Shown here one piece after another: positions 1 through 64,000 of a DNA stretch of 64,000 bases (positions are counted from its first letter, which is position 1; each line of letters starts with the position of its first letter). The notes below the pieces were generated by a model. The model was not told where the DNA came from. It searched no databases and saw nothing but the letters and a program-made list of their open reading frames with translations. The position numbers and the translations under genes were made by a program. The stretch comes from an uncultured Gammaproteobacteria bacterium (lineage in GTDB: Bacteria; Patescibacteriota; Microgenomatia; Levybacterales; UBA12049). The stretch is taken from the NCBI GenBank assembly GCA_964474445.1, contig CAYYSJ010000004.1, positions 64,185 through 128,184 on the forward strand, in the 5' to 3' direction.

Positions 1-88
1 ATCTAGTTAGTAAAATTATAAAAACTAAAACTTCTATTTTCTTCCCTCAAGATTTATCATCTATTATCTTTTATCTATCGTCAAGCCT

Positions 89-745
89 CTATGCTCCCAA
101 CGGATTTGTCGCTGGTTCCACTTGTGTTCCATCACTTGTGGCTTGTGCTACTGGTGTTTGAACCGTTTGAGCTGGCTGTACTAGTGTTTGACCAGTTGCA
201 ACTTCTGTCACAGGTTGGTTAACTTGTGGGACAACTGCTTCTGTTGTTTGTGCTTGGATTACTGTTGAAGAAGTAGGCTGTGGAGGTAATGGTTGTTGTA
301 CTTGGAGTGGTGACATGACAGGCTGTGCTTGTTGTACTGATTGTGTGACAACTGGTTGTTGTAAAGGAACTCCTGCTTCGGGAGTGGTAGAGGGAGATGT
401 GGGTTGTGCAGCGCTTACTTGTTGAGTAGGAGCTTGTACTGGCAGAGGTGATGGTCCTGGGGTAGAGGGAGATGGTTGTGGGGTATTGAATTGGGTTCCA
501 AGAAGGAGTGGCTCCATAGTCTTTTTTACGATAAGGCCAGAGAGCTGGACGAATTGATCGATAAGTGCTTGAGTGACTTCCTGCGGAGATCCAACGACCT
601 CAGTGACCGTTCCATCATTCAATACAGTAAGTCCTTTGACGTTGCGTGCTTTAGAAAGCGTGATGTCCGGACCTAAAATAACTATCTGTTTTTTTATGAC
701 ATCAGTGAGCAATTGTTTGTACTCTTGGGCAGATTGTGGTTGCAT
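89..745 (-). CDS. hypothetical protein; ~85-aa N-terminal domain followed by a long P/Q/T/S-rich low-complexity tail
   Basis: 218-aa ORF immediately downstream of the response regulator on the same strand (41-nt gap). No motif I recognise. Confidence 0.5.
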   Translation of the reverse strand: MQPQSAQEYKQLLTDVIKKQIVILGPDITLSKARNVKGLTVLNDGTVTEVVGSPQEVTQALIDQFVQLSGLIVKKTMEPLLLGTQFNTPQPSPSTPGPSPLPVQAPTQQVSAAQPTSPSTTPEAGVPLQQPVVTQSVQQAQPVMSPLQVQQPLPPQPTSSTVIQAQTTEAVVPQVNQPVTEVATGQTLVQPAQTVQTPVAQATSDGTQVEPATNPLGA

Positions 746-786
746 AATTCAGGCTATATTCAGAGAACCAGTACTCTCTTTGAAAT

Positions 787-1263
787 TTAGTTGGTTACTG
801 TCTCTTCTGTTGATTGTTTTGCTATGGGTGCAGGAGGGGCAACATTTTGTGTGGTATGTACAACTGCTTGAGATTCTGCGAGAAGTCCGCTCGCTTTATC
901 ACGTAAATCCTGTGGCGCTATCTGATATTTTAAGATATAGTCTGATGCACCCAATTTCATAGCGTTTTGCACGAGAGTGTCTTGATTAAAGTTGGACAAT
1001 ATTGCAACCGGAATATGTTTTGTATCTGGATCTGCTTTGAGAAGCTGTAATGCTTGGTTACCATTCATGTCAGGAAGTACTTGATCAAGGAAAATAACAT
1101 CAGGGTGTGTCATTTTTGCTTGATTCATCCCATCATTACCAGTTAAAGCTGTTATTACCACAATATTAGGATCCTGCTGGAGGGCTTGCTTAAAAACCTC
1201 TAAGATTGCTTCCTCATCATCGACAAGAAGAACTTTCATATATTTAGCTACTAAATAAATCAT
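787..1263 (-). CDS. CheY-like single-domain response regulator (receiver domain only)
   Basis: MKVLLVDDEE...DVIFLD...LP-DMNG...K fold with the conserved acidic pocket, phospho-Asp and Lys context. True start is probably the internal Met at 1239 (MKVLLV). Confidence 0.8.
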   Translation of the reverse strand: MIYLVAKYMKVLLVDDEEAILEVFKQALQQDPNIVVITALTGNDGMNQAKMTHPDVIFLDQVLPDMNGNQALQLLKADPDTKHIPVAILSNFNQDTLVQNAMKLGASDYILKYQIAPQDLRDKASGLLAESQAVVHTTQNVAPPAPIAKQSTEETVTN

Positions 1264-1315
1264 GACAGGAATAGTTACAGTGTGTCAAGTGGTTAGAGAA
1301 TTGCTTCAGATTCTT

Positions 1316-1657
1316 CTATGAAGGATTTTCTCTTGATCTTTGTTGAGCTGCTAGAATTCCATTCATAATTCGCCGTTCTTCATCTCTATTTCTTCTTATT
1401 ACCGACTCTTCATTATCTGTATGAGTATCAAAAACAAGGACCTGCTCGCGATCTCCATAATAGCCACTGTAAAACCGAGCGTCTCCTGGTACATCCCTTG
1501 TGCAATCTCCGTCCATTCCCACTATAAATACTCTTCTTTCTCCCACATAGGGAGCACCAGGTAATGGCCCAGGAAATCTTTGTTCATCTCTTACATGATT
1601 GATATATCGTGGCACTCCACAATAATCACCAATTTTTACTCTTCGTTCAATGGGCAT
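1316..1657 (-). CDS. hypothetical small protein; paralog of 31011..31361
   Basis: 113-aa ORF. Shares an RV(K/R)..DY...P..I.H...FPGP..P...RR block and a (V/I)(F/Y).T.H C-terminal motif with the 31011..31361 product. Confidence 0.5.
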   Translation of the reverse strand: MPIERRVKIGDYCGVPRYINHVRDEQRFPGPLPGAPYVGERRVFIVGMDGDCTRDVPGDARFYSGYYGDREQVLVFDTHTDNEESVIRRNRDEERRIMNGILAAQQRSRENPS

Positions 1658-1754
1658 TAGATTGGTTTCTGCAAATTATGGTATTCAAATATTATGATTT
1701 CTCAAGCTCGTGACAATTTGCTTGACAAAAACTAGACAATTACTATTTTGCCTC

Positions 1755-1783
1755 TTGACAAACATACAAGCTCATAGTATAAA
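1755..1783 (+). promoter_or_regulatory. sigma70-like promoter: TTGACA (1755-1760), 17-nt spacer, TATAAA (1778-1783)
   Basis: Read directly from the sequence. Predicted TSS near 1790, which would give a ~235-nt leader before the ATG at 2027. Confidence 0.5.
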
Positions 1784-1789
1784 TGTTGT

Positions 1790-2026
1790 TACAAACGACA
1801 TTGATGAGGAGCCCATTTGAATGGATCGAGCCTCGGAGTCGGTTCTCGAAGAAATCCTAAGCTGGTTGATGGAAAGTAGAGAACAAAAGAGCTGACACTT
1901 TCTGTCAAGGCATTTACAGAAAGTTTTTTAGTCAAAGGGACTAGTCAGGAAGAAGCGTGGCACCACGGTAAAGTCCGTCGCTTCAGGGCCTCAGTAAGGA
2001 GGCCTCTGAAGGGGCGGATTTTTTTT
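1790..2026 (+). promoter_or_regulatory. candidate T-box riboswitch leader (tRNA-sensing antiterminator/terminator) upstream of the MBL-hydrolase/argS operon
   Basis: Antiterminator helix A1 GAAGCG (1952-1957) pairs with CGCTTC (1979-1984). The 7-nt bulge TGGCACC (1958-1964) carries UGGN+ACC. Helix A2 is ACGG/CCGT with loop TAAAGT. The A1 3' strand overlaps a long terminator stem (CTTCAGGGCCTC-AGTAAG-GAGGCCtCTGAAG, 1981-2011) followed by T8 (2019-2026). An upstream weaker hairpin plus T6 lies at 1898-1929. Confidence 0.5.
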
Positions 2027-2638
2027 ATGGGAAAAATCTGCCATAATGCAGGTATGAATACAATTGACATCTTAATCGAAGGCTACGCGAAAATGACAGA
2101 TAGTGGCTGGGAAGCTAGTGGAACAACAACTCTTATTACCACTGACTCTGGTCTAAAAATTATTGCTGACCCAGGGGCAAATAGGGACTTGTTGTTTGAG
2201 CGCTTAAAAGAACGGGGGCTAGGTTTAGAAGATATTGATTATGTTTTTCTTACGCACCATCATTTAGACCATGCAATGACTGTTGGACTTTTCCCACAGG
2301 CGAAAGTAGTTGATCAGGAAGCAATTTATGTGCAGGATAAAGCGCAGGAAGGTCCCAAAATGATCCCTGATACTGATATTACTATATTGCCAACTCCAGG
2401 CCATGAAGTTGGACATGGGATACTTGTTGTACCAACTGCCCAAGGGACAGTTGTGGTGGCAGGAGATAACTTCTGGTGGACAGCAGAGGAGGAGCAAAAG
2501 CTTGATATTAACAAGCAAGATGATTTTGCCGAAGATATGGAAATCTTGAAGGCAAGTCGAAAGCAAGTCCTAGATTTGGCAGATTGGGTGGTTCCAGGGC
2601 ATGGGAAAATATTTGAGAATAAACGAATAGACCGATAA
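2027..2638 (+). CDS. MBL-fold metallo-hydrolase
   Basis: HHHLDH metal-binding motif (LTHHHLDHAM), a distal His (PGHE) and a terminal HGK. Start may instead be the Met at 2054. Only 6 nt separate it from argS, so they are probably co-transcribed. Confidence 0.8.
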   Translation: MGKICHNAGMNTIDILIEGYAKMTDSGWEASGTTTLITTDSGLKIIADPGANRDLLFERLKERGLGLEDIDYVFLTHHHLDHAMTVGLFPQAKVVDQEAIYVQDKAQEGPKMIPDTDITILPTPGHEVGHGILVVPTAQGTVVVAGDNFWWTAEEEQKLDINKQDDFAEDMEILKASRKQVLDLADWVVPGHGKIFENKRIDR

Positions 2639-2644
2639 GAAAAT

Positions 2645-4375
2645 ATGTTGAAAGAAGAATTAACACAAGCAATACAGCAAGTAGTGAAGCAATTAACAGA
2701 AAAGGAGATAATTTTTACTCTTTCTATTCCGAAAGAAAATAAAAATGGAGACTGGACTTCGAATATTGCTTTCCAACTTAGCAAAGATTTAGGCACATCA
2801 CCATTAGAAGCAGCCAATAAAGTTGTAAGTCTCTTGGAAGAAACCGGAAAATTTTCGGGAATTGTAAAAGCAGAGGCTGTTGCTCCTGGCTTTATTAATT
2901 TTTACCTTACAAACACCGAATTAAGCAGATGCATGTCTATTCTGCTAAATGATCCAGAAAAGGTTGGTAGGACGACTAAAATGAAAAATAAAAAGATGAT
3001 GGTTGAATTTGCTCATCCAAATACGCATAAAGAATTGCATATTGGCCACATGCGTACTCTCACAACAGGAGAATCCCTTGCAAGACTTTTCCAGGCAAAT
3101 GGTGCAGAAGTGTTTCGTGCGAATTATCAAGGAGATATTGGTCCTCATGTGGCAAAGGCAATTCATGGTATAGAAAACATGATGGCAGAGCAACAGCTTT
3201 CCCTTGAGGATATAGAGAAGTGGAGTTTTGTTGAAAAAGCTCATTTCTTGGGACAAGGGTATGCGAGGGGAAGTAAAGACTATGAAGAAGGGGCAAAAGA
3301 GGAGATAGACGCACTTAATGTTGCTTTATACAAAAGGGATCCGAAATATCAGGATATCTATCAACGCACCAGAAAGTGGAGTTTGGACTATTATGATGAA
3401 TTTTACACAAGGTTTTATACGAAGTTCGATAAGTTGTTTTTTGAAGGTGACTTAGATGAAGAAGCTGTGAAGATAGTTGCAGACAACATCGGAAAAGTCT
3501 TCCGCAAAGATCCAGATGGGTCAGTCGTTTTTTCTGGAGAGCCGTATGGACTTCATACACGAGTCTTTATTACACAAAAAGGAACCCCTACTTATGAAGG
3601 AAAAGAAGTAGCATTGGGCTTTGCTGAATACAATGCATTTCCATTTGATTTAAAAATCCATGTTGTGGCAAGCGAGCAAACAGGGTACTTCAAGGTAGTT
3701 TTCAAGGCAATGGAGATGATTGATTCTAAGAAGTTTGAAGGTCACGAATACCACCTTCCAATGGGTATGGTGCAACTTGTGGGAAGGAAAATGAGCTCCC
3801 GAACAGGTGATGTTTTAACTGTTGACGAGCTTTTGAATAAGGTCAAAGAAGCTGCTTCTCAACAATTTAGGGAGGATAAGTTAAGCGAAGAAGAAAGAGA
3901 AACCGTGCTTGAGCAAGTCACTATTGGGGCAGTAAAATATTCTATTCTGAAAGGAGGAGTTACCCAGAATGCACTTTTTGATATTGAAAAGTCTGTTAGC
4001 TTGCAGGGTAACTCTGGGCCTTACGTGCAATATACTTATACAAGAACACAAAGTGTGTTAGGAAAAGCAGATAGCCTGGAAACTCAAGCGGCTGATAATT
4101 ACAGCCCAGAAAAGGAAGAGATAGAGATTTTAAGAAAACTCTACCATTTTCCAGAGGTGGTTGAGGAAGCAGCTATAACCTACAGTCCCAATGTAGTGAC
4201 AGAGTATTTGTTTGAATTGTCCCAGTTATTTAACAACTTCTACCAGAGATATCGCATTTTGAATGCTCCAACTGATACAGAAAAAAGTTTTAGATTAGGC
4301 TTGACACAAGCAACAGGCATGGTCATCAGACAAGGTCTCAACCTTCTTGGTATCCAAGCTCCTGCAAAGATGTAA
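2645..4375 (+). CDS. argS: arginine--tRNA ligase
   Basis: Class I HIGH motif (HIGHMRT), KMSKS-like KMSSR, DALR anticodon-binding C-terminus ending in M. Length 576 aa. Confidence 0.95.
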   Translation: MLKEELTQAIQQVVKQLTEKEIIFTLSIPKENKNGDWTSNIAFQLSKDLGTSPLEAANKVVSLLEETGKFSGIVKAEAVAPGFINFYLTNTELSRCMSILLNDPEKVGRTTKMKNKKMMVEFAHPNTHKELHIGHMRTLTTGESLARLFQANGAEVFRANYQGDIGPHVAKAIHGIENMMAEQQLSLEDIEKWSFVEKAHFLGQGYARGSKDYEEGAKEEIDALNVALYKRDPKYQDIYQRTRKWSLDYYDEFYTRFYTKFDKLFFEGDLDEEAVKIVADNIGKVFRKDPDGSVVFSGEPYGLHTRVFITQKGTPTYEGKEVALGFAEYNAFPFDLKIHVVASEQTGYFKVVFKAMEMIDSKKFEGHEYHLPMGMVQLVGRKMSSRTGDVLTVDELLNKVKEAASQQFREDKLSEEERETVLEQVTIGAVKYSILKGGVTQNALFDIEKSVSLQGNSGPYVQYTYTRTQSVLGKADSLETQAADNYSPEKEEIEILRKLYHFPEVVEEAAITYSPNVVTEYLFELSQLFNNFYQRYRILNAPTDTEKSFRLGLTQATGMVIRQGLNLLGIQAPAKM

Positions 4376-4440
4376 CTTCCCTCGTAATCAAACTTAAAAC
4401 TTATAGTAAAAACAATCTTGAGAGAAGCTCAGGAGCTCTT

Positions 4441-5775
4441 TTGAGCAAGGACTTTCTCCATCTTGAATCTTTGACAGAACCTGATATACTAAGTAATACT
4501 TTTATGCAGTATAAGCGTACAGTTTTACCAAACGGCCTCAGAATGATTACCGTCCCTATGCCTTCATTTGAAACAGCAACTGTGCTTGTCATGGTTGGGG
4601 CAGGAAGTAGATATGAGACTAAGCTTAACAATGGTATTTCTCATTTTTTAGAGCACATGGCGTTTAAAGGAACACAGAAAAGACCGAATGCCATGGCTAT
4701 TTCATCCTTAATTGATGGGATTGGGGGAGAATTCAATGCGTTTACCTCAAAAGAATACACAGGCTATTACATCAAAGCGCAAAGCAATCACATCGAGCTT
4801 TCTTTAGATTTACTTTCTGATATGCTTAACAACTCAGTTTTTGATGAAAAGGAAATAGAAAAAGAAAAGGGCGTGATTATTGAGGAAATTAATATGTATG
4901 AGGACACTCCTATGCGAAACCTTGGGGACGTCTATGAAAGAGTATTGTACGATGACACGCCTATGGGTTGGGATACTGCAGGAACAAAAGACGTTATTTC
5001 CAAAGTAACTCGAAATGATTTTGTTGAGTATATGAAATCTCTCTATAGTGCTGACAATATGACTGTTATTGTAGCTGGGGGGCTTGATAGTACCAAAGTT
5101 GAAGATATGGTGAAAAAATATTTTGGTGGTATGCCACAATTCCCAATATTGAAGGCATTACCTGTTACTGAAGATCAGAACGAGCCAAATTCTTATGTAA
5201 AAGAAAAAACAACAGAACAAGTTCATTTAGCAATTGGAGTGAGAACTGTTCCATTAGGACATCCTGATGAAGATGCATTGGAAGTATTAGCCAATATTTT
5301 GGGTGGAGGGATGAGTAGTCGCCTTTTCAGTGAAGTAAGAGAAAAAAGAGGCTTAGCATATTATGTACGCATGTCTTCTGATAACTACACTGATTGTGGG
5401 ACACTAGTTGCAACAGCTGGTGTTGATCCAAAACGAGCTCAAGATGCCGTAAGAGTGATTTTAGAAGAGCTTGGAAGAATTAAAGAACCTGGGAATGTTA
5501 CAGAAGAAGAACTGAAGCGTGCAAAAGAGTATATTAATGGTCATTTTGTGATGGATTTAGAAGATTCACGCTCAGTGGCTATCTATTTTGCTCATCAGGA
5601 AATTTTAGAAAATAGAATTTATACACCAGTTGAAAATATTGAAAAGATCAATAAGGTAAGTCTTGCTGATATTGAGCGAGTTGCACAGAAATATCTCGCA
5701 GAAAAGACTCTAAATTTCGCTGTGATTGGAAAATTTGATACCCAAAATGTAGAAAATCTCCTAAAATTAGCGTAA
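4441..5775 (+). CDS. M16 family (pitrilysin/insulinase-like) zinc peptidase
   Basis: Inverted zinc motif HFLEHMAFKGT (HxxEH). The LPNGLR N-terminal signature suggests the real start is the Met at 4504. Confidence 0.85.
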   Translation: MSKDFLHLESLTEPDILSNTFMQYKRTVLPNGLRMITVPMPSFETATVLVMVGAGSRYETKLNNGISHFLEHMAFKGTQKRPNAMAISSLIDGIGGEFNAFTSKEYTGYYIKAQSNHIELSLDLLSDMLNNSVFDEKEIEKEKGVIIEEINMYEDTPMRNLGDVYERVLYDDTPMGWDTAGTKDVISKVTRNDFVEYMKSLYSADNMTVIVAGGLDSTKVEDMVKKYFGGMPQFPILKALPVTEDQNEPNSYVKEKTTEQVHLAIGVRTVPLGHPDEDALEVLANILGGGMSSRLFSEVREKRGLAYYVRMSSDNYTDCGTLVATAGVDPKRAQDAVRVILEELGRIKEPGNVTEEELKRAKEYINGHFVMDLEDSRSVAIYFAHQEILENRIYTPVENIEKINKVSLADIERVAQKYLAEKTLNFAVIGKFDTQNVENLLKLA

Positions 5776-5869
5776 CTCCATAGTCATCTTTAGAAATCCT
5801 ATTGCAAAGACTATCTATTGAAGATACAATGGAGTAGTTATAAGCTAGTAGTCTTTAATAACTAAACAT

Positions 5870-6334
5870 ATGGAACAAACAGTTGTTTTGGTAAAACCGG
5901 ATGGTGTGCAGCGGGGACTTATTGGTGAAATCATCCACAGATTTGAACGAAAAGGACTTCACTTAGTTGCTCTCAAAATGGTGAATCTCTCGACAGAACT
6001 TCTTGAAGAGTGGTATGCACACCATAAAGATAAGCCTTTTTTCCCAGCACTTAAAGGATATATGCAGTCTTATCCGGTCGTTGCAATGGTATGGGAAGGA
6101 ATGGATGTTGCAGTAACAGTTCGTACTATGATTGGTATCACTAAGGCTCGTGATGCAGCTCCTGGTACAATTCGAGGTGACTTTGGCATGTCTCAACAAT
6201 ACAATTTAATTCATGCATCTGAATCAGCCGAAGCAGCACGAAAAGAAGTGGCTTTACTTTTCAATGAGAGTGATATTTTCCCCTGGCACAAGTTAGATAA
6301 ATCTCAAATCTACTCCGAAGAAGAATTAGCATAG
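5870..6334 (+). CDS. ndk: nucleoside diphosphate kinase
   Basis: VKPDGVQRGL N-terminus, NLIHASES active-site His region, ~150 aa. Confidence 0.95.
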   Translation: MEQTVVLVKPDGVQRGLIGEIIHRFERKGLHLVALKMVNLSTELLEEWYAHHKDKPFFPALKGYMQSYPVVAMVWEGMDVAVTVRTMIGITKARDAAPGTIRGDFGMSQQYNLIHASESAEAARKEVALLFNESDIFPWHKLDKSQIYSEEELA

Positions 6335-6345
6335 TTCTCCAAGAT

Positions 6346-6374
6346 TTGACAGAAACCTATTTTGATCCTATAAT
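6346..6374 (+). promoter_or_regulatory. perfect-consensus sigma70 promoter TTGACA-17-TATAAT, 8 nt upstream of the ATG (leaderless-type)
   Basis: TTGACA at 6346-6351, 17-nt spacer, TATAAT at 6369-6374, ATG at 6383. Confidence 0.55.
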
Positions 6375-6382
6375 ATCTCTAT

Positions 6383-7057
6383 ATGGTAATGAGATATGAG
6401 CTTTTGAGAGGTAGACCTCAATTTGCAACTCCTGACACGAGATATTGGGCTATGCCTGCAGATGAAAGATTAAGGGCGGTAATGAACCAAGTTCGAATAG
6501 ATATCCCACCCCACTTTAAGTTAGGAGACAGTGGTAAATTAAAAGGGAGAATAAAAGATTGGTTAGAATGGCCAGAAGCTTATAAGTTAGGAGAAGAAGA
6601 AACTAAGAGAAGACAACAACGCATTGCAGAAGAAGTTAGTGCTCTTTTGCCGCGAACTGACAGATTGGCATGGTTAGATCTGGAGAGTGATTACCCAAGT
6701 CTCACCATTGATGGCAATGTCCCTGCTAATATGCGAAAAGCTGATTTTATCTTATCATTCTTTGATGCTGGAAATCCTGGACTTTTAGCAAAGCTTACGT
6801 CACGCGATTTTGATGCATTTATGAATTGGGCTGCATCAGATAGACTTCCATATTGTTTAACTTCAGAGAATGAAATGGAAAGAGCTTATACTAATAAAAT
6901 TCCCTTGGGCCAAACAACTCACCAGTCAGCTGCTCGAGAAGAAGTTTACGACTATCTTCGTGAAGTTGGCTCGAGAACAGGTATAAGGAGAAGAACAGCA
7001 CGTTTTAATATGAAACAGTTAGAAAAACGATTATACCAAAAATATCCTCGGGGCTAA
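6383..7057 (+). CDS. hypothetical protein (224 aa, Arg-rich, no TM)
   Basis: Long clean ORF directly behind a consensus promoter. No motif recognised. Confidence 0.6.
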   Translation: MVMRYELLRGRPQFATPDTRYWAMPADERLRAVMNQVRIDIPPHFKLGDSGKLKGRIKDWLEWPEAYKLGEEETKRRQQRIAEEVSALLPRTDRLAWLDLESDYPSLTIDGNVPANMRKADFILSFFDAGNPGLLAKLTSRDFDAFMNWAASDRLPYCLTSENEMERAYTNKIPLGQTTHQSAAREEVYDYLREVGSRTGIRRRTARFNMKQLEKRLYQKYPRG

Positions 7058-7443
7058 CCAAATCCGACAAAGAACTCTGATAATTCACATTCTAGTCCTT
7101 CTCTAATCATGAATTTCCCTCAACCCAATTTAGTACAGCAGATTTAGTATGATCGTCTCCGGGCTCTACTAAGTTTATTTTTCTTCGAGCATTGTCACTT
7201 GCAACAATCCTACCATAAGCTGCCTGACTTTCGCTTTCTCTTTGCTTTTTGCGGTTTCTGTTGTTCTTCCTGGAATTGGTGCACATTCTAGTCCTCTTAC
7301 AAGTCTCATCTGTCGACCAAGAAGGCATGGGTCAAGGTATTAGGGATATGAATGAGAGCAATAGTCCTTTGCCCTCCGTAGCAGAGAGCATGGTGCAGAA
7401 GAGATTGCAGGAGTTTTCAAAGATAGGCGAATAGATCCTATGG

Positions 7444-7674
7444 CTATGCACTTTGGGGATGATTTGGTGTAGGAAAAGAGAGAATTGTTCCTCTTTGTGT
7501 CTGAAGAGGTTTTTGCTTTTGTCTTTCTGCTATTTGAAGAATATTGGCTGCAACTTTCGCAGCGGCTGCTTCCCGAAGAGTGGAGTTATTAACTGCCATT
7601 CTCTGTTCACGAGTTGGAAAATCAGAACCAATCGCCTCAAGATCTATATCTCCAAAAATTCGTTCTATTACCAT
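7444..7674 (-). CDS. hypothetical small protein (76 aa)
   Basis: ORF only. Ala-rich helical segment. Function unknown. Confidence 0.3.
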   Translation of the reverse strand: MVIERIFGDIDLEAIGSDFPTREQRMAVNNSTLREAAAAKVAANILQIAERQKQKPLQTQRGTILSFPTPNHPQSA

Positions 7675-7747
7675 AGAGGGGTATTATACCGGTGAGGTAT
7701 ATTATTGTCAAAGTGATATATAATGTTTTGCTATAAGGGGTCATTTT

Positions 7748-8260
7748 TTACTCTTTTTTGAGGCTGTTGTACATCCACCAAGCAGTATCAAACATCAGAA
7801 AGTCGATAAGCTCTGAGAGAAGACAGTATTGACAGAAAGCATGTAGGACAAAAACTTGGAGGTATACAAGAAAAAGTCCGACTGCCAATCCCGAAAGACA
7901 GAGGACAAAAAGAAGAGTTGACAGCAATTGCGCTTGTGGGGACCTTCTTAACTTTTCTTCTTTATGTTCAGGATTGCCCGAAAAATAAGATGTAATAAAG
8001 AGCGCTGTTAGTCCAATAACAGCAAGATAGAATGCTGCACCATACAATGATAAAGGGAAGGGTCCCACACTTGAGTATTGACTGGTAAGTACTACTTCGC
8101 ATCCTCCTATTGTGCATGGAGGAATAAGATTTTTGTAGTGAACAATCGTAAGATATACTGCATCTAAAAAACCAAGAAATGTGAGACCTAAGAGAAGATA
8201 AGGGAGATATTGAGTTGGAAGGGGAGAACGGAAAAATTTTTTTAAAGAATACCCTTGCAT
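7748..8260 (-). CDS. vitamin K epoxide reductase (VKOR) family membrane protein
   Basis: Multi-TM protein with a loop CxxxC (CTIGGC) and a CQYC (CxxC) in the last TM region. Adjacent to a DsbA-like thioredoxin. Confidence 0.8.
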   Translation of the reverse strand: MQGYSLKKFFRSPLPTQYLPYLLLGLTFLGFLDAVYLTIVHYKNLIPPCTIGGCEVVLTSQYSSVGPFPLSLYGAAFYLAVIGLTALFITSYFSGNPEHKEEKLRRSPQAQLLSTLLFVLCLSGLAVGLFLVYLQVFVLHAFCQYCLLSELIDFLMFDTAWWMYNSLKKE

Positions 8261-8304
8261 AAATCAGTAACTAGCGATTATGTGATAGATAGAGCAAAAT
8301 CAAT

Positions 8305-9045
8305 CTATTGCCTCATCTGTTTATCTATCAAATCTTTAAATGGTTGGTAGCCTTGAGGATTTTCAATAAATTTGCCATTAATGAAGAATGATGGTGTTCC
8401 TTGGAGGCCCATATTCAGTGCTGTTTGGTATGCGTTCTCAACAAATTTTGACGCAGCATTAGAAGTATAGTCTTTTCTGAATTGGTCAACATTTAGCCCC
8501 AAGGTTTTTGCGTAGTCAGTAAAAGTATCTGTAGGGTCAGAAAGTCCCGCCCACGCATCCTGGTTTTGGAAAAGCGTATCATGCATTTCCCAGAATTTAC
8601 CTTGAAGCGCGGCTGCATATGCTGCACGAGCAGAGGACTCAGCGTTCTTATGAACATTCTCAAGAGGGAAAAACCTGTAAACAAAATGGAGTCTATCACC
8701 ATAGTCTTTTTGTAGTTGCTTTACAACTGGATAGTATGCTTTACAGGCAGGGCACTGAAAGTCTGCATATTCAACAAGAGTGACATTTCCGGAAGGAGAA
8801 CCTGTCTGGAAATCAGATGTTGTAACCTTTGGCATAGTAATGGATGGGGTTGGAGAAGAGGAAGGCTGTGTTGAAGCTGCATAAATTCCCCATACACCAA
8901 TCACTAAGAAAAGGGCAATACCTGCCCAGAGTGCAATTTTCTTGAAAAGTGAATTTCTTTTTTCTTTATCTAACTGTTTTTCCCATTCTGTACGTTCTTC
9001 TTTACGAAGTTGTTTTTTCTCTTCTTTTGTTAATTTGGGCTCCAT
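8305..9045 (-). CDS. DsbA-family thiol:disulfide oxidoreductase (thioredoxin fold), membrane-anchored
   Basis: N-terminal charged region plus TM. CxxC active site FQCPACKAY. Confidence 0.8.
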   Translation of the reverse strand: MEPKLTKEEKKQLRKEERTEWEKQLDKEKRNSLFKKIALWAGIALFLVIGVWGIYAASTQPSSSPTPSITMPKVTTSDFQTGSPSGNVTLVEYADFQCPACKAYYPVVKQLQKDYGDRLHFVYRFFPLENVHKNAESSARAAYAAALQGKFWEMHDTLFQNQDAWAGLSDPTDTFTDYAKTLGLNVDQFRKDYTSNAASKFVENAYQTALNMGLQGTPSFFINGKFIENPQGYQPFKDLIDKQMRQ

Positions 9046-9099
9046 GTCTTTATGTTCTCAAAATGAAAGAGAAAATACAAGGGAGAGTAGAATTTCTTT

Positions 9100-9128
9100 T
9101 TGCATGATTGGTAAAAATTGGGTAATAT
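9100..9128 (+). promoter_or_regulatory. sigma70-like promoter TTGCAT-17-TAATAT, 6 nt before the ATG at 9135
   Basis: Read from sequence. Would give a leaderless or near-leaderless transcript. Confidence 0.45.
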
Positions 9129-9134
9129 AAGTAT

Positions 9135-11141
9135 ATGGTAGAAAAACAAGAACAAAAAGTTCAAGGAGATCCATCTGCAGAACGGATTGGTAAACATCCA
9201 TATTCTGTGGCAACAGCGCGTGTGATAGCTGAAATACCTCATACAGAAATAGGAAAACCAAAAGGAGAGATTACAAATCTAGAGCAACACAAGCAAAGAC
9301 TCCATATCATTGAGGCACACGAGTTAAAACATGATCATATTATTGAGGTTTCAACACAAGAGAGATTGGGAGACCCTCATGCGGTCATTACTATTTATGA
9401 TAATGAAGGAGCAGTTTCAAAAGCACTCAAAATTGAAGAGGCAAACCAAAAATGGAGAGCATCTGTTGTAGATTGGTTAGAAAAAGTATCACAAATTCCT
9501 GGAAATAGTATTGCCACTACTGTCAAGGATGTCTATGGCCTAGATGTAAGCAATCGTGAAAGTGCAGACAAAACGCTTGAACAGGTGCGTCACGCTGCTT
9601 TTGATAGACCTGGTTTGCCTGCGGGTGAGCTTAATGTGGAGAAAATTGTGATGCATTTTACTCATACACATAATGAAAAAGGAGAAGAGGAAGGAATACA
9701 AAAGGAAAATGTGGTAGCAGAAGAGTTAACAGCACTAGAACCTTTCCTCTATATTTTTGGTGGGGAGAAAACAGTTGCTCGTCTTAAACATGCTATTTTA
9801 GCAACTTCAGCACTCCTGAATGCTCCTGTCGGATCATCAGAACGCGAAGAATTGGCAACACAAGTTGCTGACCTTTTGGACCAAGATATAGAGCCTGAAA
9901 ATGCAAAGCATTTTGCTCCTTTTGCTTCCTCCGACCCTATCACTCTTGCTGTTCCTATACAAAACGGTGGTCTAACTCCACCAGCAGCTGAGGGTCCAAT
10001 AGATCCAGAAACTGTTGAAAGGGAGGAAGAAGAGCAAGGAAAGGCAGGAGATGGAGAGTTTACAGGCGGACTCAGAGAAAGACGTGGTGTGGAAGCAGTA
10101 ATTGTTGCAGGAGGGGCTAGTGAAGAAGGTGGAAAACCTGTAAAAGGAGAAGAGGGAGCACCAGAGACACAAGAAGATAAGAGAAGATCAGATCAGGTAA
10201 GAAAAGAGGGTTTGCTTGACGCAATGCTTGCAAAAGATCAAGCCCTTTTAGATGCTGTTGAATGGTATAAGCGCGCTGCAAAAGAAACTCCACTGGGTGA
10301 AATTACCGATGGACCACTAACAGGAGAAGGAGCTTGGAAAGATTTAATTTCTGTAGAAAGAGTCCCTGATAATGCTGAGATTACTATTATTGGTGATCCT
10401 AAACAAGGCGATGGGTTTCAAGTGGTAACGTATCATAAAAATGCAGATGCGATAAAGACTCCTCGTAATATGATTGTCTTTAAGACTGAAGGAGGGCAAG
10501 AAGTGAAGGTAAATGTACAACCTGATAAGATTGAAGGAAGACACTTTACGGTTGAAGGAAAGTATATCCGTATGGGAAACGTGAAGTGGAATCAACCATT
10601 ACTTCGAGAATTTTCTATTCCTCTTGAGCTTCCAGGTGGAACGACAGAACAGGTGAGTGGATGGGTTGGTGTTATCATTCGACCTGATGGACGAGTCTTA
10701 ACTTTGCTCAAGAATGGTGCTGCAGCAGAATTTACAACAGTCCGGCTTGCGCAAATGTCAGCCACAAATTATAAAGATCTAACAGCAGCTGCAACGCTTA
10801 GAGCAGAAGCCTCAGGAAATGCTGATAAGGAAAAAGCATATGCTAAGGTTTTCAGTCAGGAACTTCTTTCAATCTTAAGCAAAATTTATGGTAATCCTGA
10901 AAAATTTGAGGAGGCATTGAATAAAGGTGAAGTGCCATGGGGAGATTTATCTCCTGCGAATGAAGATAGAATTGTTGCAACAAATAAATACTTTGTCCTT
11001 CATGTACCTAATGAGTTAGCAGATCAACTTGTTGAAAACGATCAAAAACGTTGGTCTACGATGAAAGAATTGCAAGCATTTGGAGCAGCAGGCGTATTAA
11101 ATGCACTTGGTTCAGCATCATTATTCCCTTTGATTGCTTAA
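9135..11141 (+). CDS. large acidic hypothetical protein (668 aa); no TM, no signal peptide, central E/G-rich linker
   Basis: Long uninterrupted ORF with plausible codon usage. No recognisable catalytic motif. Confidence 0.7.
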   Translation: MVEKQEQKVQGDPSAERIGKHPYSVATARVIAEIPHTEIGKPKGEITNLEQHKQRLHIIEAHELKHDHIIEVSTQERLGDPHAVITIYDNEGAVSKALKIEEANQKWRASVVDWLEKVSQIPGNSIATTVKDVYGLDVSNRESADKTLEQVRHAAFDRPGLPAGELNVEKIVMHFTHTHNEKGEEEGIQKENVVAEELTALEPFLYIFGGEKTVARLKHAILATSALLNAPVGSSEREELATQVADLLDQDIEPENAKHFAPFASSDPITLAVPIQNGGLTPPAAEGPIDPETVEREEEEQGKAGDGEFTGGLRERRGVEAVIVAGGASEEGGKPVKGEEGAPETQEDKRRSDQVRKEGLLDAMLAKDQALLDAVEWYKRAAKETPLGEITDGPLTGEGAWKDLISVERVPDNAEITIIGDPKQGDGFQVVTYHKNADAIKTPRNMIVFKTEGGQEVKVNVQPDKIEGRHFTVEGKYIRMGNVKWNQPLLREFSIPLELPGGTTEQVSGWVGVIIRPDGRVLTLLKNGAAAEFTTVRLAQMSATNYKDLTAAATLRAEASGNADKEKAYAKVFSQELLSILSKIYGNPEKFEEALNKGEVPWGDLSPANEDRIVATNKYFVLHVPNELADQLVENDQKRWSTMKELQAFGAAGVLNALGSASLFPLIA

Positions 11142-11163
11142 CCAATTCTTCAAAGTTCTTAAG

Positions 11164-11235
11164 TCGGGGTGGAGAGAATTGAACTCTCTACATCTCGGTC
11201 CCGAACCGAGCATTCTGCCGATGAACTACACCCCG
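11164..11235 (-). tRNA. tRNA-Pro (anticodon CGG)
   Basis: Manual fold: acceptor CGGGGTG/CACCCCG, D-arm GTTC-ATCGGCA-GAAT, anticodon stem CTCGG/CCGAG with loop TTCGGGA, T-arm GAGAG-TTCAATT-CTCTC, discriminator A, CCA not encoded. 72 nt. Confidence 0.85.
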
Positions 11236-11260
11236 TAGAGTTCAATTTTCTTTTTATCTG

Positions 11261-11334
11261 CGTCCTCGAGAGGAGTCGAACCTCCGATCTTGCCCTTAGG
11301 ACGGGCCTGCTCTATCCAACTGAGCTACGAGGAC
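11261..11334 (-). tRNA. tRNA-Arg (anticodon CCT)
   Basis: Manual fold: acceptor GTCCTCG/CGAGGAC, D-arm GCTC-AGTTGGATA-GAGC, anticodon loop GTCCTAA (one stem mismatch), T-arm GGAGG-TTCGACT-CCTCT, discriminator G. 74 nt. Confidence 0.8.
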
Positions 11335-11432
11335 TAGTACTGTGTATTTTAGCATAAAATATCTTCTCTACTTCATTTTTTTTCTCTTACCTTTTTCTTA
11401 TCTTCCGAAGTTAAAATAGCATTTACTTTATC

Positions 11433-12107
11433 ATGAGAAAAAATTTGCTTATCAACTTACTATCAGTTGGAGGCATTGGACTTATTCTTTTTTCCCTTCT
11501 AGGGGTTATCCTGACCTTTGGGCCTGCAGCGTATTTTGAAGTGCAGTATAGACTTTGGAAACTCTCTGGCATTGGACACTATATTGTTGACCCAATAAAT
11601 CATATGAGACAAGGGAAATTTTTATCATCGAACTTTATTGGTACTCATTCTAATAGTATTAGTATGAATCCTATTGATACATTATTTAGTATTTTGATAC
11701 CTAAGATTGGAGCTAATGCTCGGATTACTGCAAACGTTGACGCCATTGATAAAAATGTCTATGTACCTATCCTTCGGCAATCTGTTGCTCATGCAAAAGG
11801 AAGTGCATTACCAGACGAAAAAGGGAGTGTATACCTTTTTGCCCATTCTACTGATAACTTCTGGAATGTTGGATTATATAACGCAGTCTTTTACTTGCTG
11901 AAAGAACTCGAAAAAGGGGATAGTATTGTTGTTTACTACAAAAATGAGCGTTACGACTATACAGTTATGGACAAAAAGATTGTGGAGCCATCCAGTGTTG
12001 GATACCTGTTCGATGCTCGAAAATCAGAAAAACAGCTTATTCTTCAGACCTGTTGGCCTCCTGGTACAACGTGGAAGAGATTGTTAGTTATAGCCAAACC
12101 GAGTTGA
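11433..12107 (+). CDS. sortase (class A/E-like transpeptidase)
   Basis: N-terminal TM. Catalytic His (LFAHST), the TLxTC motif (LILQTCWPPG) and a downstream Arg. Confidence 0.85.
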   Translation: MRKNLLINLLSVGGIGLILFSLLGVILTFGPAAYFEVQYRLWKLSGIGHYIVDPINHMRQGKFLSSNFIGTHSNSISMNPIDTLFSILIPKIGANARITANVDAIDKNVYVPILRQSVAHAKGSALPDEKGSVYLFAHSTDNFWNVGLYNAVFYLLKELEKGDSIVVYYKNERYDYTVMDKKIVEPSSVGYLFDARKSEKQLILQTCWPPGTTWKRLLVIAKPS

Positions 12108-12129
12108 CTTTACTATAATCTAGGCTAAG

Positions 12130-12510
12130 ATGAAAAACGAAAAAATACGATTATTTGGTGGCGCTACACCAGTTGCTCAGCAACTTGCTAGTGAACACCC
12201 TCTGGTGGGATCACCACCAACGTGTCCAATAACAGGGGAAGTATGCCCGACTAATTGTCCAAATTTTGCAAGGCTGGTAGTGTCTAGGACTCTAGTACCT
12301 GATGCATATGCTGTTATTAAAGAATCAGCCATCAGTACACGACGTCTCCTCACTATGTCTGATGAGCCTGATGGGTTGCTACCCTCGTCGCAAGGGCCCT
12401 TAGGAGACATGGCAGATACAATGAGTGGTTTAGTAGTTGGTCTCAATAATACACTAGCGGAAAGTGCAGGCATATCACCTAAATCCTGTCCCAAAAACCA
12501 ACGCGACTAA
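12130..12510 (+). CDS. hypothetical Cys-containing small protein (126 aa)
   Basis: ORF 22 nt downstream of the sortase. An antisense ORF of similar length exists (12177..12494), so the coding strand is uncertain. Confidence 0.3.
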   Translation: MKNEKIRLFGGATPVAQQLASEHPLVGSPPTCPITGEVCPTNCPNFARLVVSRTLVPDAYAVIKESAISTRRLLTMSDEPDGLLPSSQGPLGDMADTMSGLVVGLNNTLAESAGISPKSCPKNQRD

Positions 12511-12522
12511 TAATCTCTCTTG

Positions 12523-13821
12523 TTACTTGAGCCCAATAGAGTAGAGGTTGGGAAGTGTATCTGAATTCCCTAGGTTGGTTAACATCACAATTTGTGTGGC
12601 TGTTGGCCATGGGAAAACATAATTATCTGCAAATGGTCCGGCATAGATAATTGTATTATTTTGCCCGTCGTATTCTCTAATATTGACCTTTTTATCAACA
12701 ACAACAATCAAATGTTTTGAATCAGGAAACCACATGATAGGAAGTGTTTTTGTGTCTGAAGTGATAGTGAGGCTATCTAAAATCCTAAAATTCTTATCTT
12801 CTTTGGTATCATAGACATAGACGCTTCCTTTTTGTAAAGTTCGTTCCTCAGGGGTGGGATTTGCACCGATGAGTACTGGTTTAATAATTTGTTGGAGGGT
12901 TGCTGCATTTGATGCGGTGTACAAGATTTTTGTTTCATCAGGCGACCAGGCGATGATGGAGGTATTATCTGTTATAAATTTCTTCAAATCTGGCTTAAGT
13001 GTATTTAAACGTGACGTTGCTTTATCGTCAGTGAGCTTTTGCCAGGAATCAGTAACAGTTGAGAGAGTCTCTGTTACGTCTTTTGGTGTTTGGTTAAATG
13101 TTGTTGCATCCAGCAGATACATTGTTGGTTTAGCTCCACTTAGGTTAGGAATAGTAGCAAGTATCTGTTGTCCATCAGGTGACCATGAAAGAGTTGCATT
13201 ATCAAACGTCACAACTGTCCCATCAGCCACTTGCGTTGAAGCAGATTGAAGGGTAATAAGTGACCTATTTGCCATGTCCAGAACATACACACCATTTTTT
13301 CGTGCTGATTGGGAAGCAACAACATAAGCAATCTTGGTCATAGTTGGATCGATTGCTGGACTCAGTATTCCAGTAGAGGTTATACCTTCAAGTTTGGGTG
13401 TTGTAGGAAAAAGAAATGCTTCTGCTTTGCTAACAACTTCCTTTTCAATTTTTATTTTTTTCTCCCAAGGGAAATAACCATCTTTAAAAATTTTAATTCT
13501 GTACTCTCCAGGTGCTAAGTTGATCGTATTATTTGTTGCTGTTGTTAAGTGGTCGTTAACAAAAACCTGTGCACCATCAGGCGTGCTGGTTGCTACTAAC
13601 AGCCCTGTCCCGTGAATAATAGAGCGAGTGTTACTGAAATCGAGTCTATACCCACTCCCATACATCACTGCGATGGTAGTTCCTACGACCAGAAAGATAA
13701 TAACAGCAATTGATATAAATAATTGTTTTTTCATTGACGATTTTTTTGTCTGTGTCACCTCTGATGAAACTGGTTGTTCTTTGTCAGAGTTCAGATTTGG
13801 TTGGGCAGTTGATTGTTCCAT
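12523..13821 (-). CDS. membrane-anchored PEGA-domain protein with TolB/WD40-like beta-propeller
   Basis: N-terminal TM. PEGA-like segment (GTGLLVATSTPDGAQVFVNDHL...PGEYRIKIFKDGYFPWEKKIKI). Repeated WSPDG/WSPDE propeller blades. Confidence 0.75.
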   Translation of the reverse strand: MEQSTAQPNLNSDKEQPVSSEVTQTKKSSMKKQLFISIAVIIFLVVGTTIAVMYGSGYRLDFSNTRSIIHGTGLLVATSTPDGAQVFVNDHLTTATNNTINLAPGEYRIKIFKDGYFPWEKKIKIEKEVVSKAEAFLFPTTPKLEGITSTGILSPAIDPTMTKIAYVVASQSARKNGVYVLDMANRSLITLQSASTQVADGTVVTFDNATLSWSPDGQQILATIPNLSGAKPTMYLLDATTFNQTPKDVTETLSTVTDSWQKLTDDKATSRLNTLKPDLKKFITDNTSIIAWSPDETKILYTASNAATLQQIIKPVLIGANPTPEERTLQKGSVYVYDTKEDKNFRILDSLTITSDTKTLPIMWFPDSKHLIVVVDKKVNIREYDGQNNTIIYAGPFADNYVFPWPTATQIVMLTNLGNSDTLPNLYSIGLK

Positions 13822-14049
13822 TGTATTATTCTCTCATGGTCTTTTAACGATGGAGCAATGAAACCATGGAGCAATGCTCTTACTATTATACTGCAAGTAA
13901 AATAGGCCTTGCAAGACAAAGAGGGCCTCACTATAATCAATTTTATCATGGCTACTTCTTAAAAAGGTATAGATAGTAAGTAGTTTGATATAGTTAAGGG
14001 GAAAGAAGAAAGTATTAAGCATTCACATTTACCTTAACCCATTTTCATT

Positions 14050-15066
14050 ATGTTTTCTAAACGTGTTGGAATCGATCTTGGTACTGCAAATACGCTTGTC
14101 TATTTGGCAGGAGAAGGAATTGTTCTCAATGAGCCAACTGTCGTAGCAGTTACTGCAGAGGAAAATCGAGTTGTTGCAGTTGGCAAAGAAGCGAAAGAGA
14201 TGTTAGGTCGTACCCCAGGTAATATTGTTGCCCAGCGTCCAATGCGGGATGGTGTTATTGCTGACTATACTATTACTGAAGCAATGCTCTCCTACTTTAT
14301 TGATAAAGCTTGTGGGAAATCTCGTTTTTTCAAACCTGAAGTTATGATTTGTATCCCAAGCGGTGTGACCCAGGTTGAAAGGCGAGCGGTTCTTGATGCA
14401 ACAATGGCTGCTGGAGCACGGGCAGCCTATCTTATTGAAGAGCCTTTAGCTGCAGCGATTGGTGCAAAAATTCCTATTGCTCAGGCTGCGGGGCATATGG
14501 TTGTCGATATTGGAGGAGGCTCAACAGAAGCGGCTGTTATCTCTCTCGGAGGCGTGGTCGTGCATAACTCAGTGCGAGTTGGAGGAAACAAGATTGATGA
14601 GGCCATTGCCAACTATATTAAGCATAAATTTAATTTGCTCGTCGGTGAACGAACATCAGAGGAAATAAAAATTACTATTGGAAATGCTTTCGTGACAGAT
14701 CATGATAAGAAAGATCCAAAGAAAATGGAAATACGGGGTCGAGATAGTATTACTGGGCTTCCTCGAACTGTTGAGATAAGTGAAATTCAAATTAACGAGG
14801 CAATTCAGAATCCTCTACTTGATATTATTGGTGGAGTGAAAAAAGTATTGGAAGATACTCCTCCAGAATTGGCAAGCGATATTATTGATAAAGGCATTGT
14901 CATGTCAGGAGGGACATCTCTTCTTCATAATCTTGATAAACTCATGACCGATATGACAGGAGTCCCATGTCATGTGGCAGAAGACTCTCTTCTGTGTGTT
15001 GTACGGGGAACTGGAGTTGCACTGGAAAATATAGAGTTGTACAAAAGAAGCATTTCACGAAAGTGA
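14050..15066 (+). CDS. mreB: rod shape-determining protein MreB
   Basis: GIDLGTANTLVY phosphate-1 motif, actin-like ATPase length, DIGGGSTE phosphate-2. Confidence 0.95.
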   Translation: MFSKRVGIDLGTANTLVYLAGEGIVLNEPTVVAVTAEENRVVAVGKEAKEMLGRTPGNIVAQRPMRDGVIADYTITEAMLSYFIDKACGKSRFFKPEVMICIPSGVTQVERRAVLDATMAAGARAAYLIEEPLAAAIGAKIPIAQAAGHMVVDIGGGSTEAAVISLGGVVVHNSVRVGGNKIDEAIANYIKHKFNLLVGERTSEEIKITIGNAFVTDHDKKDPKKMEIRGRDSITGLPRTVEISEIQINEAIQNPLLDIIGGVKKVLEDTPPELASDIIDKGIVMSGGTSLLHNLDKLMTDMTGVPCHVAEDSLLCVVRGTGVALENIELYKRSISRK

Positions 15067-15243
15067 AATGCTTGAGCATTGCTTAAATAGCTTATATTAA
15101 GCTGAGAAATAACGTTAGCGTGTGGATGAAGGATAATTTTCACAAAATTTACTAGAGTGTATTATATCACTATAACTAAAATATCTGAAAGCAAAAATCA
15201 CATACACTATTTAGCTTCAATGATAAAAAATCAATCTTAAGTA

Positions 15244-16137
15244 ATGAAAATAAAAAATACTCAAAATTTGCAGAATAATCAAAAAGAGAATCAGCTAATT
15301 AAGGTTTATAGTAAAAAATCTTTTCTTGTGAAAAAGAAAATATTGTCAATAGATGTCACAAGCACTAGAAAAGAAGAAATCTTAGAGTATATTATCAGTT
15401 CGATTAAAAATTCCTCTGAAAATTACTACATTACTACTCCAAATCCCGAAATGGTAGTGTATGCATCACATCATCCCGAAGTTCAATCTATCTTAAACGG
15501 TTCTAGAATAGCCTTATGTGATGGTATAGGTCTTTACTTGGGAGCTCAAATACTTGGAAAACCGCTTAATGAACGCTTTACAGGGGTAGAAATGGTTGAA
15601 AGGCTCTGTGAAAAAGCAAACGAACAGCTTGTCACAATAGGATTTTTTGGCGGAAGGCCAGGGGTAGCAGAAAAGACATCTGAGTGCTTACGAAAAAGGT
15701 ACCCAAACCTCAAAGTTGTCTTTGCTAGTGATACATGGAATGACACCATATCTAGTCATAAAGCAGATGTCAGTAAAGAGTCTCACGAAGACAGGAAGAT
15801 AGAGAAGGGGAAAATGTCACCTACTCAAAACAAGCTATATACCCCGGTTATAGACATCCTTTTTGTAGCACTTGGTTTCCCCAAACAGGAAGAGTGGATG
15901 GCATCTCATGTACACAACATACCGGTTCGAGTAACGGTTGGGGTAGGGGGAGCATTTGACTATCTATCGGGACGAGTACCAAGAGCGCCAAAATGGATAC
16001 AAAATATTGGGTTTGAATGGCTATTTCGATTGATGGTACAGCCGTGGCGATTGAAGCGTCAACTTGCGTTGCCAGAGTTTGCTTGGATGGTCGCAAAAGA
16101 AAAGTTTTCATTCTCAAAAGATCGCAAATTCCTTTAA
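15244..16137 (+). CDS. WecB/TagA/CpsF family glycosyltransferase (GT26)
   Basis: ILSIDV...TPNPEMVV...QEEWMA...EWLFRLMVQPWRLKRQ signature of UDP-ManNAc(A) transferases. Confidence 0.85.
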   Translation: MKIKNTQNLQNNQKENQLIKVYSKKSFLVKKKILSIDVTSTRKEEILEYIISSIKNSSENYYITTPNPEMVVYASHHPEVQSILNGSRIALCDGIGLYLGAQILGKPLNERFTGVEMVERLCEKANEQLVTIGFFGGRPGVAEKTSECLRKRYPNLKVVFASDTWNDTISSHKADVSKESHEDRKIEKGKMSPTQNKLYTPVIDILFVALGFPKQEEWMASHVHNIPVRVTVGVGGAFDYLSGRVPRAPKWIQNIGFEWLFRLMVQPWRLKRQLALPEFAWMVAKEKFSFSKDRKFL

Positions 16138-16182
16138 GAAGCCTTCTGTTATTGAGCGATATGTTTATTTGATTGAACGTTT

Positions 16183-17721
16183 TTATCTTCTTGTGTGAGT
16201 TGTTGCTCCTATAGCATCTCTTACAAACTTCATTGCCCAGCCATAGACATTTCTTTCTTCAAGAGTTTGAACCATTTGCTTTGTAATCTTTATCCGAGTC
16301 TCTTTTGGCATCGTCAGTGCCTTATGGATAGCCTCTGCCACTTCTTCTACATTATATGGATTCACAATGAGACTTGCGGTCAAATCGATAGCAGAGCCTG
16401 CAAATTGAGACAAAACAAGCACACCAGGGTTATCAGACAAAGATGCTGCAACAATAAATTCTTTGGAAACTAAATTCATTCCATCATCAAGAGGTGTTAC
16501 CAACCCAACCTGTGCTTTTCTATAAAGATTAAGAATTTCAGGGCGTGTATAAGTACCTGATACCAGATGAATAGGTCTCCAGCCGTCTTTTTCGTATTTC
16601 TCATTAATTTCTTTTGTAAGAGAATAGACATTTTTTTTCAGTTCTTTGTACGCAGGAATTTGTTCCCTTGATGGAGAAAGTACGCCAAGGTAGGAAACAT
16701 TCCCAATATACTCTGGGTGCTCCTGAAAGAACCGATCTAAGGCAAGAAGTCTTAAGCGCAACCCTTTTGTATAGTCAAGCCTATCTACTCCAAGGATGAC
16801 ACGATTCTGTTTAAAGAAGAGGTCAATATCAGATTGTCCAGAAGAGTTATCTTCCTTAGATTTTTCTTGAAGTCCTAGAAGACCCCGGACAATTGTTGTA
16901 AGGATAGTATCCGATTGTTGTGGTTGGAGAGTTGTCATAATGACGTCAGTATCAATACCCATAGGAAGACTTTTAACAGTTGTGACATGATTTTTGTAGT
17001 GGATACTTCTTGTTTCCAAGTCAACCCGTGCTTCAAATTCTCTTACAACCGTATTAATGAAATTTTGTGCTTGGTATCCTCTATGAAATGCAATGTAGTC
17101 ACACATAAGCATACTTTCAAGAAGTTCTTTTTTCTGAGGTAATATACGAAAGATTTCCCACGTTGGCCATGGTATATGCCAAAACATCCCAACAACTGCA
17201 CCTTTTGGTTTATTAAGGAATGCGGGAACAAGTGCTAGTTGGTAATCATTAATCCATACGACATCATTGCCGTGGAGGTAAGACTTAATAGACTCAGCAT
17301 ACGTTTTATTGACTCTTTTATATCCTTCATACCATGCAGAGTTAAACTCGGGCCGTTGAAATGCAATATGACAGAGGGGCCAGAGTGTTTGGTTGGAAAA
17401 TCCATAATAATAGTCAGAGAGATCTTCTTCAGAGAAAAAAAGACGTTTTAGAAGGTATTCATCAGGAGTTCCTGCATTAACAGCAATTTCATTACGGTTA
17501 TTTAGGACTTCTTTATCTGTTGCTGATTTTCCTCTTGCAATATAGATTGCATGAGATGCTCTGGCAATTGGTTCAAGGGCGACTCCAACCCCACCTGCGG
17601 GAATAGAGTAGGTAATTTCTCCTTTTGCTTTTTCATGAGCAATAGGTTCTGCATCAGCTGCAATAATAAGCTTTCGATCCAATTTAGAAAAAAAATCCTG
17701 CACGTCAAAAAAATTTGGCAT
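16183..17721 (-). CDS. otsA: alpha,alpha-trehalose-phosphate synthase-like GT20 glycosyltransferase
   Basis: LWPLCHIAF, GMFWHIPWP and GVDRLDYTKG motifs, length 512 aa. Confidence 0.9.
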   Translation of the reverse strand: MPNFFDVQDFFSKLDRKLIIAADAEPIAHEKAKGEITYSIPAGGVGVALEPIARASHAIYIARGKSATDKEVLNNRNEIAVNAGTPDEYLLKRLFFSEEDLSDYYYGFSNQTLWPLCHIAFQRPEFNSAWYEGYKRVNKTYAESIKSYLHGNDVVWINDYQLALVPAFLNKPKGAVVGMFWHIPWPTWEIFRILPQKKELLESMLMCDYIAFHRGYQAQNFINTVVREFEARVDLETRSIHYKNHVTTVKSLPMGIDTDVIMTTLQPQQSDTILTTIVRGLLGLQEKSKEDNSSGQSDIDLFFKQNRVILGVDRLDYTKGLRLRLLALDRFFQEHPEYIGNVSYLGVLSPSREQIPAYKELKKNVYSLTKEINEKYEKDGWRPIHLVSGTYTRPEILNLYRKAQVGLVTPLDDGMNLVSKEFIVAASLSDNPGVLVLSQFAGSAIDLTASLIVNPYNVEEVAEAIHKALTMPKETRIKITKQMVQTLEERNVYGWAMKFVRDAIGATTHTRR

Positions 17722-17832
17722 AAAAAATGATAACTTATGAAAAGTTTTTACCTATTACGATACATTTTATTATAGTCATATTTTAATGATTTATGTATAC
17801 ATCGTCTCATTATCCATTCGTTCATAACATAT

Positions 17833-18954
17833 TTATATCTCTGCTGGATTGTCTTTATATGTTGCAAGTGTTTCTCTTACTTTCCCCATATATGTTTGCC
17901 AATGCTCAAGTGTTGTTCTATATGCCATTTCATATCCTTCAACCATTGTATCAACAGAAAACTTTTTTTGTATAAAAGATCGGCAATCTTCCCTTTTTAT
18001 GCCATCAATAACATGTATCTTTTCTGCCATTTCGTCAACAGAATCCACAAGAAAGCCTGTTTGAGTATTATTGATAACTTCACTAGCTGCTCCCCGATTA
18101 AAAGCAATAACAGGTGTTCCTACAGCTTGTGCTTCAGCCATGACGAGGCCAAAAGGTTCTTCCCATTGAATGGGATTAAGAAGAACCTTTGCTCCTTGAA
18201 GAAGTTGGGCCTTATATGGCATACCAATTTCTCCTACAAATTCTACTCCTTTTCCATCAATAAGAGGTTTAACCTCTTTCTCAAAGTATTCTAGGGACTC
18301 TGTAATACCTGGGTCAACAACACCTGCAACTTTTATCATAACGCCTGCTTTTTTTGCTGCCAGAATTGCTTCTTTTGTTCCTTTGTGAGGCACAATTTTC
18401 CCGAGCCACATGACATAGTTTTTTGGAGTGAGGGAGAAAGGGAATTGCTGAGTATCAAGTGCGTTATAGACAGTAGAGATAAAATTGAGTGGCATGCCTT
18501 GCTGTTGAGCTTTTGAAATGGAGGTAAAAGGTAAGTCTTTATATTTTAAAAGAACAGTATATCGTTCTGGTCGCCATACTTTACTAGGAAGTGCAAAATG
18601 GAGTGTTGTTAAAACAGGAGTTTTGGAAAAGGAAGCTAGCGGAAGTGCCATATAATCCTGGTTTTTATTTAAATGCACATGGAGAATATCAAATTCTTCT
18701 ATGCGATCAAATGCTTGGGAAATGTGATAGAGGTGATAGGAAATATCAGTCCAAGGGATATTTTTATCCCGCAAGGGGAGAGTGACAGTTGGGGAAAGAC
18801 GGGCTTTCGTTTTGGAAGTTGCCGGTGCAAAAAGTGTAACATCGTGTCCTTTTTCTACCAAACCATCTGCAAGATGATAGACAACATCTTCTGTCCCTCC
18901 ATACTTTGGTGGGGGGGTATTAATCCAGATAGTATCCAGAATGCCAATTTTCAT
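17833..18954 (-). CDS. GT4 family glycosyltransferase
   Basis: N-terminal KYGGTEDVV...GHDVTLF and C-terminal EPFGLVMAEAQAVGTPVIA motifs. Paralog of 61915..63027. Confidence 0.85.
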   Translation of the reverse strand: MKIGILDTIWINTPPPKYGGTEDVVYHLADGLVEKGHDVTLFAPATSKTKARLSPTVTLPLRDKNIPWTDISYHLYHISQAFDRIEEFDILHVHLNKNQDYMALPLASFSKTPVLTTLHFALPSKVWRPERYTVLLKYKDLPFTSISKAQQQGMPLNFISTVYNALDTQQFPFSLTPKNYVMWLGKIVPHKGTKEAILAAKKAGVMIKVAGVVDPGITESLEYFEKEVKPLIDGKGVEFVGEIGMPYKAQLLQGAKVLLNPIQWEEPFGLVMAEAQAVGTPVIAFNRGAASEVINNTQTGFLVDSVDEMAEKIHVIDGIKREDCRSFIQKKFSVDTMVEGYEMAYRTTLEHWQTYMGKVRETLATYKDNPAEI

Positions 18955-19167
18955 AGTTGTTCGTTCATGGTTGATAGAATGTATTCTATTGTTGTAAACA
19001 ATGAACTTTTACTCAATTGCCATTGTAAGTATTGTACATCGTTTCCTTCGTAATAGAAGTGTAGTAGTATTGTAATAAGGTAGTTGAAAATGGAAGTTAG
19101 GTAATTGATGATAGATGTTGCAGATGAGGAATAGTCCTCTATTTTCTATCTTTTTTTCTCTATCTTC

Positions 19168-20049
19168 TTGATAGTTATGGCTGACTTTTCTTTTATTAAA
19201 GATTTTTCTTGGAATAAATGGATTATTTCAGATCCAAAAAGAGCGAAACGTCCAAATCAATCCAAAAAAAATCTTGCATTTTGTCCGTTTTGTATTGGGA
19301 ATGAAGAGAGTGATCCTGAGGTCTATCGTGTGGGAGGCAATCCCAATGACAGCAATTGGGAAATACGGGTTATAAAAAATAAATATCCTTTTGCGCCAAT
19401 TCATGAGATTATTGTTCATTCTCCGAACCACCATAAAAATATTGATGAATTACCCCTCTCCCATGTAGAACTTCTTTTTTCAACATATAAACAACGGATG
19501 TTGACTCATAAAAAAAAAGGACAAGTGTATATATTTCAGAATAAAGGAGAACTTGCTGGAGAAAGTATTCCTCATCCACATTCACAACTTGTTGTTATTC
19601 CTAAAGAAGTAACATTGGACATCCGACCTCTTGTACAACCTGATGGAGATGATATTGAGACAAATTTTTTCAGAATATATTGTCCGACTGTTAGCCAATG
19701 GCCAGATGAGGTATGGATCGCTCCAAAAAAGAAAAAGAGTCCGTTTAGTGATATATTTGAAGAGGAAATTATTGATTTATCTTTTGTCATGCAACGACTT
19801 TTGTATATAATGTCCGTTCGTCATGGGGAAGGATTTCCTTTTAATTATTACATTGCTCCTGGAAAAGATTGGTATATGCGTCTTATTCCGCGCAAAAAAA
19901 TTCTGGGAGGATTTGAAGTTGGGACTGGGGTATGGGTCAATACCCAAGATCCAAAAGAAACTTTTGCATTTTTAAAAGCTCATTTTGAAAGTCCTGATGA
20001 AGATATTATTCGGGCCGAGTATATGGCAGAATATAGAAGGGGAGTCTAA
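19168..20049 (+). CDS. galT: galactose-1-phosphate uridylyltransferase (GalT, HIT-like)
   Basis: Zinc CPFC motif and HPHSQ (HxHxQ) nucleotidyl-transfer active site. Confidence 0.85.
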   Translation: MIVMADFSFIKDFSWNKWIISDPKRAKRPNQSKKNLAFCPFCIGNEESDPEVYRVGGNPNDSNWEIRVIKNKYPFAPIHEIIVHSPNHHKNIDELPLSHVELLFSTYKQRMLTHKKKGQVYIFQNKGELAGESIPHPHSQLVVIPKEVTLDIRPLVQPDGDDIETNFFRIYCPTVSQWPDEVWIAPKKKKSPFSDIFEEEIIDLSFVMQRLLYIMSVRHGEGFPFNYYIAPGKDWYMRLIPRKKILGGFEVGTGVWVNTQDPKETFAFLKAHFESPDEDIIRAEYMAEYRRGV

Positions 20050-20064
20050 AAAGGGCTTTGTCTG

Positions 20065-20466
20065 TTATTCTCGTCTTTCCCCTTTTCTGTTAAAACGTGC
20101 TTTTCTGGGATGTGAAGAATCTGCTGCATTTGTAAGTGTGACATCTATACTACGATTTAGAGGTCCATTATGAATAACAATATTTATACCGTCTCTAGAC
20201 GTCATAGCCTGAGCCGGTCCATGTGCGATAATCGTTTCCGAACCATCAGCCCCCTGTATATAATTTGGGCTTCGTCCATCCCACACTTCATGGGGATCTC
20301 TGGGTTGTCTTCGTAATTCACCTAAATGAAGATCTTGCTCCAGATGATCTAACGAAAAATCTGAACTTCTTTCTCCCACGTTAGGGAATTGTCTACTTGC
20401 AATGCTTTTTACATCGATACGAATTGCCATAGACAGCATTGTATATCTGAGATGATATTCTGTCAA
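20065..20466 (-). CDS. hypothetical small protein (133 aa), co-oriented downstream of an HTH_17 gene
   Basis: ORF. Weak resemblance to the 1316/31011 family. Confidence 0.45.
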   Translation of the reverse strand: MTEYHLRYTMLSMAIRIDVKSIASRQFPNVGERSSDFSLDHLEQDLHLGELRRQPRDPHEVWDGRSPNYIQGADGSETIIAHGPAQAMTSRDGINIVIHNGPLNRSIDVTLTNAADSSHPRKARFNRKGERRE

Positions 20467-20560
20467 GGTAGGCTTAATTGCTCATTATCAAAAAGGGTTT
20501 TGGTAAGTTGCCTCAAATGTGGTACAAGAATATGGATCGGGATAAGAAAGAGAAGAAAAT

Positions 20561-20767
20561 TTATGCAGTTTTTTGCTGCATACCAAGAAGCCAGAGGACT
20601 GCTTCTTTCTTATATCTGCGGTCTCCTCGTGAATTAATGCGGATTGCTGGGAGTTTGCCTCTTTTCCCCCATCTTTTAATAGTAAGGGGAGAGACGCGTA
20701 AAATTTGTGCAACTTCTTTTACTGTTAACAAGTCTGGCAGGGATTGAATTGATAATTGTGTTGTCAT
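20561..20767 (-). CDS. excisionase-family (HTH_17/MerR-like) helix-turn-helix DNA-binding protein
   Basis: LTVKEVAQILRVSPLTIKRWGKRGKLPAIRINSRGDRRY. 68 aa. Confidence 0.7.
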   Translation of the reverse strand: MTTQLSIQSLPDLLTVKEVAQILRVSPLTIKRWGKRGKLPAIRINSRGDRRYKKEAVLWLLGMQQKTA

Positions 20768-21154
20768 ATTTTGTTAGTAAATCAATGTGGTGATTACTGA
20801 TGATTAACTGTACTTAATGTACTAAACTAGAACACTTGTGTCAAGAGGGGAATTCGTATTTTATTTGAAGAATTTAAACCAATAAGGTATTTTTTAATAC
20901 TATCTCTTACTACTTTAGTTCATTGCAACAAAAACTACTAGACTTTTTCTCAATATTAAAAAATACAAATATTTACAAAAAGTATTTTAAAGGTACCTTC
21001 ATTTCACAATTACAAATATGAAAAATGCAATAGTAGAAAAGTACAACAGGTTATGGACTCATATATTCCTTTCTTGAAAGAATCCTGCCTTCCTTCACTA
21101 TAAAGTAGTTTTGTGAGAGATTCATGACAGAAAGTGGACAATAGTTTATAACTC

Positions 21155-21772
21155 TTGCTATTTTTTCTTTGGAAATTAACGATATTGGTATATAGATATA
21201 ATATGTCAGAAGAAGAAATACGAAAAGAAAAGAGATTACAAAAATTGTATGGGCATGAAGTAACGTCTTTTTTCTATACCAACCCATCAACACAGACACC
21301 CGAACAATTTTCGCTCAGAAGAACTATTTTGATACCACCAGTCCCAGTGAAAGATAGAGCGGATATTAATACGGAAGTTGCAGTTCTTTCAACAATTGAT
21401 GGAGAGGGGAATAGAGTGTTCTATAATGAGGGTGCGTGGGTACGAGACAGTACACAACAAGTGATAACTATTTTCTCTCGAGAAAGTTATTCCATGAGAG
21501 ATAAGGTCATGCGAGGTTTTGTTGGAGGTTTTAATGAAGGAGTTCAACCGTATAGACTCGTTCCAGGCATTGGTGCGGCAACAATTGTTACTGCAATGGA
21601 AACATATGATGTCCCTCTATGGTATTCAGGCGGGGCATGGGATATGAGTGACGGACCACATAGTGGGATATCGTTATATACACGTGTTATTCCTACCTAT
21701 TATGGAGATAAAGTCATGCAAGATTTTGACGAGAAAGAAAGGCGATATCGTCTGAGACTACGGAGAGTTTAG
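21155..21772 (+). CDS. hypothetical protein
   Basis: ORF. Likely start at MSEEEIRK (21203). Confidence 0.5.
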   Translation: MLFFLWKLTILVYRYNMSEEEIRKEKRLQKLYGHEVTSFFYTNPSTQTPEQFSLRRTILIPPVPVKDRADINTEVAVLSTIDGEGNRVFYNEGAWVRDSTQQVITIFSRESYSMRDKVMRGFVGGFNEGVQPYRLVPGIGAATIVTAMETYDVPLWYSGGAWDMSDGPHSGISLYTRVIPTYYGDKVMQDFDEKERRYRLRLRRV

Positions 21773-22284
21773 TACCGCCTTCTATATCCACTATAATCTT
21801 CTTTTGCCATGTGTCCCATTTCATTGATAAACTGTCCTGCATGGGGAATGAATCGGAGAGCGCTACGTCTTACAGCTTGTGCTCCTACTCCTGCAAGTGC
21901 TACCTTTCCCGTTATTTCTTGAAAATTAGTAACAAACTCGGAAGATGCTCCATGTTGAGAAAGAATAGTAGTCATATCTATTCCATGCGGAAATATTCCT
22001 ATATGTGCCAGTGTTTCTGTTGCAAGTATTGTTGCTGTAACAGCCAGAGGTGTAGATGCTATATAATCAATAACGTTATATATACCATAGAGTCCTGAGA
22101 ATCCAATGGCAAATGTTTTTTCCAAACCTCTTGTGTCCATCCACATGACTGTACTTGCTCTTGCCCAATTTTTTGTTCTTTCAAATACCATTTGTGAAAG
22201 TATAAAAAGAAAAAATACAGCTATCTTGACATAAAACAACATAGACCAAAACAAAAAAAAGACATTGGCAGAATTGCTCAACAA
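21769..22284 (-). CDS. hypothetical protein with N-terminal hydrophobic segment
   Basis: ORF 12 nt downstream of the HAD phosphatase gene on the same strand. Confidence 0.45.
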   Translation of the reverse strand: MLSNSANVFFLFWSMLFYVKIAVFFLFILSQMVFERTKNWARASTVMWMDTRGLEKTFAIGFSGLYGIYNVIDYIASTPLAVTATILATETLAHIGIFPHGIDMTTILSQHGASSEFVTNFQEITGKVALAGVGAQAVRRSALRFIPHAGQFINEMGHMAKEDYSGYRRRY

Positions 22285-22296
22285 ATTTTTGTCAGG

Positions 22297-23442
22297 TTAG
22301 GCAGCAGGGATGTATGCAGTATCAAACTGGCTATAGTGGTTTCGTCTATTTATTTCCCATGCAAGATCTGCCATCCGCACTGCCCGTGCAACAGATTCGG
22401 AACCACTTCTTCGCGCACTATCATACAGAAAAATTGTTGGGTTCCAATCGTTTGAATTTTTATGTAAATAAATGCGATGAACAGTTGTCCCACTCGGAAT
22501 TGGCTCAACAACCCTCCTGCTGTGGAGCGCCTGCTGCATTTGTGCCTCTGCCATAAGTGTTTTTCCTACTGGTACTCTCCAAGTGTCTGTTCCAATAGAT
22601 GGATCAAATAATGGATCTATATCGCTATCTCCAGCAAGAATAGCACCATTAATACCTAATTTTTTTTGCAAATATATTATTGCCTTTTCTTTGCCCCAGG
22701 GGACTAATAGGACTTTATGATATCCTGATTTCCTGTCTTTATCTGTTTCTTGAAAAATAAGTACTTTTAGGCCTGGAAATTGTTTATCAAAATGTTTTTG
22801 TAATTCTCCCCTGAATCGTTCAATTCTTTTTCGTGGAGTACCAGGAGTAACAGTGAATTCAAGTCGTATCCGAGATATACTTGTGTCTTTTCCAGGCTGT
22901 GTTTTATCGATACCTCTATATCCAAAGTAAAAATCTGCAAAGTCACGATTCATTCTTCCGATCACCGAGTCAACATCACCCATGACTTTTTCTCTAGGGA
23001 ATCGTTTTCGTAGCCTTCTGGAAAAATTTTGATCTTGTATGAAGTCAGTTGAACAAAGTTCTGTTTGAGGCTTGATGGCTGATTGAGGTTTCAGAATATG
23101 AATCGGCCCTGCAAGTTCCGAGACGACAATGTGAGGAACGGGAATCCGTCCATTTTGAACAAGTTTCAAAACTTCTGAAAGATCTCCTCCTGTACTGTAA
23201 ACTGTTAGCCAAGACTTCTCATGAAGACAGGGTGCAAGGGTTTGGTCCGGACGTCGTCTTGGATCATCAACAGTGCCATTCACATCAGAAAAAAGTGCCC
23301 ATCGTCTTCCTCCAAATCTTGCTGCTTGTTGGTGTAATACCTCTTGGGGAAGTTGGTAGATGTCAGGTTTGGGATAGTAAACTTTATCTCTGATAAAACG
23401 GAGTTGCGCTCTGAGTTGGAGGAGTGGATTTTCAAATGACAT
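22297..23442 (-). CDS. HAD-IIB superfamily sugar-phosphate phosphatase-like protein
   Basis: Motif I LFSDVNGTV (DxxGT) and motif IV GDSDID. 381 aa with extra domain. Sits in a sugar-nucleotide neighbourhood. Confidence 0.55.
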   Translation of the reverse strand: MSFENPLLQLRAQLRFIRDKVYYPKPDIYQLPQEVLHQQAARFGGRRWALFSDVNGTVDDPRRRPDQTLAPCLHEKSWLTVYSTGGDLSEVLKLVQNGRIPVPHIVVSELAGPIHILKPQSAIKPQTELCSTDFIQDQNFSRRLRKRFPREKVMGDVDSVIGRMNRDFADFYFGYRGIDKTQPGKDTSISRIRLEFTVTPGTPRKRIERFRGELQKHFDKQFPGLKVLIFQETDKDRKSGYHKVLLVPWGKEKAIIYLQKKLGINGAILAGDSDIDPLFDPSIGTDTWRVPVGKTLMAEAQMQQALHSRRVVEPIPSGTTVHRIYLHKNSNDWNPTIFLYDSARRSGSESVARAVRMADLAWEINRRNHYSQFDTAYIPAA

Positions 23443-23532
23443 AACAGACAGAGAAGCATATTCATGCTAATAACAGGGCGTAAGGGGAAAAGAAAAGGAG
23501 CGTAAGGGAAATGCAAGAGACTACTAGAAATA

Positions 23533-23838
23533 TTACTTGCCAGGTGTTATCTCATTTGGTGTCCAGATATACTCGTGCTTAAATGTTCCCCATACATGAC
23601 CTTTGACACCACCCATCTTATTAATTTCTTCCCCGTGAAGTCGGGCATGTTCGATAGACCGAATGCGAAAGTTCTCTTCTAAACGCACTTCTTGAATTGA
23701 AACAGTATCGTCATCAATAATTTGCATGCGTCTTCTATAACCACTCAAATAAGAGCCCATGGAAATTGTCTCATCAGGCTTTCGTCGCCTTGTCCGGACA
23801 ACCTTTTCATGATTGTATAACAGTTCAAGGATAGCCAT
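23533..23838 (-). CDS. hypothetical protein (101 aa)
   Basis: ORF only. Confidence 0.4.
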   Translation of the reverse strand: MAILELLYNHEKVVRTRRRKPDETISMGSYLSGYRRRMQIIDDDTVSIQEVRLEENFRIRSIEHARLHGEEINKMGGVKGHVWGTFKHEYIWTPNEITPGK

Positions 23839-24036
23839 ACGGAGAAAGAGGAATGTGTAGTCTAAAAACTATGGCTTCCTGTAAGGCTAAAAGAACAGTA
23901 ACAATACGGTAATAAAGATAGATTAGTCTTGTAGTAAGAGTAATCCTCATGTTATCCACAAAAGAGGGGGTCTGAATATGTAGGCTTATAGAAAATGGGA
24001 GGGGAAATAAACTGATGCGATAGTCGACTTTTCCAT

Positions 24037-24074
24037 AAAAAAACCAGGTCTAAAGATACAATCCTTAGACCTGG
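24037..24074 (-). terminator. rho-independent terminator downstream of rplL (also hairpin-competent on + strand)
   Basis: Stem CCAGGTCTAAAG (24044-24055) / CTTAGACCTGG (24064-24074), loop ATACAAT, preceded on + by A7 (24037-24043), which reads as a U-run on the minus strand. Confidence 0.6.
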
Positions 24075-24100
24075 CTCTTGTTTTACAACAAGTTCCAAAC

Positions 24101-24487
24101 TTATTTTAGCTCGACTGTTCCGCCTGCTGTTGTAAGTTTTTCTTTTGCTGCATTTGCTGTTTCTTTATTAACAGCGGTTAAGACTTCCTTTGGAGCTGAG
24201 TCTGCTAAAGCTTTAGCTTCGGTAAGTCCGAGTGTTGGGACTAATTCTCTAATAGCTTTAATGACTGCGATTTTGTTTGCTCCTGCTGCAGTGAGAACAA
24301 CGTTAAATACGGTTTGTTCTTCAGCTGGTGCTGCTGCTTCAGCTCCTGCTGCTGCTGGTGCTGCGACTGCCATAGCTGCTGCACTAACGCCAAACTCTTC
24401 TTCCAAAGCTTTGACTATTTCAGAAAGTTCTAAAACAGACATTTCTTTTACTGCTGCAATTAATTCATCTTTAGTTAATTTTGCCAT
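24101..24487 (-). CDS. rplL: 50S ribosomal protein L7/L12
   Basis: [34 protein letters not shown] ... Ala-rich hinge ... TVELK. Start trimmed to the MAKLTKD Met. Confidence 0.95.
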
Positions 24488-24506
24488 CTTGTTCTCACCT
24501 CCTTTT

Positions 24507-25043
24507 TTACCCTTGCTTCTGTTTTTCAATAGCTGCAAGTGTCATAACAAACTTTTGTAAATTCCAAGCAAGTGCTCGGTGGAAGCCCTGGATTGGAGCT
24601 TTCATCATACCAAGCATCTGAGCAACCAAAACTTCTCGTGATGGGAGTGTTGCAAGCTTTGCAACATCTTTATCTGATAAGACTTGGCCATCCATCCAAC
24701 CAAATTTAACGGTTGGCTTTTCCACATCTTTCATCATTTTTGCGAGAGCTTTGAGTGGGGCAACAACATCACCATACAAAAACATAGTTCCTGTTGGTTG
24801 AACGAACTTATCTTCTTGTCCTTCTGCTTTATCTCCAAGAGCAATCTTAAGGAGAGTGTTTTTTGCAACAACATATTCAGCTTCTGCTTTTTTGATTTCT
24901 CTCTTGAATTCTTCAAGCTGCTTGTGGGTAAGGCCAGTGTAGTCAGTAAAGACCATTGCCTTTGATTTATTTACTTTTTCAGTAACTTCAGCGACAATGC
25001 CTTCTTTTTTGACTCTATTTTGTGATATTTTTACGTCTGCCAT
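24507..25043 (-). CDS. rplJ: 50S ribosomal protein L10
   Basis: [13 protein letters not shown]... typical L10. The ORF-track extension to 25187 is the untranslated leader. Confidence 0.9.
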
Positions 25044-25190
25044 AAAATAAAAAACTCGCCCAAAGCGAGTGAATGTTCTTTCGAACGGTTCTCCTCGGTA
25101 AGACTCACTTTTATGCTTACTGTCTTTAGATATATGTATTATAGCAAAGGGGAGAGGGGAAATGCAAGAAGAAGGAGGTTTAGGCATCTA
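25044..25190 (-). promoter_or_regulatory. rplJ 5' leader (probable L10/L12 autoregulatory leader region)
   Basis: ~147-nt untranslated region upstream of rplJ containing hairpins (e.g. ACTCGCCCAAAGCGAGTGA on +). Assigned by position. Confidence 0.35.
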
Positions 25191-25445
25191 TTAATTTCTT
25201 CCGAGAGTGGCCTCAGTTCTTCGTATTTTCCCTTCAACTCTGCACGCTGCAGCTGCTTTTATTAGTGCAATTTTTTCATTTCCTGGTGTCCATGTTCCAT
25301 TTGGAGTAGAAACAGTTACTTCAAAGTCACGGAATAAAGGACAAGCTTCATTTGAGCATTTCAAGTGACATGTAGTTATATTACCATCTAAGGGTACAGT
25401 TCTGACAATCTCTGGTGTGCACTCGCTCAATTTCATAGAGTTCAT
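25191..25445 (-). CDS. hypothetical small Cys-containing protein (84 aa)
   Basis: ORF between the rplJ leader and the unknown genes. 4 Cys (C..CHLKCSNEAC). Confidence 0.4.
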   Translation of the reverse strand: MNSMKLSECTPEIVRTVPLDGNITTCHLKCSNEACPLFRDFEVTVSTPNGTWTPGNEKIALIKAAAACRVEGKIRRTEATLGRN

Positions 25446-26270
25446 ATTTTATATATGGAAGAGCGGGGAAGTCAACTAAATGAGGAGCAAATAAGTGTAA
25501 TGCTGTTGTAAGCTATAAGCCAGGTCTTGCTATTCGGGAATTAATAACTTTAGGTCTAATATGGAGAGTAAAAAAATGTCTTTTTGATTCTTTGCTTGTC
25601 TTTTTGGTAAACTACACACGTATTATGGGAAAAAGAGAAGAAGATAATCCTCCTGCAAGCATAGTTGAGGGCATGCAAAGAAACACAAAGGGCAATTGCC
25701 TCCAGGTTTGAAAAAAGAGTTAGAAGTATTAGAAGCTGAAGCTAGAGCTAGTAAAGACACTGCATGGTTGGGTCGTCTTGCAAACGCCGTAAGAAGAAAT
25801 CCTCTAGCTCCCCCTCACAACTAATTTCATACCCATTTCACTTATCTTTTTACTTATTTCCCGTACTTCTTGTGCTTTCTTTACGTACAAAACAATGACT
25901 CTCTGAGATAATTTATGATCGAGTCCGGGATAGATTTTCAAAAAAAAGGTGTTTAAAGGGCAAATAAAGGCTATTCTTACAAAAGCCTTACTGTTCTCAG
26001 TTTATTCTCAATTGTATATAGTATTTAATATAGTGTATATGAGGCAGGCATATATACCATTACAAGAAGATTATGAAGAATCTTCTAAGAGGAAGAACTC
26101 TGATTTAAGCGGAGTCGAGGATGCAGATGACATGCCAGTAGTTGGGAAAAAGTCATGCATGGCGGAAGCATATAATGAAGAGATAAACTCACGAGCAAAC
26201 GATTCTTCTATTGTAAATTTACTAAAACTCCTTAACTAAGGATGCTATATGTTATGAACTCTACGCTTTG

Positions 26271-26900
26271 CTATCCATGCACTTGATAATAGAGCTGTCC
26301 ATAAGTAGGGAGAGGGATCGTGTAATCTTCTGGTTCTACCCGTGATGGGAAATTAAACCTAATAAATCGCCTTGTTGCCTCCCACGGAACTCTATCCAAT
26401 GCTTTAAAGACCATACTCGCATGTGATATGGCTTGTATTTTTCCTAACCACTGTGAGTAGATTCCCATTTCGTAGTTAAGCCGCCGAGCTCTCTCTAATG
26501 CAAAACTGGCTAAGTCGTCATGATAAAGCGCAGTATAATAACTCGCTCTATCATGGGCTCTTCTGGCTTCATACTGATGGGACATGAGTGTAGATTGGAG
26601 AGAGGCTTCTACAGCTTTTCGTTGTGTAGCACCATCATAACCACCTTCTCTTACTCTGAGAGCAACCTCTTCGGGGCGTAATGCACGTAAACCAATTGAA
26701 ATAAGCATATCTTGTTGGTTAGATGATTTGGTTCGAAGGTGGAAAGGGTCACTTCCTGGTCGTCGTGATGTATATTCAAATCTATTTTTTTGTCCCACTT
26801 CTGTGGTGAAAGGAGAGTATTTATCAGTCATTTCTTGAATCACCCCAGGTGCAAAGCGAGCTGACATATTTGCCCCTATTTCAGAAAAAAAACGTTTCAT
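26271..26900 (-). CDS. hypothetical protein (209 aa), inserted within the rplKA-rplJL region
   Basis: Clean ORF, Arg-rich, no motif recognised. Confidence 0.55.
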   Translation of the reverse strand: MKRFFSEIGANMSARFAPGVIQEMTDKYSPFTTEVGQKNRFEYTSRRPGSDPFHLRTKSSNQQDMLISIGLRALRPEEVALRVREGGYDGATQRKAVEASLQSTLMSHQYEARRAHDRASYYTALYHDDLASFALERARRLNYEMGIYSQWLGKIQAISHASMVFKALDRVPWEATRRFIRFNFPSRVEPEDYTIPLPTYGQLYYQVHG

Positions 26901-27064
26901 AGGTATATCTTATATATGTTTATTGTAGCGATCTTAAAGAAAGCAGATAAGCAGGGAATAAAAAGGTAGTAAGAAAAGGGTAAAAGACTAGTTGTGTTGC
27001 ATAGTTCTTCTGAAGCGAACAGCCACAAAGGGGGAAAATTGTGTATTATTTGTGTTTCCTGCTT

Positions 27065-27691
27065 TTAATCTGGATTTTCTCTATTCCTAGTTGTTAGGGT
27101 ATGAAGGGTAGAATGCTTTTCGTGAGCTGGATATAAAGGAGAAAGGGTAAGAGATCGAATGCCTCGTATCATAGGGTCCTGTGTTCGACGCGTTGGTCTT
27201 CGAAATGTTACTTGTACATTGTGTTCGCTCATGCCCGAAGCATCACTGATAAGTAATTTAGTTTGGGGTTCTTTTAATTGTCTTTTATATTGATTGTGAA
27301 TGCTGTAGTGCTCAAAAAAAAGAGAAGGACTCTCTGTTTTTTGACTGTTTTGTGCTTGAAGAATTGTAATAACTGTTTGGACATCCGCTTCTGCTGTGGG
27401 ATGAATAGGTACCAGACGTATATCTAGTGATCCACGCGCTGTGACCCTTTTCAATCCTAAAAGTGTTTCCAGTTCTGGGTGCAAAAATAGTCCGGGACTT
27501 GAGCCTACACCTTGTGTCACATAGTGCTCGAGAGCAACTCGAAGTAGATGTCGTCTCATTGATCTCGTATTTCTTTCTGAGTCAACCCAAAATTCTGTGA
27601 GAAATTGAAGAAATGGATTTATCATGGCTTTCCGTGCGTATATATACTCCATGTCCCCAAGAAATTTAGAAAAATCATTGTGTTCTGCCAT
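27065..27691 (-). CDS. hypothetical protein (208 aa), directly downstream of rplA
   Basis: Clean ORF, no motif recognised. Confidence 0.55.
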   Translation of the reverse strand: MAEHNDFSKFLGDMEYIYARKAMINPFLQFLTEFWVDSERNTRSMRRHLLRVALEHYVTQGVGSSPGLFLHPELETLLGLKRVTARGSLDIRLVPIHPTAEADVQTVITILQAQNSQKTESPSLFFEHYSIHNQYKRQLKEPQTKLLISDASGMSEHNVQVTFRRPTRRTQDPMIRGIRSLTLSPLYPAHEKHSTLHTLTTRNRENPD

Positions 27692-27785
27692 AGAAGGGCA
27701 GTCTAGAAATCTGGTGTAAGAAGGGCATGAAAAGATCGAAACAACTTTTTGAGATATTACCTAGATGAGGAGGAAGAGAAGAGAG

Positions 27786-28619
27786 TTATTTCCCGAGTTG
27801 AAGTTTGACAGCAGGGGACATGGTTGATTTAACAACCACCGATTTCATATTGGATGTTTTAACAGCAGCAAGTGCTGCTTGAATATTTTCTACAAGCTTT
27901 TCTGTCCCAAAAGAAAGCTTCCCAACACTTAAATGAATAATTGGAGTCTTAGCTTCTGTTTTAAAGTTCATTTGACCGCCTGCGTATTGTTTTGCAACTG
28001 CTTCTGGATTAGGAGTAATCGTTCCATTTTTTGGATTTGGCATAAGGCCTTTTGGTCCCAAAACACGTGCAACTTTTGCAAGCTTAGGCATTGCATCTGG
28101 AGTTGCAATAAGAATGTCAAAATTCAATTTTCCTGATTCAATTTCTTTGAGTAATTCTTCTGCGGCTTTTGCATCCTTATTTGGAGCAAGAATTGCGACT
28201 CGTGTTTGTTTGCCAGTTCCGTAAGGGAGAGTAACGTGGCCAGAAACACCAGAGCTGATTGTATTGATATGCAGCTCAACGGTCTCATCAAACTTTGTCA
28301 TATGAGCTTTTTCAACGAGCTCTAAAGCTTCTTTAAGACTGTATTGCTTACCTTTTTCAATGAGTTTTGCTTTTGAGAGATAATTGGCAGATCGTGCAGC
28401 TTTCTTTTTATCTTGAGTTTGTCGAAGGACTACTTTTTCTGCATATTTCGACTTTTTTGGTTCTTCTGTCTCTTCCATAACAGGTTCAGAAGCCTCCTTT
28501 TTAGCTTGACCTTCAGCTTTTGCAGCTTCAATTTTTGCAAGCCTTTCTTTTTCTTTTGCTTCTTGTTCTAATTTTTTTGCTTCTTCTTGTGCTGGATCAA
28601 CAGCTCGTACTTTTCCCAT
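27786..28619 (-). CDS. rplA: 50S ribosomal protein L1 with ~55-aa K/E/A-rich N-terminal extension
   Basis: Core L1 sequence from SKYAEKVV...FDETVEL... onward, preceded by a charged low-complexity extension. Confidence 0.95.
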   Translation of the reverse strand: MGKVRAVDPAQEEAKKLEQEAKEKERLAKIEAAKAEGQAKKEASEPVMEETEEPKKSKYAEKVVLRQTQDKKKAARSANYLSKAKLIEKGKQYSLKEALELVEKAHMTKFDETVELHINTISSGVSGHVTLPYGTGKQTRVAILAPNKDAKAAEELLKEIESGKLNFDILIATPDAMPKLAKVARVLGPKGLMPNPKNGTITPNPEAVAKQYAGGQMNFKTEAKTPIIHLSVGKLSFGTEKLVENIQAALAAVKTSNMKSVVVKSTMSPAVKLQLGK

Positions 28620-28632
28620 ATATTACTCCTTT

Positions 28633-29052
28633 TTACTTAACTTCTACACCCATAGAGCGGGCGACACCCTGAACAATTTTGACTGCTTGGTCAACGTTGT
28701 CAGTATTCAAATCTTCTAATTTATCTGATGCAATTTTCTTTGCCTGATCTAACGTAATAGATCCTCCTGATTCTTTTCCTGGTTTGCCAGATCCACCATG
28801 TCCGAGTACTTTCTTAATCATTTCAGAAATAGGTGGTTGCTTCGTGATAAAAGAAAAAGTGCGGTCTTCATAGACAGTAATTACTGTTGGTAGTATGTTA
28901 CCTTTCTTATCAGCTGTCTTATCATTAAAAGACTTCACGAATTCCATAATAGGAAGTCCATGTTGACCAAGTGCTGGACCAACAGGTGGCGCTGGAGTAG
29001 CAGTTCCTGCTGGAATATTTAATTTAATTAATGTTTTAATTTTCTTTGCCAT
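28633..29052 (-). CDS. rplK: 50S ribosomal protein L11
   Basis: MAKKIKTLIKLNIPAGTATPAPPVGPALGQHG... classic L11. Confidence 0.95.
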   Translation of the reverse strand: MAKKIKTLIKLNIPAGTATPAPPVGPALGQHGLPIMEFVKSFNDKTADKKGNILPTVITVYEDRTFSFITKQPPISEMIKKVLGHGGSGKPGKESGGSITLDQAKKIASDKLEDLNTDNVDQAVKIVQGVARSMGVEVK

Positions 29053-29125
29053 TTTTGAAGGGGGAGCGTTAAGGGGTAAGGGGAAAAAACTTTCTTCACC
29101 CTTTACGCTTTATCCTTTACCCTTT

Positions 29126-29752
29126 CTATATTTTGCTTACCTGTAAGAAATCTAATTCAACTGGTGTTTCTCGTCCAAAAATACTAACCAAAACTCTGAG
29201 TTTGCCTTTTGTTTCATCTATACTATCAATAGTACCAAGGAAGTCAGAGAATGGACCATCCACAATCTTGACTGCTTCTCCAACAACAAATGATGCTTTG
29301 TAAAGAGGTTCTTCAAGCTTCATGAATTTCTGAATTGCTTCAACTTCTTTTTCTGAAATTGGGGTTGGCTTATTGCCAGCACCAATGAAAGCTGTTACAC
29401 CTGGAGTGGTGCGGACCAAAATCCATGATTCATCAGTTAAAACCATTCTGACAATCACATAGCCTGGGAAGATCTTCTCCTGAATTTGAGTCTTTTTGCC
29501 TTGATTTACTTTGGTTACTTCTCTTGTTGGGACAATGATATCAAAGATATGATTTTCAAAGCCCATGGTCTCTGCTCGTTGGCGAAGAGTCTTTGCAACT
29601 TTGTTTTCATGTCCTGCATAGGTATGGACAATATACCAACGTGCATTATCTGGTATGGTTGGTGTTGTTATCTTTTCTTCTACTTGTTGTTGTGTCTGGT
29701 TCATATAGTTTTGTTGTGCCGAACTTGTTTCAGCAGCTATACTATGCATCAT
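29126..29752 (-). CDS. nusG: transcription termination/antitermination factor NusG (with N-terminal extension)
   Basis: NGN domain (RWYIVHTYAGHENKV) and KOW (GEAVKIVDGPFSDFLGTI). 4-nt ATGA overlap with secE. Confidence 0.9.
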   Translation of the reverse strand: MMHSIAAETSSAQQNYMNQTQQQVEEKITTPTIPDNARWYIVHTYAGHENKVAKTLRQRAETMGFENHIFDIIVPTREVTKVNQGKKTQIQEKIFPGYVIVRMVLTDESWILVRTTPGVTAFIGAGNKPTPISEKEVEAIQKFMKLEEPLYKASFVVGEAVKIVDGPFSDFLGTIDSIDETKGKLRVLVSIFGRETPVELDFLQVSKI

Positions 29753-29931
29753 TTGACCACGACTTGGAGGAGTGAGGTGAAGATGTAATCAAGTCCACCG
29801 ATAAATACTCCCACAATGAGACTGACTAAGATGACTGTTCCGGTTAACCGAACCACTTCTTGTCGAGTCGGCCATGTAACCTTTTTGAGTTCTTCATATG
29901 TTTCTCTCAAAAAGCCTACTGGTGTGGTCAT
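29749..29931 (-). CDS. secE: preprotein translocase subunit SecE
   Basis: 60 aa, single C-terminal TM. Conserved position upstream of nusG. Confidence 0.85.
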   Translation of the reverse strand: MTTPVGFLRETYEELKKVTWPTRQEVVRLTGTVILVSLIVGVFIGGLDYIFTSLLQVVVK

Positions 29932-29969
29932 AACGTACTGTTAGTATGAAATATTCTATCAGAATCCCG

Positions 29970-29999
29970 TTGACAAGTAAAGAGGGAACAGACTAGAAT
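29970..29999 (+). promoter_or_regulatory. sigma70-like promoter TTGACA-18-TAGAAT for galU
   Basis: TTGACA 29970-29975, TAGAAT 29994-29999. Confidence 0.45.
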
Positions 30000-30038
30000 A
30001 GTACCATTACGTGCCAAGCATCACTCTCCCGATGCGTT

Positions 30039-30953
30039 GTGCACTACACTATACGAATGAAAAAGATTAGAAAAGCCGTTATTCCTGCAGCTGGGTTCGG
30101 TACCAGATTCCTTCCCCAAACAAAAGCAATGCCAAAGGAAATGCTCCCTGTCGTTGATAAGCCTGTTATTCAGTACGTTGTTGAGGAAGCTGTTGCAGCA
30201 GGTATTGAAGATATTATTATTGTTACTGGATATCACAAAAGGACAATTGAAGATCATTTTGACAAACCCTCGATGGAACTGGTTGAGAATCTTCGAATGG
30301 GTGGACCAAAGAAATTACCACTTTTGGAAGCTACTGAGAAAATTGCAGACATGGCCAATTTTGTTTATGTGAGGCAAAAGGGCCCATATGGTAACGGGAC
30401 ACCACTCTTAAATGTGCGTGAGCTTATTGGCGACGAACCTTTCCTATACACATGGTCTGATGATTTCATTCATGCAGAGCCCAAAAGTAGATTTCAGCAA
30501 CTTATAGAGGTATATGAAGAGTTTGGTTGTTCTGTCTTGGCATCTATCCGTGCGACCAAAAAAGAAGATTATGACAGATATGGATTTGCGGGGGGAGAAG
30601 AATTGAGGCCAGGGCTCATTGAAGCAAAGACGATTATTGAAAAACCCGGTAAAGATAATGCTCCTTCAAATCTAGCAAATGTTAGTGGATCTATTTTTAC
30701 CCCTGATATTTTTAATTACTTAGATAAAGCAAATGAAAACCTCCAAGAGGGTAATGAGTTATACTACAATGATGCACTTAAGCTGATGCTTGAGGATGGC
30801 AAGCGAGTATTGGCAGCAGAAATTAAGGGTGGAAAATACTACGATACAGGAAATAAACTGGAATATATGAAAACAGTTGTTGAATTTGCACTGAAGCATG
30901 ATGAGTTGAACGGTGAATTTAAAGAATTCCTCAGAGGTCTTAAATTAGAATAA
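30039..30953 (+). CDS. galU: UTP--glucose-1-phosphate uridylyltransferase
   Basis: KAVIPAAGFGTRFLPQTKAMPKEMLPVVDKPVIQYVVEEA signature. Likely start at MKKIRK (30057). Confidence 0.9.
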   Translation: MHYTIRMKKIRKAVIPAAGFGTRFLPQTKAMPKEMLPVVDKPVIQYVVEEAVAAGIEDIIIVTGYHKRTIEDHFDKPSMELVENLRMGGPKKLPLLEATEKIADMANFVYVRQKGPYGNGTPLLNVRELIGDEPFLYTWSDDFIHAEPKSRFQQLIEVYEEFGCSVLASIRATKKEDYDRYGFAGGEELRPGLIEAKTIIEKPGKDNAPSNLANVSGSIFTPDIFNYLDKANENLQEGNELYYNDALKLMLEDGKRVLAAEIKGGKYYDTGNKLEYMKTVVEFALKHDELNGEFKEFLRGLKLE

Positions 30954-31010
30954 AAAAATAAAAAGAAGTAACCTGTTATCTGCGAAAAACTTCAATCAAA
31001 TTCTATAGCC

Positions 31011-31361
31011 CTAGATAACTTGTTGTAGTAGTTGCGTTGTTTTTTCAAAACGTCGAGGTCTTGTCTGTAGACCATGATGATCGGTGGCGTAAATATATAC
31101 TTGTTCGAGTATGTTTTCATTCTCTGTTTGATATCTTCTGGTTGGGGGAAGAAAGAAGGGCCCGGGAAAAATAGATTCATGAACCCACACTGCTGTTTGT
31201 CGGTGTATTTGATTTGGAGCAAGATGATAGTCCCTTGATCTCACGCGCACCAAAAAGGGATTAAGTGATGGATTCCCAAAGATATTTTGAATATACTTTC
31301 CTGGTTTTTGATGTTTTACTGCTTGGATTGAAATTGCTGTTTCGGGGGAGAGGATTGCCAT
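31011..31361 (-). CDS. hypothetical small protein; paralog of 1316..1657
   Basis: Shared RVR..DY..P..IH...FPGP..P..RRY and YATDHHG blocks (see the 1316..1657 feature). Confidence 0.5.
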   Translation of the reverse strand: MAILSPETAISIQAVKHQKPGKYIQNIFGNPSLNPFLVRVRSRDYHLAPNQIHRQTAVWVHESIFPGPFFLPPTRRYQTENENILEQVYIYATDHHGLQTRPRRFEKTTQLLQQVI

Positions 31362-31446
31362 GGCGGTTGGTTTATACAGGAGGAATATAAGAAGTTATCT
31401 TGTCAGGCGTAAGAAACTAGATGCAAGACTTTATAAAGACTTGCAT

Positions 31447-31617
31447 CTATAAATTTTTACTTTTCATATTCTTTTTTGCGACCAATTCTTCAAGTTGGGA
31501 TTTCCATAAAGCACCTGATGTAATAGCAAGTTTTGCAGGAGATACTCTCTGTGATTCTGCACTATTCATAGTAGTGGTGTCTTCTGATAACAAAAATGGT
31601 GTATATACTTCAGACAT
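31447..31617 (-). CDS. small ORF (56 aa) with a strong Shine-Dalgarno
   Basis: AAAGGAGGTG 7 nt upstream of the ATG. Strong SDs are rare elsewhere in the window. Not in the supplied ORF track (under 60 aa). Confidence 0.35.
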   Translation of the reverse strand: MSEVYTPFLLSEDTTTMNSAESQRVSPAKLAITSGALWKSQLEELVAKKNMKSKNL

Positions 31618-31675
31618 ATTCTTTCACCTCCTTTTGTACACAGTATAGGAGAAACAAGGGGAGATGACTTGATAT

Positions 31676-32383
31676 TTGTCTTTTATAAACCTTACAAAAA
31701 GACAAAAAGCATGGTATGATGAAATCCCTATGCGAAAAATCTTCCAGTGGTTTGTATACAGAAAATGGTCAGTTGTTTTAGGAGGATGTGGATTTTTTGT
31801 ACTCTTTATTTTATTTTCCTACATTGTTCATCATAACCATTTTACTCAATTCGATTTTGATACAACAATAAGATTGCAGGACCATGTCAGTAGGCGATTT
31901 GATAGCTTGTTTTCCTATTTAAGTGCATTTGGAAGTTTTGAACCAATGAGTATTCTTCTCATAGTGCTCTTGATATTACGAAGAAAATTGATGGGGATTA
32001 TCGTGCTCGGTTTGTTTGGATTTTTACATATATTAGAATTATATGGCAAAACCTTTGTGAGTCACTTGCCTCCACCAGAATTTATGGTAAGGACACAGCA
32101 CCTCGTACAATTCCCTCAGTTTCATGTTCGGCTTGAAAACTCTTACCCTTCAGGACACATGGGAAGAGCACTTTTCATGACGACATTTCTGGGTGTTGTA
32201 GGGGTACATAGTAAGAAATTGTCTTGGATACAAAAAGTGTTTGTAATTATAGTTTTAGCTATATACGACTTAACTATGGCAATTAGCAGAATCTATTTAG
32301 GTGAGCATTGGGCTACTGACGTTATAGGAGGAAGTCTTCTTGGTGCTGCATGTGGACTCATTGGAGCAGTTTTTGTTCTGTAA
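31676..32383 (+). CDS. PAP2-superfamily phosphatase (membrane)
   Basis: PSGH and SRxxxxxHxxxD motifs (YPSGHMGRA; SRIYLGEHWATDV). Multi-TM. Confidence 0.8.
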   Translation: MSFINLTKRQKAWYDEIPMRKIFQWFVYRKWSVVLGGCGFFVLFILFSYIVHHNHFTQFDFDTTIRLQDHVSRRFDSLFSYLSAFGSFEPMSILLIVLLILRRKLMGIIVLGLFGFLHILELYGKTFVSHLPPPEFMVRTQHLVQFPQFHVRLENSYPSGHMGRALFMTTFLGVVGVHSKKLSWIQKVFVIIVLAIYDLTMAISRIYLGEHWATDVIGGSLLGAACGLIGAVFVL

Positions 32384-32411
32384 AAGATCTTTTCATCTCT
32401 ACACCTCCAAT

Positions 32412-33389
32412 TTATAGCCCCAACAATTCGGAAACTTTTACAAATTCAAATCCTTTTTGTTTTAATTGGTCAATAATAAGAGGAAGTGCATCCCCAGTCT
32501 TTGGTGCCGTAGGTTTACCATTCATATGTAAAACAATAATAGATCCATTCTGTGCATTGTCTACGACATTTTTAACGATAGAGGAGGGATTCTGGTTAAA
32601 GCCGTCACCTCCTACTACATCCCAGTGAACAATAATTAAATGAGCGCGCTTTTCAACAATATCCAAATCTTTCTGTCCATAACAGCCTCCAGGAAAACGG
32701 AACAGTTTATTATCAACTCCTACAATGTCTTTCAGAATTTTTTGTGTCCGTTGAATATCAACGAAACCTTGCGCATCAGAGATTTGTTTCAGTCCATAAC
32801 AATACCCATCATAGGATGTATCAGCATAAGAATGGCTTCCAATTTCAAAAAGGGGATTTTGTCCAAAACTATGTGCCTCCTGAGGATATAATTCGGTCCA
32901 CATGCCTGTTAGGAAGAGAGTTGCCTTTGTTTGCGTTGCCTCAAGGATTTGAATAATACGTGGATCATAGGAAGGAGTACCAGTCAAAAATGCCTTTTTC
33001 ATGCCATCAGTCATTTCGGCATCAAAGGTAAGAGCAATTTGTTTTTTGTCCCTTGCTCCATGGAAGAAAATATTTTTCTTGAGTACTGTAATTGTTGGGT
33101 TAATTTCTAACTGATCCAAAGGACTCCCTGTTTCAACATAGGGTGTTTCTCCTTCAGGAAGACCAGGTATTTTCATGATATTTTTTGCCTCTGCTGCTAT
33201 AGGAAGATTCAGATTTTTGGCAGTATAGAGGCCAAATACAAAAGTAGATGCAGTAGCTGTAATAAATATAAGGAGGAGAAAGAAAAGAAGTGATTTAAAA
33301 TGATGACTTTCAAATGTCAGAATTTTTATTTTCAGGCTTCTTCTCTTAGGAAATGTCTGTAGCCCATCTTGTTTGGCATTTTTTTTCAT
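32412..33389 (-). CDS. polysaccharide deacetylase (CE4/NodB family), membrane-anchored
   Basis: N-terminal TM, then LTFDAE...HSY...LFRFPGG NodB-type motifs. Confidence 0.85.
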   Translation of the reverse strand: MKKNAKQDGLQTFPKRRSLKIKILTFESHHFKSLLFFLLLIFITATASTFVFGLYTAKNLNLPIAAEAKNIMKIPGLPEGETPYVETGSPLDQLEINPTITVLKKNIFFHGARDKKQIALTFDAEMTDGMKKAFLTGTPSYDPRIIQILEATQTKATLFLTGMWTELYPQEAHSFGQNPLFEIGSHSYADTSYDGYCYGLKQISDAQGFVDIQRTQKILKDIVGVDNKLFRFPGGCYGQKDLDIVEKRAHLIIVHWDVVGGDGFNQNPSSIVKNVVDNAQNGSIIVLHMNGKPTAPKTGDALPLIIDQLKQKGFEFVKVSELLGL

Positions 33390-33394
33390 GCCTC

Positions 33395-36025
33395 CTATTT
33401 TCCACTACTTTTCCCTTTTTGTGAAGACCCATTTTGGGTGTTTGGTTGGGTTTGAGCAGGTTTGCTTTGCGACTGCTGTTGTGCAGGAGGATTTGGTTTG
33501 GTTTGTGCTGGTTGTGGAGCTGCCTGTTTGGCAGGTTTAGGGGATGTTATTTGCTGTTGGATAACTTGAATACTGGTTGCACGTATCACTTCAGGTTGAG
33601 GAGGGGTGGCGGTTGTAGGTTTAGCAATAGGTTGTATTGTTGCGGACGGAATAGCGGTTGGGGAAGGCAAGAGATTTCTACCAGGAGATACTTGAGGAGA
33701 TACTCCACCAGGTTGGAGCAGATTTGGTTTTCCGGTGGGTGTTGCCTTTACACCGGTGATCAGGGGTTGAGATACACCACTTGGCACAGGAACAGAGGAG
33801 GTGATCGTTGCAGGAGTTTGTTGAGAAGTTGTTACTGATACAGGAGTATTTTGGTTTGTTGGTACAACAAGAGAAGAAGGATTTAAAGAGCCTTTTGTTA
33901 GTTGAGGTATTCCTGTGGGAGTTGTCTGTGATTGAACTGGTGCAGAAGAATCTGATTTCACTGGTTCAACAAGATTTCCATGTACGACAAGTACACTTCC
34001 TGGTTTAATAGATTGCAGTTCCACATTAGTATCTTTTGCTTTGATAGCTGTTTTTGGAGTCAGGTCAACTTGGACGAAATTCCCATTATCACTCACAACC
34101 ATTGTATTGTCTTTTGTATTCACTTTTACTGCCACAACAGGATGAGGAGCTGCTATTTCTTGAGGAATATTATTGACAATAAGAGATGGAGTAATGACGC
34201 TTCCTTTCGTGTTTCCCAATATAGCAATACTTGCGCCTTTTTTAAAACGGGAGGTTACTCCTGATTGGATATCTTCGATTGCACCGGAAGGACTTAGGGT
34301 AGGTGAGATTGCCTCAGAAATAGTTGGAGAAAGAGACGGAGAAGAGGCAGGGGTATTTTGTCCTTGAGCTGATGTTGCAGAGACTGGAGTTGGGGTTGCT
34401 GTGACATGACTTTGATCTTTTACTTTGAGATTTTGATCGACAGGGATTGTTACTTGTTGGCCTCCTGATGTTTGCACAACAATATGATCTGGTGCCGTAT
34501 CAATGATTTTTCCGACAATTGGCTGTTGTGCAAGGTTTGCAGCGGTTTTTGCATCTGCTAAATGTGGCTCAACATCAACAAGCTGAGTACGGGCTTGATT
34601 TGCAATGGTTGTAATAAGCTGTGCTCTTTGACTGTCATTTTTGGCTGAAGTGAACTGGTCATGTAATACAGAAAAACGAGTATCGGAAATTGCTTTTATC
34701 GTTAATTGGGTTGACTGATCAGGTGGAAGTACGGAATCTTTTGCAACTTGTCGTACAACATCTGATACAGTTTGGAGAGTTTGTGTTGCTTCTTGTGTTT
34801 TTCCTTGTTTTGTTAGTTGATACGCTCTTGCAAGTTCCGTTTTTGCATATGACAAGGAGACCTGTTGTCGTGCTTTTTCTCCAATAACGACTGCTTTTTG
34901 GACACCAAACCAAATAGTATTAATAACTGGGGGAAGAGTTGTTTTTGGTAAATCTTTTGGTTGAATAACAAGGGAAAGATCTTTTTGAGAAATTCCTAAG
35001 TCTGCAGCGGTGATATTGGGGAGAGGGACATTAATTGGTGTTGTAGCGCCTAAGACAGTTTGTAATGAAGGATTCATAACTAACGGATCAAGTGCTTGGG
35101 GGCTATCTGGTATGGAAGAATCGTCTTTCTCAGGAATAGTGCTTCCGACAAGGGCATAATTTCTTGTATAGATAAGCTCTGAAATGTGAGCCAAAATATT
35201 AGGATTTCCTAAATTAGAAAACATACTCAAGATATAGTGTTGATTGTTGCCAATAACAATGCCTCCATCATGATACAAAGGATCCAAATCTCCTGTCTTA
35301 TGTTCTATCGTAAGGTTTGATGGAAGGTAAGCAGGGAGCATAGAGTTAATTTTCTGGTGAGAGAGAATTTGTTGTAGCTGTTGGCTGCCTGGTAGTTTGT
35401 TGTTATCAATGATTTCGTATGCTTTTGCATAATCAGCGGCAGTTGTCGTATTAATATTGTATCCAGGGGTAGTAAATTCGTACTGTGTTTGATTATCATC
35501 TAGATTTAATTTTGATCCAACAATGGTATGTGTTAAACCCAGACTTTGTACATACTCTGTAATATTTTTTCTGTCGAATAAATCCAACAGAGTATTATAT
35601 GACGTATTATCAGATTGCGTAATCATTTTTTGAATTAACGTATCTACTGTCGTGATAAGGCCGGAGGTTAAGACAGGATATTCAGGTGTTTCCAACTCAG
35701 TTGGAACAACATTCTTATCATCTATTGTTACCCAATCAGTTAAGGAAATGTGCTTTTTGGCAATTTGATCGTACGCATACATAGCAACGAATAATTTAAC
35801 AGTACTTGCTGGAAGCCATTGCTTAGTGGAATTAATAGAGACAGTGTTAGGAGACTGTTTATCAACGAAATAAATACTAACATAATCTAAATAATTGCGA
35901 AGAGCTAAGTCAGCAATAATGGCGTCTGATAAAGAGACAGATGGTTGGGAGTCAGCAAAAACAAACTTTGGGAACAGCAAAAGAGAAAGACACAAAACAC
36001 AGAATATCTTCGCTACTTTTAGCAT
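33395..36025 (-). CDS. secreted serine hydrolase of the PBP/beta-lactamase (S11/class A-like) fold with ~500-aa low-complexity P/T/S/Q-rich C-terminal region
   Basis: Signal peptide. SxxK (ASTVK), SDN (SDNTS) and KTG (HKTGDL) motifs in order. Confidence 0.75.
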   Translation of the reverse strand: MLKVAKIFCVLCLSLLLFPKFVFADSQPSVSLSDAIIADLALRNYLDYVSIYFVDKQSPNTVSINSTKQWLPASTVKLFVAMYAYDQIAKKHISLTDWVTIDDKNVVPTELETPEYPVLTSGLITTVDTLIQKMITQSDNTSYNTLLDLFDRKNITEYVQSLGLTHTIVGSKLNLDDNQTQYEFTTPGYNINTTTAADYAKAYEIIDNNKLPGSQQLQQILSHQKINSMLPAYLPSNLTIEHKTGDLDPLYHDGGIVIGNNQHYILSMFSNLGNPNILAHISELIYTRNYALVGSTIPEKDDSSIPDSPQALDPLVMNPSLQTVLGATTPINVPLPNITAADLGISQKDLSLVIQPKDLPKTTLPPVINTIWFGVQKAVVIGEKARQQVSLSYAKTELARAYQLTKQGKTQEATQTLQTVSDVVRQVAKDSVLPPDQSTQLTIKAISDTRFSVLHDQFTSAKNDSQRAQLITTIANQARTQLVDVEPHLADAKTAANLAQQPIVGKIIDTAPDHIVVQTSGGQQVTIPVDQNLKVKDQSHVTATPTPVSATSAQGQNTPASSPSLSPTISEAISPTLSPSGAIEDIQSGVTSRFKKGASIAILGNTKGSVITPSLIVNNIPQEIAAPHPVVAVKVNTKDNTMVVSDNGNFVQVDLTPKTAIKAKDTNVELQSIKPGSVLVVHGNLVEPVKSDSSAPVQSQTTPTGIPQLTKGSLNPSSLVVPTNQNTPVSVTTSQQTPATITSSVPVPSGVSQPLITGVKATPTGKPNLLQPGGVSPQVSPGRNLLPSPTAIPSATIQPIAKPTTATPPQPEVIRATSIQVIQQQITSPKPAKQAAPQPAQTKPNPPAQQQSQSKPAQTQPNTQNGSSQKGKSSGK

Positions 36026-36107
36026 ACTTTCTTAAGCATAAGATGGAATTTAAGAAAAGGTCAATGGGCAATTTCAAATTCTATTCAGGCACATTGATAA
36101 AAAAGGT

Positions 36108-36875
36108 TTAATACGTAGATTGTGAAGAAGAATTTGTATGTGGGACTGTACCGTACTGATATAAATTTTGCTGGTATTTTCTTTGCTGTTGTTTTTGACT
36201 TCCATTTCCCAAAAAACTCCATATGGTTAATACTACTGCGAGAGTAAGCAAAAGAATTTTCAGAGGCTTATGATTCATGGATATCCACCAGCTTGGGTAA
36301 CTATCTGACATACCCAAAACATATGCACTAACAGCCTGGTCAACTCTAACGCTATCTCTTACAATTTCATAGGTTGTTTCTGGATATCGTCTTTTAAACA
36401 AGACAGAAATCCAGCTTACCATGATGGCAAGAAATGCTGCCATATTCACCACATGACGATAGAAAAGATAGGGAATCATAAGAATAGTACGAGCTGCATA
36501 TCCTAGAAGCGGTGTTGCAAACAGTCTATTTGGAGTTTTATTAAAAGGGATGGTAAATGTATAATCTGGTGTTGTGGTAAGTGAAAATCCTGGGTAAATA
36601 TCTGTAAGCCCAAAAAGGAAATAGGAAACGTTTGTCTCAAGGCGCATAGTCCCAAGATTGAGGTCATATGCTAATTTCCAATATCTCCCGCGAAAGAAAA
36701 TGTTAAACGAATTCAAGATACTAGCAAAAAAAACCATTATACGAAGGAGGAAAATCTCAATACTAACAGGGATTATCATAACAAGCTTTATCAAAAAGCC
36801 AACAAGAGGGACAGCATAGAGGCGATTAGGACGTCGGATACGTTCAATGGCAATTTCCGGATACATTCTCCCCAT
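36108..36875 (-). CDS. DUF4389-like repeat membrane protein
   Basis: Two repeats of RPNRLYAVPLVGFLIKLVMIIP / TPNRLFATPLLGYAARTILMIPYLF-type segments. Multi-TM. Confidence 0.55.
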   Translation of the reverse strand: MGRMYPEIAIERIRRPNRLYAVPLVGFLIKLVMIIPVSIEIFLLRIMVFFASILNSFNIFFRGRYWKLAYDLNLGTMRLETNVSYFLFGLTDIYPGFSLTTTPDYTFTIPFNKTPNRLFATPLLGYAARTILMIPYLFYRHVVNMAAFLAIMVSWISVLFKRRYPETTYEIVRDSVRVDQAVSAYVLGMSDSYPSWWISMNHKPLKILLLTLAVVLTIWSFLGNGSQKQQQRKYQQNLYQYGTVPHTNSSSQSTY

Positions 36876-36918
36876 ACTTTGATTATTGACAGCTTTTGTG
36901 TGCTTGTCAAGTTAGGGA

Positions 36919-37368
36919 TTAAGACTTGGGAGATGGTAAGGAACGATCAGAGACTTTTGGTGTTAGGGGATTCTTCCCATCACAACTTGTATGTCCTTTA
37001 CAAGAAGTTGCAACGGTTGAGAGCCAATTAGCGACAGATTGGCAACTTTTTGCTGAGCCTAAGATAATTTTGGTATTGTCTCCACAAGAATAATGAACAT
37101 ATCGATAAAGACCATTCCCACAAGATTCTACTACAGAAAGGTTACCTTTGAGGACAAAACAGCCATTGGAAAGATGACTACTATCGGTGGAGATAGTATC
37201 CTTCGTCTCAGCTGCTTGTGTTTCAATTCCTTTTACAGATTTATAGGTCGAATAGGTATATAAAGCAACAAAGACAACACCAAGGAGTACCAGGAGCATC
37301 CCGATAAGCCACTTGTTGGATGCTGCAAGGGTACGAATAACACTCGTTTTGTGATGAAGCTTTGCCAT
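36919..37368 (-). CDS. membrane-anchored Cys-rich extracytoplasmic protein
   Basis: N-terminal TM plus 6 Cys in ~100 aa. Confidence 0.5.
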   Translation of the reverse strand: MAKLHHKTSVIRTLAASNKWLIGMLLVLLGVVFVALYTYSTYKSVKGIETQAAETKDTISTDSSHLSNGCFVLKGNLSVVESCGNGLYRYVHYSCGDNTKIILGSAKSCQSVANWLSTVATSCKGHTSCDGKNPLTPKVSDRSLPSPKS

Positions 37369-37568
37369 GTTATTGTAATAGTGAATTATGCAAAGAGGGA
37401 TGTCAATAAGTGATTAGTGTTTTGTTAAAAAGAATCCAATATATGCAATAGCAAGTCCAATAGACAGAACACCGAGTCCAATAAGTATCATGTTACTCCA
37501 CGTATAGTCCTGGGGGATAAGTGGTTTTTTCTTCATCAGTTTGATTATTAGTACGATAGGAATATATG

Positions 37569-38138
37569 TCAACCAGCAACAGGGGTATGTTTTTTGTTTG
37601 CTGTAAGACTAAATCCAAAAAGAGAAAATAATGCAAGTCCACTCATACAGAAGAAAAGAAAACGGAACCCAAACCAGGTAACTAAAAATCCTCCTAAAAA
37701 CGTCCCAGATGCAGTCATAATATTGCTAATAATTTGCCAGTCTGCATAATCATGAATATGTTCATGCTTCTCCAAATGTTCAGCAAAAAGGGCATTAAAT
37801 GCAGGAGAGCCAAATGATTCTCCCATTCCTAAAAGAATTTGCAGCAAAATCAGTTCGGGCAATGAATGGATAAATCCATACATGAGCCACACAAATGCTC
37901 GTATAAGAAAGCCAGCTCTGAGCATATCTATCTCACGGTTTGTTCCATCTTTAAAACGAGAGATAACGTATGTGCCAACAGTTGTTGCTATCAAAAAAAC
38001 AGACCATGAAGTACTAACAGTAATAACACTTTGTCCTAAACGAAGGACATAGACAGCGTACAAAGGTCCAAGGAGGCTTGATGCAAGGACAAAAACTCCA
38101 TTAAAGGTAAAGAGGGCACGAAGAATTGAATCTCTCAC
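37569..38138 (-). CDS. MFS-like 6-TM half-size transporter (possible truncated remnant)
   Basis: 189 aa, six hydrophobic helices resembling one MFS half. No second half found adjacent. Confidence 0.5.
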   Translation of the reverse strand: MRDSILRALFTFNGVFVLASSLLGPLYAVYVLRLGQSVITVSTSWSVFLIATTVGTYVISRFKDGTNREIDMLRAGFLIRAFVWLMYGFIHSLPELILLQILLGMGESFGSPAFNALFAEHLEKHEHIHDYADWQIISNIMTASGTFLGGFLVTWFGFRFLFFCMSGLALFSLFGFSLTANKKHTPVAG

Positions 38139-38205
38139 ACTTTTAGTATAGACACTTTTTAAGACTTTTTTGCAAGATTCAATATGCTTTCCAAAAAGTA
38201 ATCAA

Positions 38206-38234
38206 TTGACAAAGGGGAAATGTCACAGTATAGT
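38206..38234 (+). promoter_or_regulatory. sigma70-like promoter TTGACA-17-TATAGT
   Basis: TTGACA 38206-38211, TATAGT 38229-38234. Leader ORF ATG at 38244. Confidence 0.55.
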
Positions 38235-38243
38235 CTCTTTACT

Positions 38244-38285
38244 ATGATACTCAACACAGTTGTTTGCTGCTGCAGCTTCGCTTAG
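38244..38285 (+). CDS. leader peptide MILNTVVCCCSFA (13 codons) with three tandem Cys codons
   Basis: ATG ATA CTC AAC ACA GTT GTT TGC TGC TGC AGC TTC GCT TAG. The stop overlaps the first GCGGGG segment of the alternative hairpins. Confidence 0.5.
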   Translation: MILNTVVCCCSFA

Positions 38286-38334
38286 CGGGGTTGTAGTTTT
38301 CTTGTGTTTAACACCCCGCAAAGCGGGGTTTTTT
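38285..38334 (+). promoter_or_regulatory. attenuator: alternative antiterminator (GCGGGG 38285-38290 : CCCCGC 38314-38319) versus terminator (CCCCGC : GCGGGG 38323-38328 + T6 38329-38334)
   Basis: Mutually exclusive hairpins read directly from the sequence. Terminator sits 14 nt upstream of the LmbE-family gene start. Confidence 0.5.
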
Positions 38335-38348
38335 GATGGTTAAAATAT

Positions 38349-39335
38349 ATGAGTGCAGAAAAAGAAATAAAAAGTGAAGAAATCGTGCCAATGGCAAAAC
38401 AGACGCCATTTGGTCTCTTGTCTGAGTCTGATAAGTGGTTTGAGCACACCTTTCCAAAAGGAGAAGAAAACTCCATTCACAAAAAGGCTGTTGTGATACT
38501 AGCACATCCAGATGATGCAGAAGATCTGCTTGGAGGAACAATTGTCAAATTATCAGAACAGGGATTTGATACAACACTTGTCATTGTGACAGATGGGCAA
38601 TGGGGAGTAGATCACAGAAATCCAATGAGTCCAAACGATCTTATTCGAATACGCCTTGAAGAGACACTGTTGGGTGCAAGAGGACTGGGAGTAGGGAAAG
38701 TGATAAATCTAGGAATTGAAGATAGAGAAGTGCCAGAGGATCCAAAGGCAGATAAAGTATTGTTACATAATTTGGTAGAGGTTCTGTCTCAAAATCCAGC
38801 AAGTGTCTATCTAACCCATGCAACGCCTGAAAATAATGACACGAAAGATTACCATGCAGACCACCGAAATACTGCAAAACTTGCACTCGAAGCAATTCAA
38901 CGACCCCGAAATGGCAATGGTGAGATGGCTGAACAACCGCTTCTTTTATATGCAGACACACAAGGGGCTCGAAATGCACATGGGATTACAAGACGTTTGG
39001 GAAGAGTTTTTCCAAAAGCAGCAGCAGTTGATATGCTGATTGATATAACAGAGGTTGTTTGGAGAAAAGAAAAAGCGTTCTCTTTCCACATGACACAAAT
39101 AGGGAATACTCCAAAGGATGTTGCACATGATTATGTGGTGCAGGGACGAGAGGTATCGAGATTTCGTGCACGTCAAGCACGACGAAGATTTTTGAGAAAA
39201 CCCCATTTTGCAGAAGGCCTATCTTTGCACACAGGACATGGATTTAGTACTGATATAACAAGAGTCTTTAAGAGCAAAGATGTATTTACTCCTAAGAGGA
39301 TTTTTACGAGACGACGTGCTCCTATCTTTTACTAA
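38349..39335 (+). CDS. LmbE/PIG-L family N-acetylglucosaminyl deacetylase (MshB/BshB-like)
   Basis: VVILAHPDDAE signature and downstream His/Asp residues. Arg-rich C-terminal tail. Confidence 0.85.
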   Translation: MSAEKEIKSEEIVPMAKQTPFGLLSESDKWFEHTFPKGEENSIHKKAVVILAHPDDAEDLLGGTIVKLSEQGFDTTLVIVTDGQWGVDHRNPMSPNDLIRIRLEETLLGARGLGVGKVINLGIEDREVPEDPKADKVLLHNLVEVLSQNPASVYLTHATPENNDTKDYHADHRNTAKLALEAIQRPRNGNGEMAEQPLLLYADTQGARNAHGITRRLGRVFPKAAAVDMLIDITEVVWRKEKAFSFHMTQIGNTPKDVAHDYVVQGREVSRFRARQARRRFLRKPHFAEGLSLHTGHGFSTDITRVFKSKDVFTPKRIFTRRRAPIFY

Positions 39336-39492
39336 TGTGGTTTTCTGAAAAAAAGCTTATTCTTTATGTAAGAAAAGTAGATCAATTTAGGACTTGACTA
39401 TAACAATTCCTCTTCTTTGATTTAGCCTATTATGACAGTCTAAATGGAGATCTCTTATCTGCACGTCATTTGTTGACAGACCTTCCACAACT

Positions 39493-41094
39493 TTGGTAAA
39501 AGACAGACTCAGGAGTAAGAACTTGGAAAGAAATCCAAATGACTTTATGAAGAAAAAAATTCTGCCCATTATGACAAAAAAGTTACTATCAATTCTTTTA
39601 TTACTACCGCTTGTTATTGGAATAGGGTTCTATGCATATAAACCAGTTGCACAAGCGCAAGATGTATCCATTTTACAAAATCCTTGGTCTTTCCAAGCAC
39701 AGAGTGGACCTATTGAACAATATCAATCTGTTAATCCGAATATCCTTTCAGGTGGATCAACAGTACAAGTGACATACAACCTTCATGGACTTTGTGCGCT
39801 ATCCGGTGATGCATCTGCGCTTATTTTTGATCAAAATGGATGGAAATATGTAGCACTTTCTCAGTACGGTCAGAATTGTAAAGATGGGCAACAGACAGTT
39901 TCTATTCCTCTCTCTGATTTTAAAGATATTAGCAATGGGCAACAACTCAACACAAATGCTCCGCTTACTGGATCATTCCATGCAAGATTTTGGTATGACA
40001 AACCATATACCGTTGATATTACAAATGTTACAATAACCACAACTGGTTCTAGTTCTGGAAGCACAACCAATCCAACCCCAACTGTAGTTGTAACACCAAC
40101 TTCTGCACCGACAAATACACCTCCTGCCGTAGTAACACCTTCAGTACCTCAACAAGGTTCAGGGTCTATGCCAAGTTCAAATGCGGGCGGTACCTTTGCA
40201 GTCCAAAGTATTGATGCGATGAAAGATACCAAAGATGCAATTTGCGGTCCTAGACCAACAGACTGGATTAATAAATGGCTTGATAAAGCAGTAGAATTAG
40301 GAGCAGGTTATGTTGCGATCTCTACTCCTTATGAAAATCCATCCTGTGGTGATGCATTGGCTTATACAAAAACATGGGTACAAGCAATCCGTGCACATGG
40401 TCTGCATGTCTGGCATAGACACATGCCTCTTTCCTTCGAAGGTATTTATAGTACACCAAAAACAACGGGGAATAATTACCTCGATCTGATCAGTAATTAT
40501 ATTAAAAATAATCCAGATATTTTCGAGAATGGCGATATCTTTACCCCAATTCCAGAGCCTCAAAACGGCGGGATTCAAAATGTTACCTATTGTGCAAATA
40601 ACGTCTGCCAGTTCCAAAGCCCTGCAGCATTTAACCAGTGGCTTCGTGATGCAATGACAACTGCAAAAAGTGCCTCTCAAGCAATTGGCAAAGATATGAA
40701 AATTGGATACTTTGGATTTGATGGATTTGTTGCTTGGGGCGATAAGAATCCTGATTGGCATGGCATTCTTGAAGATAGTACAGTAGCCCAAATGGGAAAT
40801 ATCACAATCGATCATTACCCAGAGACCGTCGGAGAGACAATGGACCAAGCACTCACCACTTTGCAAACGAAGTATCCAACTACACCAATTGTGATAGGAG
40901 AATATGGAACAGTGAATGGAACAAACGTAGATCAGGAAGTGCAAGATACTATGACTGCAGCAAAAAATCACAAAGTGGTTGGATTTAATTACTGGCAATT
41001 TGGTCCTTCGGGATCTGGTGAACAACTGATTAATAATGATTTCTCTAATAGATCTGATTTCTCAATAGTCCAATCCTTCTACAAAGCAAAATAG
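39493..41094 (+). CDS. secreted putative glycoside hydrolase (TIM-barrel, GH5-like) with N-terminal beta-sandwich and T/P-rich linker
   Basis: Signal/TM (start probably at MKKK, 39547). Linker TTGSSSGSTTNPTPTVVVTPT. IGEYG near the C-terminus resembles a GH5 nucleophile region. Confidence 0.55.
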   Translation: MVKDRLRSKNLERNPNDFMKKKILPIMTKKLLSILLLLPLVIGIGFYAYKPVAQAQDVSILQNPWSFQAQSGPIEQYQSVNPNILSGGSTVQVTYNLHGLCALSGDASALIFDQNGWKYVALSQYGQNCKDGQQTVSIPLSDFKDISNGQQLNTNAPLTGSFHARFWYDKPYTVDITNVTITTTGSSSGSTTNPTPTVVVTPTSAPTNTPPAVVTPSVPQQGSGSMPSSNAGGTFAVQSIDAMKDTKDAICGPRPTDWINKWLDKAVELGAGYVAISTPYENPSCGDALAYTKTWVQAIRAHGLHVWHRHMPLSFEGIYSTPKTTGNNYLDLISNYIKNNPDIFENGDIFTPIPEPQNGGIQNVTYCANNVCQFQSPAAFNQWLRDAMTTAKSASQAIGKDMKIGYFGFDGFVAWGDKNPDWHGILEDSTVAQMGNITIDHYPETVGETMDQALTTLQTKYPTTPIVIGEYGTVNGTNVDQEVQDTMTAAKNHKVVGFNYWQFGPSGSGEQLINNDFSNRSDFSIVQSFYKAK

Positions 41095-41186
41095 CTCTCT
41101 CTTAAAGCTAGTCTAAGTTCCTTCACATACAGAATATATAGTAGTATTTGTGACAAAGCTACCATAAGAGTGTTACTGTTTAACGG

Positions 41187-41360
41187 TTAGGTAGCAAGCA
41201 GCGGTGGCGTAGTAATTAGATGAACTACTTCGCCACCGTCAGACCATCCTGTCCCAACAATACGATTTTGTTGGAAATTTGCGGGAGGAGAGGCAAATGA
41301 GGAATTGGTTGCTAATAACACAAAAAAAAGACTAACGAAAAAAGCCGCTACGTTCTTCAT
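41187..41360 (-). CDS. small secreted peptide (57 aa: signal peptide + ~34-aa mature peptide)
   Basis: MKNVAAFFVSLFFVLLATNSSFA | SPPANFQQNRIVGTGWSDGGEVVHLITTPPLLAT. Not in the ORF track. Confidence 0.3.
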   Translation of the reverse strand: MKNVAAFFVSLFFVLLATNSSFASPPANFQQNRIVGTGWSDGGEVVHLITTPPLLAT

Positions 41361-41452
41361 AGAAAATTGGGCAGCTCTTCTATTTCAGGATAAAAAGAGC
41401 AAACAAGAAAGCAATTATAGGTAGGTAAGAAGAGGGTAAGTGGCCAAAGCAG

Positions 41453-42007
41453 TTATCGACTAAGAAAAGTTATCTGATATATGCCATTTTGTTTTACTGC
41501 TTTTACCTGCATCTGTTTTCCTGTTACCCATCCAGTTGGTTGTAGTACACCACTCCCTAAGAGCCAAAAGGTATTTGCTTGTGCTGAAATTGGTTTAACA
41601 GATAGTGTAATTTGGAACGTTAACTCTCCATTCCTTTCTACAAGATGTTGTGGAAGATAGATAGTATATGCTTGCAGACGTTGAGAAGGAGGAGTTGATG
41701 GATCAATATATTTTGCTACATAGTCTCGGACGAGAGTTTTTGCAAGAGATGTTATTTTTTCTGTATAAGTAACCGTTGTTGGAAGTTCAAGTTGTGCTGT
41801 TGTTGCTACCTTTTGATATTGCACGCCTGCATAAAAACTTGCCAGTGGAATGATAAAAACGAGAAGAATGACAGCAAGAATTTTTGAAAAAAGTGTTACT
41901 GTTGTAAGAGATTTGGGGAGTCTTGTCATACAGACAGTATGACAAATTTTTTGGAGAGAGTAAACAACACACAGCCTGGCATGATAAGTATCCTCTCGAT
42001 TTTTCAT
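41453..42007 (-). CDS. membrane-anchored hypothetical protein
   Basis: TM then ~130-aa extracytoplasmic domain. Confidence 0.5.
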   Translation of the reverse strand: MKNREDTYHARLCVVYSLQKICHTVCMTRLPKSLTTVTLFSKILAVILLVFIIPLASFYAGVQYQKVATTAQLELPTTVTYTEKITSLAKTLVRDYVAKYIDPSTPPSQRLQAYTIYLPQHLVERNGELTFQITLSVKPISAQANTFWLLGSGVLQPTGWVTGKQMQVKAVKQNGIYQITFLSR

Positions 42008-42086
42008 GGTGTCGTGATAAGGTTGCCGAAACTCTCCGCATGATGCTTATTGCTACCAAGCTACAGAGCGAGTATAGTAGTGGCAA

Positions 42087-43538
42087 ATGAGTGCTGAGAT
42101 TCCCCAAAGAGAACACCATGATCCACGAAAAGAAAGTGACCGGCTATTGGAAAAATGTGCAGTTTTTGGTGTCTATACGCCGACACGACAAGCATCACCA
42201 CTTGTTCATATGGGACTTGCTGCATTGCAACATAGGGGCCAAGATGCATCAGGAATAACAGCAAGTGATGGAATAAGTGTTGTTAGTCGGAAAGCAGCAG
42301 GACTTGTTTCCACGGTGTTCTCTCAGGAAGAAGATATACAAAGTCTACCTGGTCATGTTGCCATAGGACATAATAGATATGCCACACAGGGAGGCTTAGA
42401 TGGGCATACTCAACCTGTTACTACAGAAAGACAGCTTGTATCTCTTGCACATAATGGCAATCTTCCTGAAACAAAAAAGCTAGAAGCATTTTTACACGAA
42501 AGACATATTGATACAAAAAACTTGAATGATTCAGAAATGATGCAACGAGTACTTGAATGGGATGTTGCTCAAGGAATGTCAATTGAGGATGCTGTAAAAG
42601 ATGTTTATCCTCTTTTTACTGGTGCATTTTCTCTTGTTGTGATGACGAAGGATGCATTAATTGGTGTGAGAGATAGTCATGGGATAAGGCCATTGAGTAT
42701 TGGCACAATGGGAGATGGGGAATATGCACTATCATCTGAAACATTTGGGCTTGAGCGAGTACATGCTACCTACCTGCGTGATGTAAAACCTGGTGAAATG
42801 GTTGTTATTGATAAAGAAGGGTTACGTACGTACCAAATTGAGGAGGGTGAGGAAAAACTAGATATTTTTGAAGTAGTGTATTTTGCAAGACCGGAAAGTA
42901 TTTTATATGGCAAAAGAGTGAATGATATGCGGGAAGCGATGGGAAGAAAGCTTGCTGAAGAAACACGATACTTGTGGGATCAGGCTGATATGGTGTTTGG
43001 TGTTCCCAACAGTTCAGTTCCTGCTGCAGCGGGCTATGCACATGCATCAGGGATACCCTATGTCCCGAACGCTTTGATAAAAGACGCATATGCTCATCGA
43101 ACATTTATTAATCCAGACCAGAAAACACGGGTAGATGGGGTGAGACGAAAATTTAGTGCGATGCCAGAAGTACTACAAGGAAAACGTATTATCGTCACAG
43201 ATGACTCGATTGTACGAGGAACGACACTCAAAGAACTTGTTGCGATGTTGAAGGATGCAGGGGCAGAGGAAGTACATATTGTTATCTCATCACCTCCAGT
43301 AAAATATCCTGATTTCTATGGCATTGCTACACCAGATCAAAAAGACCTTACTGCTGCTCAAAAAAGTGAAGAGCAAATACGAGACGATATTGGAGCAGAT
43401 AGCCTTCATTTTCTTTCAATAGATGGATTATTCGAGGCGATTGGCATTCCTAAAGAGAAATTTAATACATCGTGTTTTACTGGAGAATACCCTATAGATA
43501 TAGGGGAGCATGCAAAGAACATTGACTTCACTGTATGA
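42087..43538 (+). CDS. purF: amidophosphoribosyltransferase (class II glutamine amidotransferase + PRTase)
   Basis: Propeptide then catalytic Cys (KCAVFGVY). PRPP-binding VTDDSIVRGTT. Confidence 0.9.
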   Translation: MSAEIPQREHHDPRKESDRLLEKCAVFGVYTPTRQASPLVHMGLAALQHRGQDASGITASDGISVVSRKAAGLVSTVFSQEEDIQSLPGHVAIGHNRYATQGGLDGHTQPVTTERQLVSLAHNGNLPETKKLEAFLHERHIDTKNLNDSEMMQRVLEWDVAQGMSIEDAVKDVYPLFTGAFSLVVMTKDALIGVRDSHGIRPLSIGTMGDGEYALSSETFGLERVHATYLRDVKPGEMVVIDKEGLRTYQIEEGEEKLDIFEVVYFARPESILYGKRVNDMREAMGRKLAEETRYLWDQADMVFGVPNSSVPAAAGYAHASGIPYVPNALIKDAYAHRTFINPDQKTRVDGVRRKFSAMPEVLQGKRIIVTDDSIVRGTTLKELVAMLKDAGAEEVHIVISSPPVKYPDFYGIATPDQKDLTAAQKSEEQIRDDIGADSLHFLSIDGLFEAIGIPKEKFNTSCFTGEYPIDIGEHAKNIDFTV

Positions 43539-43564
43539 TGCGCTTCGTAAACTCTTCTTAGTTG

Positions 43565-44614
43565 TTAGCCGGTAATTTTTCTGAGAAAGTGAATGTTTTG
43601 TACAACGAAGGCAAGGAAAAAAGAAATACCTGCAACGAAAGTAAAAAAGAGCGCATCAAACCACGCTTGTTGAAAGGCAGAATGTGTTGCAAAAAATATT
43701 TTTTTCCCCAGGATAGCCCATACGCTTTCCAAGACGATGACGTGGACAAAAAAAACAAAAAATGAAAGACGTGAAAGAAGTTTTATCACTCCCATGTGAA
43801 ACGTCTCTTTCTGTGAAACATAAAACAAGAGGAGGCTTATTAGTATAGTATAAAGTAGTATTGTTGGTCTCCATTGAGAGTAAAATGACAAATAATGCTT
43901 CGTTTGCAGATAGCCTGATAATCCTTCATATACGATATATCCTGCAAAAAAAAGAGCAGCAAGAGCAAGAAGATACTTCCGCTGTACAACAAATGTTGTG
44001 AGTCTTTTTTGATGATGCGATGCAACACTTCCCAAAAGAAACGGGTAGAAATTTAAGAGAGCAATAGATGCGGGATAAAAGAGTGAGGATGGATGAAAAG
44101 AATAATCATAAAAAAGAAGTACCAGTTGTATAAGACCGAGTAAAAGAAGAATAGGCAGATGAGAAATATGATGATAGTACTTGTGTAGTAAAGGGAAGAG
44201 CAAGTAGAAAATAAGGAGTGTAGGGATAAAATACAGTTGATAGGAAGCGCTTCCTGTTGCAAGAGCATAGAGGAAGTTCGATGAATGCTGTTGATACACA
44301 AAGAAAAAATAAATGCTGCTCCAGAATATGTAGGGAATAAGAACTCTACTCAGTCGTTTTTTTAGATAGGTAAAGTAGGTTGCATGGAAAGGATAGTTAA
44401 GCTCTAACACAAAGCCTGAAATCATGAAGAATAATGGGACGGCAAATCGTGCAGCTTGATTAAGAAAAAACGTAATAGGTTCATGAGCAAGATCAAATGA
44501 GGATGCTTCAAGAACTCTGCTTGTTGTGTGGATGCAGACGACTGCAAGAATGGAAATAATGCGTAAAATATCAACGCCTGGATGGTATATTTTCTGCTTC
44601 TCTACTAATTGCAT
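43565..44614 (-). CDS. acyltransferase family 3 (OatA/WecH-like) membrane protein
   Basis: ~10 TM. N-terminal DILRIISILAVVCIH motif. Confidence 0.85.
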   Translation of the reverse strand: MQLVEKQKIYHPGVDILRIISILAVVCIHTTSRVLEASSFDLAHEPITFFLNQAARFAVPLFFMISGFVLELNYPFHATYFTYLKKRLSRVLIPYIFWSSIYFFFVYQQHSSNFLYALATGSASYQLYFIPTLLIFYLLFPLLHKYYHHISHLPILLLLGLIQLVLLFYDYSFHPSSLFYPASIALLNFYPFLLGSVASHHQKRLTTFVVQRKYLLALAALFFAGYIVYEGLSGYLQTKHYLSFYSQWRPTILLYTILISLLLFYVSQKETFHMGVIKLLSRLSFFVFFVHVIVLESVWAILGKKIFFATHSAFQQAWFDALFFTFVAGISFFLAFVVQNIHFLRKITG

Positions 44615-44683
44615 GAGGGAAAGTGTAACAATTTCAAAAAAGAAAGGGAATAGTTACCATTATACTAGTATGGTATAGGTGGA

Positions 44684-45028
44684 TTAGGGTTCCCATTGGG
44701 AGTGGGTAAGATCAACACAATGTCTCTGAAACACTACTCCTTCTTCCAAAAGTTTCTTCTCTTTTGCATGTAGCCCTCCAAAAGCATATCCTGTCAGCTT
44801 GCCATTTGATGCAACAACACGGTGGCAGGGGATACTCTCAGGATGGGTATTTTTGCTCATGCACATTCCAACTGCTCGGCTTGCTTTTTTGTTTCCTGCA
44901 AGGAGTGCTATTTGCTGATACGTTGCAACTTTTCCTATAGGAATCTTTTTGACTATTGTATAGACTTGCTCAGAAAATAATGGGGACATAGCCTCACAAT
45001 ACACAATGTTATTTACATTTGCAAGCAA
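44684..45028 (-). CDS. methylated-DNA--protein-cysteine methyltransferase (MGMT/Ogt DNA-binding domain)
   Basis: Active-site IPCHRVV. 114 aa. Confidence 0.85.
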   Translation of the reverse strand: MLANVNNIVYCEAMSPLFSEQVYTIVKKIPIGKVATYQQIALLAGNKKASRAVGMCMSKNTHPESIPCHRVVASNGKLTGYAFGGLHAKEKKLLEEGVVFQRHCVDLTHSQWEP

Positions 45029-45164
45029 GAAATAATGAGCAATATATTTTCACTTCACAACAGTTCTATGTAGAAAACATTGCAGCTGGTATCTTTTTCA
45101 AAAGAGTATGTGTTGTAGGTATTGACAAAGATATACCAATAACATAACGTTAAAAAGAGGGGAT

Positions 45165-46349
45165 ATGGCAATACGTACTGTTTCTAAACTCAAGGTGGTA
45201 TCATCTTTGACAATAACACTGCTTTTGTTATCTCCTGTTGTTGCGACGAACGCGAAACTGTTTGCTCAACAGCCGACAGAAAATGATCAAATTCCTTCAG
45301 ATTTGTCATTAGACCTTAATTTGGCACAACAAAATCCAGCTCCTGATCGACAACAGATTGTTAAATCAGAAACAAAGCAAGTGGAAATTACAACAACCAC
45401 AGGGCAAACAATAACGGCGGTGCCACAAGATGTCATTGCCCCTCAAGTGAAAACAGAACCCAAGCATGATGCAGTGAATCCTGATCAAACAACATCAGAA
45501 CAAGTCGTTACAAAACCTGAGGAGATCAAGGTTGATGAAAGTGGGACGCCAGTTCCTACTGAAGTTCCAGCACAAACAGATCAAAATCAAGGATCAACAA
45601 ATAATGCTGATCATCAACAGACAAACCAACCAACAACCCAACAACAATCCAACCAACCAACAAATCAGCCAACAGGTGTTCAATCAGAAAACGGTACAAC
45701 AGGAGCACCAACCCAAACACAAAATCTTGTTCCAGGGACCGATGTTGCACAACCAGATGACAATGCTGCACCAACAGATAATTCTACAAATCCTAACCTT
45801 CCTGCTCCTACACAAGTAGATGAAATGCCGGTATCTCCATCTGTAACAGATCAACCTGTACCAAGCAGCAATGCCCAACCTACGGCGGGGAGCAATAATC
45901 AAAATACCAATAATACACCGTCATCTGTACCTCAGACTACCTCTGCTCCTCAAGATACCACGCAGCCTACAAGTACACCCGTACAGGATAATACTTCTCA
46001 ACCTCAAACTACACCTTCACAAGCTCCAGATAATTCAACAAATACGCAAGTGCAACCTACTTCAGCACAGCAACAACCCACTACTGCACCTGATAACTCA
46101 TCAAGTCCTCAATCTAGTTCTCAAACCACGACTCAACAATCTCAACCTTCGCAACAGTCTCAACCATCTGATAGTGGTAGCAATAATGCAAATCCAAGCT
46201 CTCCATCAGACAATTCAGGGAGTTCAGGAGGAGGGAGTACTCCTACTGATTCCTCAGTACAAGGAGCAGCTACCCAGCAAAATCCAGTTGTGTTATTCTT
46301 TCAGCATATAGAACAAAAATTTGTTAACTTACTCTTTAGCACAAAGTAA
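45165..46349 (+). CDS. secreted low-complexity (T/Q/P/S/N-rich) protein
   Basis: Signal peptide. Compositionally biased 394 aa. Ends TAA 3 nt before, and in frame with, the next ORF. Confidence 0.55.
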   Translation: MAIRTVSKLKVVSSLTITLLLLSPVVATNAKLFAQQPTENDQIPSDLSLDLNLAQQNPAPDRQQIVKSETKQVEITTTTGQTITAVPQDVIAPQVKTEPKHDAVNPDQTTSEQVVTKPEEIKVDESGTPVPTEVPAQTDQNQGSTNNADHQQTNQPTTQQQSNQPTNQPTGVQSENGTTGAPTQTQNLVPGTDVAQPDDNAAPTDNSTNPNLPAPTQVDEMPVSPSVTDQPVPSSNAQPTAGSNNQNTNNTPSSVPQTTSAPQDTTQPTSTPVQDNTSQPQTTPSQAPDNSTNTQVQPTSAQQQPTTAPDNSSSPQSSSQTTTQQSQPSQQSQPSDSGSNNANPSSPSDNSGSSGGGSTPTDSSVQGAATQQNPVVLFFQHIEQKFVNLLFSTK

Positions 46350-46352
46350 TCT

Positions 46353-47039
46353 ATGGATACAAAGAAAGCAGAACATAAAGTACACGAACATACCAAAGAA
46401 GTGCATGCCTCTGGTGAGCATATGCATGAGGAGCATCAAGAGAAACATAAGATGCTTCAAGAATTTTTGTGGGATAAAAGATTTATTATTCTTTTTATTC
46501 TTCTTGTTTTGCTTTTGGGTGGTTTGCTTGCGTACAAACAGTTTCATCCAGGCAAGCCTCAAGTACGAACAATTACCGTTAACAAACAAGTGTTGCAAAA
46601 ACGTTCGATGGATCTTGGGATAATTCAAAGAGGATTGACGGGAAAAGCAATAGACGTTAACACTGGAAAGATTATTAAAGCAGCACGAGTATTTTCTCCA
46701 AATGATACAACAGTCTATCTTGAGCTAGACTTTTACAGTGCTCCCAAAGGAACAGTGATTGATTATATTCGCTATAAGAATGGAAGATATGTTGACCACG
46801 GAGAGGTAACGCTCATTAAGGCAAATACAAAAAATATTCTGTTTAATTGGATTATTAATAACCTCCTTTCAAATTCTCACGATGGGAATTGGCGTGTTGC
46901 GACATACACTAATGGAGTCCTTTCAAAAAGAATTTCCTATGTCGTAACAAAAAATCAAGTTTCTTATGTCTACCCAGAAACACCAGTTCGTTCTACAGAT
47001 ACAGATTATTTATTAAGCGCTGCTTTGACGCAGCACTAA
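46353..47039 (+). CDS. membrane-anchored protein (His-rich cytoplasmic N-terminus, TM, ~150-aa outer domain); paralog of 63282..63851
   Basis: Shared block ...YIRY...G...T(Y/W)RV..YTNGV..K.ISY.V with 63282..63851. Confidence 0.6.
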   Translation: MDTKKAEHKVHEHTKEVHASGEHMHEEHQEKHKMLQEFLWDKRFIILFILLVLLLGGLLAYKQFHPGKPQVRTITVNKQVLQKRSMDLGIIQRGLTGKAIDVNTGKIIKAARVFSPNDTTVYLELDFYSAPKGTVIDYIRYKNGRYVDHGEVTLIKANTKNILFNWIINNLLSNSHDGNWRVATYTNGVLSKRISYVVTKNQVSYVYPETPVRSTDTDYLLSAALTQH

Positions 47040-47048
47040 CCATGATTC

Positions 47049-48005
47049 ATGCCAACAGAAACTACCATTCAAGGCTTGTCCTCATCAGAAGTGAGAGACA
47101 GCCAAAAGAAATTTGGATATAACGTTGATAAAACTCACGATTATACTACCCTAAAACTCATCTTCAATACACTTTTTTCAGTATTCAACATTGTTATGGT
47201 TGCTCTTATCATTATTCTTGTTCTTGTTGGAAAAGGATCAGAAGCAAAGTTCCTTGGAGTTGTGGCTGGTTTGAATACAGCAATAGCCTTAATACAAGAT
47301 ATACGGGCTCGCCTTATTGTGAAAAGATTGAGTAAGCTTTCTGAAAAAACAACAAAAGTTATACGAAATGGTGAGATAAAAGAAATTCCCATCCAAGAGT
47401 TGGTGATTGGTGACGTGATCCATTTAGCCTCAGGAGATAGGGTGCCGGTAGATGGGGAGGTATTCTCAACACAATATGCAGAATTTGATGAAAGTATTTT
47501 GACAGGTGAATCAAAATATATCGAAAAGAAAAAAGGAGAAGAGATTAAAGCTGGAAGCTTTTTGGCTGCAGGGAGTTGTAATTATACAATGACCAAATTC
47601 ACCAGAGATTCATACATCCAAACAATTACCAAACAGATTGCCAAAAAAGGCATTACAGAGTCTCCACTGCAATCGCAAATTAACCAAATTATTAAAGCGC
47701 TTACCTATATGACAATTTTCTTTATCGCACTGATCGTTGCAGAAGGACTTGTCCAGGAGAGTCAAAAAGAAGAGATTATCGTAAATGCAGCAACACTGGT
47801 AAGCTCTCTTGTTCCTCAAGGTTTGGTTCTTATTACAACAATTTCTTTTGCATATGGGGCAACAAAAATTGCAAAAAATCAGGCAATTGTCCAAAAGCTT
47901 TCGGCAATTGAGGCAATGGCAAATACAAAAGTTGTCTGTATGGACAAAACGGGTACACTCACTGAAAATCAGCTACAAGTAAAAGAAATAAAGGAGGTTA
48001 TATGA
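47049..48005 (+). CDS. cation-transporting P-type ATPase, N-terminal part (A-domain, TM1-4, phosphorylation site)
   Basis: Ends ...VVCMDKTGTLTENQLQV-KEIKEVI. VPQGL ion-site motif. Stop TGA overlaps the next ATG (ATGA). Confidence 0.85.
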   Translation: MPTETTIQGLSSSEVRDSQKKFGYNVDKTHDYTTLKLIFNTLFSVFNIVMVALIIILVLVGKGSEAKFLGVVAGLNTAIALIQDIRARLIVKRLSKLSEKTTKVIRNGEIKEIPIQELVIGDVIHLASGDRVPVDGEVFSTQYAEFDESILTGESKYIEKKKGEEIKAGSFLAAGSCNYTMTKFTRDSYIQTITKQIAKKGITESPLQSQINQIIKALTYMTIFFIALIVAEGLVQESQKEEIIVNAATLVSSLVPQGLVLITTISFAYGATKIAKNQAIVQKLSAIEAMANTKVVCMDKTGTLTENQLQVKEIKEVI

Positions 48006-49456
48006 GCGGTAAGGGACAACATGCAAAAGCATTATTAAAAACATTCTTACGTGACGTCACACAAAAGAATAAACTCGACGAAACGTTAGAAAACTATCTT
48101 AACAATATCCAACCTCTGGAAGATATGCATAAGGTAACAGAGATTCCTTTCTCATCAGAAAGAAAATACAGCGCATGTGTATATTATGAGAACATAACGC
48201 TTGTGTTGGGAGCTCCTGAAATGCTTCTTTCTGGAGAGAGTACCTATATGAAGATAATAAAGGAATATACAGAAGAGTCCTATCGTGTTGTTGTTTTTGG
48301 AATAATTGAAGGAAAGTTTGATGAGAAAAAAGAGAATGTGAGGAAAAGATTCAAACCACTATTGGTTATTGCACTTGATGATCCCATTCGAGAAGAAACA
48401 CCGTCAACGCTTGAAAAGCTTATCAAGGAACATATTGAGTATCGTATTATCTCAGGAGATTCACCTGATACTGTTGCCGCAATTGCAAAAAGGATTAATA
48501 AAGACTATCCTGCCAAGATTATTACTGGGACTGAGCTTGACGAGTTACAAGGGACAGCATTGGAAAATGCCATCTTGGAGCACACTATTTTTGCTCGCAT
48601 AAAGCCTCATCAAAAACAGCTTATTGTGAGAACACTGAAAAAAAACAAACTTTTTACCATTATGATAGGGGATGGAGTGAATGACGTGTTGGCTCTCAAA
48701 GAATCTGATTTGGGAGTAGCTATGAATGGGGGATCATCTATGGCCAAAGATGTAGCAGATGTTGTCTTGCTGAACAATTCGTTTTCTACGCTTCCAATGC
48801 TTCTTTATGAAGGGAGACGAATCATTACAAATATTCAGACAATTGCGAATATTTATCTCATAAAAAATGTTTCATCTATTGCTGCAATTCTTATGCTTGG
48901 ATTTATTGGATTACGATTTCCTTTTAATCCAAAACATGTGCAGCTTTCAAGTTTTCTGATTATCGGTATCCCATCGTTTCTTCTCGCATTTGAGAAACAC
49001 ACATTCTCAACAACCGATGAAGGTTTTATTAAGCGGTTATTGCTATTTTCAGGAATTGTTGGCTTTGGGAATGCAATCTTTTTTACGATATTGTATACAT
49101 ACTATGACGTTACCAGTCCTGTCATTTTCTATGCCCAAAGTATGTTATTGATAACAGTGATGTTTTTCGGCATTAATAACATTATTCTTATCTATCTCCA
49201 GCATTATTCATTAGAAGAAATTTTTAGGAGACAAATAGTTATTGGACTCCTCATACTGATTTTTGGGGCATTTGCCCTTTGTCTTTTGATACCTCCTCTT
49301 CGTGTGTTTTTTGATATACAAAGGGTGAGTATGTTTGACGTTCTTCTTGCTTTTTGTTTTTCCATAGTAGGATCACTCATTATCGCAGGAGTCCTTCAGC
49401 AGCAACATCTCTTGAAGTCTTTAGAGGCACCTGAAAAAGTTAAAAAGGAAGAATAA
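48002..49456 (+). CDS. cation-transporting P-type ATPase, C-terminal part (N/P domains + C-terminal TMs)
   Basis: MIGDGVNDVLALKESDLGVAM hinge motif. Preceded by AAGGAGGT SD. Confidence 0.85.
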   Translation: MSGKGQHAKALLKTFLRDVTQKNKLDETLENYLNNIQPLEDMHKVTEIPFSSERKYSACVYYENITLVLGAPEMLLSGESTYMKIIKEYTEESYRVVVFGIIEGKFDEKKENVRKRFKPLLVIALDDPIREETPSTLEKLIKEHIEYRIISGDSPDTVAAIAKRINKDYPAKIITGTELDELQGTALENAILEHTIFARIKPHQKQLIVRTLKKNKLFTIMIGDGVNDVLALKESDLGVAMNGGSSMAKDVADVVLLNNSFSTLPMLLYEGRRIITNIQTIANIYLIKNVSSIAAILMLGFIGLRFPFNPKHVQLSSFLIIGIPSFLLAFEKHTFSTTDEGFIKRLLLFSGIVGFGNAIFFTILYTYYDVTSPVIFYAQSMLLITVMFFGINNIILIYLQHYSLEEIFRRQIVIGLLILIFGAFALCLLIPPLRVFFDIQRVSMFDVLLAFCFSIVGSLIIAGVLQQQHLLKSLEAPEKVKKEE

Positions 49457-49465
49457 GCAATACTA

Positions 49466-50461
49466 TTATTGCATGTTTTTTCCGAATGTTTGTATATCCC
49501 ATCTGCCATCTACCATGACACGCGGCATTGCAAACAGTTTATCTTTTATCTGTATCTTGCCAGGTACTGTGGAAACTGCTCCTTTATAACCCGCTTCTTG
49601 CACGATTGTTATAATTTTTTGATTGTAGTCACCGTAGGGATAAGCAAACCAATTGATGGGGCTTTTGAGTTGTTTTTCTAAATCACGTTTACTTCCCGTA
49701 ATCTCATCTTGAGCAAGAATATTTGAAATCGCGGTAAGAAAGGGGTGGTGTTTGGTATGTGCACCAAACGTGATAAAGTGGCTTGCATACATAGTCTTTA
49801 TTTCATTCCACGTAAGATATACTCCGCTTCCAACAACATCAGTAATAATAAAGTCAATTGCCTGCATATTATTTTTCTTTAACAGCGGGAATGCATTATC
49901 ATAAAAGCTTTGATATCCATCGTCAAAAGTAATGACAACAGCTTTTTGAGGAAGTGTTTTCTTCCCATCAAGTGCATCTAAAATATCATCCAGAGTCACT
50001 GTTGTATATGCATGAGAGGAAAGATATTCTAACTGCTGTTGAAATTGGAACGGTGAGACAAACAGTGCTGCCCATATCGGATTGAACGGTAATGGGTTTA
50101 CTCGAAGATGGTGGTACATAAGGATAGGCACTTGCACTTGCTTCAAAGGAAGCGGAGGGGGAGTTGAGGGAGTAGGAGAGATGGGTGGAGTTTGAGATGC
50201 TGGTTTCTCTGTATACACGTCACCACCCTCTTTATAAATGTTAAGTCCCTCGAGTACCTTTGAGGTAGCAGGTCGGTAGGGAAAGGCTTCATGCGCTTTA
50301 CTGTAATATTCTTGTGCCTCAGGGATTCTTCCACTCAGCAGAGCTTTATTTCCCAGTCGAATATAATAACTACTTTGTTGAAATTTATATATTCCAAAAC
50401 CGGTAAGTCCCAATACGAGAAGTAAAAAAATGACAAGAAAAACTGTTAGCGATAACCTCAT
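49466..50461 (-). CDS. polysaccharide deacetylase (CE4), membrane-anchored with TPR-like N-region
   Basis: VITFDDGYQSFYDNAFPLL... NodB motifs. Confidence 0.8.
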   Translation of the reverse strand: MRLSLTVFLVIFLLLVLGLTGFGIYKFQQSSYYIRLGNKALLSGRIPEAQEYYSKAHEAFPYRPATSKVLEGLNIYKEGGDVYTEKPASQTPPISPTPSTPPPLPLKQVQVPILMYHHLRVNPLPFNPIWAALFVSPFQFQQQLEYLSSHAYTTVTLDDILDALDGKKTLPQKAVVITFDDGYQSFYDNAFPLLKKNNMQAIDFIITDVVGSGVYLTWNEIKTMYASHFITFGAHTKHHPFLTAISNILAQDEITGSKRDLEKQLKSPINWFAYPYGDYNQKIITIVQEAGYKGAVSTVPGKIQIKDKLFAMPRVMVDGRWDIQTFGKNMQ

Positions 50462-50934
50462 TGTTGGTTTAATACCCTTATTTTCTGCACTTTTGGCGTA
50501 GGCGTTGGTTGTTTATTCTTCTTAGGGTTTAAAAGAGTATTCACTGTATTTGGTTGCTTAGGTTTCTTTCTGATTGTTGTTACTGGCTTCTTTGGTTTAA
50601 AAATATTTTGTACATTTTGAACCATTTTTTTTACAACGTTCACGATTTGTTGTACAGGTTGAGGTAGGGGAGCAGACGTAATAACAAGAGGTGGTCTCGT
50701 AGGAGATGCTGTAATACCAATAGTAGGTGTTGCACTAGGGGTTTTTGTAGGGGTAGGCTTTACTGTCGGCTTTGGCGTAGGAGTTGCAGGTTTTGGTGTC
50801 GGGGTGGCTGTAGGAGTAGGAGTTATTAGAGCAAACGTATTGTAAGGCAATGCAACAAATATCAGTACAAGAACGAGGAAGAAAAATATATGTCTTTTTG
50901 CATCGTGCATGTTGTCCGAAACTTTCATAGACAA
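50458..50934 (-). CDS. secreted P/T/K-rich low-complexity protein
   Basis: Signal peptide plus TPTPKP repeats. ATGA overlap with the downstream CE4 gene. Confidence 0.5.
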   Translation of the reverse strand: MSMKVSDNMHDAKRHIFFFLVLVLIFVALPYNTFALITPTPTATPTPKPATPTPKPTVKPTPTKTPSATPTIGITASPTRPPLVITSAPLPQPVQQIVNVVKKMVQNVQNIFKPKKPVTTIRKKPKQPNTVNTLLNPKKNKQPTPTPKVQKIRVLNQQ

Positions 50935-50939
50935 AGTAT

Positions 50940-51473
50940 TTACGTAAGTTCATTCAATTTCCTTGTTATGGTATGTTCTAGGGTTGTTCGCTGATCCTCG
51001 TCAATCTTTTTATTTGCTGTTGCAAGGTCTATTTCAGTTTGGAGATTCGTCAATGATTCTTTTACCCTGTTTACCAGGGTCTTTGTATTTGCTGAGCCTT
51101 TTTCTTTGTTCTCTCTCAGTGGTTCGAGCGCTACCTCTATTTGCTTCATGTATTCTTTGAACGCTTTTCTTTTACCCTGTACCTTCCACCATGTAAGTAA
51201 AGAGCCGGCTAAAATACCAAGTCCTCCTGCTGCAGAGGGAATTGTTGTGAACAGATTCTTTGAAGAAAAAAGAGAAGAATCTTGTGAGGAAGAACCCTTT
51301 GGTTTAGACAAAACAAGCCCCTCAGCAGTCGTATAGGCAGTTCGTTTTATCCAATATGGAGTGATATTAGGAATGGTGAGTTGTTGGGCGAAAGTAGGGA
51401 CGACATCAATTGATACATAGCTGATGAGAAATAAGAGAATGACTAAGAAAAGAGACTTGAAATTCATAAGCAA
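50940..51473 (-). CDS. membrane protein, hypothetical
   Basis: Two hydrophobic segments. No motif. Confidence 0.45.
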   Translation of the reverse strand: MLMNFKSLFLVILLFLISYVSIDVVPTFAQQLTIPNITPYWIKRTAYTTAEGLVLSKPKGSSSQDSSLFSSKNLFTTIPSAAGGLGILAGSLLTWWKVQGKRKAFKEYMKQIEVALEPLRENKEKGSANTKTLVNRVKESLTNLQTEIDLATANKKIDEDQRTTLEHTITRKLNELT

Positions 51474-51491
51474 TAGTTATAGTGTAGAAGT

Positions 51492-52607
51492 ATGGACTAT
51501 AAAATGCAAGATGTAAGACCCCAGCCAGGTAGTGAACAGCAGGCGAAACAGGTAAATAATGGTCTGGGAAAAGGCAGAGGAAAAAAAATATTACTTTGGT
51601 CGTTAGTGGTATTCGGAGGGTTAGCGATTTTGGGTGGATTGTATCTTGCCTTGACAAACCTGAAACAAATTCATCTGTATCTCACACCTGTTGCTATATC
51701 GAAAGGGACTATTCGGACACAAGTTGTCTTTCCCGGAACTGTAGACTTTACCAATCATGTTGTTTTGCAATTTCAGCAAGTTCCAGCTAGTGGTGTTATG
51801 ATCTCATGGGTTGGAGTGAAAGTTGGAGATCACGTCAGTAAAAATCAACTCCTTGCTTCTTTGGATCAACAATCAGTCTTCAAGCAACAACAAGCAAACT
51901 TAGCTACATATTGGAAGCAACGTCTCACATATGACCAAACGGTAAACAACAACAACAACCTCACTCCTCAAACGGCATTGAATGATTCTCAAAAGAGACT
52001 TTTGCAACAAAATCAGGTAGATTTAGACCAGTCAGTATTTACTGTTGAACTTCAGGATATCGTGCAACGCTTATCGAACCTCTGGTCACCAATTGATGGG
52101 ATAGTTACCCGTGTTGACACACCTGTAGCAGGGGTTAATATCCAAACTGCAGATGAGGCTCGATTTGAAGTTATCAATCCTCAGACAATGTTCTTTAGTG
52201 CTAACATTGATGAATCAGAAGTATCAAATCTTCACGTAGGAGATAAAGGTATTGTTATTTTGAATGCATATCCTGCTACCTACTTGCAAGCAACGATTAC
52301 TGACATTGCGTTTGCCTCTCATCAGGATAGTAATGGAAATACGGTGTATACAGTGAAACTGCAGTTAGACGGTCAATCGAATAATAATTATGCATATAAG
52401 CTTGGTATGGGGGGAAATGTTATTTTCTACGAGTATGGTGACAATATTTTAACGATACCAAATGAGTATATTCATCAAGATGATAATGGAAGCTATGTCC
52501 GTCTTGGAAAAGACAAGAAATTAACATATATCCAAATTGGGATAACAAATGGTAAGGCAACAGAAGTAGTGAAGGGTTTGGTGGCAGGAGAAGAAGTCTA
52601 TTACTAA
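51492..52607 (+). CDS. HlyD/membrane-fusion (efflux periplasmic adaptor)-like protein
   Basis: N-terminal TM, coiled-coil-like Q-rich middle, biotinyl/lipoyl-like hairpin (SPIDGIVTRVDTPVAGVNIQ) and beta-barrel. Confidence 0.65.
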   Translation: MDYKMQDVRPQPGSEQQAKQVNNGLGKGRGKKILLWSLVVFGGLAILGGLYLALTNLKQIHLYLTPVAISKGTIRTQVVFPGTVDFTNHVVLQFQQVPASGVMISWVGVKVGDHVSKNQLLASLDQQSVFKQQQANLATYWKQRLTYDQTVNNNNNLTPQTALNDSQKRLLQQNQVDLDQSVFTVELQDIVQRLSNLWSPIDGIVTRVDTPVAGVNIQTADEARFEVINPQTMFFSANIDESEVSNLHVGDKGIVILNAYPATYLQATITDIAFASHQDSNGNTVYTVKLQLDGQSNNNYAYKLGMGGNVIFYEYGDNILTIPNEYIHQDDNGSYVRLGKDKKLTYIQIGITNGKATEVVKGLVAGEEVYY

Positions 52608-52730
52608 CATTGACCTCTTTCATATTGCCTCACTGATACATCTCCGTTATATATGTCGAAGGTAAAAGTCATTTACTATACATGTCAAATCTTGACTGAC
52701 TGATGTTATTACTGAAATAATAAACTCATC

Positions 52731-53693
52731 GTGGCAATTCAAGTCAATTCCGATAAAAAAGGTGTTCATGTCCATGTCCCGCATTCCCATGTGCGGCTAT
52801 TCATCATTATTCTCCTTCTCCTTCTTGGTGCAGTTATTGGATATGTTGGGTATCAATACTATAAAACAACGACATCATATATTAATAAAAAGGAGTTACA
52901 AGGATATAACTTTACTCCACCTTCTGATATTAAAAAAGAAATACAGCAAATCCAAAAACACACTCCTGAAACTTTGCAAAAAATTGCCAGTATATCAGGT
53001 ACCATTCGTGTCCCAATTCTTATGTACCACTATATTGAATATGTTCAGGATAGGAGAGATACCATTAGAATTTCCTTAAATATCACCCCGTATACTTTGG
53101 AACAACAGATTCAAACATTACAAACAGCAGGATATACGTTTATGACAGAGGCAGATCTAGACGATGTTTTAGATGGCATAAAACCATTACCTCGCAATCC
53201 AATCCTTTTAACATTTGATGATGGATACAGAGATTTTGCAACTGATGCGTATCCGATTCTCAAAAAATATAATGTAAAAGCAACAGCATATATTGTTCCA
53301 GGCTTTTTAGATAGGCCAAATTATATGTTTCGAACGCAACTTGATCAAATTGCAAGTGATGGGCTTGTAGAAGTTGCAAATCATACAGAAGATCATATTG
53401 GATTAGCCAGACAAGCTCTCAAAACAGTCACTGACCAGGTACTTCGGAGTAAAATTATGCTTGAAAATGAAATTCATAAACCAGTAGTGGATTTTGCATA
53501 TCCATATGGTGCGTTTGATGATCAGGCAATACAAGTGGTGAAAGACGCAGGTTTTCGAAGTGCTGTATCCACAATCCCAGGCATTGACCAAGAACAGAGA
53601 AATCGATATTTTCTTTTTCGACTGAGACCTGGTTATCGGGTTGGACAGACTCTTTTAGCGTGGTTACATCAAGACACATTTAGCGCCTATTAA
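52731..53693 (+). CDS. polysaccharide deacetylase (CE4), membrane-anchored
   Basis: LLTFDDGYRDFATDAYPIL... Paralogous to 49466..50461. Confidence 0.85.
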   Translation: MAIQVNSDKKGVHVHVPHSHVRLFIIILLLLLGAVIGYVGYQYYKTTTSYINKKELQGYNFTPPSDIKKEIQQIQKHTPETLQKIASISGTIRVPILMYHYIEYVQDRRDTIRISLNITPYTLEQQIQTLQTAGYTFMTEADLDDVLDGIKPLPRNPILLTFDDGYRDFATDAYPILKKYNVKATAYIVPGFLDRPNYMFRTQLDQIASDGLVEVANHTEDHIGLARQALKTVTDQVLRSKIMLENEIHKPVVDFAYPYGAFDDQAIQVVKDAGFRSAVSTIPGIDQEQRNRYFLFRLRPGYRVGQTLLAWLHQDTFSAY

Positions 53694-53756
53694 TAAACTT
53701 CTAGCAATAGCTTTAATGGCAAGATAAGGTCCTTCGGATGCTATACTGTATGTACC

Positions 53757-54833
53757 ATGGGGTCAGATATTGTACAGAAGAGATTAGAGAATCAACAACT
53801 TACCTTCGCTCATTTTACCCATGCTGAAGATGTTGTGAACTGGTTTGGCGCCATGCAAGCGCAAGATTTTGCTGCTGCAAAATGGGCAATAGCACTTCGT
53901 ACAAAAAACCAAACAGATCATGATATTGAGCAAGCATTTAATGAAGGGAAAATCATTCGAACACATATTATGCGTCCTACATGGCATTTTGTGACTCCTT
54001 CTGTGATTCGTTGGCTGCTTGCTCTGACTTCAGAGAGAGTGCATGCATTCAATGGCTATTACTACCGACAATCTGGTCTTGATAAAGCTATTTTCCAAAA
54101 AAGTAATGAAATCATCAGGAGGACGTTACAAGGAGGAAAACAGTGTACTCGTGAGCAGTTGCGTCAGGAACTTGAAAAAGGGGAAGTTCCCACAAAGGAC
54201 TTAGGACTTTCATTTACTATTATGCAGGCAGAATTGGATGGTATTATTTGCAGTGGACCAAGAATTGGGAAACAGTTTACCTATATGTTACTTGATGACC
54301 GTGTTCCAAACACAAAAGCAATTTCCCGTGATGAAGCGTTAACAGAACTGATCAAGCGTTATTTTCAAAGTCATGGGCCAGCGCAAATACAAGATTTTGT
54401 TTGGTGGTCAGGACTTACTGTTGCCGATGCAAAAAAGGGAATAGCGCTCGTAGGGCGTAAATTACACAAAGAAGAGAAGGAAGGCAAGACATATTGGTGG
54501 ATAGACTCTTCTACACAGCAAGTCTCACCGTCTCACGAATGCTTTCTCATCCCTGGTTTTGATGAATACTTTATTGCATATAAAGAGAGAAGTGATGTGT
54601 TAGACAAAAAATATGCAAAACACCTCAACCAAGGGGGAGGGATGGTGAATGGTGCTATTGTGGTAGAAGGAACAATGGTTGGAGGATGGAAAAGAACTTT
54701 TGAGAAAGACCATGTTGTTATCACCACGCAACTTTTTGAAAACATTACGGCGTCACAACAAGATGCACTAGAAAAACAAGCACAGCGCTATGGACAATTT
54801 ATTACTATGCCAGTAATCACCAAGCGGGCGTAG
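53757..54833 (+). CDS. YcaQ/AlkZ-like winged-helix DNA glycosylase family protein (DUF1006)
   Basis: N-terminal LENQQLTF...AEDVVNWFGAMQAQDF...HIMRPTWHFV pattern typical of the family. Confidence 0.75.
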   Translation: MGSDIVQKRLENQQLTFAHFTHAEDVVNWFGAMQAQDFAAAKWAIALRTKNQTDHDIEQAFNEGKIIRTHIMRPTWHFVTPSVIRWLLALTSERVHAFNGYYYRQSGLDKAIFQKSNEIIRRTLQGGKQCTREQLRQELEKGEVPTKDLGLSFTIMQAELDGIICSGPRIGKQFTYMLLDDRVPNTKAISRDEALTELIKRYFQSHGPAQIQDFVWWSGLTVADAKKGIALVGRKLHKEEKEGKTYWWIDSSTQQVSPSHECFLIPGFDEYFIAYKERSDVLDKKYAKHLNQGGGMVNGAIVVEGTMVGGWKRTFEKDHVVITTQLFENITASQQDALEKQAQRYGQFITMPVITKRA

Positions 54834-54867
54834 ATATCTGTGTTGAAAGATTTTTAGCAACAGGAGA

Positions 54868-55476
54868 TTACATATTGTTACGATCATCAACAAGATCCAG
54901 ACTCACTAAATGAGAAGAGATAAACCATACTTGTAATTCATTCGTTCGCAAGATATCGCTCATCAGTAAATCATTTGTTCCCCAATCATCATTTTCTTCG
55001 GTGATATGAATACCTTCATGAAGTTGTTGAATAATAATCTCATGTGCATCAAGAAGGCGACTAATCATAACAGGAGGAGTTTCAGCTCCTGCTGGTGCTC
55101 GTGGGATTTTTGTTCGTTCGGCAACATCCTGTGGCATACCAACTGCCACACCACCAAGTGTTTGAATACGTTCTGCGAGAAGGTCAACAAGTGCGAGTTG
55201 TTCATCAGCATGTTTGTCAAAAAGTAAATGCAATTGATAAAACGTATGGCCTAACACTTGCCAGTGGTGTTTCTTATACATGCTGTAAAGAGTGATTGTA
55301 TCTGACAGTAACTGGTTCAGTAGCTGCACATTTTTTTGTCGTGCTGCGTCAGGCAATGCGATCTGCATCGTTCGAAGTTTGTCCTCTGGCTGTATCTCAT
55401 GTGCCATTTGATGGAGAAGTGGTTCATATAGTTTTTTCTGTTGTTTGGAAGGCTCGTGTTGTTGCATTAGAGACAA
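54868..55476 (-). CDS. Dps-family ferritin-like DNA-protection protein
   Basis: YKKHHWQVLGHTFYQLHLLFDKHADEQ...AERIQTLGG. N-terminal extension; real start may be an internal Met. Confidence 0.8.
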   Translation of the reverse strand: MSLMQQHEPSKQQKKLYEPLLHQMAHEIQPEDKLRTMQIALPDAARQKNVQLLNQLLSDTITLYSMYKKHHWQVLGHTFYQLHLLFDKHADEQLALVDLLAERIQTLGGVAVGMPQDVAERTKIPRAPAGAETPPVMISRLLDAHEIIIQQLHEGIHITEENDDWGTNDLLMSDILRTNELQVWFISSHLVSLDLVDDRNNM

Positions 55477-55570
55477 ACATACAGGAAGAGCGTAAGAGAG
55501 AAGGGGTAGAGAAGTAAGATAGCAGTAATGTTTAGAGAATCAAGGCACTTCTGAAATATTTTTGATGAAG

Positions 55571-56989
55571 TTATGGCTCGTTCAGTACCCTTTTTCCTTC
55601 TTTCATATTATAGTCATTGCCAACAATAACAAGGACATTGTAATTGCTTTGTTTGGAAGAATTCAACACGGTATCCACTCCAAATTCTTTTTTCAGTACA
55701 TCGATATCAGCTGAATTTACATTATTGTCATATACCGTGATTGTTGTTTGCGGAGAGACATGGGTGATAGAGTTGATTGGACTAAGTACTTGTATATTTT
55801 TGTCTTTTAGTCTGTTAACAGCAAGTCCTGCAAGGCCTGGAATCGTTGTCCCATTCTGAACTTGCACAATTGCAGGAGTTTGTTGTGGCTTGCCAGTTAT
55901 GATGTCTTGAAGATACGTGTGGATGTTCGTCCAATGTTCTAAACCATCTTTTGGTTGGAGAATTGCTTGTCCATCATCTGAGGTGGCGTCGGTGAGGTAG
56001 TCTTGAATCGAAACTGTCTCTATTTTGTATTTATTCAAGATGTTTGCATTTTCAATAAGCGTTTTTACATCATCAAGTGTTAAATCAGTTCTAAAGTCAT
56101 CACCTAAAGAAGTAGTAAACGGAATAACTTGTGGAATAAAGCCAGCTGAAAAGATTTTTTGCTTTACTGCTACGAGAAGATTCCGTTGTCTTTTTGCTCT
56201 CCCAAAATCTGTACCATCTTGGAATGAATGGCGCGACCTCACATACGATAGTGCTCTCTCTCCATCCATGTGTTGCAGTCCTGCGTCGAAGTGAAGATTT
56301 TCGTATCTGCAGGGGTAAACGAGCTCAGGTGAGCTACTTGCTGCTTGTTGATCAAGGTGTGGAATCTCTGATGGTTGATGTCCACACAAGTCAGTTTCCT
56401 TTCCATCAATAGGGTATTGAGAATCGGTAAATGCTGTTTCCACTTGTATGTCTACACCGTTTAACGTATCGATTGTATGCTTAAAACCGGTAAAATCCAT
56501 GCCAACAAAATAATCTATAGGGAAACCTGTTACTTGTGAAACCATATATTCTGCTAAATGTCCTCCACCATCTGGTCCTTTGAATTGTGCTTGTTTATGA
56601 GGATAATTTGTATCATCCAGACCTAACTCATAGGCTGCATTGATTTTCCAATAGCTACTTGTTGGTCCGTCTGTTGGGATTTTCACCCAAAGATCTCTTG
56701 GGATGGAGATAAGAAAAATCTTTTGTGTTTGAGGGTCAATAGAAACAACCATTATGGAATCAGTTAAATATGCTCCGTCATGATTTCCGCCTCCATACCC
56801 TAAAAGAACAAGGTTTATAGGAGTTTTATCATTCAATTTTTGTTGGAGTGAGCTTATGGAAGCTTTTCCGTGGGGGATGAAGACTTTCTTCGTAATACCA
56901 TGAAACCACAGGTATGCAATACATCCTCCAATTCCTAAAAGGAGCACGAGGGAGAAAAGGATAACGAGCTTCTTCATAGAGGTTAGCAT
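55571..56989 (-). CDS. LytR-CpsA-Psr (LCP) family cell-wall glycopolymer transferase with C-terminal LytR_C domain
   Basis: TM then VLLGYGGG...YLTDSIMVVSID...ISIPRDLWV motifs. Confidence 0.85.
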   Translation of the reverse strand: MLTSMKKLVILFSLVLLLGIGGCIAYLWFHGITKKVFIPHGKASISSLQQKLNDKTPINLVLLGYGGGNHDGAYLTDSIMVVSIDPQTQKIFLISIPRDLWVKIPTDGPTSSYWKINAAYELGLDDTNYPHKQAQFKGPDGGGHLAEYMVSQVTGFPIDYFVGMDFTGFKHTIDTLNGVDIQVETAFTDSQYPIDGKETDLCGHQPSEIPHLDQQAASSSPELVYPCRYENLHFDAGLQHMDGERALSYVRSRHSFQDGTDFGRAKRQRNLLVAVKQKIFSAGFIPQVIPFTTSLGDDFRTDLTLDDVKTLIENANILNKYKIETVSIQDYLTDATSDDGQAILQPKDGLEHWTNIHTYLQDIITGKPQQTPAIVQVQNGTTIPGLAGLAVNRLKDKNIQVLSPINSITHVSPQTTITVYDNNVNSADIDVLKKEFGVDTVLNSSKQSNYNVLVIVGNDYNMKEGKRVLNEP

Positions 56990-57081
56990 ATTGTATAAGA
57001 GCAGGGAGAGGATGTGAAGTAGAAAAATAACGTTTTTACTGTGAGTTTACCGAACCAGTTTACTGTGTAGGAAATAGATAG

Positions 57082-58512
57082 TTAAGCAGTGATAGCCTCA
57101 TATAATCCTGTTTGTTCAGGAAGAATGTAGCCAACAGCATGATCTCCTTCAAGAATGCTTTTTGCATAACTAGGAATCTCTGAAATAACTCCTTTTTTCA
57201 ATGAATTTTCCAACACACATTGGAGTGTTGCTAGTGCGAGGTTAATTGCGTGGGATGCTTTTGTTGGAACAACCCGAAAGTATCCTGGCAATTTCTCATT
57301 ATGCTCAACTTTCGGCTGAACTTTAGAAGACTGATCATGTGTAAAAGAAACAGCGACGCCTGGATACATATCAAAGGTAGTAGCATATGCATCAAGAGAG
57401 GGCATAAATATTCTTGCGTTTTCAATGAGTGATGTGTTCCAGGTTCCTCTATCTTGAGAACGTCTTTGTAGCTGATTGTGCCAGTGAGAAGGTAAAGAAA
57501 TGTTTTCACCCTGGTTAACAGCCAGACTATCAACTGTTTCTCCAAAGCCAACAATAGAAGCAACACCATTTCCTAAAGGAAGATAGTGCATGACACCTGG
57601 GAAAAGGATGACAACAGGGAACGGATAGGTTTCTTCAGTTTGTTTATCAACATAGACATCATGAAAGGTCTTGAGGTCCATTTTTACTGTGGGTGTGTCT
57701 CCAAGGTGTTCTCCTAAAATACGAGCATTATAATTACTTGCATTAACAACAATATCACTCGTTGTGGTTGTAACTGTATTTGTTTTTTTATCTTTTAGTG
57801 TTAAGGAATAAGGGGAGGTAGCAGGATCTTTTTGGATATTGGTAACCTCTGTTGAGGTTACAATCTCAACGCTTCGTGCTTCTAGAGTAGAGAGCAATGT
57901 ATGACGTGTCCTGTCCATGTTAAATACTGGTTCTTGTGTCGCAATGCCTCCTTGGATATGAGCAAAGTTAGAAAGCTCATGTGGTTGCAGTACTCTAAAA
58001 AAATCTTCAGATGCCCCAAAAATCTGATCTTTCTCTGGAAGGCTAGCATAATAATTCTTTAAGCGTGTATAAAAATCTACATAATCAATAAAGCTAATAT
58101 CAGAATTTGTTGAAATCAAAAAACGAAGTGCCTGGTCTCCAAAGGCAAAAGGCATAGCTTTTTTCATAAGAATGGCAGATTGCAAACACTCAACTGCTGT
58201 ATGCCATGATTTTGGATACCGTCCGCCTAAATGAATTCCTAATGCTCCAAGACTTGTCCCTGCAAAAGGGGTATCAAGCTGTTCTATGATTCTTACTTTA
58301 TATCCTGCCTCACTCAGTACCCAGGCAGTAGTACAACCAGCTATGCCACTTCCAATAACAGTAACGGATTCATTAATCTCCGGTCTTTCAGGCAAGGACG
58401 CCTTCTCTACTTGCTGAAATCTTTCACGCACAAGCGGTCTGCTCCCACGATGTAATAGCTCTGCCATAGTTAATAGTGTGCGTATTCTATTACTTTTAGA
58501 CCTATAATTCAA
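57082..58512 (-). CDS. FAD-dependent oxidoreductase (DAO-like)
   Basis: VTVIGSGIAGCTTAWVLSEAGYKVRIIEQ dinucleotide-binding motif. Confidence 0.75.
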   Translation of the reverse strand: MNYRSKSNRIRTLLTMAELLHRGSRPLVRERFQQVEKASLPERPEINESVTVIGSGIAGCTTAWVLSEAGYKVRIIEQLDTPFAGTSLGALGIHLGGRYPKSWHTAVECLQSAILMKKAMPFAFGDQALRFLISTNSDISFIDYVDFYTRLKNYYASLPEKDQIFGASEDFFRVLQPHELSNFAHIQGGIATQEPVFNMDRTRHTLLSTLEARSVEIVTSTEVTNIQKDPATSPYSLTLKDKKTNTVTTTTSDIVVNASNYNARILGEHLGDTPTVKMDLKTFHDVYVDKQTEETYPFPVVILFPGVMHYLPLGNGVASIVGFGETVDSLAVNQGENISLPSHWHNQLQRRSQDRGTWNTSLIENARIFMPSLDAYATTFDMYPGVAVSFTHDQSSKVQPKVEHNEKLPGYFRVVPTKASHAINLALATLQCVLENSLKKGVISEIPSYAKSILEGDHAVGYILPEQTGLYEAITA

Positions 58513-58548
58513 TGGTAATAGTGGGTGCGTTGAAAAAGAACAATCAGC

Positions 58549-59463
58549 ATGCTATCTTGTTCTCATATTACTATGAGCATTTCTGAAAGAACGCGGAGTC
58601 AACTTATCCTTAAGGCAGATGATTATGGGAATATGCCTGAAGGAAATGACGGGATAAATGATTTAGTCAGAAGAGGTCTTCTTACCAATGTAGGCGTTAT
58701 GATCACTTTCGCAGGAGAGAAAGAGAGGGACGATTTACTCAGAGCAATTAGAGAATCTCCTAACAAAGATCTTGTTGGTATTGTTTTGCATGTAAATTTT
58801 CAAACTGGGCGGCCACTGTCTAAGCCAAAAGATGTCCCGTCGTTGGTTGGTGAAGATGGGCTTTTTAAGCGTCCCGAACCAACCCGTGAAGCATGGGATA
58901 GATACGCAAAGCAAATTAATCCGCAAGATGCAGAAAGAGAATTGGAAGCTCAGATACAAAGGTTTCGGGAGTTGTTTGGTCACAATCCTGATGCCTTAGA
59001 TTCTCATAACGTCATCTTGGCAGTAGAACCTGTCGCAGAGATTGCAATGCGAAAAGCAAAAGAGCTGGATATTCCGATAACATATCCCTATCTTTACACA
59101 GAAAAATATGATGGAGTATTAGGGACACAAGTTTTGCATACACAGCTACAAAGTGAATATAAAAGACGAGGAATACCAACTGCAGACCATGCATTCCCAA
59201 CATACTTTAATAGTATGAGTGATCCAATTGGTGAGATGGTACAAGCACTTGATACACTGCAACCTGGTGTTACACAGATTGTATTTCATCCTGTATCACC
59301 AGACTATCCCAGCATCCCAACTGATTCCCCAGAGCGATTTGGTAGAAGACTCATGGATTACAAAATATTGACTGATTCCCAAGTAGAAACCAGGGTAGAA
59401 GGTTTACGACGAAATGGACAACTGACAAGTTATAAAGAAATGAGAATAAGTCGCAGACATTAA
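58549..59463 (+). CDS. ChbG/YdjC-family carbohydrate deacetylase
   Basis: LILKADDYGN...GINDL resembles the ADDFG...GVN.G N-terminal signature. Start may be 58573. Confidence 0.65.
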   Translation: MLSCSHITMSISERTRSQLILKADDYGNMPEGNDGINDLVRRGLLTNVGVMITFAGEKERDDLLRAIRESPNKDLVGIVLHVNFQTGRPLSKPKDVPSLVGEDGLFKRPEPTREAWDRYAKQINPQDAERELEAQIQRFRELFGHNPDALDSHNVILAVEPVAEIAMRKAKELDIPITYPYLYTEKYDGVLGTQVLHTQLQSEYKRRGIPTADHAFPTYFNSMSDPIGEMVQALDTLQPGVTQIVFHPVSPDYPSIPTDSPERFGRRLMDYKILTDSQVETRVEGLRRNGQLTSYKEMRISRRH

Positions 59464-59561
59464 TTGTTTTTCAATAAAGAGCTAATTAAACTATGTAGCT
59501 CAGCAGGTCCTGTGTAGCTTTATTAGAACGTATTACTCACTGTTTTGTTATAATTTAAGGA

Positions 59562-60968
59562 ATGCTGAGGGGTAACATTTCTTCAAAAAAGATTCTTTTA
59601 GACGCAAAGAAAATACTTACAGATAATCAATTTGTAACCCAATATAATAATAAAAAGTATAAAGGCATTTCTCCTTCAAGTGAATATTATTATCATGCAT
59701 GGTTTTGGGATAGTGTGTTTCATGCAATGGCACTAGTGCATAGCGATCCAACATTAGCATTAGAGAATATAAAATTTCTAACTGATTCTCAATGGGAGAA
59801 TGGCCATATTGGTCATATTATCTATCGTTTTGAAGAACTACCATATTTCCCCGGGAAGACATTTTGGCATACAGAGGGAAAATCAAAGAGTGGCATTATC
59901 TCTTCAGGCATTATCCAGCCTCCAATTCTTGCAATTGGGTTACGGTATGTCTATGAGCATTTACACGATGAAACGTTAAGAAAGCAGTTTACCACATCGC
60001 TGGTCCCTGCAGTAGAGAAATATCATATTTATCTCAAAAATACTCATGATAGAGAAAACTCTGGTCTTATAAGCATTTTCCATCCCTGGTCCTCAGGAAG
60101 TGATAATGCAATTATTTTTGATCGACAAATGCGCGCAATTGCTCTCACAGATATTCCCCAACAAGTCTTTGAAGAGGTGAGAGACAAGCGAGTGGATAAT
60201 AAGGTAGGGGATAATGAGACAAGGCCACTTGAGGAAGACTACTATCGATTTCTCTATCTTGTTCATCTTGGTAATAAATTGGGATGGGACTATGAAAAGA
60301 TTCCTGATCATTTTCCATTTGCTGTGAAAGACGTTTCCGTCAATGGGTTGTGGTGTTTTGCAAATGAAGCATTAGGGCAACTCCTTGTTTCAGTGAACAG
60401 AGAAAAAGATGCAGAAAAGTATTTTACGTGGACAAAACAAACAAGACACGCGCTTCAGGAATGTTGGGACCAACAAAAGGGTGGCTTTACCAATGTCGAT
60501 GTCGTCAATGGAGGATGGATACAAGAATATTCTGAAAGCTTTGCAAATTTTATGCCATTTCTAACAGGAAACATACCATCATCTCAGCTGGAGAAATTGC
60601 TTGCCAAACTTGAAGACCCTAACCAATATTGGGTGAAGTATCCTGTTCCATCTGTCCCAATCAATCATCCACAATTTGAGTTGAAACGGTATTGGCGGGG
60701 TCCAACATGGCCAGCTATTAACTATTTTATTGTTTTTGGCTTACAAAAAATTTTACAAAACACCTCAGATGTCTATACAAAACAACAAAAAGAACGTATT
60801 GAGAGGGTAAGACAAACTCTTATCAAAAAAACGATGCAGATGATAGAGAAAGAAGGATTTTATGAAAATTTTATTCCTGCAAAGCCAACAGATGGCAAAA
60901 GCGGCAATGGATTTGCAAATTTTAGTTGGACAGCGGCTGTCTACATATTGCTTCATTATTGCTCTTGA
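59562..60968 (+). CDS. (alpha/alpha)6-barrel glycoside hydrolase (GH63 / GDE_C / trehalase-like)
   Basis: YYYHAWFWDSVFHAMAL and downstream W/E-rich barrel motifs. Cytoplasmic. Confidence 0.6.
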   Translation: MLRGNISSKKILLDAKKILTDNQFVTQYNNKKYKGISPSSEYYYHAWFWDSVFHAMALVHSDPTLALENIKFLTDSQWENGHIGHIIYRFEELPYFPGKTFWHTEGKSKSGIISSGIIQPPILAIGLRYVYEHLHDETLRKQFTTSLVPAVEKYHIYLKNTHDRENSGLISIFHPWSSGSDNAIIFDRQMRAIALTDIPQQVFEEVRDKRVDNKVGDNETRPLEEDYYRFLYLVHLGNKLGWDYEKIPDHFPFAVKDVSVNGLWCFANEALGQLLVSVNREKDAEKYFTWTKQTRHALQECWDQQKGGFTNVDVVNGGWIQEYSESFANFMPFLTGNIPSSQLEKLLAKLEDPNQYWVKYPVPSVPINHPQFELKRYWRGPTWPAINYFIVFGLQKILQNTSDVYTKQQKERIERVRQTLIKKTMQMIEKEGFYENFIPAKPTDGKSGNGFANFSWTAAVYILLHYCS

Positions 60969-61090
60969 GAGGTGAGACATGGAATGAGGAGCTGTAATCA
61001 GCAGACTTTCAGTAATGTTGTGAGAATATATTCTTTATATTTTTAAACACGTATTCTTTTGACATAAGGTGTGGCACAGTAAACTTGTCG

Positions 61091-61810
61091 TTATGATCTT
61101 CTTTTCTCTATGCTACGTGCTCCGATGCTAGGTTTTATCTCGACTCTCCAAGGTGTCAACATTCTAGTAAGTCTCCGTAAGTCAATAGCATGAAGGGAAG
61201 TTTGCAGAAAATATTTTGCGTTTTCTCGGTCGTAATAACCGTTTTCTCGTTTTGGTATTTCTGTCCAAGCAAGATAGGTAGCATCAGATATACCCAAATG
61301 TGTTATTCTTTTTGGGGAGCGATCATATAGTGAAGATGGTACTCCAAATTCAACTTCTGTAATTGAACCATCAGTAGCAATGTACGCAATATTAACATCT
61401 CTAGATAACATTGTTATAACACTTTGAGGACGTGTTAAAATTCCTGTCTCATTAGCTGTAGAACGAGTGAAAGCTGTAAGGTTAAAAGTTGCATTTGAGT
61501 CAGTATGAATTTTTAGATAGTCTTTAAGGTCAAGATGATCTTGGATTGCAATGGCACTTTGTATTTGAACAAGTCGTGCCTCAGGATATAAAGTTCGGAG
61601 CTGTTCTGCAGGTAACTTCTCGAGAGGAAGTTGCGTGACTCCCAGCTCTTGAAGTGTTCTCTCAACATGTCTTCTCAGTGCTGCTAGCTTTTCTACAGCC
61701 TCCATGTTGCCTTCTTGTGCAGCAGCAATAATTTGTCTTTCAAATTCATAATTAATTGCCATGAAGAATGGGTAACAAACTACAATTGTAGGCAAATAAA
61801 TATTAGGCAA
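61091..61810 (-). CDS. hypothetical protein
   Basis: ORF. Probable start at MAINYEFERQ. Confidence 0.5.
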   Translation of the reverse strand: MPNIYLPTIVVCYPFFMAINYEFERQIIAAAQEGNMEAVEKLAALRRHVERTLQELGVTQLPLEKLPAEQLRTLYPEARLVQIQSAIAIQDHLDLKDYLKIHTDSNATFNLTAFTRSTANETGILTRPQSVITMLSRDVNIAYIATDGSITEVEFGVPSSLYDRSPKRITHLGISDATYLAWTEIPKRENGYYDRENAKYFLQTSLHAIDLRRLTRMLTPWRVEIKPSIGARSIEKRRS

Positions 61811-61914
61811 GAAGAGCGTAATATGGTTTGTCTCCAGTTTTATAATGAACTTGATAACTATATCAAGTTATATCATCATCAGCCCTCAGTGTTAGTACCT
61901 TTTCTATAAATACA

Positions 61915-63027
61915 TCAAGCAACCTGAAAAGATGATGCTGGAAAGTCTTGTCTTCTTCTCTGATTGAGTTCGTTTTGCTCAACCAGCTCGTAGTAGAGTT
62001 GTTCATATTGATCTGCCATCCGGCTTGCATTGAAGTTGGTAATAGCATGTTCTCTGCATCGTTTTCTATCAATTGCATCAATTTTTTTTACTGCTTCAAC
62101 CATTTCATCTACTGTATCAACAACATATCCAGTTTCACCGTTTTTGATTATTTCAGGAATTGATCCTCTATTTCTTGCGATAACAGGGGCTCCACAGGCC
62201 ATTGCTTCAATTAAAACTAATCCAAAAGGCTCATTCCATGTATTAGGGTGAATCACTGCCTTTGCTCCCTTCATGAGCATATTACGCTCCTCTTCATTTA
62301 CTTCTCCTACCCATCGAGTTTGAGTACCATCTAATTCAGGCTCAATATATTCTTTAAAGTACGCTTGTGTATGAGGCAACTCATCTAGCTTTGCAGCAAT
62401 GACGAGCGGTATTCCTGCTCTTTTAGCAACTTCTATGGCAGTATCGACTCCTTTTTTCGGGTCAATTCTTCCAACAAAGAGAAGGTATTCTTGTGGGTCG
62501 GGTTTTTCTCCAAAAGGAAATTTTTCTAAATCAAGACCATTATAAATAGGGGGTGTTGTTATGCTCGGATAGTCTGCAACCTGTGCTTGTGAGATTGGTA
62601 CATATGTTGGATTACTAAATTCCTCATACATGTTTGCTCGCTCCTGAGTAACAAGAGTATGAAGAGTTGCAACAACAGGCGTATCTGACCCATGTGCAAT
62701 AGGGAGGCTTACATCTATTGCATGGTCGTGGATAACATCAAATCTGTCTTGCTGTCCATATGCACGAGAAATATTTTCCATATTCAAAACTGTTCTCTCG
62801 TCTCGGGGCTCCCGAATTGGATAGGGAGTAACAGATACGAGATTTGCAGATGTTTTTGAACCACCTGCTGCGAAAAGAGTTACTTCATGTCCCCGTGCAA
62901 CTAATTCCTCAGTGAGTGCGGAGACAACTCTTTCTGTGCCTCCATATTTTTGTGGGGGAACAGTCTCAGCTATCTGCACTAGCTGAGCGATTCTTAATTT
63001 CCTTGGACCATTTTCACTTAACAGCAT
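61915..63027 (-). CDS. GT4 family glycosyltransferase (paralog of 17833..18954)
   Basis: KYGGTERVV...GHEVTLFA and EPFGLVLIEAMACGAPVIA. Clear similarity throughout to the other GT4. Confidence 0.85.
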   Translation of the reverse strand: MLLSENGPRKLRIAQLVQIAETVPPQKYGGTERVVSALTEELVARGHEVTLFAAGGSKTSANLVSVTPYPIREPRDERTVLNMENISRAYGQQDRFDVIHDHAIDVSLPIAHGSDTPVVATLHTLVTQERANMYEEFSNPTYVPISQAQVADYPSITTPPIYNGLDLEKFPFGEKPDPQEYLLFVGRIDPKKGVDTAIEVAKRAGIPLVIAAKLDELPHTQAYFKEYIEPELDGTQTRWVGEVNEEERNMLMKGAKAVIHPNTWNEPFGLVLIEAMACGAPVIARNRGSIPEIIKNGETGYVVDTVDEMVEAVKKIDAIDRKRCREHAITNFNASRMADQYEQLYYELVEQNELNQRRRQDFPASSFQVA

Positions 63028-63154
63028 ATATAGAACGTAGGTAAAACTAATAGCTAGAGGGGAATTATAGTAAAACTGAGTTTTTAAATCAACCTATAGC
63101 AAGTGTGAATGGTCAGGGTATTACTTCACTTGTGTCTTATTAAGAGCAAAGGTT

Positions 63155-63242
63155 AATGTATAGGGTCTGTGAGTTGTCACACTAATGTTAGTTGGGACTT
63201 CAAGTATTTTAACTGATTTGGTTATACAGACCCTATGTAACT
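63155..63242. repeat. inverted repeat: ATAGGGTCTGT (63160-63170) and ACAGACCCTAT (63227-63237), ~56-nt spacer
   Basis: 11-bp perfect arms with partial flanking complementarity, in the intergenic region upstream of the GT4 gene. Confidence 0.4.
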
Positions 63243-63281
63243 TTGCGGGAACGTATTACTACAACTCTTTACGAGGAAGTT

Positions 63282-63851
63282 TTAAGAAACAGTATAGGAG
63301 ATTTCCTTTTCAAATACACCATTTGTATAAACTCTTACTCTATAGGTGCCTTTAGAATGAATTGCTCCTGGTTTGAGTGTCCAAGCAAAGCTTGAATTAG
63401 TAAGATTTGGTCTGGTTACTTTGAGTGCTCCGCTATCCAGAAGTTTATTATCCAAATACCTAATATATTCAAATTTAGTCCCCACTTTTGGGTTATTTAC
63501 TATCAAAACAAGATAGACTGTTTTCTGTGTTGGTATAAAAGTGTTTGCAGAAATTGTTGCATTACCAGTAGCATCCAGCGAGGAAGCAGTAATGACATTA
63601 GTCACTATCCCCATAGGTTTACTTCTTGCTAGTGTTGGTTTTAGCTGTGTCGTTGATTGCATAGAAGTGTTACTAGTTTTGTGTGCAGCAACATACAAAA
63701 CTCCAAGAAGGAGTATAAGTGTTACAAAACCGCCAAGAATATACCACATGAATTTGGATGATGACTGCGGTATTTCAGGAGTTGGCACTGGATTTTGTAC
63801 AGGAGCCACTGGTTCTGTTGGGGGTAATGTATTTGGTGTTGTACCTGGCAT
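63282..63851 (-). CDS. membrane-anchored protein, paralog of 46353..47039
   Basis: P-rich N-terminus, TM, outer domain with the shared YIRY...TYRV..YTNGV..K.ISY.V block. Preceded in frame by TAA + 3 nt and a low-complexity ORF running off the window. Confidence 0.6.
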   Translation of the reverse strand: MPGTTPNTLPPTEPVAPVQNPVPTPEIPQSSSKFMWYILGGFVTLILLLGVLYVAAHKTSNTSMQSTTQLKPTLARSKPMGIVTNVITASSLDATGNATISANTFIPTQKTVYLVLIVNNPKVGTKFEYIRYLDNKLLDSGALKVTRPNLTNSSFAWTLKPGAIHSKGTYRVRVYTNGVFEKEISYTVS

Positions 63852-64000
63852 AGGTTATCGATTAGTATTTTTGTCTTCTTGAGTATTATTAGTATTTTGC
63901 TGTGTGCCAGTTGGAGCACTACTGCTTGTTCCTGAGTTTGTGTCATCTTTCTTTTCGCCATCAGCGTTGCTTTTCTCTTGCATGCTGCCAACCCTATTGT

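What the first reader, a model, noticed from the sequence alone, without database searches (positions are those of the whole stretch)
1755..2026. T-box riboswitch upstream of an MBL-hydrolase/argS operon, with discriminator-reading bulge matching the window's tRNA-Arg
**Structure.** A canonical T-box antiterminator is present. Helix A1 GAAGCG/CGCTTC flanks a 7-nt bulge UGGCACC (UGGN + ACC, the element that pairs with the tRNA NCCA end). Helix A2 is ACGG/CCGT. The A1 3' strand is shared with a ~20-bp terminator followed by T8 that ends exactly at the ATG (2027).

**Link to tRNA-Arg.** The bulge N is C, which predicts a tRNA with discriminator G. The tRNA-Arg(CCT) encoded at 11261..11334 has G73.

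**Operon.** argS starts 6 nt after the MBL gene, so the leader most plausibly controls argS. A promoter (TTGACA-17-TATAAA) sits ~235 nt upstream.

**Context.** T-boxes are mainly a Firmicutes feature, so one here, with a housekeeping hydrolase inserted between leader and synthetase, is notable.
Basis: partly seen in the sequence, partly recalled or inferred. Interest (0 to 1): 0.7.

Follow-up and report, generated by a model that had tools for sequence, protein, structure and literature searches.

The report
Divergent arginine T-box in a CPR bacterium
The leader in front of the hydrolase/arginyl-tRNA synthetase operon is a real but unusual tRNA-sensing T-box riboswitch: it sits in an uncultured Patescibacteria (CPR) genome, lacks the usual tRNA-elbow-binding arm, and scores too low for standard annotation to find it.

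Summary
Window 1796-1984 is a T-box-type leader, and 1973-2026 is the competing intrinsic terminator.

Rfam's T-box model matches end to end but scores only 36.1 bits against a gathering score of 93 (E = 2e-4 for the whole window). The deficit comes mainly from Stem I, which is truncated. It keeps the K-turn and a specifier bulge reading CGA (Arg) plus a purine, but has no distal tRNA-elbow platform.

Two independent homologous leaders (L018 and the L007 type) keep the same architecture. Over 54 base pairs, 98.7% of cells pair and 11 pairs change on both sides, against 0-2 in slid controls.

Protein relatives place the organism in Patescibacteria/CPR. No paper in the searched library reports a T-box there.

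The most likely mechanism is that uncharged tRNA-Arg (anticodon UCG or ICG) stabilises the antiterminator and allows read-through into MBL-argS.

- The window's tRNA-Arg(CCU) has G73 but does not match the specifier.
- The MBL start codon is 2054, not 2027.
- The MBL-argS pair is ancestral, not an insertion.

Sister lineages have deleted the T-box body but keep the promoter and a nearly identical terminator. That is unexplained. I rate this a new variant of a known kind.

The parts
1720..1754 (+). Conserved block upstream of the promoter (GCTTGACAAAAACTAGACAATTACTATTTTGCCTC). Possibly an UP element or a regulator binding site.
   Evidence: Nearly identical in L004, L007 and L018, and partly in L006 and L016. 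Its function was not tested.
1755..1783 (+). Distal promoter P1: TTGACA, 17-nt spacer, TATAAA.
   Evidence: Read from the sequence. The -35 box, 17-18-nt spacer and TA(T/A)A(A/G/C)(A/T) -10 box are conserved in all seven lineages that carry the leader or the terminator. The scan tool does not list it because its rule requires T at position 6 of the -10 hexamer.
1796..1841 (+). Truncated ('intermediate') Stem I. K-turn: C-stem 1796-1799/1838-1841, bulge AUU, tandem GA. Helix 1805-1809/1831-1835. Specifier bulge. A 4-bp apical hairpin 1813-1824. No distal platform.
   Evidence: The Rfam alignment leaves about 20 nt where the model has about 75. All helices pair in the three leaders, with compensatory changes.
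1827..1830 (+). Specifier codon CGA (Arg) at 1827-1829, followed by the conserved purine G1830, directly 5' of the closing helix.
   Evidence: UCGAG is invariant at this position in the window, L018 and L007. The layout is 2 nt, then codon, then purine, then helix. The alternative registers AUC and CUC differ between orthologs.
1842..1884 (+). Stem II with an S-turn (GAA 1848-1850 opposite AGUA 1875-1878).
   Evidence: Matches the GAA/AGUA columns of the Rfam consensus. Both the basal and the upper helix covary (helices 4 and 5).
1885..1951 (+). Three-way junction in place of canonical Stem IIA/B plus Stem III. Purine linker ending in RAG (1885-1891). Long-range helix CUGAC/GUCAG (1892-1896/1944-1948). 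Hairpin A (1898-1923) followed by U6 (1924-1929). Hairpin B (1929-1943). Then GAA (1949-1951).
   Evidence: All pairs hold in the three leaders. L018 extends the long-range helix by a matching 3-bp insertion, UCG opposite CGA. The assignment to Stem III and Stem IIA is an inference.
1952..1984 (+). Antiterminator: A1 (1952-1957/1979-1984), T-box bulge UGGCACC (1958-1964), A2 (1965-1968/1975-1978).
   Evidence: AGCGUGGCACCACG matches 12 of 14 positions of the T-box sequence AGGGUGGNACCGCG (PMC11297988).
1973..2026 (+). Intrinsic terminator: a hairpin of about 22 bp (-36.4 kcal/mol) that reuses the 3' strands of A2 and A1, followed by U8 (2019-2026). The apex carries the SD-like sequence UAAGGAGG.
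   Evidence: It is nearly base-identical in seven lineages, and L012 and L016 carry a compensatory C-G to U-A change.
2039..2047 (+). Possible proximal promoter P2: an extended -10-like box TGcCATAAT, 6 nt before the MBL ATG. If real, it would produce a leaderless mRNA.
   Evidence: A -10-like hexamer lies 6-13 nt upstream of the MBL ATG in 11 of 13 loci, and L023 has TAGAAT. This is an inference only.
2054..2638 (+). MBL-fold hydrolase gene, first gene of the controlled operon. The true start is ATG 2054.
   Evidence: Pfam Lactamase_B. P0001 is 100% identical over 194 aa. The closest solved structure is human MBLAC1.
2645..4375 (+). argS (arginyl-tRNA synthetase), second gene of the operon.
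   Evidence: Pfam Arg_tRNA_synt_N, tRNA-synt_1d and DALR_1.

Best explanation
This is a functional arginine-specific T-box riboswitch of a divergent subtype. It controls the MBL-argS operon of a Patescibacteria (CPR) bacterium by transcription attenuation.

Proposed sequence of events. Transcription starts about 7 nt after the TATAAA box. The short Stem I presents the codon CGA. Together with the Stem II S-turn it clamps the anticodon of tRNA-Arg (UCG, or ACG modified to ICG). If the tRNA is uncharged, its 3' end GCCA pairs with UGGC in the 7-nt bulge. That stabilises the weak antiterminator (-10 kcal/mol), so the much stronger terminator (-36 kcal/mol plus U8) cannot form, and RNA polymerase reads into MBL-argS. 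Charged tRNA-Arg cannot dock, the terminator forms, and transcription stops at 2019-2026.

Because Stem I has no elbow-binding platform, tRNA capture must rely on Stem I plus Stem II, as it does in the translational ileS T-boxes of Actinobacteria.

Shown here: the motifs, the mutually exclusive folds, the specifier identity, conservation and covariation, and the taxon. Inferred: tRNA binding, the identity of the isoacceptor, termination in vivo, and the contribution of a possible second promoter just upstream of the MBL start.
For: - The Rfam T-box model aligns over all 219 positions, with E = 1.6e-6 locally and 2.2e-4 for the whole window. It is the best non-tRNA hit in the window.
- The K-turn, the specifier bulge with CGA plus purine, the Stem II GAA/AGUA S-turn, the UGGNACC bulge between A1 and A2, and a terminator sharing the A1 and A2 3' strands are all present.
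- The codon matches the amino acid of the downstream synthetase.
- Three independent leaders (window, L018, L007 type) come from genomes whose MBL proteins are 77-79% identical. They keep every helix: 54 pairs, 98.7% of cells paired, 11 pairs changed on both sides against 0-2 in slid controls, and 0 of 500 shuffles reach the observed values.
- Apical loops are free to vary, while UCGAG, GAA/AGUA and UGGNACC are invariant.
- The conserved promoter sits at the expected distance.
- Short Stem I T-boxes that depend on Stem II are experimentally established (PMC7583486, PMC11297988).
Against: - The score is far below Rfam's gathering value (36.1 versus 93). The homologs score 19.7 bits or are not reported at E up to 1.
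- The review literature holds that transcriptional T-boxes need the long Stem I with the elbow platform (PMC7583486). That platform is absent here.
- The conserved G.U at the base of A2 is A-U here.
- No canonical Stem IIA/B pseudoknot could be demonstrated.
- Sister lineages (L004, L006, L012, L016) have lost the T-box body but keep the promoter and terminator, so that unit has some function that does not need tRNA sensing.
- A conserved -10-like box downstream of the terminator could make part of the operon's expression independent of the leader.
- Only three sequences support the covariation, and the alignment was fitted by hand.
- The cognate tRNA-Arg gene is not in the window.
Confidence: 0.75

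Rival explanations
1. The T-box body is an evolutionary relic on its way out. The working unit is the conserved promoter plus hairpin, acting as a short RNA or a constitutive attenuator, and argS is expressed from the proximal promoter. tRNA sensing no longer matters.
For: Four related lineages keep the promoter and a nearly identical terminator with no T-box body. L004 retains only the last roughly 30 nt of the L007-type A2-loop insertion, which shows loss by deletion. Seven further lineages have no leader at all. A -10-like box precedes the MBL ATG almost everywhere.
Against: In the three lineages that keep it, every functional motif is invariant and the helices are maintained by 11 compensatory pairs while the loops diverge freely. 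That pattern indicates purifying selection, not decay.
Confidence: 0.1
2. It is a T-box whose output is translational or dual. The hairpin at 1973-2018 acts as a Shine-Dalgarno sequestrator, as in Actinobacterial ileS T-boxes, not only as a terminator.
For: The features typical of the translational class are present: an intermediate Stem I without the platform, and insertions in Stem III and in helix A2 (40-45 nt in L007 and L018) (PMC7583486). The hairpin apex holds an invariant, perfect SD-like UAAGGAGG whose GGAGG is paired with CCUC.
Against: No AUG, GUG or UUG lies 5-13 nt downstream of the SD-like sequence in any lineage. The nearest ATG is 23 nt away and is out of frame in L007. The CCUC partner lies outside the antiterminator, so forming the antiterminator would not free the SD. 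A GC-rich hairpin of about 22 bp directly followed by U7-8 is a textbook intrinsic terminator.
Confidence: 0.08
3. It is a T-box with a different specificity: Ile (AUC) or Leu (CUC) read one register upstream, or AGG read by the window's tRNA-Arg(CCU).
For: The window's specifier bulge reads AUCGAG and those of the homologs read CUCGAG, so AUC or CUC followed by G are formally possible. The window's tRNA-Arg(CCU) has the G73 that UGGC predicts.
Against: AUC and CUC differ between orthologous leaders of the same operon, whereas CGA is invariant, matches ArgRS, and sits in the classical position of codon, purine, helix. No AGG is available on the 3' side of the specifier bulge.
Confidence: 0.04

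Closest known systems
Class I transcriptional T-box leaders (Rfam RF00230), for example B. subtilis tyrS and the argS T-boxes of Bacillus and Clostridia
   Same: K-turn at the base of Stem I. Specifier in a side bulge followed by a purine. Stem II with a GAA/AGUA S-turn. UGGN-ACC bulge between A1 and A2. A terminator that shares the 3' strands, followed by a U-tract. Location upstream of an aminoacyl-tRNA synthetase whose amino acid matches the codon.
   Different: No distal Stem I platform (IDTM) for the tRNA elbow. A-U rather than G.U at the base of A2. A three-way junction where Stem IIA/B and Stem III normally sit. Scores of 36, 20 and under about 15 bits against a gathering score of 93. 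The host is a Patescibacteria/CPR bacterium, outside the documented range of Firmicutes, Actinobacteria, Chloroflexi, Deinococcus-Thermus and Geobacter (PMC3766115, PMC2494555).
Translational ileS T-boxes of Actinobacteria (M. tuberculosis, N. farcinica; 'intermediate' and 'ultrashort' Stem I)
   Same: Stem I lacks the elbow platform. The K-turn, Stem II S-turn and a following hairpin are retained. Insertions occur in the discriminator domain (Stem III and the top of helix A2), which the review gives as typical of this class (PMC7583486).
   Different: The expression platform here is an intrinsic terminator (hairpin plus U8), not an SD sequestrator next to a start codon. The specificity is Arg, not Ile. 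The host phylum is different.
glyQS T-boxes
   Same: Transcriptional attenuation and the same layout of codon, purine and helix in the specifier bulge.
   Different: glyQS has a long Stem I with the platform and no Stem II. This leader is the reverse: a short Stem I with Stem II present.

Membership tests
T-box leader | K-turn (GA motif) at the base of Stem I | tested here: met
   CGAC-AUU-GA-UGAGG ... CCUCG-GA-GUCG at 1796-1809 and 1831-1841. The C-stem and the adjoining helix covary in L018 and L007 (helices 1-2).
T-box leader | Specifier codon on the 3' side of the Stem I loop, followed by a purine, matching the amino acid of the regulated gene | tested here: met
   CGA plus G at 1827-1830, directly 5' of the closing helix. 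UCGAG is invariant in the three leaders, and the downstream gene is argS.
T-box leader | Distal Stem I platform (interdigitated T-loops, made of the AG bulge and distal loop) that stacks on the tRNA elbow. Typical of transcriptional T-boxes and absent from most translational ones. | tested here: not met
   Above the specifier bulge there are only 12 nt (window), 19 nt (L018) or 22 nt (L007). The Rfam alignment has about 20 nt where the model has about 75.
T-box leader | Stem II with an S-turn (GAA opposite AGUA) | tested here: met
   GAA at 1848-1850 opposite AGUA at 1875-1878, aligned to the consensus GAA/AGUA. The flanking helices covary (helices 4-5). L007 has AAA in place of GAA.
T-box leader | Stem IIA/B pseudoknot | tested here: inconclusive
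   Hairpin A (1898-1923), with its invariant AAGGC loop followed by an invariant U6, could be Stem IIA with a weak loop-linker pairing. The bases involved never vary, so covariation cannot test it. An alternative UGAC/GUCA pseudoknot is broken in L018.
T-box leader | Stem III flanked by purines (5'-RRRxG ... AA-3') | tested here: inconclusive
   A long-range helix CUGAC/GUCAG is preceded by AAGAG (AAAAG in L018, ACAAG in L007) and followed by GAA. It encloses two hairpins instead of being a simple stem. The helix is supported by a matching 3-bp insertion in L018.
T-box leader | T-box sequence AGGGUGGNACCGCG forming a 7-nt UGGN-ACC bulge between helices A1 and A2 | tested here: met
   AGCGUGGCACCACG matches 12 of 14 positions. 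The isolated segment folds as A1 (6 bp), a 7-nt bulge, and A2 (4 bp).
T-box leader | G.U wobble as the A2 pair next to the bulge (the steric sensor of the aminoacyl group) | tested here: not met
   A1965-U1978 is a Watson-Crick A-U pair in all three leaders. The U is retained (pair 192/205).
T-box leader | A mutually exclusive, more stable terminator that uses the 3' strands of A1 and A2, followed by a U-tract | tested here: met
   The terminator at 1973-2018 is -36.4 kcal/mol against -10.4 for the antiterminator, with U8 at 2019-2026.
T-box leader | Score at or above the Rfam RF00230 gathering threshold (93 bits) | tested here: not met
   36.1 bits for the window, 19.7 bits for the L007 type, and nothing at E up to 1 for L018.
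T-box leader | The variable base N of UGGN pairs with the discriminator base of the cognate tRNA | not testable with these tools
   N is C in the window and U in L018 and L007. The only tRNA-Arg in the window has anticodon CCU and G73, and it does not read CGA. No tRNA gene is present in any fetched locus.
T-box leader | Binding of uncharged cognate tRNA causes antitermination | not testable with these tools
   This requires in vitro transcription or binding assays.
Translational (class II) T-box | The sequestrator hairpin occludes the SD of the regulated gene, with a start codon 5-13 nt downstream | tested here: not met
   The SD-like UAAGGAGG at 1996-2003 has no start codon within 5-13 nt in any lineage. 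The hairpin is followed by U7-8.

The most novel reading that the evidence does not exclude
This would be the first T-box lineage described in Patescibacteria/CPR, and a natural transcription-terminating T-box that works without the tRNA-elbow platform, which is currently regarded as essential for transcriptional T-boxes. Its decoding and discriminator domains resemble the translational ileS T-boxes of Actinobacteria, the known hosts of Saccharibacteria. It may therefore derive from a horizontally acquired translational T-box that was re-specified to Arg and converted to a terminator. The invariant SD-like sequence in the hairpin would then be a fossil of that origin. The conserved hairpin plus U6 at 1898-1929 might act as a pause that gives the slower, platform-less tRNA capture enough time.
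Probability: 0.3. Interest if true: 0.7.

Novelty: new variant of a known kind. Interest (0 to 1): 0.55.

Why it matters
**Taxonomic range.** T-boxes are documented in Firmicutes, Actinobacteria, Chloroflexi, Deinococcus-Thermus and a few Deltaproteobacteria. A conserved T-box in CPR bacteria extends that range to a large uncultured radiation with reduced genomes, where almost nothing is known about gene regulation. It also shows that threshold-based Rfam annotation misses this subclass.

**Mechanism.** This leader pairs a platform-less Stem I with a classical terminator. Current structure-function work argues that this combination should be kinetically disfavoured, so it is a natural test of how much the elbow contact is really needed for co-transcriptional sensing.

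**Evolution.** Closely related lineages carry the T-box with terminator, the terminator alone, or neither. That gives an unusually clear series of riboswitch loss.

Tried and rejected
- **Rfam at gathering threshold.** No T-box was reported. It appears only with permissive thresholds.
- **Rfam's alignment of Stem III.** It pairs GACU with AGUC and leaves no loop, which is physically impossible, so I did not use it.
- **MAFFT alignment of the raw leaders (A1).** It misaligns Stem II of L018. I replaced it with a structure-guided alignment padded with N (A2).
- **H-type pseudoknot UGAC/GUCA around hairpin A.** Rejected because L018 has GUAA.
- **Specifier registers AUC or CUC, and AGG for tRNA-Arg(CCU).** Rejected because they are inconsistent between orthologs or absent from the 3' side of the bulge.
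- **ORF starting at ATG 2027.** Rejected in favour of 2054.
- **Dispersed repeat.** The terminator core occurs only once in the window.
- **More homologous leaders.**
  - The genome scan with ArgRS gave 5 loci, one of them syntenic.
  - The metagenome scan with the terminator core gave only 2 loci, one a duplicate of L007.
  - The viral-contig scan with the T-box core gave none.
- **Custom covariance model R1.** It found no further copy in 150 kb of window and loci, and no remnant in the T-box-less leaders.
- **tRNA genes in the fetched loci.** None were found, so the UGGN-discriminator covariation could not be tested.
- **Literature.** Searches for T-box together with Saccharibacteria, candidate phyla radiation, Patescibacteria or TM7 returned nothing. 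Sherwood 2015, Vitreschak 2008 and Gutierrez-Preciado 2009 are not held in the library.

Full report
**Observation.**
- a promoter, TTGACA (1755-1760), 17 nt, TATAAA (1778-1783);
- helix A1, GAAGCG 1952-1957 with CGCTTC 1979-1984;
- the bulge TGGCACC at 1958-1964;
- helix A2, ACGG 1965-1968 with CCGT 1975-1978;
- a long GC-rich hairpin at 1973-2018 that reuses the 3' strands of A2 and A1, followed by T8 at 2019-2026 and an ATG at 2027.

The ORFs are an MBL-fold hydrolase and ArgRS separated by 6 nt. ARAGORN and Rfam find tRNA-Pro(CGG) and tRNA-Arg(CCT). The tRNA-Arg ends in G73, and CCA is not encoded.

**Is it more than chance?**
- At Rfam's gathering thresholds only the two tRNAs are reported.
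- With permissive filters, the T-box model RF00230 aligns over all 219 positions to 1792-1985. The score is 36.1 bits against a gathering score of 93. E is 1.6e-6 in the local scan and 2.2e-4 for the whole 64-kb window on both strands, which makes it the best non-tRNA hit.
- The T-box core GTGGNACCRCG occurs once, against 0.01 expected.
- The leader folds more stably than shuffled versions (z = -3.6).
- The antiterminator segment alone adopts the A1 / 7-nt bulge / A2 fold at -10.4 kcal/mol. The competing terminator is -36.4 kcal/mol.

**Why the score is low.** The Rfam alignment has about 20 nt where the model's Stem I has about 75. Parsing the region by hand gives a textbook K-turn: C-stem CGAC/GUCG, a 3-nt bulge AUU, tandem GA, and helix UGAGG/CCUCG. 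Above it is an internal loop whose 3' side reads AU-CGA-G directly before the closing helix, then a 4-bp hairpin with a tetraloop. The layout of 2 nt, codon, purine and helix is that of classical specifier loops. There is no room for the distal interdigitated T-loop platform that binds the tRNA elbow.

Downstream elements are as follows:
- Stem II has the GAA/AGUA S-turn.
- A purine linker ends in RAG.
- A long-range helix CUGAC/GUCAG encloses two hairpins, the first of which is followed by an invariant U6.
- GAA follows, and then the antiterminator.
- The A2 pair next to the bulge is A-U rather than the conserved G.U.

**Relatives.** Named relatives of both ArgRS and the MBL protein are all Patescibacteria/CPR: Saccharimonadales, Levybacteria, Paceibacterota, Shapirobacteria, Woesebacteria and similar. 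The MBL-argS-M16 peptidase gene order is conserved in every locus fetched. The hydrolase is therefore an ancestral partner of argS, not an insertion.

The leader occurs in three states:
- **Full T-box plus terminator:** the window; L018 (MBL 79% identical); and L007/L008/L009/L017 (77% identical, from a Saccharimonadales MAG).
- **The same promoter followed almost directly by the same terminator, no T-box body:** L004, L006, L012, L016. L004 still carries the last roughly 30 nt of the L007-type insertion in the A2 loop, so it lost the T-box by deletion.
- **No leader at all:** L010/L011, L013, L014/L015, L019, L020/L021, L022, L023.

**Covariation.** I built a structure-guided alignment of the three T-box-bearing leaders, padding variable loops with N and trimming the A2-loop insertions. 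Over 54 pairs, 98.7% of cells form standard pairs. Eleven pairs change on both sides and eight on one side. No shuffle out of 500 reaches these values, and sliding the 3' partners by 1-3 columns gives 36-46% pairing and 0-2 compensatory pairs. Compensatory changes fall in the K-turn stems, the apical Stem I hairpin, both Stem II helices and hairpin B. The long-range helix gains a matching 3-bp insertion in L018.

UCGAG (the specifier), GAA/AGUA and UGGNACC are invariant, while the apical loops differ completely. Rfam scores the L007-type leader at 19.7 bits and does not report L018 at E up to 1, so this subclass is invisible to standard annotation. A covariance model built from the three leaders finds nothing else in the window or in the other loci.

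Two caveats apply: there are only three sequences, and the alignment was fitted to the structure.

**Specificity and the tRNA link.** CGA is the only register that is conserved among the orthologs, and it matches ArgRS. The registers AUC (window) and CUC (L018, L007) differ between orthologs. CGA calls for tRNA-Arg with anticodon UCG or ACG/ICG. The window's tRNA-Arg has anticodon CCU, which reads AGG, so it is not the predicted effector even though its G73 fits UGGC. The orthologous leaders have UGGU, and no tRNA gene lies in any fetched locus. The pairing of N with the discriminator base therefore remains untested.

**Mechanism.** The best-supported reading is classical T-box attenuation. 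[quoted passage not shown] That holds the antiterminator in place and allows read-through into MBL-argS. Otherwise the terminator forms.

The review literature states three relevant points (PMC7583486, PMC11297988):
- Transcriptional T-boxes generally need the long Stem I with the platform.
- Intermediate or ultrashort Stem I's typify the translational Actinobacterial class.
- So do insertions in Stem III and helix A2.

This leader has those translational-class features: an intermediate Stem I, an elaborated Stem III region, and 40-45-nt A2 insertions in L007 and L018. Its output domain, however, is an intrinsic terminator. A purely translational reading is unlikely. The SD-like UAAGGAGG at the hairpin apex has no start codon within range, and its CCUC partner lies outside the antiterminator.

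**Comparison and novelty.** argS T-boxes are known in Firmicutes (PMC2494555). The documented phylum range is Firmicutes, Actinobacteria, Chloroflexi, Deinococcus-Thermus and Geobacter (PMC3766115, PMC2494555). Full-text searches combining T-box with Saccharibacteria, candidate phyla radiation, Patescibacteria or TM7 returned no paper. That is absence from the library, not proof of novelty. I classify the element as a new variant of a known kind: T-box mechanism and core, a non-canonical decoding arm, and a new host radiation.

**Unexplained.** The promoter and the terminator hairpin are almost base-identical across lineages whose ArgRS proteins are only about 50-57% identical. The hairpin's SD-like apex is included in that conservation, and L012 and L016 carry one compensatory pair. 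The unit persists where the T-box is gone. It must therefore have a function of its own, perhaps as a short RNA, a protein- or ribosome-binding hairpin, or an insulator. I could not identify that function.

A conserved -10-like box 6 nt before the MBL ATG suggests a second promoter producing a leaderless mRNA. If so, the T-box would modulate expression rather than gate it.

Noticed in passing
window 1973-2026; L004 2463-2515, L006 2921-2975, L012 about 2900-2960, L016 2410-2467: The terminator hairpin GTCCGTCGCTTCAGGGCCTCAGTAAGGAGGCCT(CT)GAAGGGGCGGAT plus T7-8 is nearly base-identical in seven lineages. Four of these have no T-box body and place it directly after the conserved promoter. Its apex holds a perfect SD-like UAAGGAGG. 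L012 and L016 show one compensatory C-G to U-A change. The function of this promoter-plus-hairpin unit without a T-box is unknown.
   Followed up: partly
window 2039-2056; the equivalent positions in L004, L006, L007, L012-L014, L018-L020, L022, L023: A -10-like hexamer (CATAAT or TATAAT, often with TGn in front) lies 6-13 nt upstream of the MBL ATG in 11 of 13 loci, and exactly 6 nt in 7 of them. L023 has TAGAAT at 6 nt. No SD is present in most. This suggests a proximal promoter giving a leaderless or near-leaderless mRNA downstream of the terminator.
   Followed up: partly
window 25040-25147 (-): A sub-threshold Rfam L10_leader hit (29.5 bits against a gathering score of 44, E = 0.73) lies directly upstream of rplJ (within ORF 24507-25187) and rplL (24101-24538). 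It is probably a genuine, divergent L10 autoregulatory leader.
   Followed up: partly
window 2054-2638 (+): The small (about 190 aa) MBL-fold protein is tightly coupled to argS across CPR genomes, with 48-50% identical homologs labelled as DPANN archaea. Its closest solved structure is human MBLAC1 (4v0h, E = 6e-14), and it has weak Pfam hits to Anti-Pycsar Apyc1. In L014 a YbaK-like tRNA_edit gene sits between it and argS. Its function is unknown; a link to RNA or tRNA metabolism seems possible.
   Followed up: partly
window 1898-1929 (+): Hairpin A (CUUUCUGU...ACAGAAAG) followed by an invariant U6 inside the T-box leader looks like a weak terminator or a hairpin-dependent pause site. It is conserved in all three T-box-bearing leaders.
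   Followed up: no
window 1720-1754 (+): A conserved block upstream of the -35 box (GCTTGACAA-N6-GACAATT...ATTTTGCC), with a repeated (T)TGACAA motif, lies between the leader and the divergent 113-aa gene and response-regulator operon (787-1657, minus strand). It may be a regulator binding site.
   Followed up: no
L004 2715-2747 and 2893-2993: In L004 the MBL gene is reduced to a 10-codon stub (MNTIDIVIEG*). The start of argS is flanked by a run of N with duplicated sequence on both sides, which suggests an assembly or scaffolding artefact.
   Followed up: no
L001/L011 (GCA_035631115.1), L002, L004, L012: Syntenic relatives of this CPR locus are labelled 'Candidatus Eisenbacteria' or 'uncultured Gammaproteobacteria' in their records, while L007 is labelled Saccharimonadales. 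The non-CPR labels are probably binning or classification errors.
   Followed up: no

What the first reader, a model, noticed from the sequence alone, without database searches (positions are those of the whole stretch)
25191..27691. Unknown genes inserted inside the conserved secE-nusG-rplK-rplA / rplJ-rplL ribosomal cluster
rplA ends at 27786 and rplJ starts at 25043; normally these are adjacent. Here ~2.7 kb intervenes. It carries two ~208-aa hypothetical proteins (27065..27691, 26271..26900) and an 84-aa Cys-containing ORF (25191..25445), all on the r-protein strand. A possible antisense GTG-start ORF lies at 25949..26239.

None of these has a recognisable motif. Genes placed in this highly expressed, tightly conserved operon are likely co-expressed with the translation machinery. 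They could be lineage-specific ribosome-associated factors or an inserted cassette.
Basis: partly seen in the sequence, partly recalled or inferred. Interest (0 to 1): 0.6.

Follow-up and report, generated by a model that had tools for sequence, protein, structure and literature searches.

The report
Orphan-gene island between two ribosomal operons
The 2.7 kb between the ribosomal genes rplA and rplJ is a fast-changing slot for accessory genes that exists throughout this group of tiny bacteria (Levybacteria-like CPR), and here it holds two or three real species-specific genes of unknown function, with no sign that they are conserved ribosome helpers.

Summary
Between rplA (stop 27786) and rplJ (ATG 25043) lie 2.74 kb. 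They carry ORF-A (208 aa), ORF-B (209 aa) and ORF-C (81-84 aa) on the r-protein strand, and a 66-96-aa ORF on the other strand.

ORF-A and ORF-B are real genes:
- They are longer than any ORF in 2000 simulated islands.
- Their coding statistics match the host.
- ORF-A has pN/pS of about 0.2 against a 96.6%-identical strain.

All three ORFs are orphans. They hit only themselves among 5.8 billion proteins and match nothing in Pfam, NCBIfam, PHROGs or PADLOC. ORF-A and ORF-B also have no significant match in PDB sequences. Structure models for ORF-A and ORF-B are low confidence.

In this Levybacteria-like CPR lineage, rplA and rplJ were adjacent in none of the related loci.
- 28 related loci have 1.3-8 kb gaps with differing cargo: glycosyltransferases, IS1595 transposase, a VirD4-like ATPase and unknowns. 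One further locus carries an AbiEii toxin inserted at the rplA 3' end.
- The closest relatives, whose nusG, rplK and rplJ are 93-98% identical, share none of the three ORFs.
- rplJ keeps its own conserved extended -10 promoter and L10 leader.

This is a hypervariable accessory-gene hotspot at the boundary of two r-protein operons. Nothing marks the ORFs as conserved ribosome factors, and their function stays unknown.

The parts
27786..28619 (-). rplA (uL1), 277 aa, with a roughly 75-aa K/E/A-rich N-terminal extension. This is the left (upstream) core-gene boundary of the island.
   Evidence: The ORF is listed and its product is flagged PF00687 Ribosomal_L1. Nucleotide homology to L004, L071 and L072 ends exactly at 27786.
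27692..27785 (-). 94-nt spacer between rplA and ORF-A, with no terminator-like hairpin and no Shine-Dalgarno sequence.
   Evidence: The terminator scan finds nothing on this strand here. The RNA fold is -9.5 kcal/mol with z = +1.05 against shuffles. The upstream sequence is shown.
27065..27691 (-). ORF-A: an orphan protein-coding gene of 208 aa. The product is basic (pI 9.4), 8.7% Arg and soluble.
   Evidence: - Coding score is 0.100 bits/codon in frame, negative in the other five frames.
- Against strain variant L073 there are 29 nt differences, 19 of them at codon position 3. That is 17 synonymous and 11 nonsynonymous codons, giving pN/pS of about 0.2.
- It hits only itself in 5.8e9 proteins. 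In 1.84e9 representatives it hits itself plus three repeat-protein artefacts.
- The AF2 model has pLDDT 36.
26271..26900 (-). ORF-B: an orphan protein-coding gene of 209 aa. The product is basic (pI 9.5) and 10.5% Arg, with a confidently predicted helical hairpin at about residues 90-160. A -10-like box TATAAGAT lies 6 nt before the ATG.
   Evidence: Coding score is 0.158 bits/codon. It hits only itself in 5.8e9 proteins. AF2 gives mean pLDDT 51.5, with residues 90-160 at 68-91. Foldseek against PDB finds nothing at E <= 1e-3.
26039..26239 (+). Opposite-strand small ORF: 66 aa from ATG 26039, or 96 aa from GTG 25949. The product is acidic (pI 4.5). It is a possible gene and the only island element with a weak counterpart in the closest relative.
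   Evidence: It is called as a 66-aa gene in the Logan contigs L074 and L075. Its coding score is about 0. It is the reciprocal best non-self phmmer hit with L071 8168-8323(-), at E 0.004-0.008 among 19,075 segments.
25446..26038 (.). Stretch with no ORF of 50 aa or more on either strand. It holds two adjacent short + strand ORFs (25592-25711 and 25696-25824) that would join through a frameshift, so it may be decayed coding sequence.
   Evidence: ORF list. Coding scores are negative in all six frames across 25446-26270.
25191..25445 (-). ORF-C: a small Cys-containing orphan ORF of 84 aa, or 81 aa from Met4 at 25436. Coding status is uncertain. TTGACT, an 18-nt spacer and TAAAAT lie directly before the ATG.
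   Evidence: It is called as an 81-aa protein in the public records, with only a self hit. Its coding score is -0.049, borderline.
25138..25167 (-). rplJ promoter: -35 TTGCAT (25167-25162), an 18-nt spacer, and the extended -10 TGCTATAAT (25146-25138). This is the right boundary of the island.
   Evidence: In alignment A1 of seven loci, the G of the TG motif and T1, A2, A4 and T6 of the -10 hexamer are invariant, and the -35 region is conserved as TTGnCA.
25040..25147 (-). L10 (rplJ) leader with the AAGACAG...CCGAGG motif and a terminal hairpin plus U-tract (25070-25054).
   Evidence: Rfam RF00557 scores 29.5 bits, E 0.034, below the gathering score of 44. The same model passes gathering at the same position in L071 (50 bits) and L007 (47.5 bits). 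The motif columns are invariant in alignment A1.
24507..25043 (-). rplJ (uL10), 178 aa.
   Evidence: plus PF00466. Homology to L071 resumes at 25044.
24101..24487 (-). rplL (bL12), 128 aa. It is followed by further orphan ORFs, not by rpoBC.
   Evidence: Relatives also lack rpoB downstream of rplL.

Best explanation
The region is a hypervariable accessory-gene island. It sits at the boundary between two separately controlled r-protein transcription units: secE-nusG-rplK-rplA, and rplJ-rplL with its own promoter and L10 leader.

In this Levybacteria-like CPR lineage the rplA|rplJ junction is open in every genome examined and holds different cargo in each. In this genome the cargo is two real species-specific orphan genes (ORF-A, ORF-B), a doubtful small Cys-containing ORF (ORF-C), a possible small opposite-strand gene, and about 0.6 kb of apparently decayed sequence.

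How it most likely works:
- Because rplJL is autonomous, DNA gained or lost here does not disturb r-protein expression, so the site tolerates turnover (shown: autonomy of rplJL; inferred: tolerance).
- Cargo arrives by insertion just at or after the rplA 3' end and by mobile elements. Relatives show this, with a 141-bp rplA-end duplication around an AbiE module in L009, an IS1595 transposase and Replic_Relax protein in L011, and a VirD4-like ATPase in L096. The same route is inferred for the window, which keeps no mobility gene or repeat.
- ORF-A is probably transcribed by read-through from rplKA. ORF-B and ORF-C are probably transcribed from -10-like boxes just upstream of their ATGs, a layout common in this genome (inferred).

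The orphan proteins are basic, Arg-rich and soluble. I take them to be flexible-genome proteins, with conflict or host-interaction roles like the cargo in relatives, and not translation factors (inferred, weakly).
For: Island status:
- tblastn mapping shows rplA-rplJ gaps of 2.1-8.0 kb in 6 GTDB-genome relatives and 3.75 kb in the closest one, L071/L072.
- 21 further metagenome loci have gaps of 1.3-7.0 kb, median 2.4 kb. None is adjacent.
- Most non-CPR bacteria in the same scan have approximate gaps of -8 to about 220 nt.

Different cargo in relatives (Pfam; clustering):
- GH63-like hydrolase
- AbiEii toxin
- PaaX/Cas2-like protein
- DUF11 surface proteins
- GT1, GT2 and GT4 glycosyltransferases
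- IS1595 transposase
- Replic_Relax
- TrwB/VirD4-like ATPase
- many unknowns

No trace of ORF-A, B or C elsewhere:
- tblastn and phmmer find nothing in about 150 related loci.
- Pooled dS between the window and L071 is about 0.7. At ORF-A's pN/pS of about 0.2, an orthologue would still be roughly 75-80% identical. Absence therefore means replacement, not divergence.
- L004 and L071 share the first gene after rplA (E 3e-8), and the window lacks it.

Sharp boundaries: homology ends at the rplA stop codon and resumes at the rplJ ATG.

rplJ autonomy: the extended -10 promoter and the L10 leader are conserved. Separate L1 and L10(L12)4 autoregulation of rplKA and rplJL is established knowledge (PMC3616713).

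Real genes: see the ORF-length simulation, coding scores and pN/pS.

Insertion mechanism in a relative: the 141-bp, 95.7%-identical direct repeat of the rplA 3' end that brackets AbiEii in L009.
Against: - The window's island has no integrase or transposase, no flanking repeats and no compositional anomaly. GC is 0.39 against about 0.38 in the flanks, and GC3 and codon statistics are host-like. How and when this cargo arrived is therefore not shown.
- All clearly coding ORFs here, and all seven ORFs in L071's island, point the same way as the r-protein genes. No terminator follows rplA. Both points are what a co-transcribed operon extension would look like.
- Basic Arg-rich proteins could bind rRNA.
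- The function of the orphans is unknown. The 'conflict or host-interaction' assignment rests only on analogy with cargo in other genomes.
- ORF-B has no population variant, so selection on it is untested.
Confidence: 0.7

Rival explanations
1. ORF-A, B and C are lineage-specific ribosome-associated or translation-related factors. They are co-transcribed with secE-nusG-rplKA and kept in the operon for co-expression.
For: - They share the strand of the r-protein genes.
- No terminator-like structure follows rplA.
- ORF-A is under purifying selection.
- ORF-A and ORF-B are basic and Arg-rich, with pI about 9.5, like many RNA-binding proteins.
- All seven ORFs in the closest relative's island also run in the same direction.
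Against: - The genes are absent from the closest relatives, whose nusG, rplK and rplJ are 93-98% identical, and from about 150 related loci.
- They have no homologue anywhere in 5.8e9 proteins.
- The same slot holds glycosyltransferases, a toxin, a transposase and other cargo in relatives.
- A possible opposite-strand gene and about 0.6 kb without coding signal interrupt the series.
- rplJ has its own conserved promoter.
Confidence: 0.07
2. The orphans arose or were remodelled in situ. The spacer downstream of a very highly expressed operon is pervasively transcribed by read-through. It acts as a cradle where new ORFs are born or evolve so quickly that homology is lost.
For: - Complete lack of homologues.
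- Host-like codon usage and GC, with no foreign signature.
- Very low-confidence structure predictions.
- The closest relative's island is likewise filled with small, co-directional orphan ORFs.
- No mobility genes or repeats are present.
- Apparently decayed sequence lies next to the ORFs.
Against: - ORFs of 208-209 codons are far beyond what random sequence of this composition gives. The simulated maximum is 184 and the mean is 81.
- ORF-A has pN/pS of about 0.2, so it does not evolve fast enough to erase homology at dS of about 0.7.
- Arg content is twice the host mean, which is not what translating host-composition DNA predicts.
- Relatives clearly acquire ready-made foreign genes at this site.
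Confidence: 0.12
3. The ORFs are spurious: chance open frames in non-coding or decaying DNA.
For: ORF-C and the opposite-strand ORF have coding scores near zero. None of the ORFs has a homologue. AF2 confidence is poor.
Against: For ORF-A and ORF-B:
- 0 of 2000 simulations reach 208 codons.
- Coding scores fall within the host-gene range, with all alternative frames negative.
- 19 of 29 substitutions in ORF-A are at codon position 3, and pN/pS is about 0.2.

This rival remains live only for ORF-C and the 66-aa ORF.
Confidence: 0.04

Closest known systems
Horizontal-gene-transfer 'hotspots' or flexible genomic islets flanked by conserved core genes. This is the concept of Oliveira, Touchon, Cury and Rocha 2017, Nat Commun, cited from my own knowledge and not retrieved here.
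   Same: The same pair of core genes (rplA, rplJ) brackets different cargo in every related genome. The cargo classes are typical of the flexible genome: toxin-antitoxin, IS element, conjugation ATPase, glycosyltransferases, surface proteins and orphans. The boundaries at the core genes are sharp.
   Different: The hotspot lies inside what is elsewhere one of the most conserved gene strings in bacteria. The window's copy carries no mobility gene, no repeats and no compositional signature. The cargo here is entirely orphan.
The E. coli and B. subtilis rplKAJL-rpoBC region. It has separate rplKA (L1-regulated) and rplJL (L10(L12)4-regulated) units, and the L10 leader is Rfam RF00557.
   Same: Gene order secE-nusG-rplK-rplA ... 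rplJ-rplL is retained. rplJ is preceded by its own promoter and by a leader with the AAGACAG...CCGAGG motif and a terminal hairpin plus U-tract. Background comes from PMC3616713.
   Different: 1.3-8 kb of unrelated genes separate the two units throughout this lineage. rpoBC does not follow rplL. The window's leader scores below the Rfam gathering threshold, at 29.5 against 44 bits.
Genomic islands that integrate into the 3' end of a conserved gene and supply a replacement end, as in tRNA- or tmRNA-targeting islands (from my own knowledge).
   Same: In relative L009, a 141-bp direct repeat of the rplA 3' end (95.7% identical) brackets an AbiEii toxin module directly after rplA. This shows that insertions at this exact site occur.
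   Different: No such repeat and no integrase are present in the window. The target is a protein gene, not a tRNA. The L009 insert has no recognisable recombinase within the repeat-bounded segment.
Orphan (taxonomically restricted) genes of CPR/Patescibacteria genomes.
   Same: These are small, basic proteins without any database homologue, and single-sequence structure prediction gives low-confidence models.
   Different: For ORF-A, purifying selection is demonstrated with a second strain, which is rarely available for such orphans.

Membership tests
Conserved r-protein operon member or ribosome-associated factor | Conserved co-location with r-protein genes in related genomes | tested here: not met
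   No tblastn or phmmer hit of ORF-A, B or C in about 150 related loci. These include relatives with 93-98% identical nusG, rplK and rplJ.
Conserved r-protein operon member or ribosome-associated factor | Homology to a known ribosomal or translation-factor family | tested here: not met
   Nothing significant in Pfam, NCBIfam or PHROGs for any of the three ORFs. ORF-A and ORF-B also have no significant match among PDB sequences. Foldseek against PDB was run only for ORF-B and gave nothing at E <= 1e-3.
Conserved r-protein operon member or ribosome-associated factor | Co-transcription with rplKA and physical association with ribosomes | not testable with these tools
   Only indirect evidence exists. 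No terminator-like hairpin follows rplA. No transcript or proteome data are available.
Genomic island or HGT hotspot flanked by core genes | Same flanking core genes in relatives, with different gene content between them | tested here: met
   28 loci have 1.3-8 kb gaps with mostly unrelated cargo. Homology breaks exactly at the rplA stop codon and the rplJ start codon.
Genomic island or HGT hotspot flanked by core genes | Mobility genes (integrase, transposase, conjugation) in the island | tested here: not met
   None in the window. They are present in relatives' islands: IS1595 transposase and Replic_Relax in L011, and a TrwB-like ATPase in L096.
Genomic island or HGT hotspot flanked by core genes | Flanking direct repeats or a duplicated target end | tested here: not met
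   The window has only short, chance-level repeats. The feature is met in relative L009, with a 141-bp repeat of the rplA 3' end.
Genomic island or HGT hotspot flanked by core genes | Atypical base composition or codon usage | tested here: not met
   Island GC is 0.39 against about 0.38 in the flanks. GC3 is 0.27-0.31 and coding scores fall within the host range. Only the amino-acid composition is unusual, being Arg-rich.
Anti-phage defence or toxin-antitoxin system | Match to a known defence or TA protein model | tested here: not met
   PADLOC gives only Drt5 at E 0.015-0.03 for ORF-B, which is not significant. Pfam gives nothing.
L10 leader (Rfam RF00557) upstream of rplJ | Score at or above the gathering threshold, with the kink-turn-like AAGACAG...CCGAGG motif and a terminal hairpin plus U-tract immediately 5' of rplJ | tested here: inconclusive
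   The window scores 29.5 bits against a threshold of 44, at E 0.034. The homologous position passes the threshold in L071 (50 bits) and L007 (47.5 bits). The motif columns are invariant in the 7-locus alignment, and the hairpin and T-tract are at 25070-25054.

The most novel reading that the evidence does not exclude
The spacer directly downstream of the highly expressed secE-nusG-rplKA operon may act as a 'gene nursery' across Levybacteria-like CPR bacteria. Read-through transcription would give free expression to newly born or newly captured ORFs. Some of these, such as the basic, Arg-rich ORF-A and ORF-B, would become selected species-specific proteins, possibly modulating the ribosome's L1 or L7/L12 stalk region.
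Probability: 0.1. Interest if true: 0.6.

Novelty: new member of a known kind. Interest (0 to 1): 0.3.

Why it matters
The result corrects an attractive but unsupported reading, that unknown genes inside a ribosomal operon must be translation factors. The classical rplKAJL string is split in every genome examined from a whole CPR clade, and the split acts as a fast-turnover slot for accessory and orphan genes.

It has three practical uses:
1. It warns against guilt-by-association annotation in this lineage.
2. It offers an easily located, core-gene-flanked locus for tracking strain-level gene flux in Levybacteria metagenomes.
3. It provides one orphan gene (ORF-A) with direct evidence of purifying selection, a rare starting point for studying CPR orphan proteins.

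It does not reveal a new molecular system.

Tried and rejected
- **Paralogy of ORF-A and ORF-B.** BLASTP finds no similarity.
- **Family searches.** Pfam, PHROGs, PADLOC and NCBIfam gave nothing for all ORFs, and the ORF-A and ORF-B searches against PDB sequences gave nothing significant.
- **Full HMMER scan of 1.84e9 representatives with ORF-A.** Three hits at E 1e-9 to 5e-7 turned out to be long repeat proteins: He_PIG/RTX, FG-GAP/Big_1, and a junk tandem repeat. Each matched a different ORF-A segment 6-8 times. These are repeat-inflated artefacts, so I rejected them.
- **AF2 single-sequence models.** ORF-A has pLDDT 36 and is unusable. ORF-B has pLDDT 51.5, with only a helical hairpin predicted confidently. 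Foldseek against PDB gave only generic PspA, Vipp1 and ESCRT-III hairpins at E >= 0.07, which I did not interpret.
- **Flanking repeats or att sites in the window.** Only short chance matches were found.
- **A family of small 4-Cys proteins.** By eye, ORF-C seemed to share a Cys pattern with L071 and L004 island ORFs. BLASTP, phmmer and an HMM built from the L004 and L071 pair did not recover ORF-C or the other L071 ORFs, so I dropped the idea.
- **Misassembly.** Rejected, because independent assemblies are identical to the window.
- **Alternative genetic code.** Not needed, since all flanking genes read through with table 11.
- **Rfam.** It finds no RNA gene in the island. Only sub-threshold chance hits appear besides the L10 leader.
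- **Literature.** One search found no description of this split in CPR.
Full report
**1. What is there**

On the minus strand the window encodes secE (29931-29749), nusG, rplK (29052-28633) and rplA (28619-27786).

Then come ORF-A (27691-27065, 208 aa), ORF-B (26900-26271, 209 aa), and an 825-nt stretch with no minus-strand ORF of 50 aa or more.

After that lie ORF-C (25445-25191, 84 aa, or 81 aa from Met4), rplJ (25043-24507) and rplL (24487-24101).

On the plus strand inside the 825-nt stretch there is a 96-aa GTG ORF (25949-26239). Public gene calls start it at ATG 26039, giving 66 aa.

The contig is not a misassembly. Logan assemblies from at least five runs are 100% identical to the window and tile the whole rplK-to-rplJ interval.

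**2. Are the ORFs genes?**

- **ORF length.** In 2000 Markov simulations of the island, the longest ORF averaged 81 codons, with a maximum of 184. The observed values are 208 and 209.
- **Coding statistics.** I trained a 3-periodic Markov model on 29 long genes of the window. Leave-one-out scores average 0.18 bits/codon, with a range of -0.01 to 0.30. The model gives ORF-A 0.100 and ORF-B 0.158, and all other frames are negative. GC3 is 0.27-0.31, which is host-like.
- **Borderline cases.** ORF-C scores -0.049 and the plus-strand ORF -0.005.
- **Selection on ORF-A.** A second strain (L073, ERR3317248) is 96.6% identical over 1.19 kb. ORF-A carries 29 substitutions, 19 of them at codon position 3. 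That is 17 synonymous and 11 nonsynonymous codon changes, giving pN/pS of about 0.2. The adjacent rplA segment has 4 synonymous and 0 nonsynonymous changes.

ORF-A is therefore a protein-coding gene under purifying selection. ORF-B is very probably coding. ORF-C and the 66-aa ORF are uncertain.

**3. What are the proteins?**

All three are orphans.
- The 5.8-billion-protein search returns only the query itself for ORF-A, ORF-B and ORF-C.
- Pfam, PHROGs, PADLOC and NCBIfam give nothing significant for any of them, and PDB sequences give nothing significant for ORF-A or ORF-B.
- A full HMMER pass over 1.84 billion representatives with ORF-A found three extra hits. All are long repeat proteins matched piecemeal, so they are artefacts.
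- ORF-A and ORF-B are unrelated to each other.
- The single-sequence AlphaFold2 model of ORF-A is unusable, with pLDDT 36. The ORF-B model is weak, with pLDDT 51.5 and only a helical hairpin at about residues 90-160 predicted confidently.
- Foldseek against PDB gave only generic helical-hairpin matches above E 0.06.
- Both proteins are hydrophilic, basic (pI about 9.5) and unusually Arg-rich, at 8.7% and 10.5% against a host mean of 4.1%.

**4. Context in relatives: the decisive evidence**

rplA-based and rplJ-based scans identify the organism as a Levybacteria-like member of the CPR/Patescibacteria.

Gap sizes between rplA and rplJ:
- Six GTDB-genome relatives have gaps of 2.1-8.0 kb.
- The closest relative, L071/L072, has a gap of 3.75 kb. 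Its aa identities to the window are rplJ 93%, rplK 94% and nusG 98%.
- 21 metagenome loci have gaps of 1.3-7.0 kb, with a median of 2.4 kb.
- About a dozen further loci have rplA inverted downstream of rplJL.
- Most non-CPR bacteria caught by the same scan have approximate gaps of -8 to about 220 nt. A few are larger, and in some loci rplJ was not detected.

The cargo differs from genome to genome:

| Locus | Cargo between rplA and rplJ |
|---|---|
| L007 | GH63/MGH1-like hydrolase |
| L009 | AbiEii toxin |
| L006 | PaaX/Cas2-like protein, DUF11 protein, large unknown |
| L008 | GT1 and GT2 glycosyltransferases, DUF11 protein, large unknown |
| L011 | IS1595 transposase, Replic_Relax protein |
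| 5-7 loci of one subclade | GT4 glycosyltransferase plus DUF2784 pair |
| L096 | TrwB/VirD4-like ATPase |
| others | unknowns |

None of about 150 loci contains anything similar to ORF-A, B or C by tblastn or phmmer.

Nucleotide homology between the window and L004, L071 and L072 stops exactly at the rplA stop codon (27786). It resumes at the rplJ start codon (25044).

Pooled dS between the window and L071 is about 0.7. A gene evolving like ORF-A would still be roughly 75-80% identical at that distance. Its absence therefore reflects gene replacement, not divergence.

L004 and L071 share the first gene after rplA, a small Cys-containing protein (phmmer E 3e-8). The window does not have it. 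This suggests the window lineage replaced that part of the island.

The only faint link between the window's island and L071's island is the opposite-strand small ORF. It is a reciprocal best non-self hit at E of about 0.004-0.008.

**5. Transcriptional architecture**

An alignment of the 266 nt upstream of rplJ from seven loci shows three conserved elements:
- a -35-like TTGnCA;
- an invariant extended -10, TGnTATAAT (window 25146-25138);
- a conserved leader carrying AAGACAG...CCGAGG, ending in a hairpin plus U-tract (25070-25054).

Rfam's L10_leader model scores 29.5 bits in the window, below its gathering score of 44. It passes that threshold at the same position in L071 (50 bits) and L007 (47.5 bits).

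It is established that rplKA and rplJL are autoregulated separately, through L1-binding and L10(L12)4-binding leaders (PMC3616713).

rplJL is therefore an autonomous unit, and the island lies between two operons, not inside one.

On the upstream side, no terminator-like hairpin follows rplA. The fold has z = +1.05. Read-through into ORF-A is therefore plausible but unproven.

Many genes in this window lack a Shine-Dalgarno sequence and have a -10-like box a few bases before the ATG. ORF-B (TATAAGAT, then 6 nt, then ATG) and ORF-C (TTGACT, 18-nt spacer, TAAAAT, then ATG) fit that pattern. This suggests they have their own promoters, which is inference only.

**6. How cargo gets there**

The window keeps no mobility gene, no flanking repeat and no compositional signature.

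Relatives show active processes at the same site:
- In L009, a 141-bp direct repeat (95.7% identical) of the last 45 codons of rplA brackets an AbiEii module. This is the footprint of an insertion into the rplA 3' end that supplies a replacement end.
- L011 carries an IS1595 transposase and a Replic_Relax protein.
- L096 carries a conjugative coupling-protein homologue.

Homologous recombination between the conserved flanks is a further possible route. I did not test it.

**7. Verdict**

'Inserted cassette' fits the evidence. 'Ribosome-associated factors kept in a tightly conserved operon' does not.

The best description is a lineage-wide, hypervariable accessory-gene hotspot at the rplA|rplJ operon boundary. 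In this genome it carries species-specific orphan genes.

The orphans' function is unknown. I rate an accessory, flexible-genome role as most likely, a translation-related role as unlikely (about 0.07), and in-situ gene birth as a minority possibility (about 0.12).

This is a new example of a known kind of genome feature, and its interest is moderate to low.

Noticed in passing
L009:10578-11747: A 141-bp direct repeat (95.7% identical) of the last 45 codons plus stop of rplA brackets an AbiEii toxin gene (10713-11372, minus strand) and an 88-aa ORF. It looks like an element that inserted into the rplA 3' end and carries a replacement end. No recombinase lies within the bracketed segment.
   Followed up: partly
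window 28395-28619 (rplA N-terminus): rplA has a roughly 75-aa Lys/Glu/Ala-rich N-terminal extension, giving 277 aa in total. It is much more diverged from L004 and L071 (76-80% aa identity) than nusG and rplK are (93-98%). A 2025 paper reports that Microgenomatia lack 23S helix H78 of the L1 stalk (PMC12641178), so a link is conceivable.
   Followed up: no
window 21769-23838: rpoB and rpoC do not follow rplL. Instead there are three more minus-strand orphan ORFs: 101 aa, 381 aa with a sub-threshold HAD/S6PP-like match (E 0.008), and a hydrophobic 171-aa ORF. The 101-aa and 381-aa ones are represented only by themselves in the protein collection (single-member clusters); the 171-aa sequence is not in the collection. 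All three are basic, and two are Arg-rich like ORF-A and ORF-B. Relatives also have variable genes after rplL.
   Followed up: partly
window 25044-25187: Public gene calls for rplJ (226 aa, P0009) start at ATG 25187. They therefore translate through the conserved promoter and L10 leader. The real start is ATG 25043, giving 178 aa.
   Followed up: yes
window 26119-26178 and L071:8226-8285: This roughly 60-nt patch is the only detectable similarity between the two islands apart from the rplJ promoter and leader. It falls in small opposite-strand ORFs in both genomes: 66 aa in the window and 51 aa in L071. The shared peptide motif is G(K/R)KSCM.E.Y.E. Significance is marginal, at E of about 0.004-0.008.
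   Followed up: partly
L004:2744-2995 and L071:6305-6604: The two relatives share the first gene after rplA, a small protein with four Cys residues (motifs CGY...CRRxGxCFL...AGQW[FY]C). The phmmer E-value is 3e-8. The window has ORF-A at this position instead.
   Followed up: partly
window, many gene starts (e.g. 9135, 38349, 53757, 55571-56989, 59562): Many genes lack a Shine-Dalgarno sequence and have a TAnnnT box 5-10 nt upstream of the ATG. This suggests widespread leaderless or near-leaderless mRNAs in this genome.
   Followed up: no
window 24101-29931 vs L071: Synonymous divergence from the closest relative is very uneven across neighbouring genes: rplL 0.19, secE 0.23, rplJ 0.60, rplA 0.92, nusG 1.02 and rplK 1.41. 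Codon-bias constraint or recombination among lineages could explain this.
   Followed up: no
window 25592-25824 (+): Two adjacent short plus-strand ORFs (39 aa and 42 aa) would join into one reading frame through a single frameshift. The joined product would read ...MGKREEDNPPASIVEGMQRNTKG / LPPGLKKELEVLEAEARASKDTAWLGRLANAVRRNP.... This may be a decayed gene.
   Followed up: no
L104, L119, L123, L125, L131-L133, L136, L137, L142-L144, L153: In these more distant metagenome relatives, rplA lies 1-5 kb downstream of rplJ-rplL on the opposite strand. The two r-protein units have been rearranged relative to each other, not merely separated.
   Followed up: no
L007, L008 record titles: Contigs carrying clearly Levybacteria-like r-protein genes are labelled Methylomirabilota and Gammaproteobacteria MAGs in the public records. 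This probably reflects binning contamination.
   Followed up: no

What the first reader, a model, noticed from the sequence alone, without database searches (positions are those of the whole stretch)
38206..38348. Leader-peptide attenuator with three tandem Cys codons upstream of an LmbE/PIG-L deacetylase
**What the sequence shows.** A consensus-like promoter (TTGACA-17-TATAGT) sits 9 nt before a 13-codon ORF, MILNTVVCCCSFA. Its three consecutive TGC codons lie at 38265-38273. The TAG stop overlaps a GCGGGG segment (38285-38290). That segment can pair with CCCCGC (38314-38319) as an antiterminator. CCCCGC can instead pair with a second GCGGGG (38323-38328) followed by T6, forming an intrinsic terminator 14 nt before the deacetylase start.

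**Interpretation.** This is the geometry of ribosome-mediated attenuation (trp/his/leu-type), here with Cys as the sensed amino acid. A ribosome reaching the stop would mask the first GCGGGG and favour termination. A ribosome stalled at the Cys codons would leave it free to antiterminate.

**Why it matters.** LmbE-family enzymes include the GlcNAc deacetylases of Cys-containing low-molecular-weight thiol pathways (MshB, BshB). A Cys-sensing leader in front of such a gene would be a coherent regulatory system that I believe is undescribed. Three adjacent Cys codons in a 13-codon ORF framed by competing hairpins are unlikely to arise by chance.
Basis: partly seen in the sequence, partly recalled or inferred. 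Interest (0 to 1): 0.85.

Follow-up and report, generated by a model that had tools for sequence, protein, structure and literature searches.

The report
Cysteine-sensing leader-peptide transcription attenuator
A 13-codon mini-gene with three cysteine codons, followed by competing RNA hairpins, most likely switches on the downstream deacetylase gene when cysteine runs short; it is conserved in related uncultured bacteria, but it is a new example of a known kind of switch.

Summary
There is a TTGACA-17-TATAGT promoter, then the 13-codon ORF MILNTVVCCCSFA 9 nt later. A GCGGGGT segment starts at the stop codon, and the terminator ACCCCGC-AAA-GCGGGGT-T6 ends 14 nt before a PIG-L/LmbE gene. With it, the classical 1:2 / 2:3 / 3:4 layout is complete.

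Protein-anchored searches recovered eight further loci with the same device. Each has a start codon 7-9 nt after the -10 box (leaderless), a CC or CCC run, and a stop 5-8 codons after the first Cys. Regions R1-R4 covary. A modelled ribosome stalled at the first Cys codon abolishes the terminator in 9/9 loci. A ribosome at the stop restores it in 9/9.

The usual target is an uncharacterised RimK/LysX-like ATP-grasp ligase, with or without the PIG-L gene. The window's lineage keeps only PIG-L. In Marinimicrobia the same ligase follows a SAM-I riboswitch and precedes CysM/CysO-like genes.

Cys-codon leaders are already described in mycobacteria and upstream of Rhodobacterales cysS. This is a new member of a known kind. 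The link to low-molecular-weight thiols is unproven.

The parts
38206..38234 (+). Sigma-70-type promoter: TTGACA (38206-11), 17-nt spacer, TATAGT (38229-34)
   Evidence: It matches 11/12 consensus positions, tied for best in the scanned 3 kb (37000-40000). The same TTGACA-17-TATA(G/T)T box sits at the same distance from the leader start codon in L019, L004, L001 and L003.
38244..38285 (+). Leader short ORF, 13 codons plus stop: MILNTVVCCCSFA*. It starts 9 nt after the -10 box, which leaves a 0-3 nt 5' UTR and no room for a Shine-Dalgarno sequence.
   Evidence: Equivalent ORFs of 13-18 codons with a CC or CCC run occur in 8 other loci. The Cys codons differ only by TGC/TGT.
38265..38273 (+). 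Three tandem Cys codons (TGC TGC TGC), the proposed sensing codons
   Evidence: Two or three consecutive Cys codons are present in 9/9 low-GC loci. The first Cys lies 5-8 codons before the stop.
38269..38281 (+). Region 1: 5' arm of the 5' hairpin (pause/anti-antiterminator). It lies inside the ORF, from Cys codon 2 to the last sense codon.
   Evidence: The 13-bp stem is in the minimum-energy fold and is flagged by the terminator scan. Helix 1 covaries: 4 pairs change on both sides.
38285..38297 (+). Region 2 (core GCGGGGT, 38285-91). It starts on the last base of the stop codon and pairs either with region 1 or with region 3.
   Evidence: The region 2 core is an exact copy of region 4 in the window and in several other loci, though the sequence differs between loci.
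38278..38326 (+). Extended antiterminator: 38278-83 + 38285-91 + 38293-94 pair with 38311-12 + 38313-19 + 38321-26. This sequesters all of region 3 and 4 of the 7 bases of region 4.
   Evidence: It is the minimum-energy fold (-21.5 kcal/mol) when a ribosome is modelled with the first Cys codon in the A site. Inverted repeat I1 confirms the arms. Covariation score is 0.277 against 0.10 or less for slid controls.
38313..38319 (+). Region 3 (ACCCCGC): shared 5' arm of the terminator and 3' arm of the antiterminator
38323..38334 (+). Region 4 (GCGGGGT, 38323-29) and the T6 run (38329-34). Together with region 3 this forms an intrinsic terminator with a 7-bp stem, an AAA loop and a free energy of -12.6 kcal/mol.
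   Evidence: Helix 2 is 100% paired in 7 sequences, with 3 pairs changed on both sides.
38336..38377 (+). ATG 1 nt after the T-run. It opens a 13-codon ORF that overlaps the PIG-L start out of frame. The G-rich region 4 lies at Shine-Dalgarno distance from it. Its role is uncertain.
   Evidence: A start codon lies 0-1 nt after the U-run in 10 of the 12 low-GC attenuators (11 if a TTG in L067 is counted). In 3 of them it is the start of the structural gene itself.
38349..39335 (+). Regulated gene: a PIG-L/LmbE-family metallo-deacetylase or amidase of 328 aa, substrate unknown
   Evidence: Pfam PF02585, 73.7 bits. It falls below the BshB1, BshB2, MshB and Mca cut-offs. Foldseek matches diacetylchitobiose deacetylase and BC1534 best.
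39493..41094 (+). Possibly co-transcribed 533-aa secreted protein (weak GH5 match). No terminator was detected between it and the PIG-L gene. Whether it belongs to the unit is uncertain.
   Evidence: It keeps the same position downstream in L019 (79% identity) and L001 (74-77% identity).

Best explanation
This is a classical ribosome-mediated transcription attenuator that reports the supply of Cys-tRNA(Cys).

**Proposed sequence of events**
1. Transcription starts 0-3 nt before the AUG of a 13-codon leader ORF. Translation therefore begins in leaderless fashion.
2. Cys replete: the ribosome runs to the UAG. Its footprint then covers region 2, which begins on the last base of the stop codon. 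Region 3 pairs with region 4, and RNA polymerase terminates at the T6 run.
3. No translation: region 1 pairs with region 2, so region 3 again pairs with region 4 and transcription terminates.
4. Cys-tRNA scarce: the ribosome stalls with the first Cys codon in its A site. It covers most of region 1 but leaves the last sense codons, the stop and region 2 free. These pair with region 3 and the 5' half of region 4, forming the extended antiterminator. No terminator forms, and the PIG-L gene is transcribed. In relatives the gene transcribed is an ATP-grasp ligase, with or without PIG-L.

**Shown here:** the sequence elements, their conservation and covariation, and the footprint-dependent switch in the folding model.

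**Inferred:** the transcription start site, translation of the ORF, pausing at the 1:2 hairpin, and the actual response to cysteine.

**Unknown:** the biochemical role of the regulated enzymes. Gene context points to cysteine or sulfur metabolism.
For: **1. Anatomy in the window.** All four regions, the promoter and the T-run are present.

**2. Unbiased conservation.** All loci fetched through protein homology that include the upstream DNA carry the device.
- PIG-L orthologues at 66-71% identity: L001, L003, L004.
- ATP-grasp homologues at 56-68% identity: L001, L004, L051, L053, L054, L067.
- L019 keeps the leader MTRNVTVCCSNFA even though its PIG-L protein is only 32% identical.

**3. Signs of translation.**
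- Cys codons vary only TGC/TGT.
- ORF lengths differ by whole codons (13-18).
- The residues after the Cys run are not conserved as amino acids (SFA, NFA, NSI, HLS, HLL, YST, EIF, ILS, FQS), yet they keep pairing with region 2.

**4. Covariation.**
- Regions R1, R2, R3 and R4 change together: GCGGGG/CCCCGC, UCGGGG/CCCCGA, GGGAGG/CCUCCC, GGAGG/CCUCC.
- On a covariance-model alignment, the terminated state is 92.5% paired, with 7 pairs changed on both sides. Its score is 0.482, against 0.14 or less for slid controls; 0/500 shuffles reach it.
- The antiterminator is 86.8% paired, with a score of 0.277 against 0.10 or less for slid controls; 0/500 shuffles reach it.

**5. Switch model.**
- With the A site on the first Cys codon, 0 terminator pairs survive in 9/9 loci.
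- With the A site on the stop, the terminator is complete in 9/9 loci.
- Dinucleotide shuffles of the spacer disrupt the terminator in only 2-17% of trials per locus.

**6. Leaderless start is plausible.**
- The -10 box lies 7-9 nt before the start codon in all nine loci.
- In the window only 6/53 genes have a Shine-Dalgarno-like motif.
- Seven of 53 genes have a -10-like hexamer 6-9 nt before their ATG.

**7. Regulatory logic.**
- In Marinimicrobia the orthologous ATP-grasp gene lies behind a SAM-I riboswitch (76.9 bits). It precedes CysM-, Mec- and CysO/MoeZ-like genes.
- It sits next to cysS in L067.
- It lies behind a Cys/Met-rich leader in a 63% GC genome.

**8. Precedent.** Cys-codon attenuators have been described.
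Against: - There is no experimental or transcriptomic evidence for the start site, for translation of the ORF, for termination at 38334, or for any cysteine response.
- The bare 2:3 core (7 bp with a 21-nt loop) is weaker than the 3:4 hairpin. In the window, L001 and L003 the antiterminator wins in the model only when the ribosome stalls at the first Cys codon. With the second or third Cys in the A site the terminator is the minimum-energy fold. The model is an equilibrium one and assumes a footprint reaching 13 nt from the first A-site base.
- With a 9-nt gap after the -10 box, the mRNA may carry a 2-3 nt leader rather than start exactly at the AUG.
- The nine sequences fall into about five lineages, so the covariation statistics rest on few independent events.
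- The regulated genes are not recognisable cysteine biosynthesis, transport or charging genes.
Confidence: 0.85

Rival explanations
1. The short ORF senses Cys, but control is mainly translational, or acts through Rho or ribosome delivery, as at mycobacterial Ms5788A. On this view the 3:4 hairpin matters because it hides a ribosome-binding site, not because it terminates transcription.
For: The G-rich region 4 (GGAGG or GGGG) lies 6-8 nt before an ATG or GTG that follows the U-run in 10 of 12 low-GC attenuators. In three of them that codon starts the structural gene. The one dissected mycobacterial case is translational.
Against: Every locus has a canonical intrinsic terminator: a GC-rich stem of 7-9 bp, a loop of 3-5 nt and 6-8 U. 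In the window the ATG after the U-run is out of frame with PIG-L. The genome rarely uses Shine-Dalgarno sequences. The two mechanisms are not exclusive.
Confidence: 0.06
2. The short ORF encodes a functional Cys-rich micropeptide. It could be a substrate or carrier for the adjacent LysX/ArgX/RimK/PsnB-like ATP-grasp ligase, or a RiPP precursor. The hairpins would simply end its transcript.
For: The closest structures to the ATP-grasp model are enzymes that modify peptides or protein C-termini: ArgX/LysX with LysW, PsnB, and RimK. The peptide gene lies directly upstream of the ligase in six loci.
Against: The C-terminal residues are not conserved and no C-terminal Glu is present. The peptide is only 13-18 aa, with no separate leader and core. 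The window, L003 and L019 have the ORF but no ATP-grasp gene nearby. In Marinimicrobia a SAM riboswitch takes its place. This reading does not explain the covarying antiterminator that overlaps the terminator. Architecturally identical Thr-run leaders precede a ThrRS operon in L054.
Confidence: 0.04
3. The RNA is a ligand- or protein-binding switch, such as an unknown riboswitch or a target of an RNA-binding protein. The ORF would be untranslated and incidental.
For: Alternative terminator and antiterminator pairings are also typical of riboswitch expression platforms. There is no direct evidence that the ORF is translated.
Against: Rfam shows no match. Nothing is conserved outside the four pairing regions and the ORF. 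The start codon, frame, Cys-Cys run and stop position are kept across about five lineages while the nucleotide sequence changes. There is no aptamer-sized conserved structure: the whole element is about 90 nt and half of it is ORF.
Confidence: 0.03
4. A chance ORF sits between a constitutive promoter and a leaky terminator, with no regulatory role.
For: A 13-codon ORF and short GC-rich repeats can arise by chance. The fold z-score for the window alone is only -2.8.
Against: The arrangement recurs in nine loci with covariation. It is the only such ORF in 64 kb.
Confidence: 0.01

Closest known systems
Classical leader-peptide transcription attenuators (trp, his, thr, leu, pheA, ilv operons of Proteobacteria; trp of Corynebacterium and Streptomyces)
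   Same: Both have a promoter-proximal short ORF with a run of codons for one amino acid. Both have four regions forming 1:2, 2:3 and 3:4 pairings. In both, the stop codon is placed so that a terminating ribosome masks region 2, and an intrinsic terminator precedes the structural genes.
   Different: The sensed amino acid is Cys. The ORF is leaderless or nearly so, rather than led by a Shine-Dalgarno sequence. The element is unusually compact, about 91 nt from AUG to the end of the U-run. The host is a Patescibacteria-like uncultured bacterium. The regulated genes (PIG-L, ATP-grasp) are not known biosynthetic genes for the sensed amino acid.
Polycysteine leaderless short-ORF attenuators of mycobacteria (Canestrari et al. 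2020, bioRxiv 10.1101/834739; predicted by Seliverstov et al. 2005, PMC1262725)
   Same: Both are leaderless short ORFs with 2 or more consecutive Cys codons near the C-terminus. In both, stalling relieves repression of downstream operon genes when Cys is low. Several loci per genome can carry one: L054 has two. One mycobacterial target operon contains mshA, a thiol-pathway gene.
   Different: The dissected mycobacterial case acts on translation by sequestering a Shine-Dalgarno sequence, and no conserved terminators were found there. Here every locus has a canonical intrinsic terminator and a covarying antiterminator. There is no sequence homology, and the phylum and target genes differ.
uORFC-8-2 motif upstream of cysS in Rhodobacterales (Brewer et al. 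2021, PMC8632094)
   Same: Both have a uORF with two tandem Cys codons (UGC or UGU) and stems ending in a U-run. Both are proposed to work by ribosome-mediated transcription attenuation that senses Cys-tRNA.
   Different: In that motif the Cys codons lie at uORF positions 14-15, inside the first stem. It is found only upstream of cysS in alpha-proteobacteria and is presumably led by a Shine-Dalgarno sequence. Here the Cys codons lie at positions 7-14, mostly 5' of region 1, and the targets are ATP-grasp and PIG-L genes. Sequence relatedness was not tested; Rfam 15 gave no match.
SAM-I (S-box) riboswitch control of sulfur amino-acid genes
   Same: It controls the orthologous ATP-grasp gene in Marinimicrobia (L055, RF00162, 76.9 bits). 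It is thus the functional counterpart at the same position in the regulon.
   Different: It senses the metabolite SAM directly through an RNA aptamer, with no ORF and no ribosome involved.

Membership tests
Leader-peptide (ribosome-mediated) transcription attenuator | A short ORF immediately downstream of the promoter and upstream of the structural gene | tested here: met
   A 13-codon ORF lies at 38244-85, 9 nt after the -10 box. Equivalent ORFs occur in 8 other loci.
Leader-peptide (ribosome-mediated) transcription attenuator | A run of codons for one amino acid in the ORF, conserved as codons | tested here: met
   A CC or CCC run is present in 9/9 loci. Only synonymous TGC/TGT variation is seen.
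Leader-peptide (ribosome-mediated) transcription attenuator | An intrinsic terminator between the ORF and the structural gene | tested here: met
   The terminator is ACCCCGC-AAA-GCGGGGT-T6, with a free energy of -12.6 kcal/mol. The helix is 100% paired in 7 aligned sequences and 3 pairs covary.
Leader-peptide (ribosome-mediated) transcription attenuator | A mutually exclusive antiterminator that shares the 5' arm of the terminator | tested here: met
   The inverted repeat 38279-91 / 38313-25 is present. The antiterminator is 86.8% paired and its covariation score is 0.277 against 0.10 or less for slid controls.
Leader-peptide (ribosome-mediated) transcription attenuator | Geometry: a ribosome at the regulatory codons frees region 2, and a ribosome at the stop covers it | tested here: met
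   Region 2 starts within 1 nt of the stop codon in 7/9 loci. Constrained folds switch in 9/9 loci. The shuffle control disrupts the terminator in 2-17% of trials. This is a model result only.
Leader-peptide (ribosome-mediated) transcription attenuator | Regulated genes act in the supply or charging of the sensed amino acid | tested here: inconclusive
   The functions of PIG-L and the ATP-grasp ligase are unknown. Context links the ATP-grasp gene to a SAM riboswitch, CysM/CysO-like genes and cysS.
Leader-peptide (ribosome-mediated) transcription attenuator | Read-through rises on starvation for the amino acid and depends on translation of the ORF | not testable with these tools
   This needs reporter assays, term-seq or an in vitro coupled transcription-translation system.
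Mycobacterial polycysteine leaderless short-ORF attenuators | A leaderless mRNA that begins at the start codon of the short ORF | tested here: inconclusive
   Promoter geometry puts the -10 box 7-9 nt before the start codon in 9/9 loci. No mapped transcription start site is available.
Mycobacterial polycysteine leaderless short-ORF attenuators | At least two consecutive Cys codons near the C-terminus of the short ORF | tested here: met
Mycobacterial polycysteine leaderless short-ORF attenuators | Attenuation by an RNA duplex that sequesters the Shine-Dalgarno sequence of the next gene, with no terminator | tested here: not met
   A canonical terminator is present in all loci. PIG-L has no Shine-Dalgarno sequence. 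Region 4 could still act as a Shine-Dalgarno sequence for the ATG after the U-run.
Any curated RNA family (Rfam 15, including T-box, SAM and the amino-acid leader families) | A score at or above the family's gathering threshold | tested here: not met
   Only chance-level matches were found (E of 2.3 or more, all far below threshold) in 37500-39000. The leaders of L051, L053 and L054 gave none.
BshB / MshB / Mca (deacetylases and amidases of low-molecular-weight thiol pathways) | A score at or above the NCBIfam equivalog cut-off | tested here: not met
   Scores against cut-offs: BshB1 62.6 vs 182.5, BshB2 40.4 vs 195, MshB 17 vs 224, Mca 16.7 vs 277.
BshB / MshB / Mca (deacetylases and amidases of low-molecular-weight thiol pathways) | Genomic association with the pathway's glycosyltransferase and Cys ligase (BshA/BshC or MshA/MshC/MshD) | not tested
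   Only the neighbours were examined: a half-size MFS gene, DUF4389 and a secreted 533-aa protein. The rest of the genome was not available.
PIG-L/LmbE superfamily (PF02585) | The Pfam domain and the metal-binding AHPDD...H motif | tested here: met
   The match scores 73.7 bits against a cut-off of 28.2. A52 H53 P54 D55 D56 and D171 H172 are invariant in the alignment. The fold matches Dac, BC1534 and BshB.

The most novel reading that the evidence does not exclude
The Cys leader may mark an unrecognised cysteine-starvation regulon. Its centre would be a widespread, uncharacterised LysX/RimK-like ATP-grasp ligase with three invariant cysteines, joined in some Patescibacteria by the PIG-L amidase.

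The same ligase is controlled by a Cys leader in Patescibacteria-like genomes. It is controlled by a SAM-I riboswitch next to CysM/CysO genes in Marinimicrobia. In a high-GC bacterium it follows a Cys/Met-rich leader. Some homologues are fused to an SsuE-like FMN reductase.

Together the two enzymes could form a new route for cysteine salvage or for handling a cysteine conjugate or thiol. Leaderless leader-peptide attenuation (Cys and Thr) may also be a general regulatory device of these reduced genomes.
Probability: 0.3. Interest if true: 0.7.

Novelty: new member of a known kind. Interest (0 to 1): 0.5.

Why it matters
- **Regulation in Patescibacteria-like genomes.** This is a clean, comparatively supported case of amino-acid-sensing transcription attenuation in these genomes. 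My literature search found no described leader-peptide attenuator for them.
- **Mechanistic combination.** It joins the leaderless short-ORF logic known from mycobacteria to a canonical four-region terminator switch of only about 90 nt.
- **Functional lead.** It gives a regulatory handle on two enzyme families of unknown role. The ATP-grasp family has more than 200 members at 40-68% identity across several phyla. Three different sulfur- or cysteine-responsive leaders precede it. That makes a cysteine-related function a testable hypothesis.
- **What it does not show.** It does not establish a new kind of regulatory mechanism.

Tried and rejected
**1. Pattern scans.** The pattern was promoter + ATG + GTTTGYTGY.
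- The scan of JGI metagenome contigs gave 23 hits, none a real leader.
- The scan of GTDB genomes gave 21 hits. Only L019 was a real new case; L007 is the same contig as L004.
- Other in-frame CC ORFs look like chance hits. Examples are L015 before gatC, L023 before uvrA, and L020, L022 and L050.

**2. Cys-sparing idea.** I asked whether PIG-L is Cys-free because it must be made during Cys starvation. This is rejected.
- The window's proteome is only 0.39% Cys, and 15 of 43 long ORFs are Cys-free.
- The ATP-grasp proteins carry 3-7 Cys each.

**3. MAFFT alignments of the leaders (A1, A2, A5, A6).** These put regions 2-4 out of register. I used a covariance model seeded on the window plus L019 instead. 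It missed L054(+) and L067, and scored L003 and L051 only weakly.

**4. The 314-aa gene behind the second Cys leader of L054.** It shows no detectable relation to the ATP-grasp family (hhalign probability 0.6%) and has no Pfam domain.

**5. The L068 leader.** The simple footprint model finds no antiterminator for it. A copy of region 4 (CGAGCGG) inside its ORF suggests a different geometry. I did not pursue this.

**6. ATP-grasp in the window.** A tblastn search for the ATP-grasp gene in the 64-kb window found nothing.

**7. Literature on the ATP-grasp family.** Searches combining it with CysO or the SAM riboswitch found nothing.

**8. Structure-based function.** AlphaFold models and Foldseek confirmed the folds but did not assign substrates.
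Full report
**1. The observation**

- Promoter: TTGACA at 38206-11, a 17-nt spacer, and TATAGT at 38229-34. It matches 11 of 12 consensus positions, tied for best in the scanned 3 kb and the only such match on the + strand.
- Short ORF: it starts at ATG 38244, 9 nt after the -10 box. It reads MILNTVVCCCSFA, with TGC codons at 38265-73 and TAG at 38283-85.
- GCGGGG at 38285-90 shares its first G with the stop codon. CCCCGC lies at 38314-19 and the second GCGGGG at 38323-28. T6 lies at 38329-34.
- The next gene starts at 38349 and encodes a PIG-L/LmbE protein (PF02585, E=2.5e-20).

The gene upstream (37569-38138) is on the minus strand. The terminator therefore cannot belong to a preceding gene. 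It sits between a promoter and the gene that promoter should serve.

The repeat finder reports three things independently:
- the terminator arms;
- a 13-nt antiterminator repeat, 38279-91 with 38313-25 (92% complementary);
- a 14-nt direct repeat that makes region 2 and region 4 near-copies of each other.

The minimum-energy fold contains a 13-bp hairpin, 38269-81 with 38285-97. It runs from the second Cys codon to just past the stop. With it the element has all four regions of a classical attenuator: 1:2, 2:3 and 3:4.

Rfam has no match. No other Cys-run short ORF in the 64 kb has a promoter and a terminator.

**2. Related loci**

The PIG-L protein has only four close relatives among 5.8 billion proteins (66-71% identity; one is labelled Patescibacteria).

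All three of their contigs that include upstream DNA carry the same device:
- the same TTGACA-17-TATAGT box;
- a start codon 7-9 nt later;
- leaders MKQNTAVVCCAHLS (L001), MNQNKTVVCCAHLL (L003) and MKVNNVVVCCCNSI (L004);
- hairpins and a U-run.

In L001 and L004 the leader precedes a two-gene unit, a RimK-like ATP-grasp ligase followed by PIG-L. In the window and L003 it precedes PIG-L directly.

A pattern scan of GTDB genomes added L019.
- Its flanking MFS gene is 78% identical to the window's, and its downstream 533-aa gene is 79% identical.
- Its PIG-L protein is only 32% identical.
- The leader MTRNVTVCCSNFA and the GCGGGG/CCUCGC/GCGGGG hairpins are nevertheless retained.
- The leader is thus better conserved than the gene it controls.

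The ATP-grasp family is large: more than 200 proteins at 40-68% identity, all unannotated. I could inspect seven further contexts.
- L051, L053, L054 and L067 (56-60% identity) have no PIG-L gene nearby. Each has a Cys leader, hairpins and a U-run just upstream. The leaders are MSVYKELVIKGCCYST, MNRLTFVTCCSEIF, MKITLVCCCEAILS and (M)IKIKVSTNDDCCCHFQS.
- L067 lies divergently next to cysS.
- The Marinimicrobia loci (L055-60) have a SAM-I riboswitch (RF00162, 76.9 bits) about 330 nt upstream on the same strand. The ligase is followed by DUF4395 and by CysM-like, Mec-like and CysO/MoeZ-like genes.
- A 63% GC genome (L068, 40% identity) has the leader MLLCACMCACMCMCRATSGRGGHSG plus a strong terminator. 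There the ligase is paired with a luciferase-like monooxygenase.
- Only a Bacteroidota-like marine locus (L061) shows nothing recognisable.

The main target of the Cys leader is therefore the ATP-grasp gene. The window's lineage retains only PIG-L behind it. tblastn finds no ATP-grasp gene in the 64 kb.

**3. Evidence for the mechanism**

*(a) Signs of coding.*
- The Cys codons differ only by TGC/TGT.
- ORF lengths differ by whole codons.
- The first Cys lies 5-8 codons before the stop.
- The residues after the Cys run are not conserved as amino acids, but their nucleotides keep pairing with region 2.

*(b) Covariation.*
- Counted from the U-run, regions R1, R2, R3 and R4 change together. For example, the quartets CGCG, UAUA and GCGC all occur at the same position.
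- I built a covariance model seeded only on the window and L019. On its alignment of seven sequences, the terminated state (1:2 + 3:4) is 92.5% paired, against 40-55% when partners are slid. Seven pairs change on both sides. The covariation score is 0.482, against 0.14 or less for slid controls, and 0/500 shuffles reach it.
- On the same alignment, which was not fitted to it, the antiterminator is 86.8% paired, against 45-62% when slid. Its score is 0.277, against 0.10 or less, and 0/500 shuffles reach it.
- Swapping region 2 and region 3 zones between sequence groups weakens the duplex from about -14 to about -7 kcal/mol.

*(c) Switch model.*
- I forbade pairing for all bases up to 13 nt from the first A-site base.
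- With the first Cys codon in the A site, the minimum-energy fold is an extended antiterminator. None of the terminator pairs survive in 9/9 loci.
- With the stop codon in the A site, the terminator is complete in 9/9 loci.
- Dinucleotide shuffles of the spacer remove the terminator in only 2-17% of trials per locus.
- In the window the antiterminator (-21.5 kcal/mol) comprises 38278-83, 38285-91 and 38293-94, paired with 38311-12, 38313-19 and 38321-26. It also traps four bases of region 4.
- Region 2 begins within 1 nt of the stop in 7/9 loci.

*(d) Leaderless start.*
- The -10 box is 7-9 nt from the start codon in all nine loci.
- In the window only 6 of 53 genes have a Shine-Dalgarno-like motif.
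- Seven of 53 have a -10-like hexamer 6-9 nt before their ATG. Four of these also have a -35 box.

**4. Caveats**

- Everything mechanistic is inferred from sequence. There is no mapped start site, no evidence of translation, no measured termination and no measured cysteine response.
- In the window, L001 and L003 the antiterminator wins only for a stall at the first Cys codon. For the second or third Cys the terminator is the equilibrium fold. Kinetics, pausing and the true footprint will decide.
- The 1:2 hairpin is followed by a U-rich stretch and is itself flagged as terminator-like. It may act as a pause site, as in trp, but this is conjecture.
- The nine leaders represent about five lineages.

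**5. The regulated genes**

PIG-L:
- It has the invariant AHPDD and DH motifs.
- It is far below the BshB1, BshB2, MshB and Mca cut-offs.
- Its AlphaFold model (pLDDT 82) best matches archaeal diacetylchitobiose deacetylases and BC1534, ahead of BshB and MshB.

ATP-grasp ligase:
- Its model (pLDDT 84) best matches ArgX/LysX, PsnB, RimK and Ddl.
- It has three invariant cysteines (C213, C218 and C232) in a low-confidence loop.

I cannot assign substrates. The context is consistent with sulfur or cysteine acquisition or handling: a SAM riboswitch, CysM/CysO genes, cysS, a luciferase-like monooxygenase, and fusions to an FMN reductase (PF03358). An analogy exists: one mycobacterial Cys-attenuated operon contains mshA.

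**6. Comparison with what is known**

- Cys-run leader peptides were predicted upstream of cys and cbs genes in Actinobacteria in 2005, without terminators (PMC1262725).
- They were shown in M. smegmatis to act as leaderless, cysteine-responsive attenuators. The dissected case works on translation (10.1101/834739).
- A tandem-Cys uORF with a terminator upstream of Rhodobacterales cysS was described in 2021 (PMC8632094).

The present element works like a trp-type attenuator and senses what the mycobacterial short ORFs sense. It differs in four ways:
- it combines leaderless initiation with a canonical four-region terminator switch;
- its host group is different;
- its target genes are different;
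- it belongs to no curated RNA family.

I found no paper on leader-peptide attenuation in Patescibacteria.

**7. Verdict**

- The novelty claim is overstated: this is a new member of a known kind.
- Confidence in the attenuator reading is 0.85.
- Interest is moderate at 0.5, mainly for two reasons. The element gives a cysteine-linked functional lead for a widespread unknown ATP-grasp family. It also suggests, together with the Thr leaders in L054, that leaderless leader-peptide attenuation is a common device in these reduced genomes.

Noticed in passing
L054: minus strand 4813-4719, 3616-3520 and 3453-3345: The same contig carries three more leaderless leader-peptide attenuators of identical architecture. 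One is a second Cys leader (MSKHFELVCCCTNS*) before an unknown 314-aa gene. Two are Thr-run leaders (MKQQFALTITTTAL* and MKYKLNLTTTTTTPIYWESL*) before a GNAT, an M20 ArgE/DapE-like deacylase and ThrRS genes. This suggests leader-peptide attenuation is a general device in these genomes.
   Followed up: partly
L055 2553-2668 (+); genes 3001-6978: A SAM-I riboswitch (RF00162, 76.9 bits) precedes the orthologous ATP-grasp gene in Marinimicrobia. The ligase is followed by DUF4395 and by CysM-like (PALP), Mec-like (JAB) and CysO/MoeZ-like (ThiS-ThiF-rhodanese) genes. This places the ATP-grasp family in a sulfur or cysteine regulon.
   Followed up: partly
L055, minus strand, short ORF starting at 2348: A classical His leader (MNMRRRHNHHHHPF...) with a terminator lies upstream of hisG-hisD in the same Marinimicrobia contig.
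   Followed up: no
L068 3846-3982 (+): In a 63% GC genome, a 25-codon leader with six Cys and four Met codons (MLLCACMCACMCMCRATSGRGGHSG*) and an 11-bp terminator precede a 40%-identical ATP-grasp gene and a luciferase-like monooxygenase. It is not leaderless. A copy of the terminator's 3' arm (CGAGCGG) lies inside the ORF. My simple footprint model did not yield an antiterminator.
   Followed up: partly
window 38323-38338, and the equivalent positions in L001, L003, L004, L019, L053, L054: An ATG or GTG lies 0-1 nt after the terminator's U-run in 10 of the 12 low-GC attenuators (a TTG in L067 would make 11). This puts the G-rich 3' arm (GGAGG or GGGG) at Shine-Dalgarno distance. In L004, L054(+) and the second Thr leader of L054 it is the structural gene's own start. 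Elsewhere it opens a mini-ORF of 3-13 codons that ends near or over the gene start. The terminator hairpin may also hide a ribosome-binding site.
   Followed up: partly
window, all 53 long ORFs: Only 6 of 53 genes have a Shine-Dalgarno-like motif. Seven have a -10-like hexamer 6-9 nt before the ATG, for example 6383, 42087, 36875(-) and 31730. Leaderless mRNAs therefore appear common in this 39% GC genome.
   Followed up: partly
ATP-grasp alignment A4 (L001 3040-4008 and homologues): Three cysteines (C213, C218, C232) are invariant across 20 sequences at 39-68% identity. They lie in the only low-confidence loop of the AlphaFold model (residues 211-236). Some homologues are fused to an SsuE-like FMN reductase domain (PF03358).
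   Followed up: no
L019 (CAZRBN010000009.1): The record is titled 'uncultured Gammaproteobacteria bacterium', but the locus is syntenic with the window. Its MFS gene is 78% identical and its 533-aa gene 79% identical. The taxonomic label is probably wrong.
   Followed up: no
L003 4001-5023: The public gene call for the PIG-L orthologue starts at an ATG inside the terminator loop (4001). The homologous start is the ATG at 4035.
   Followed up: yes
window 37569-38138 (-): The divergent neighbour is a half-size MFS protein of 189 aa covering profile positions 5-171 of 347. The same size is conserved in L003 (187 aa) and L019 (186 aa). It is either a split transporter or a six-helix one.
   Followed up: no
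window 38269-38307: The 1:2 hairpin is followed by a U-rich tract (GUUUUCUUGUGUUU) and was flagged as terminator-like by the scan. L019 has U7 and L001 has U5 at the same place. It may be a pause site or an early terminator.
   Followed up: no
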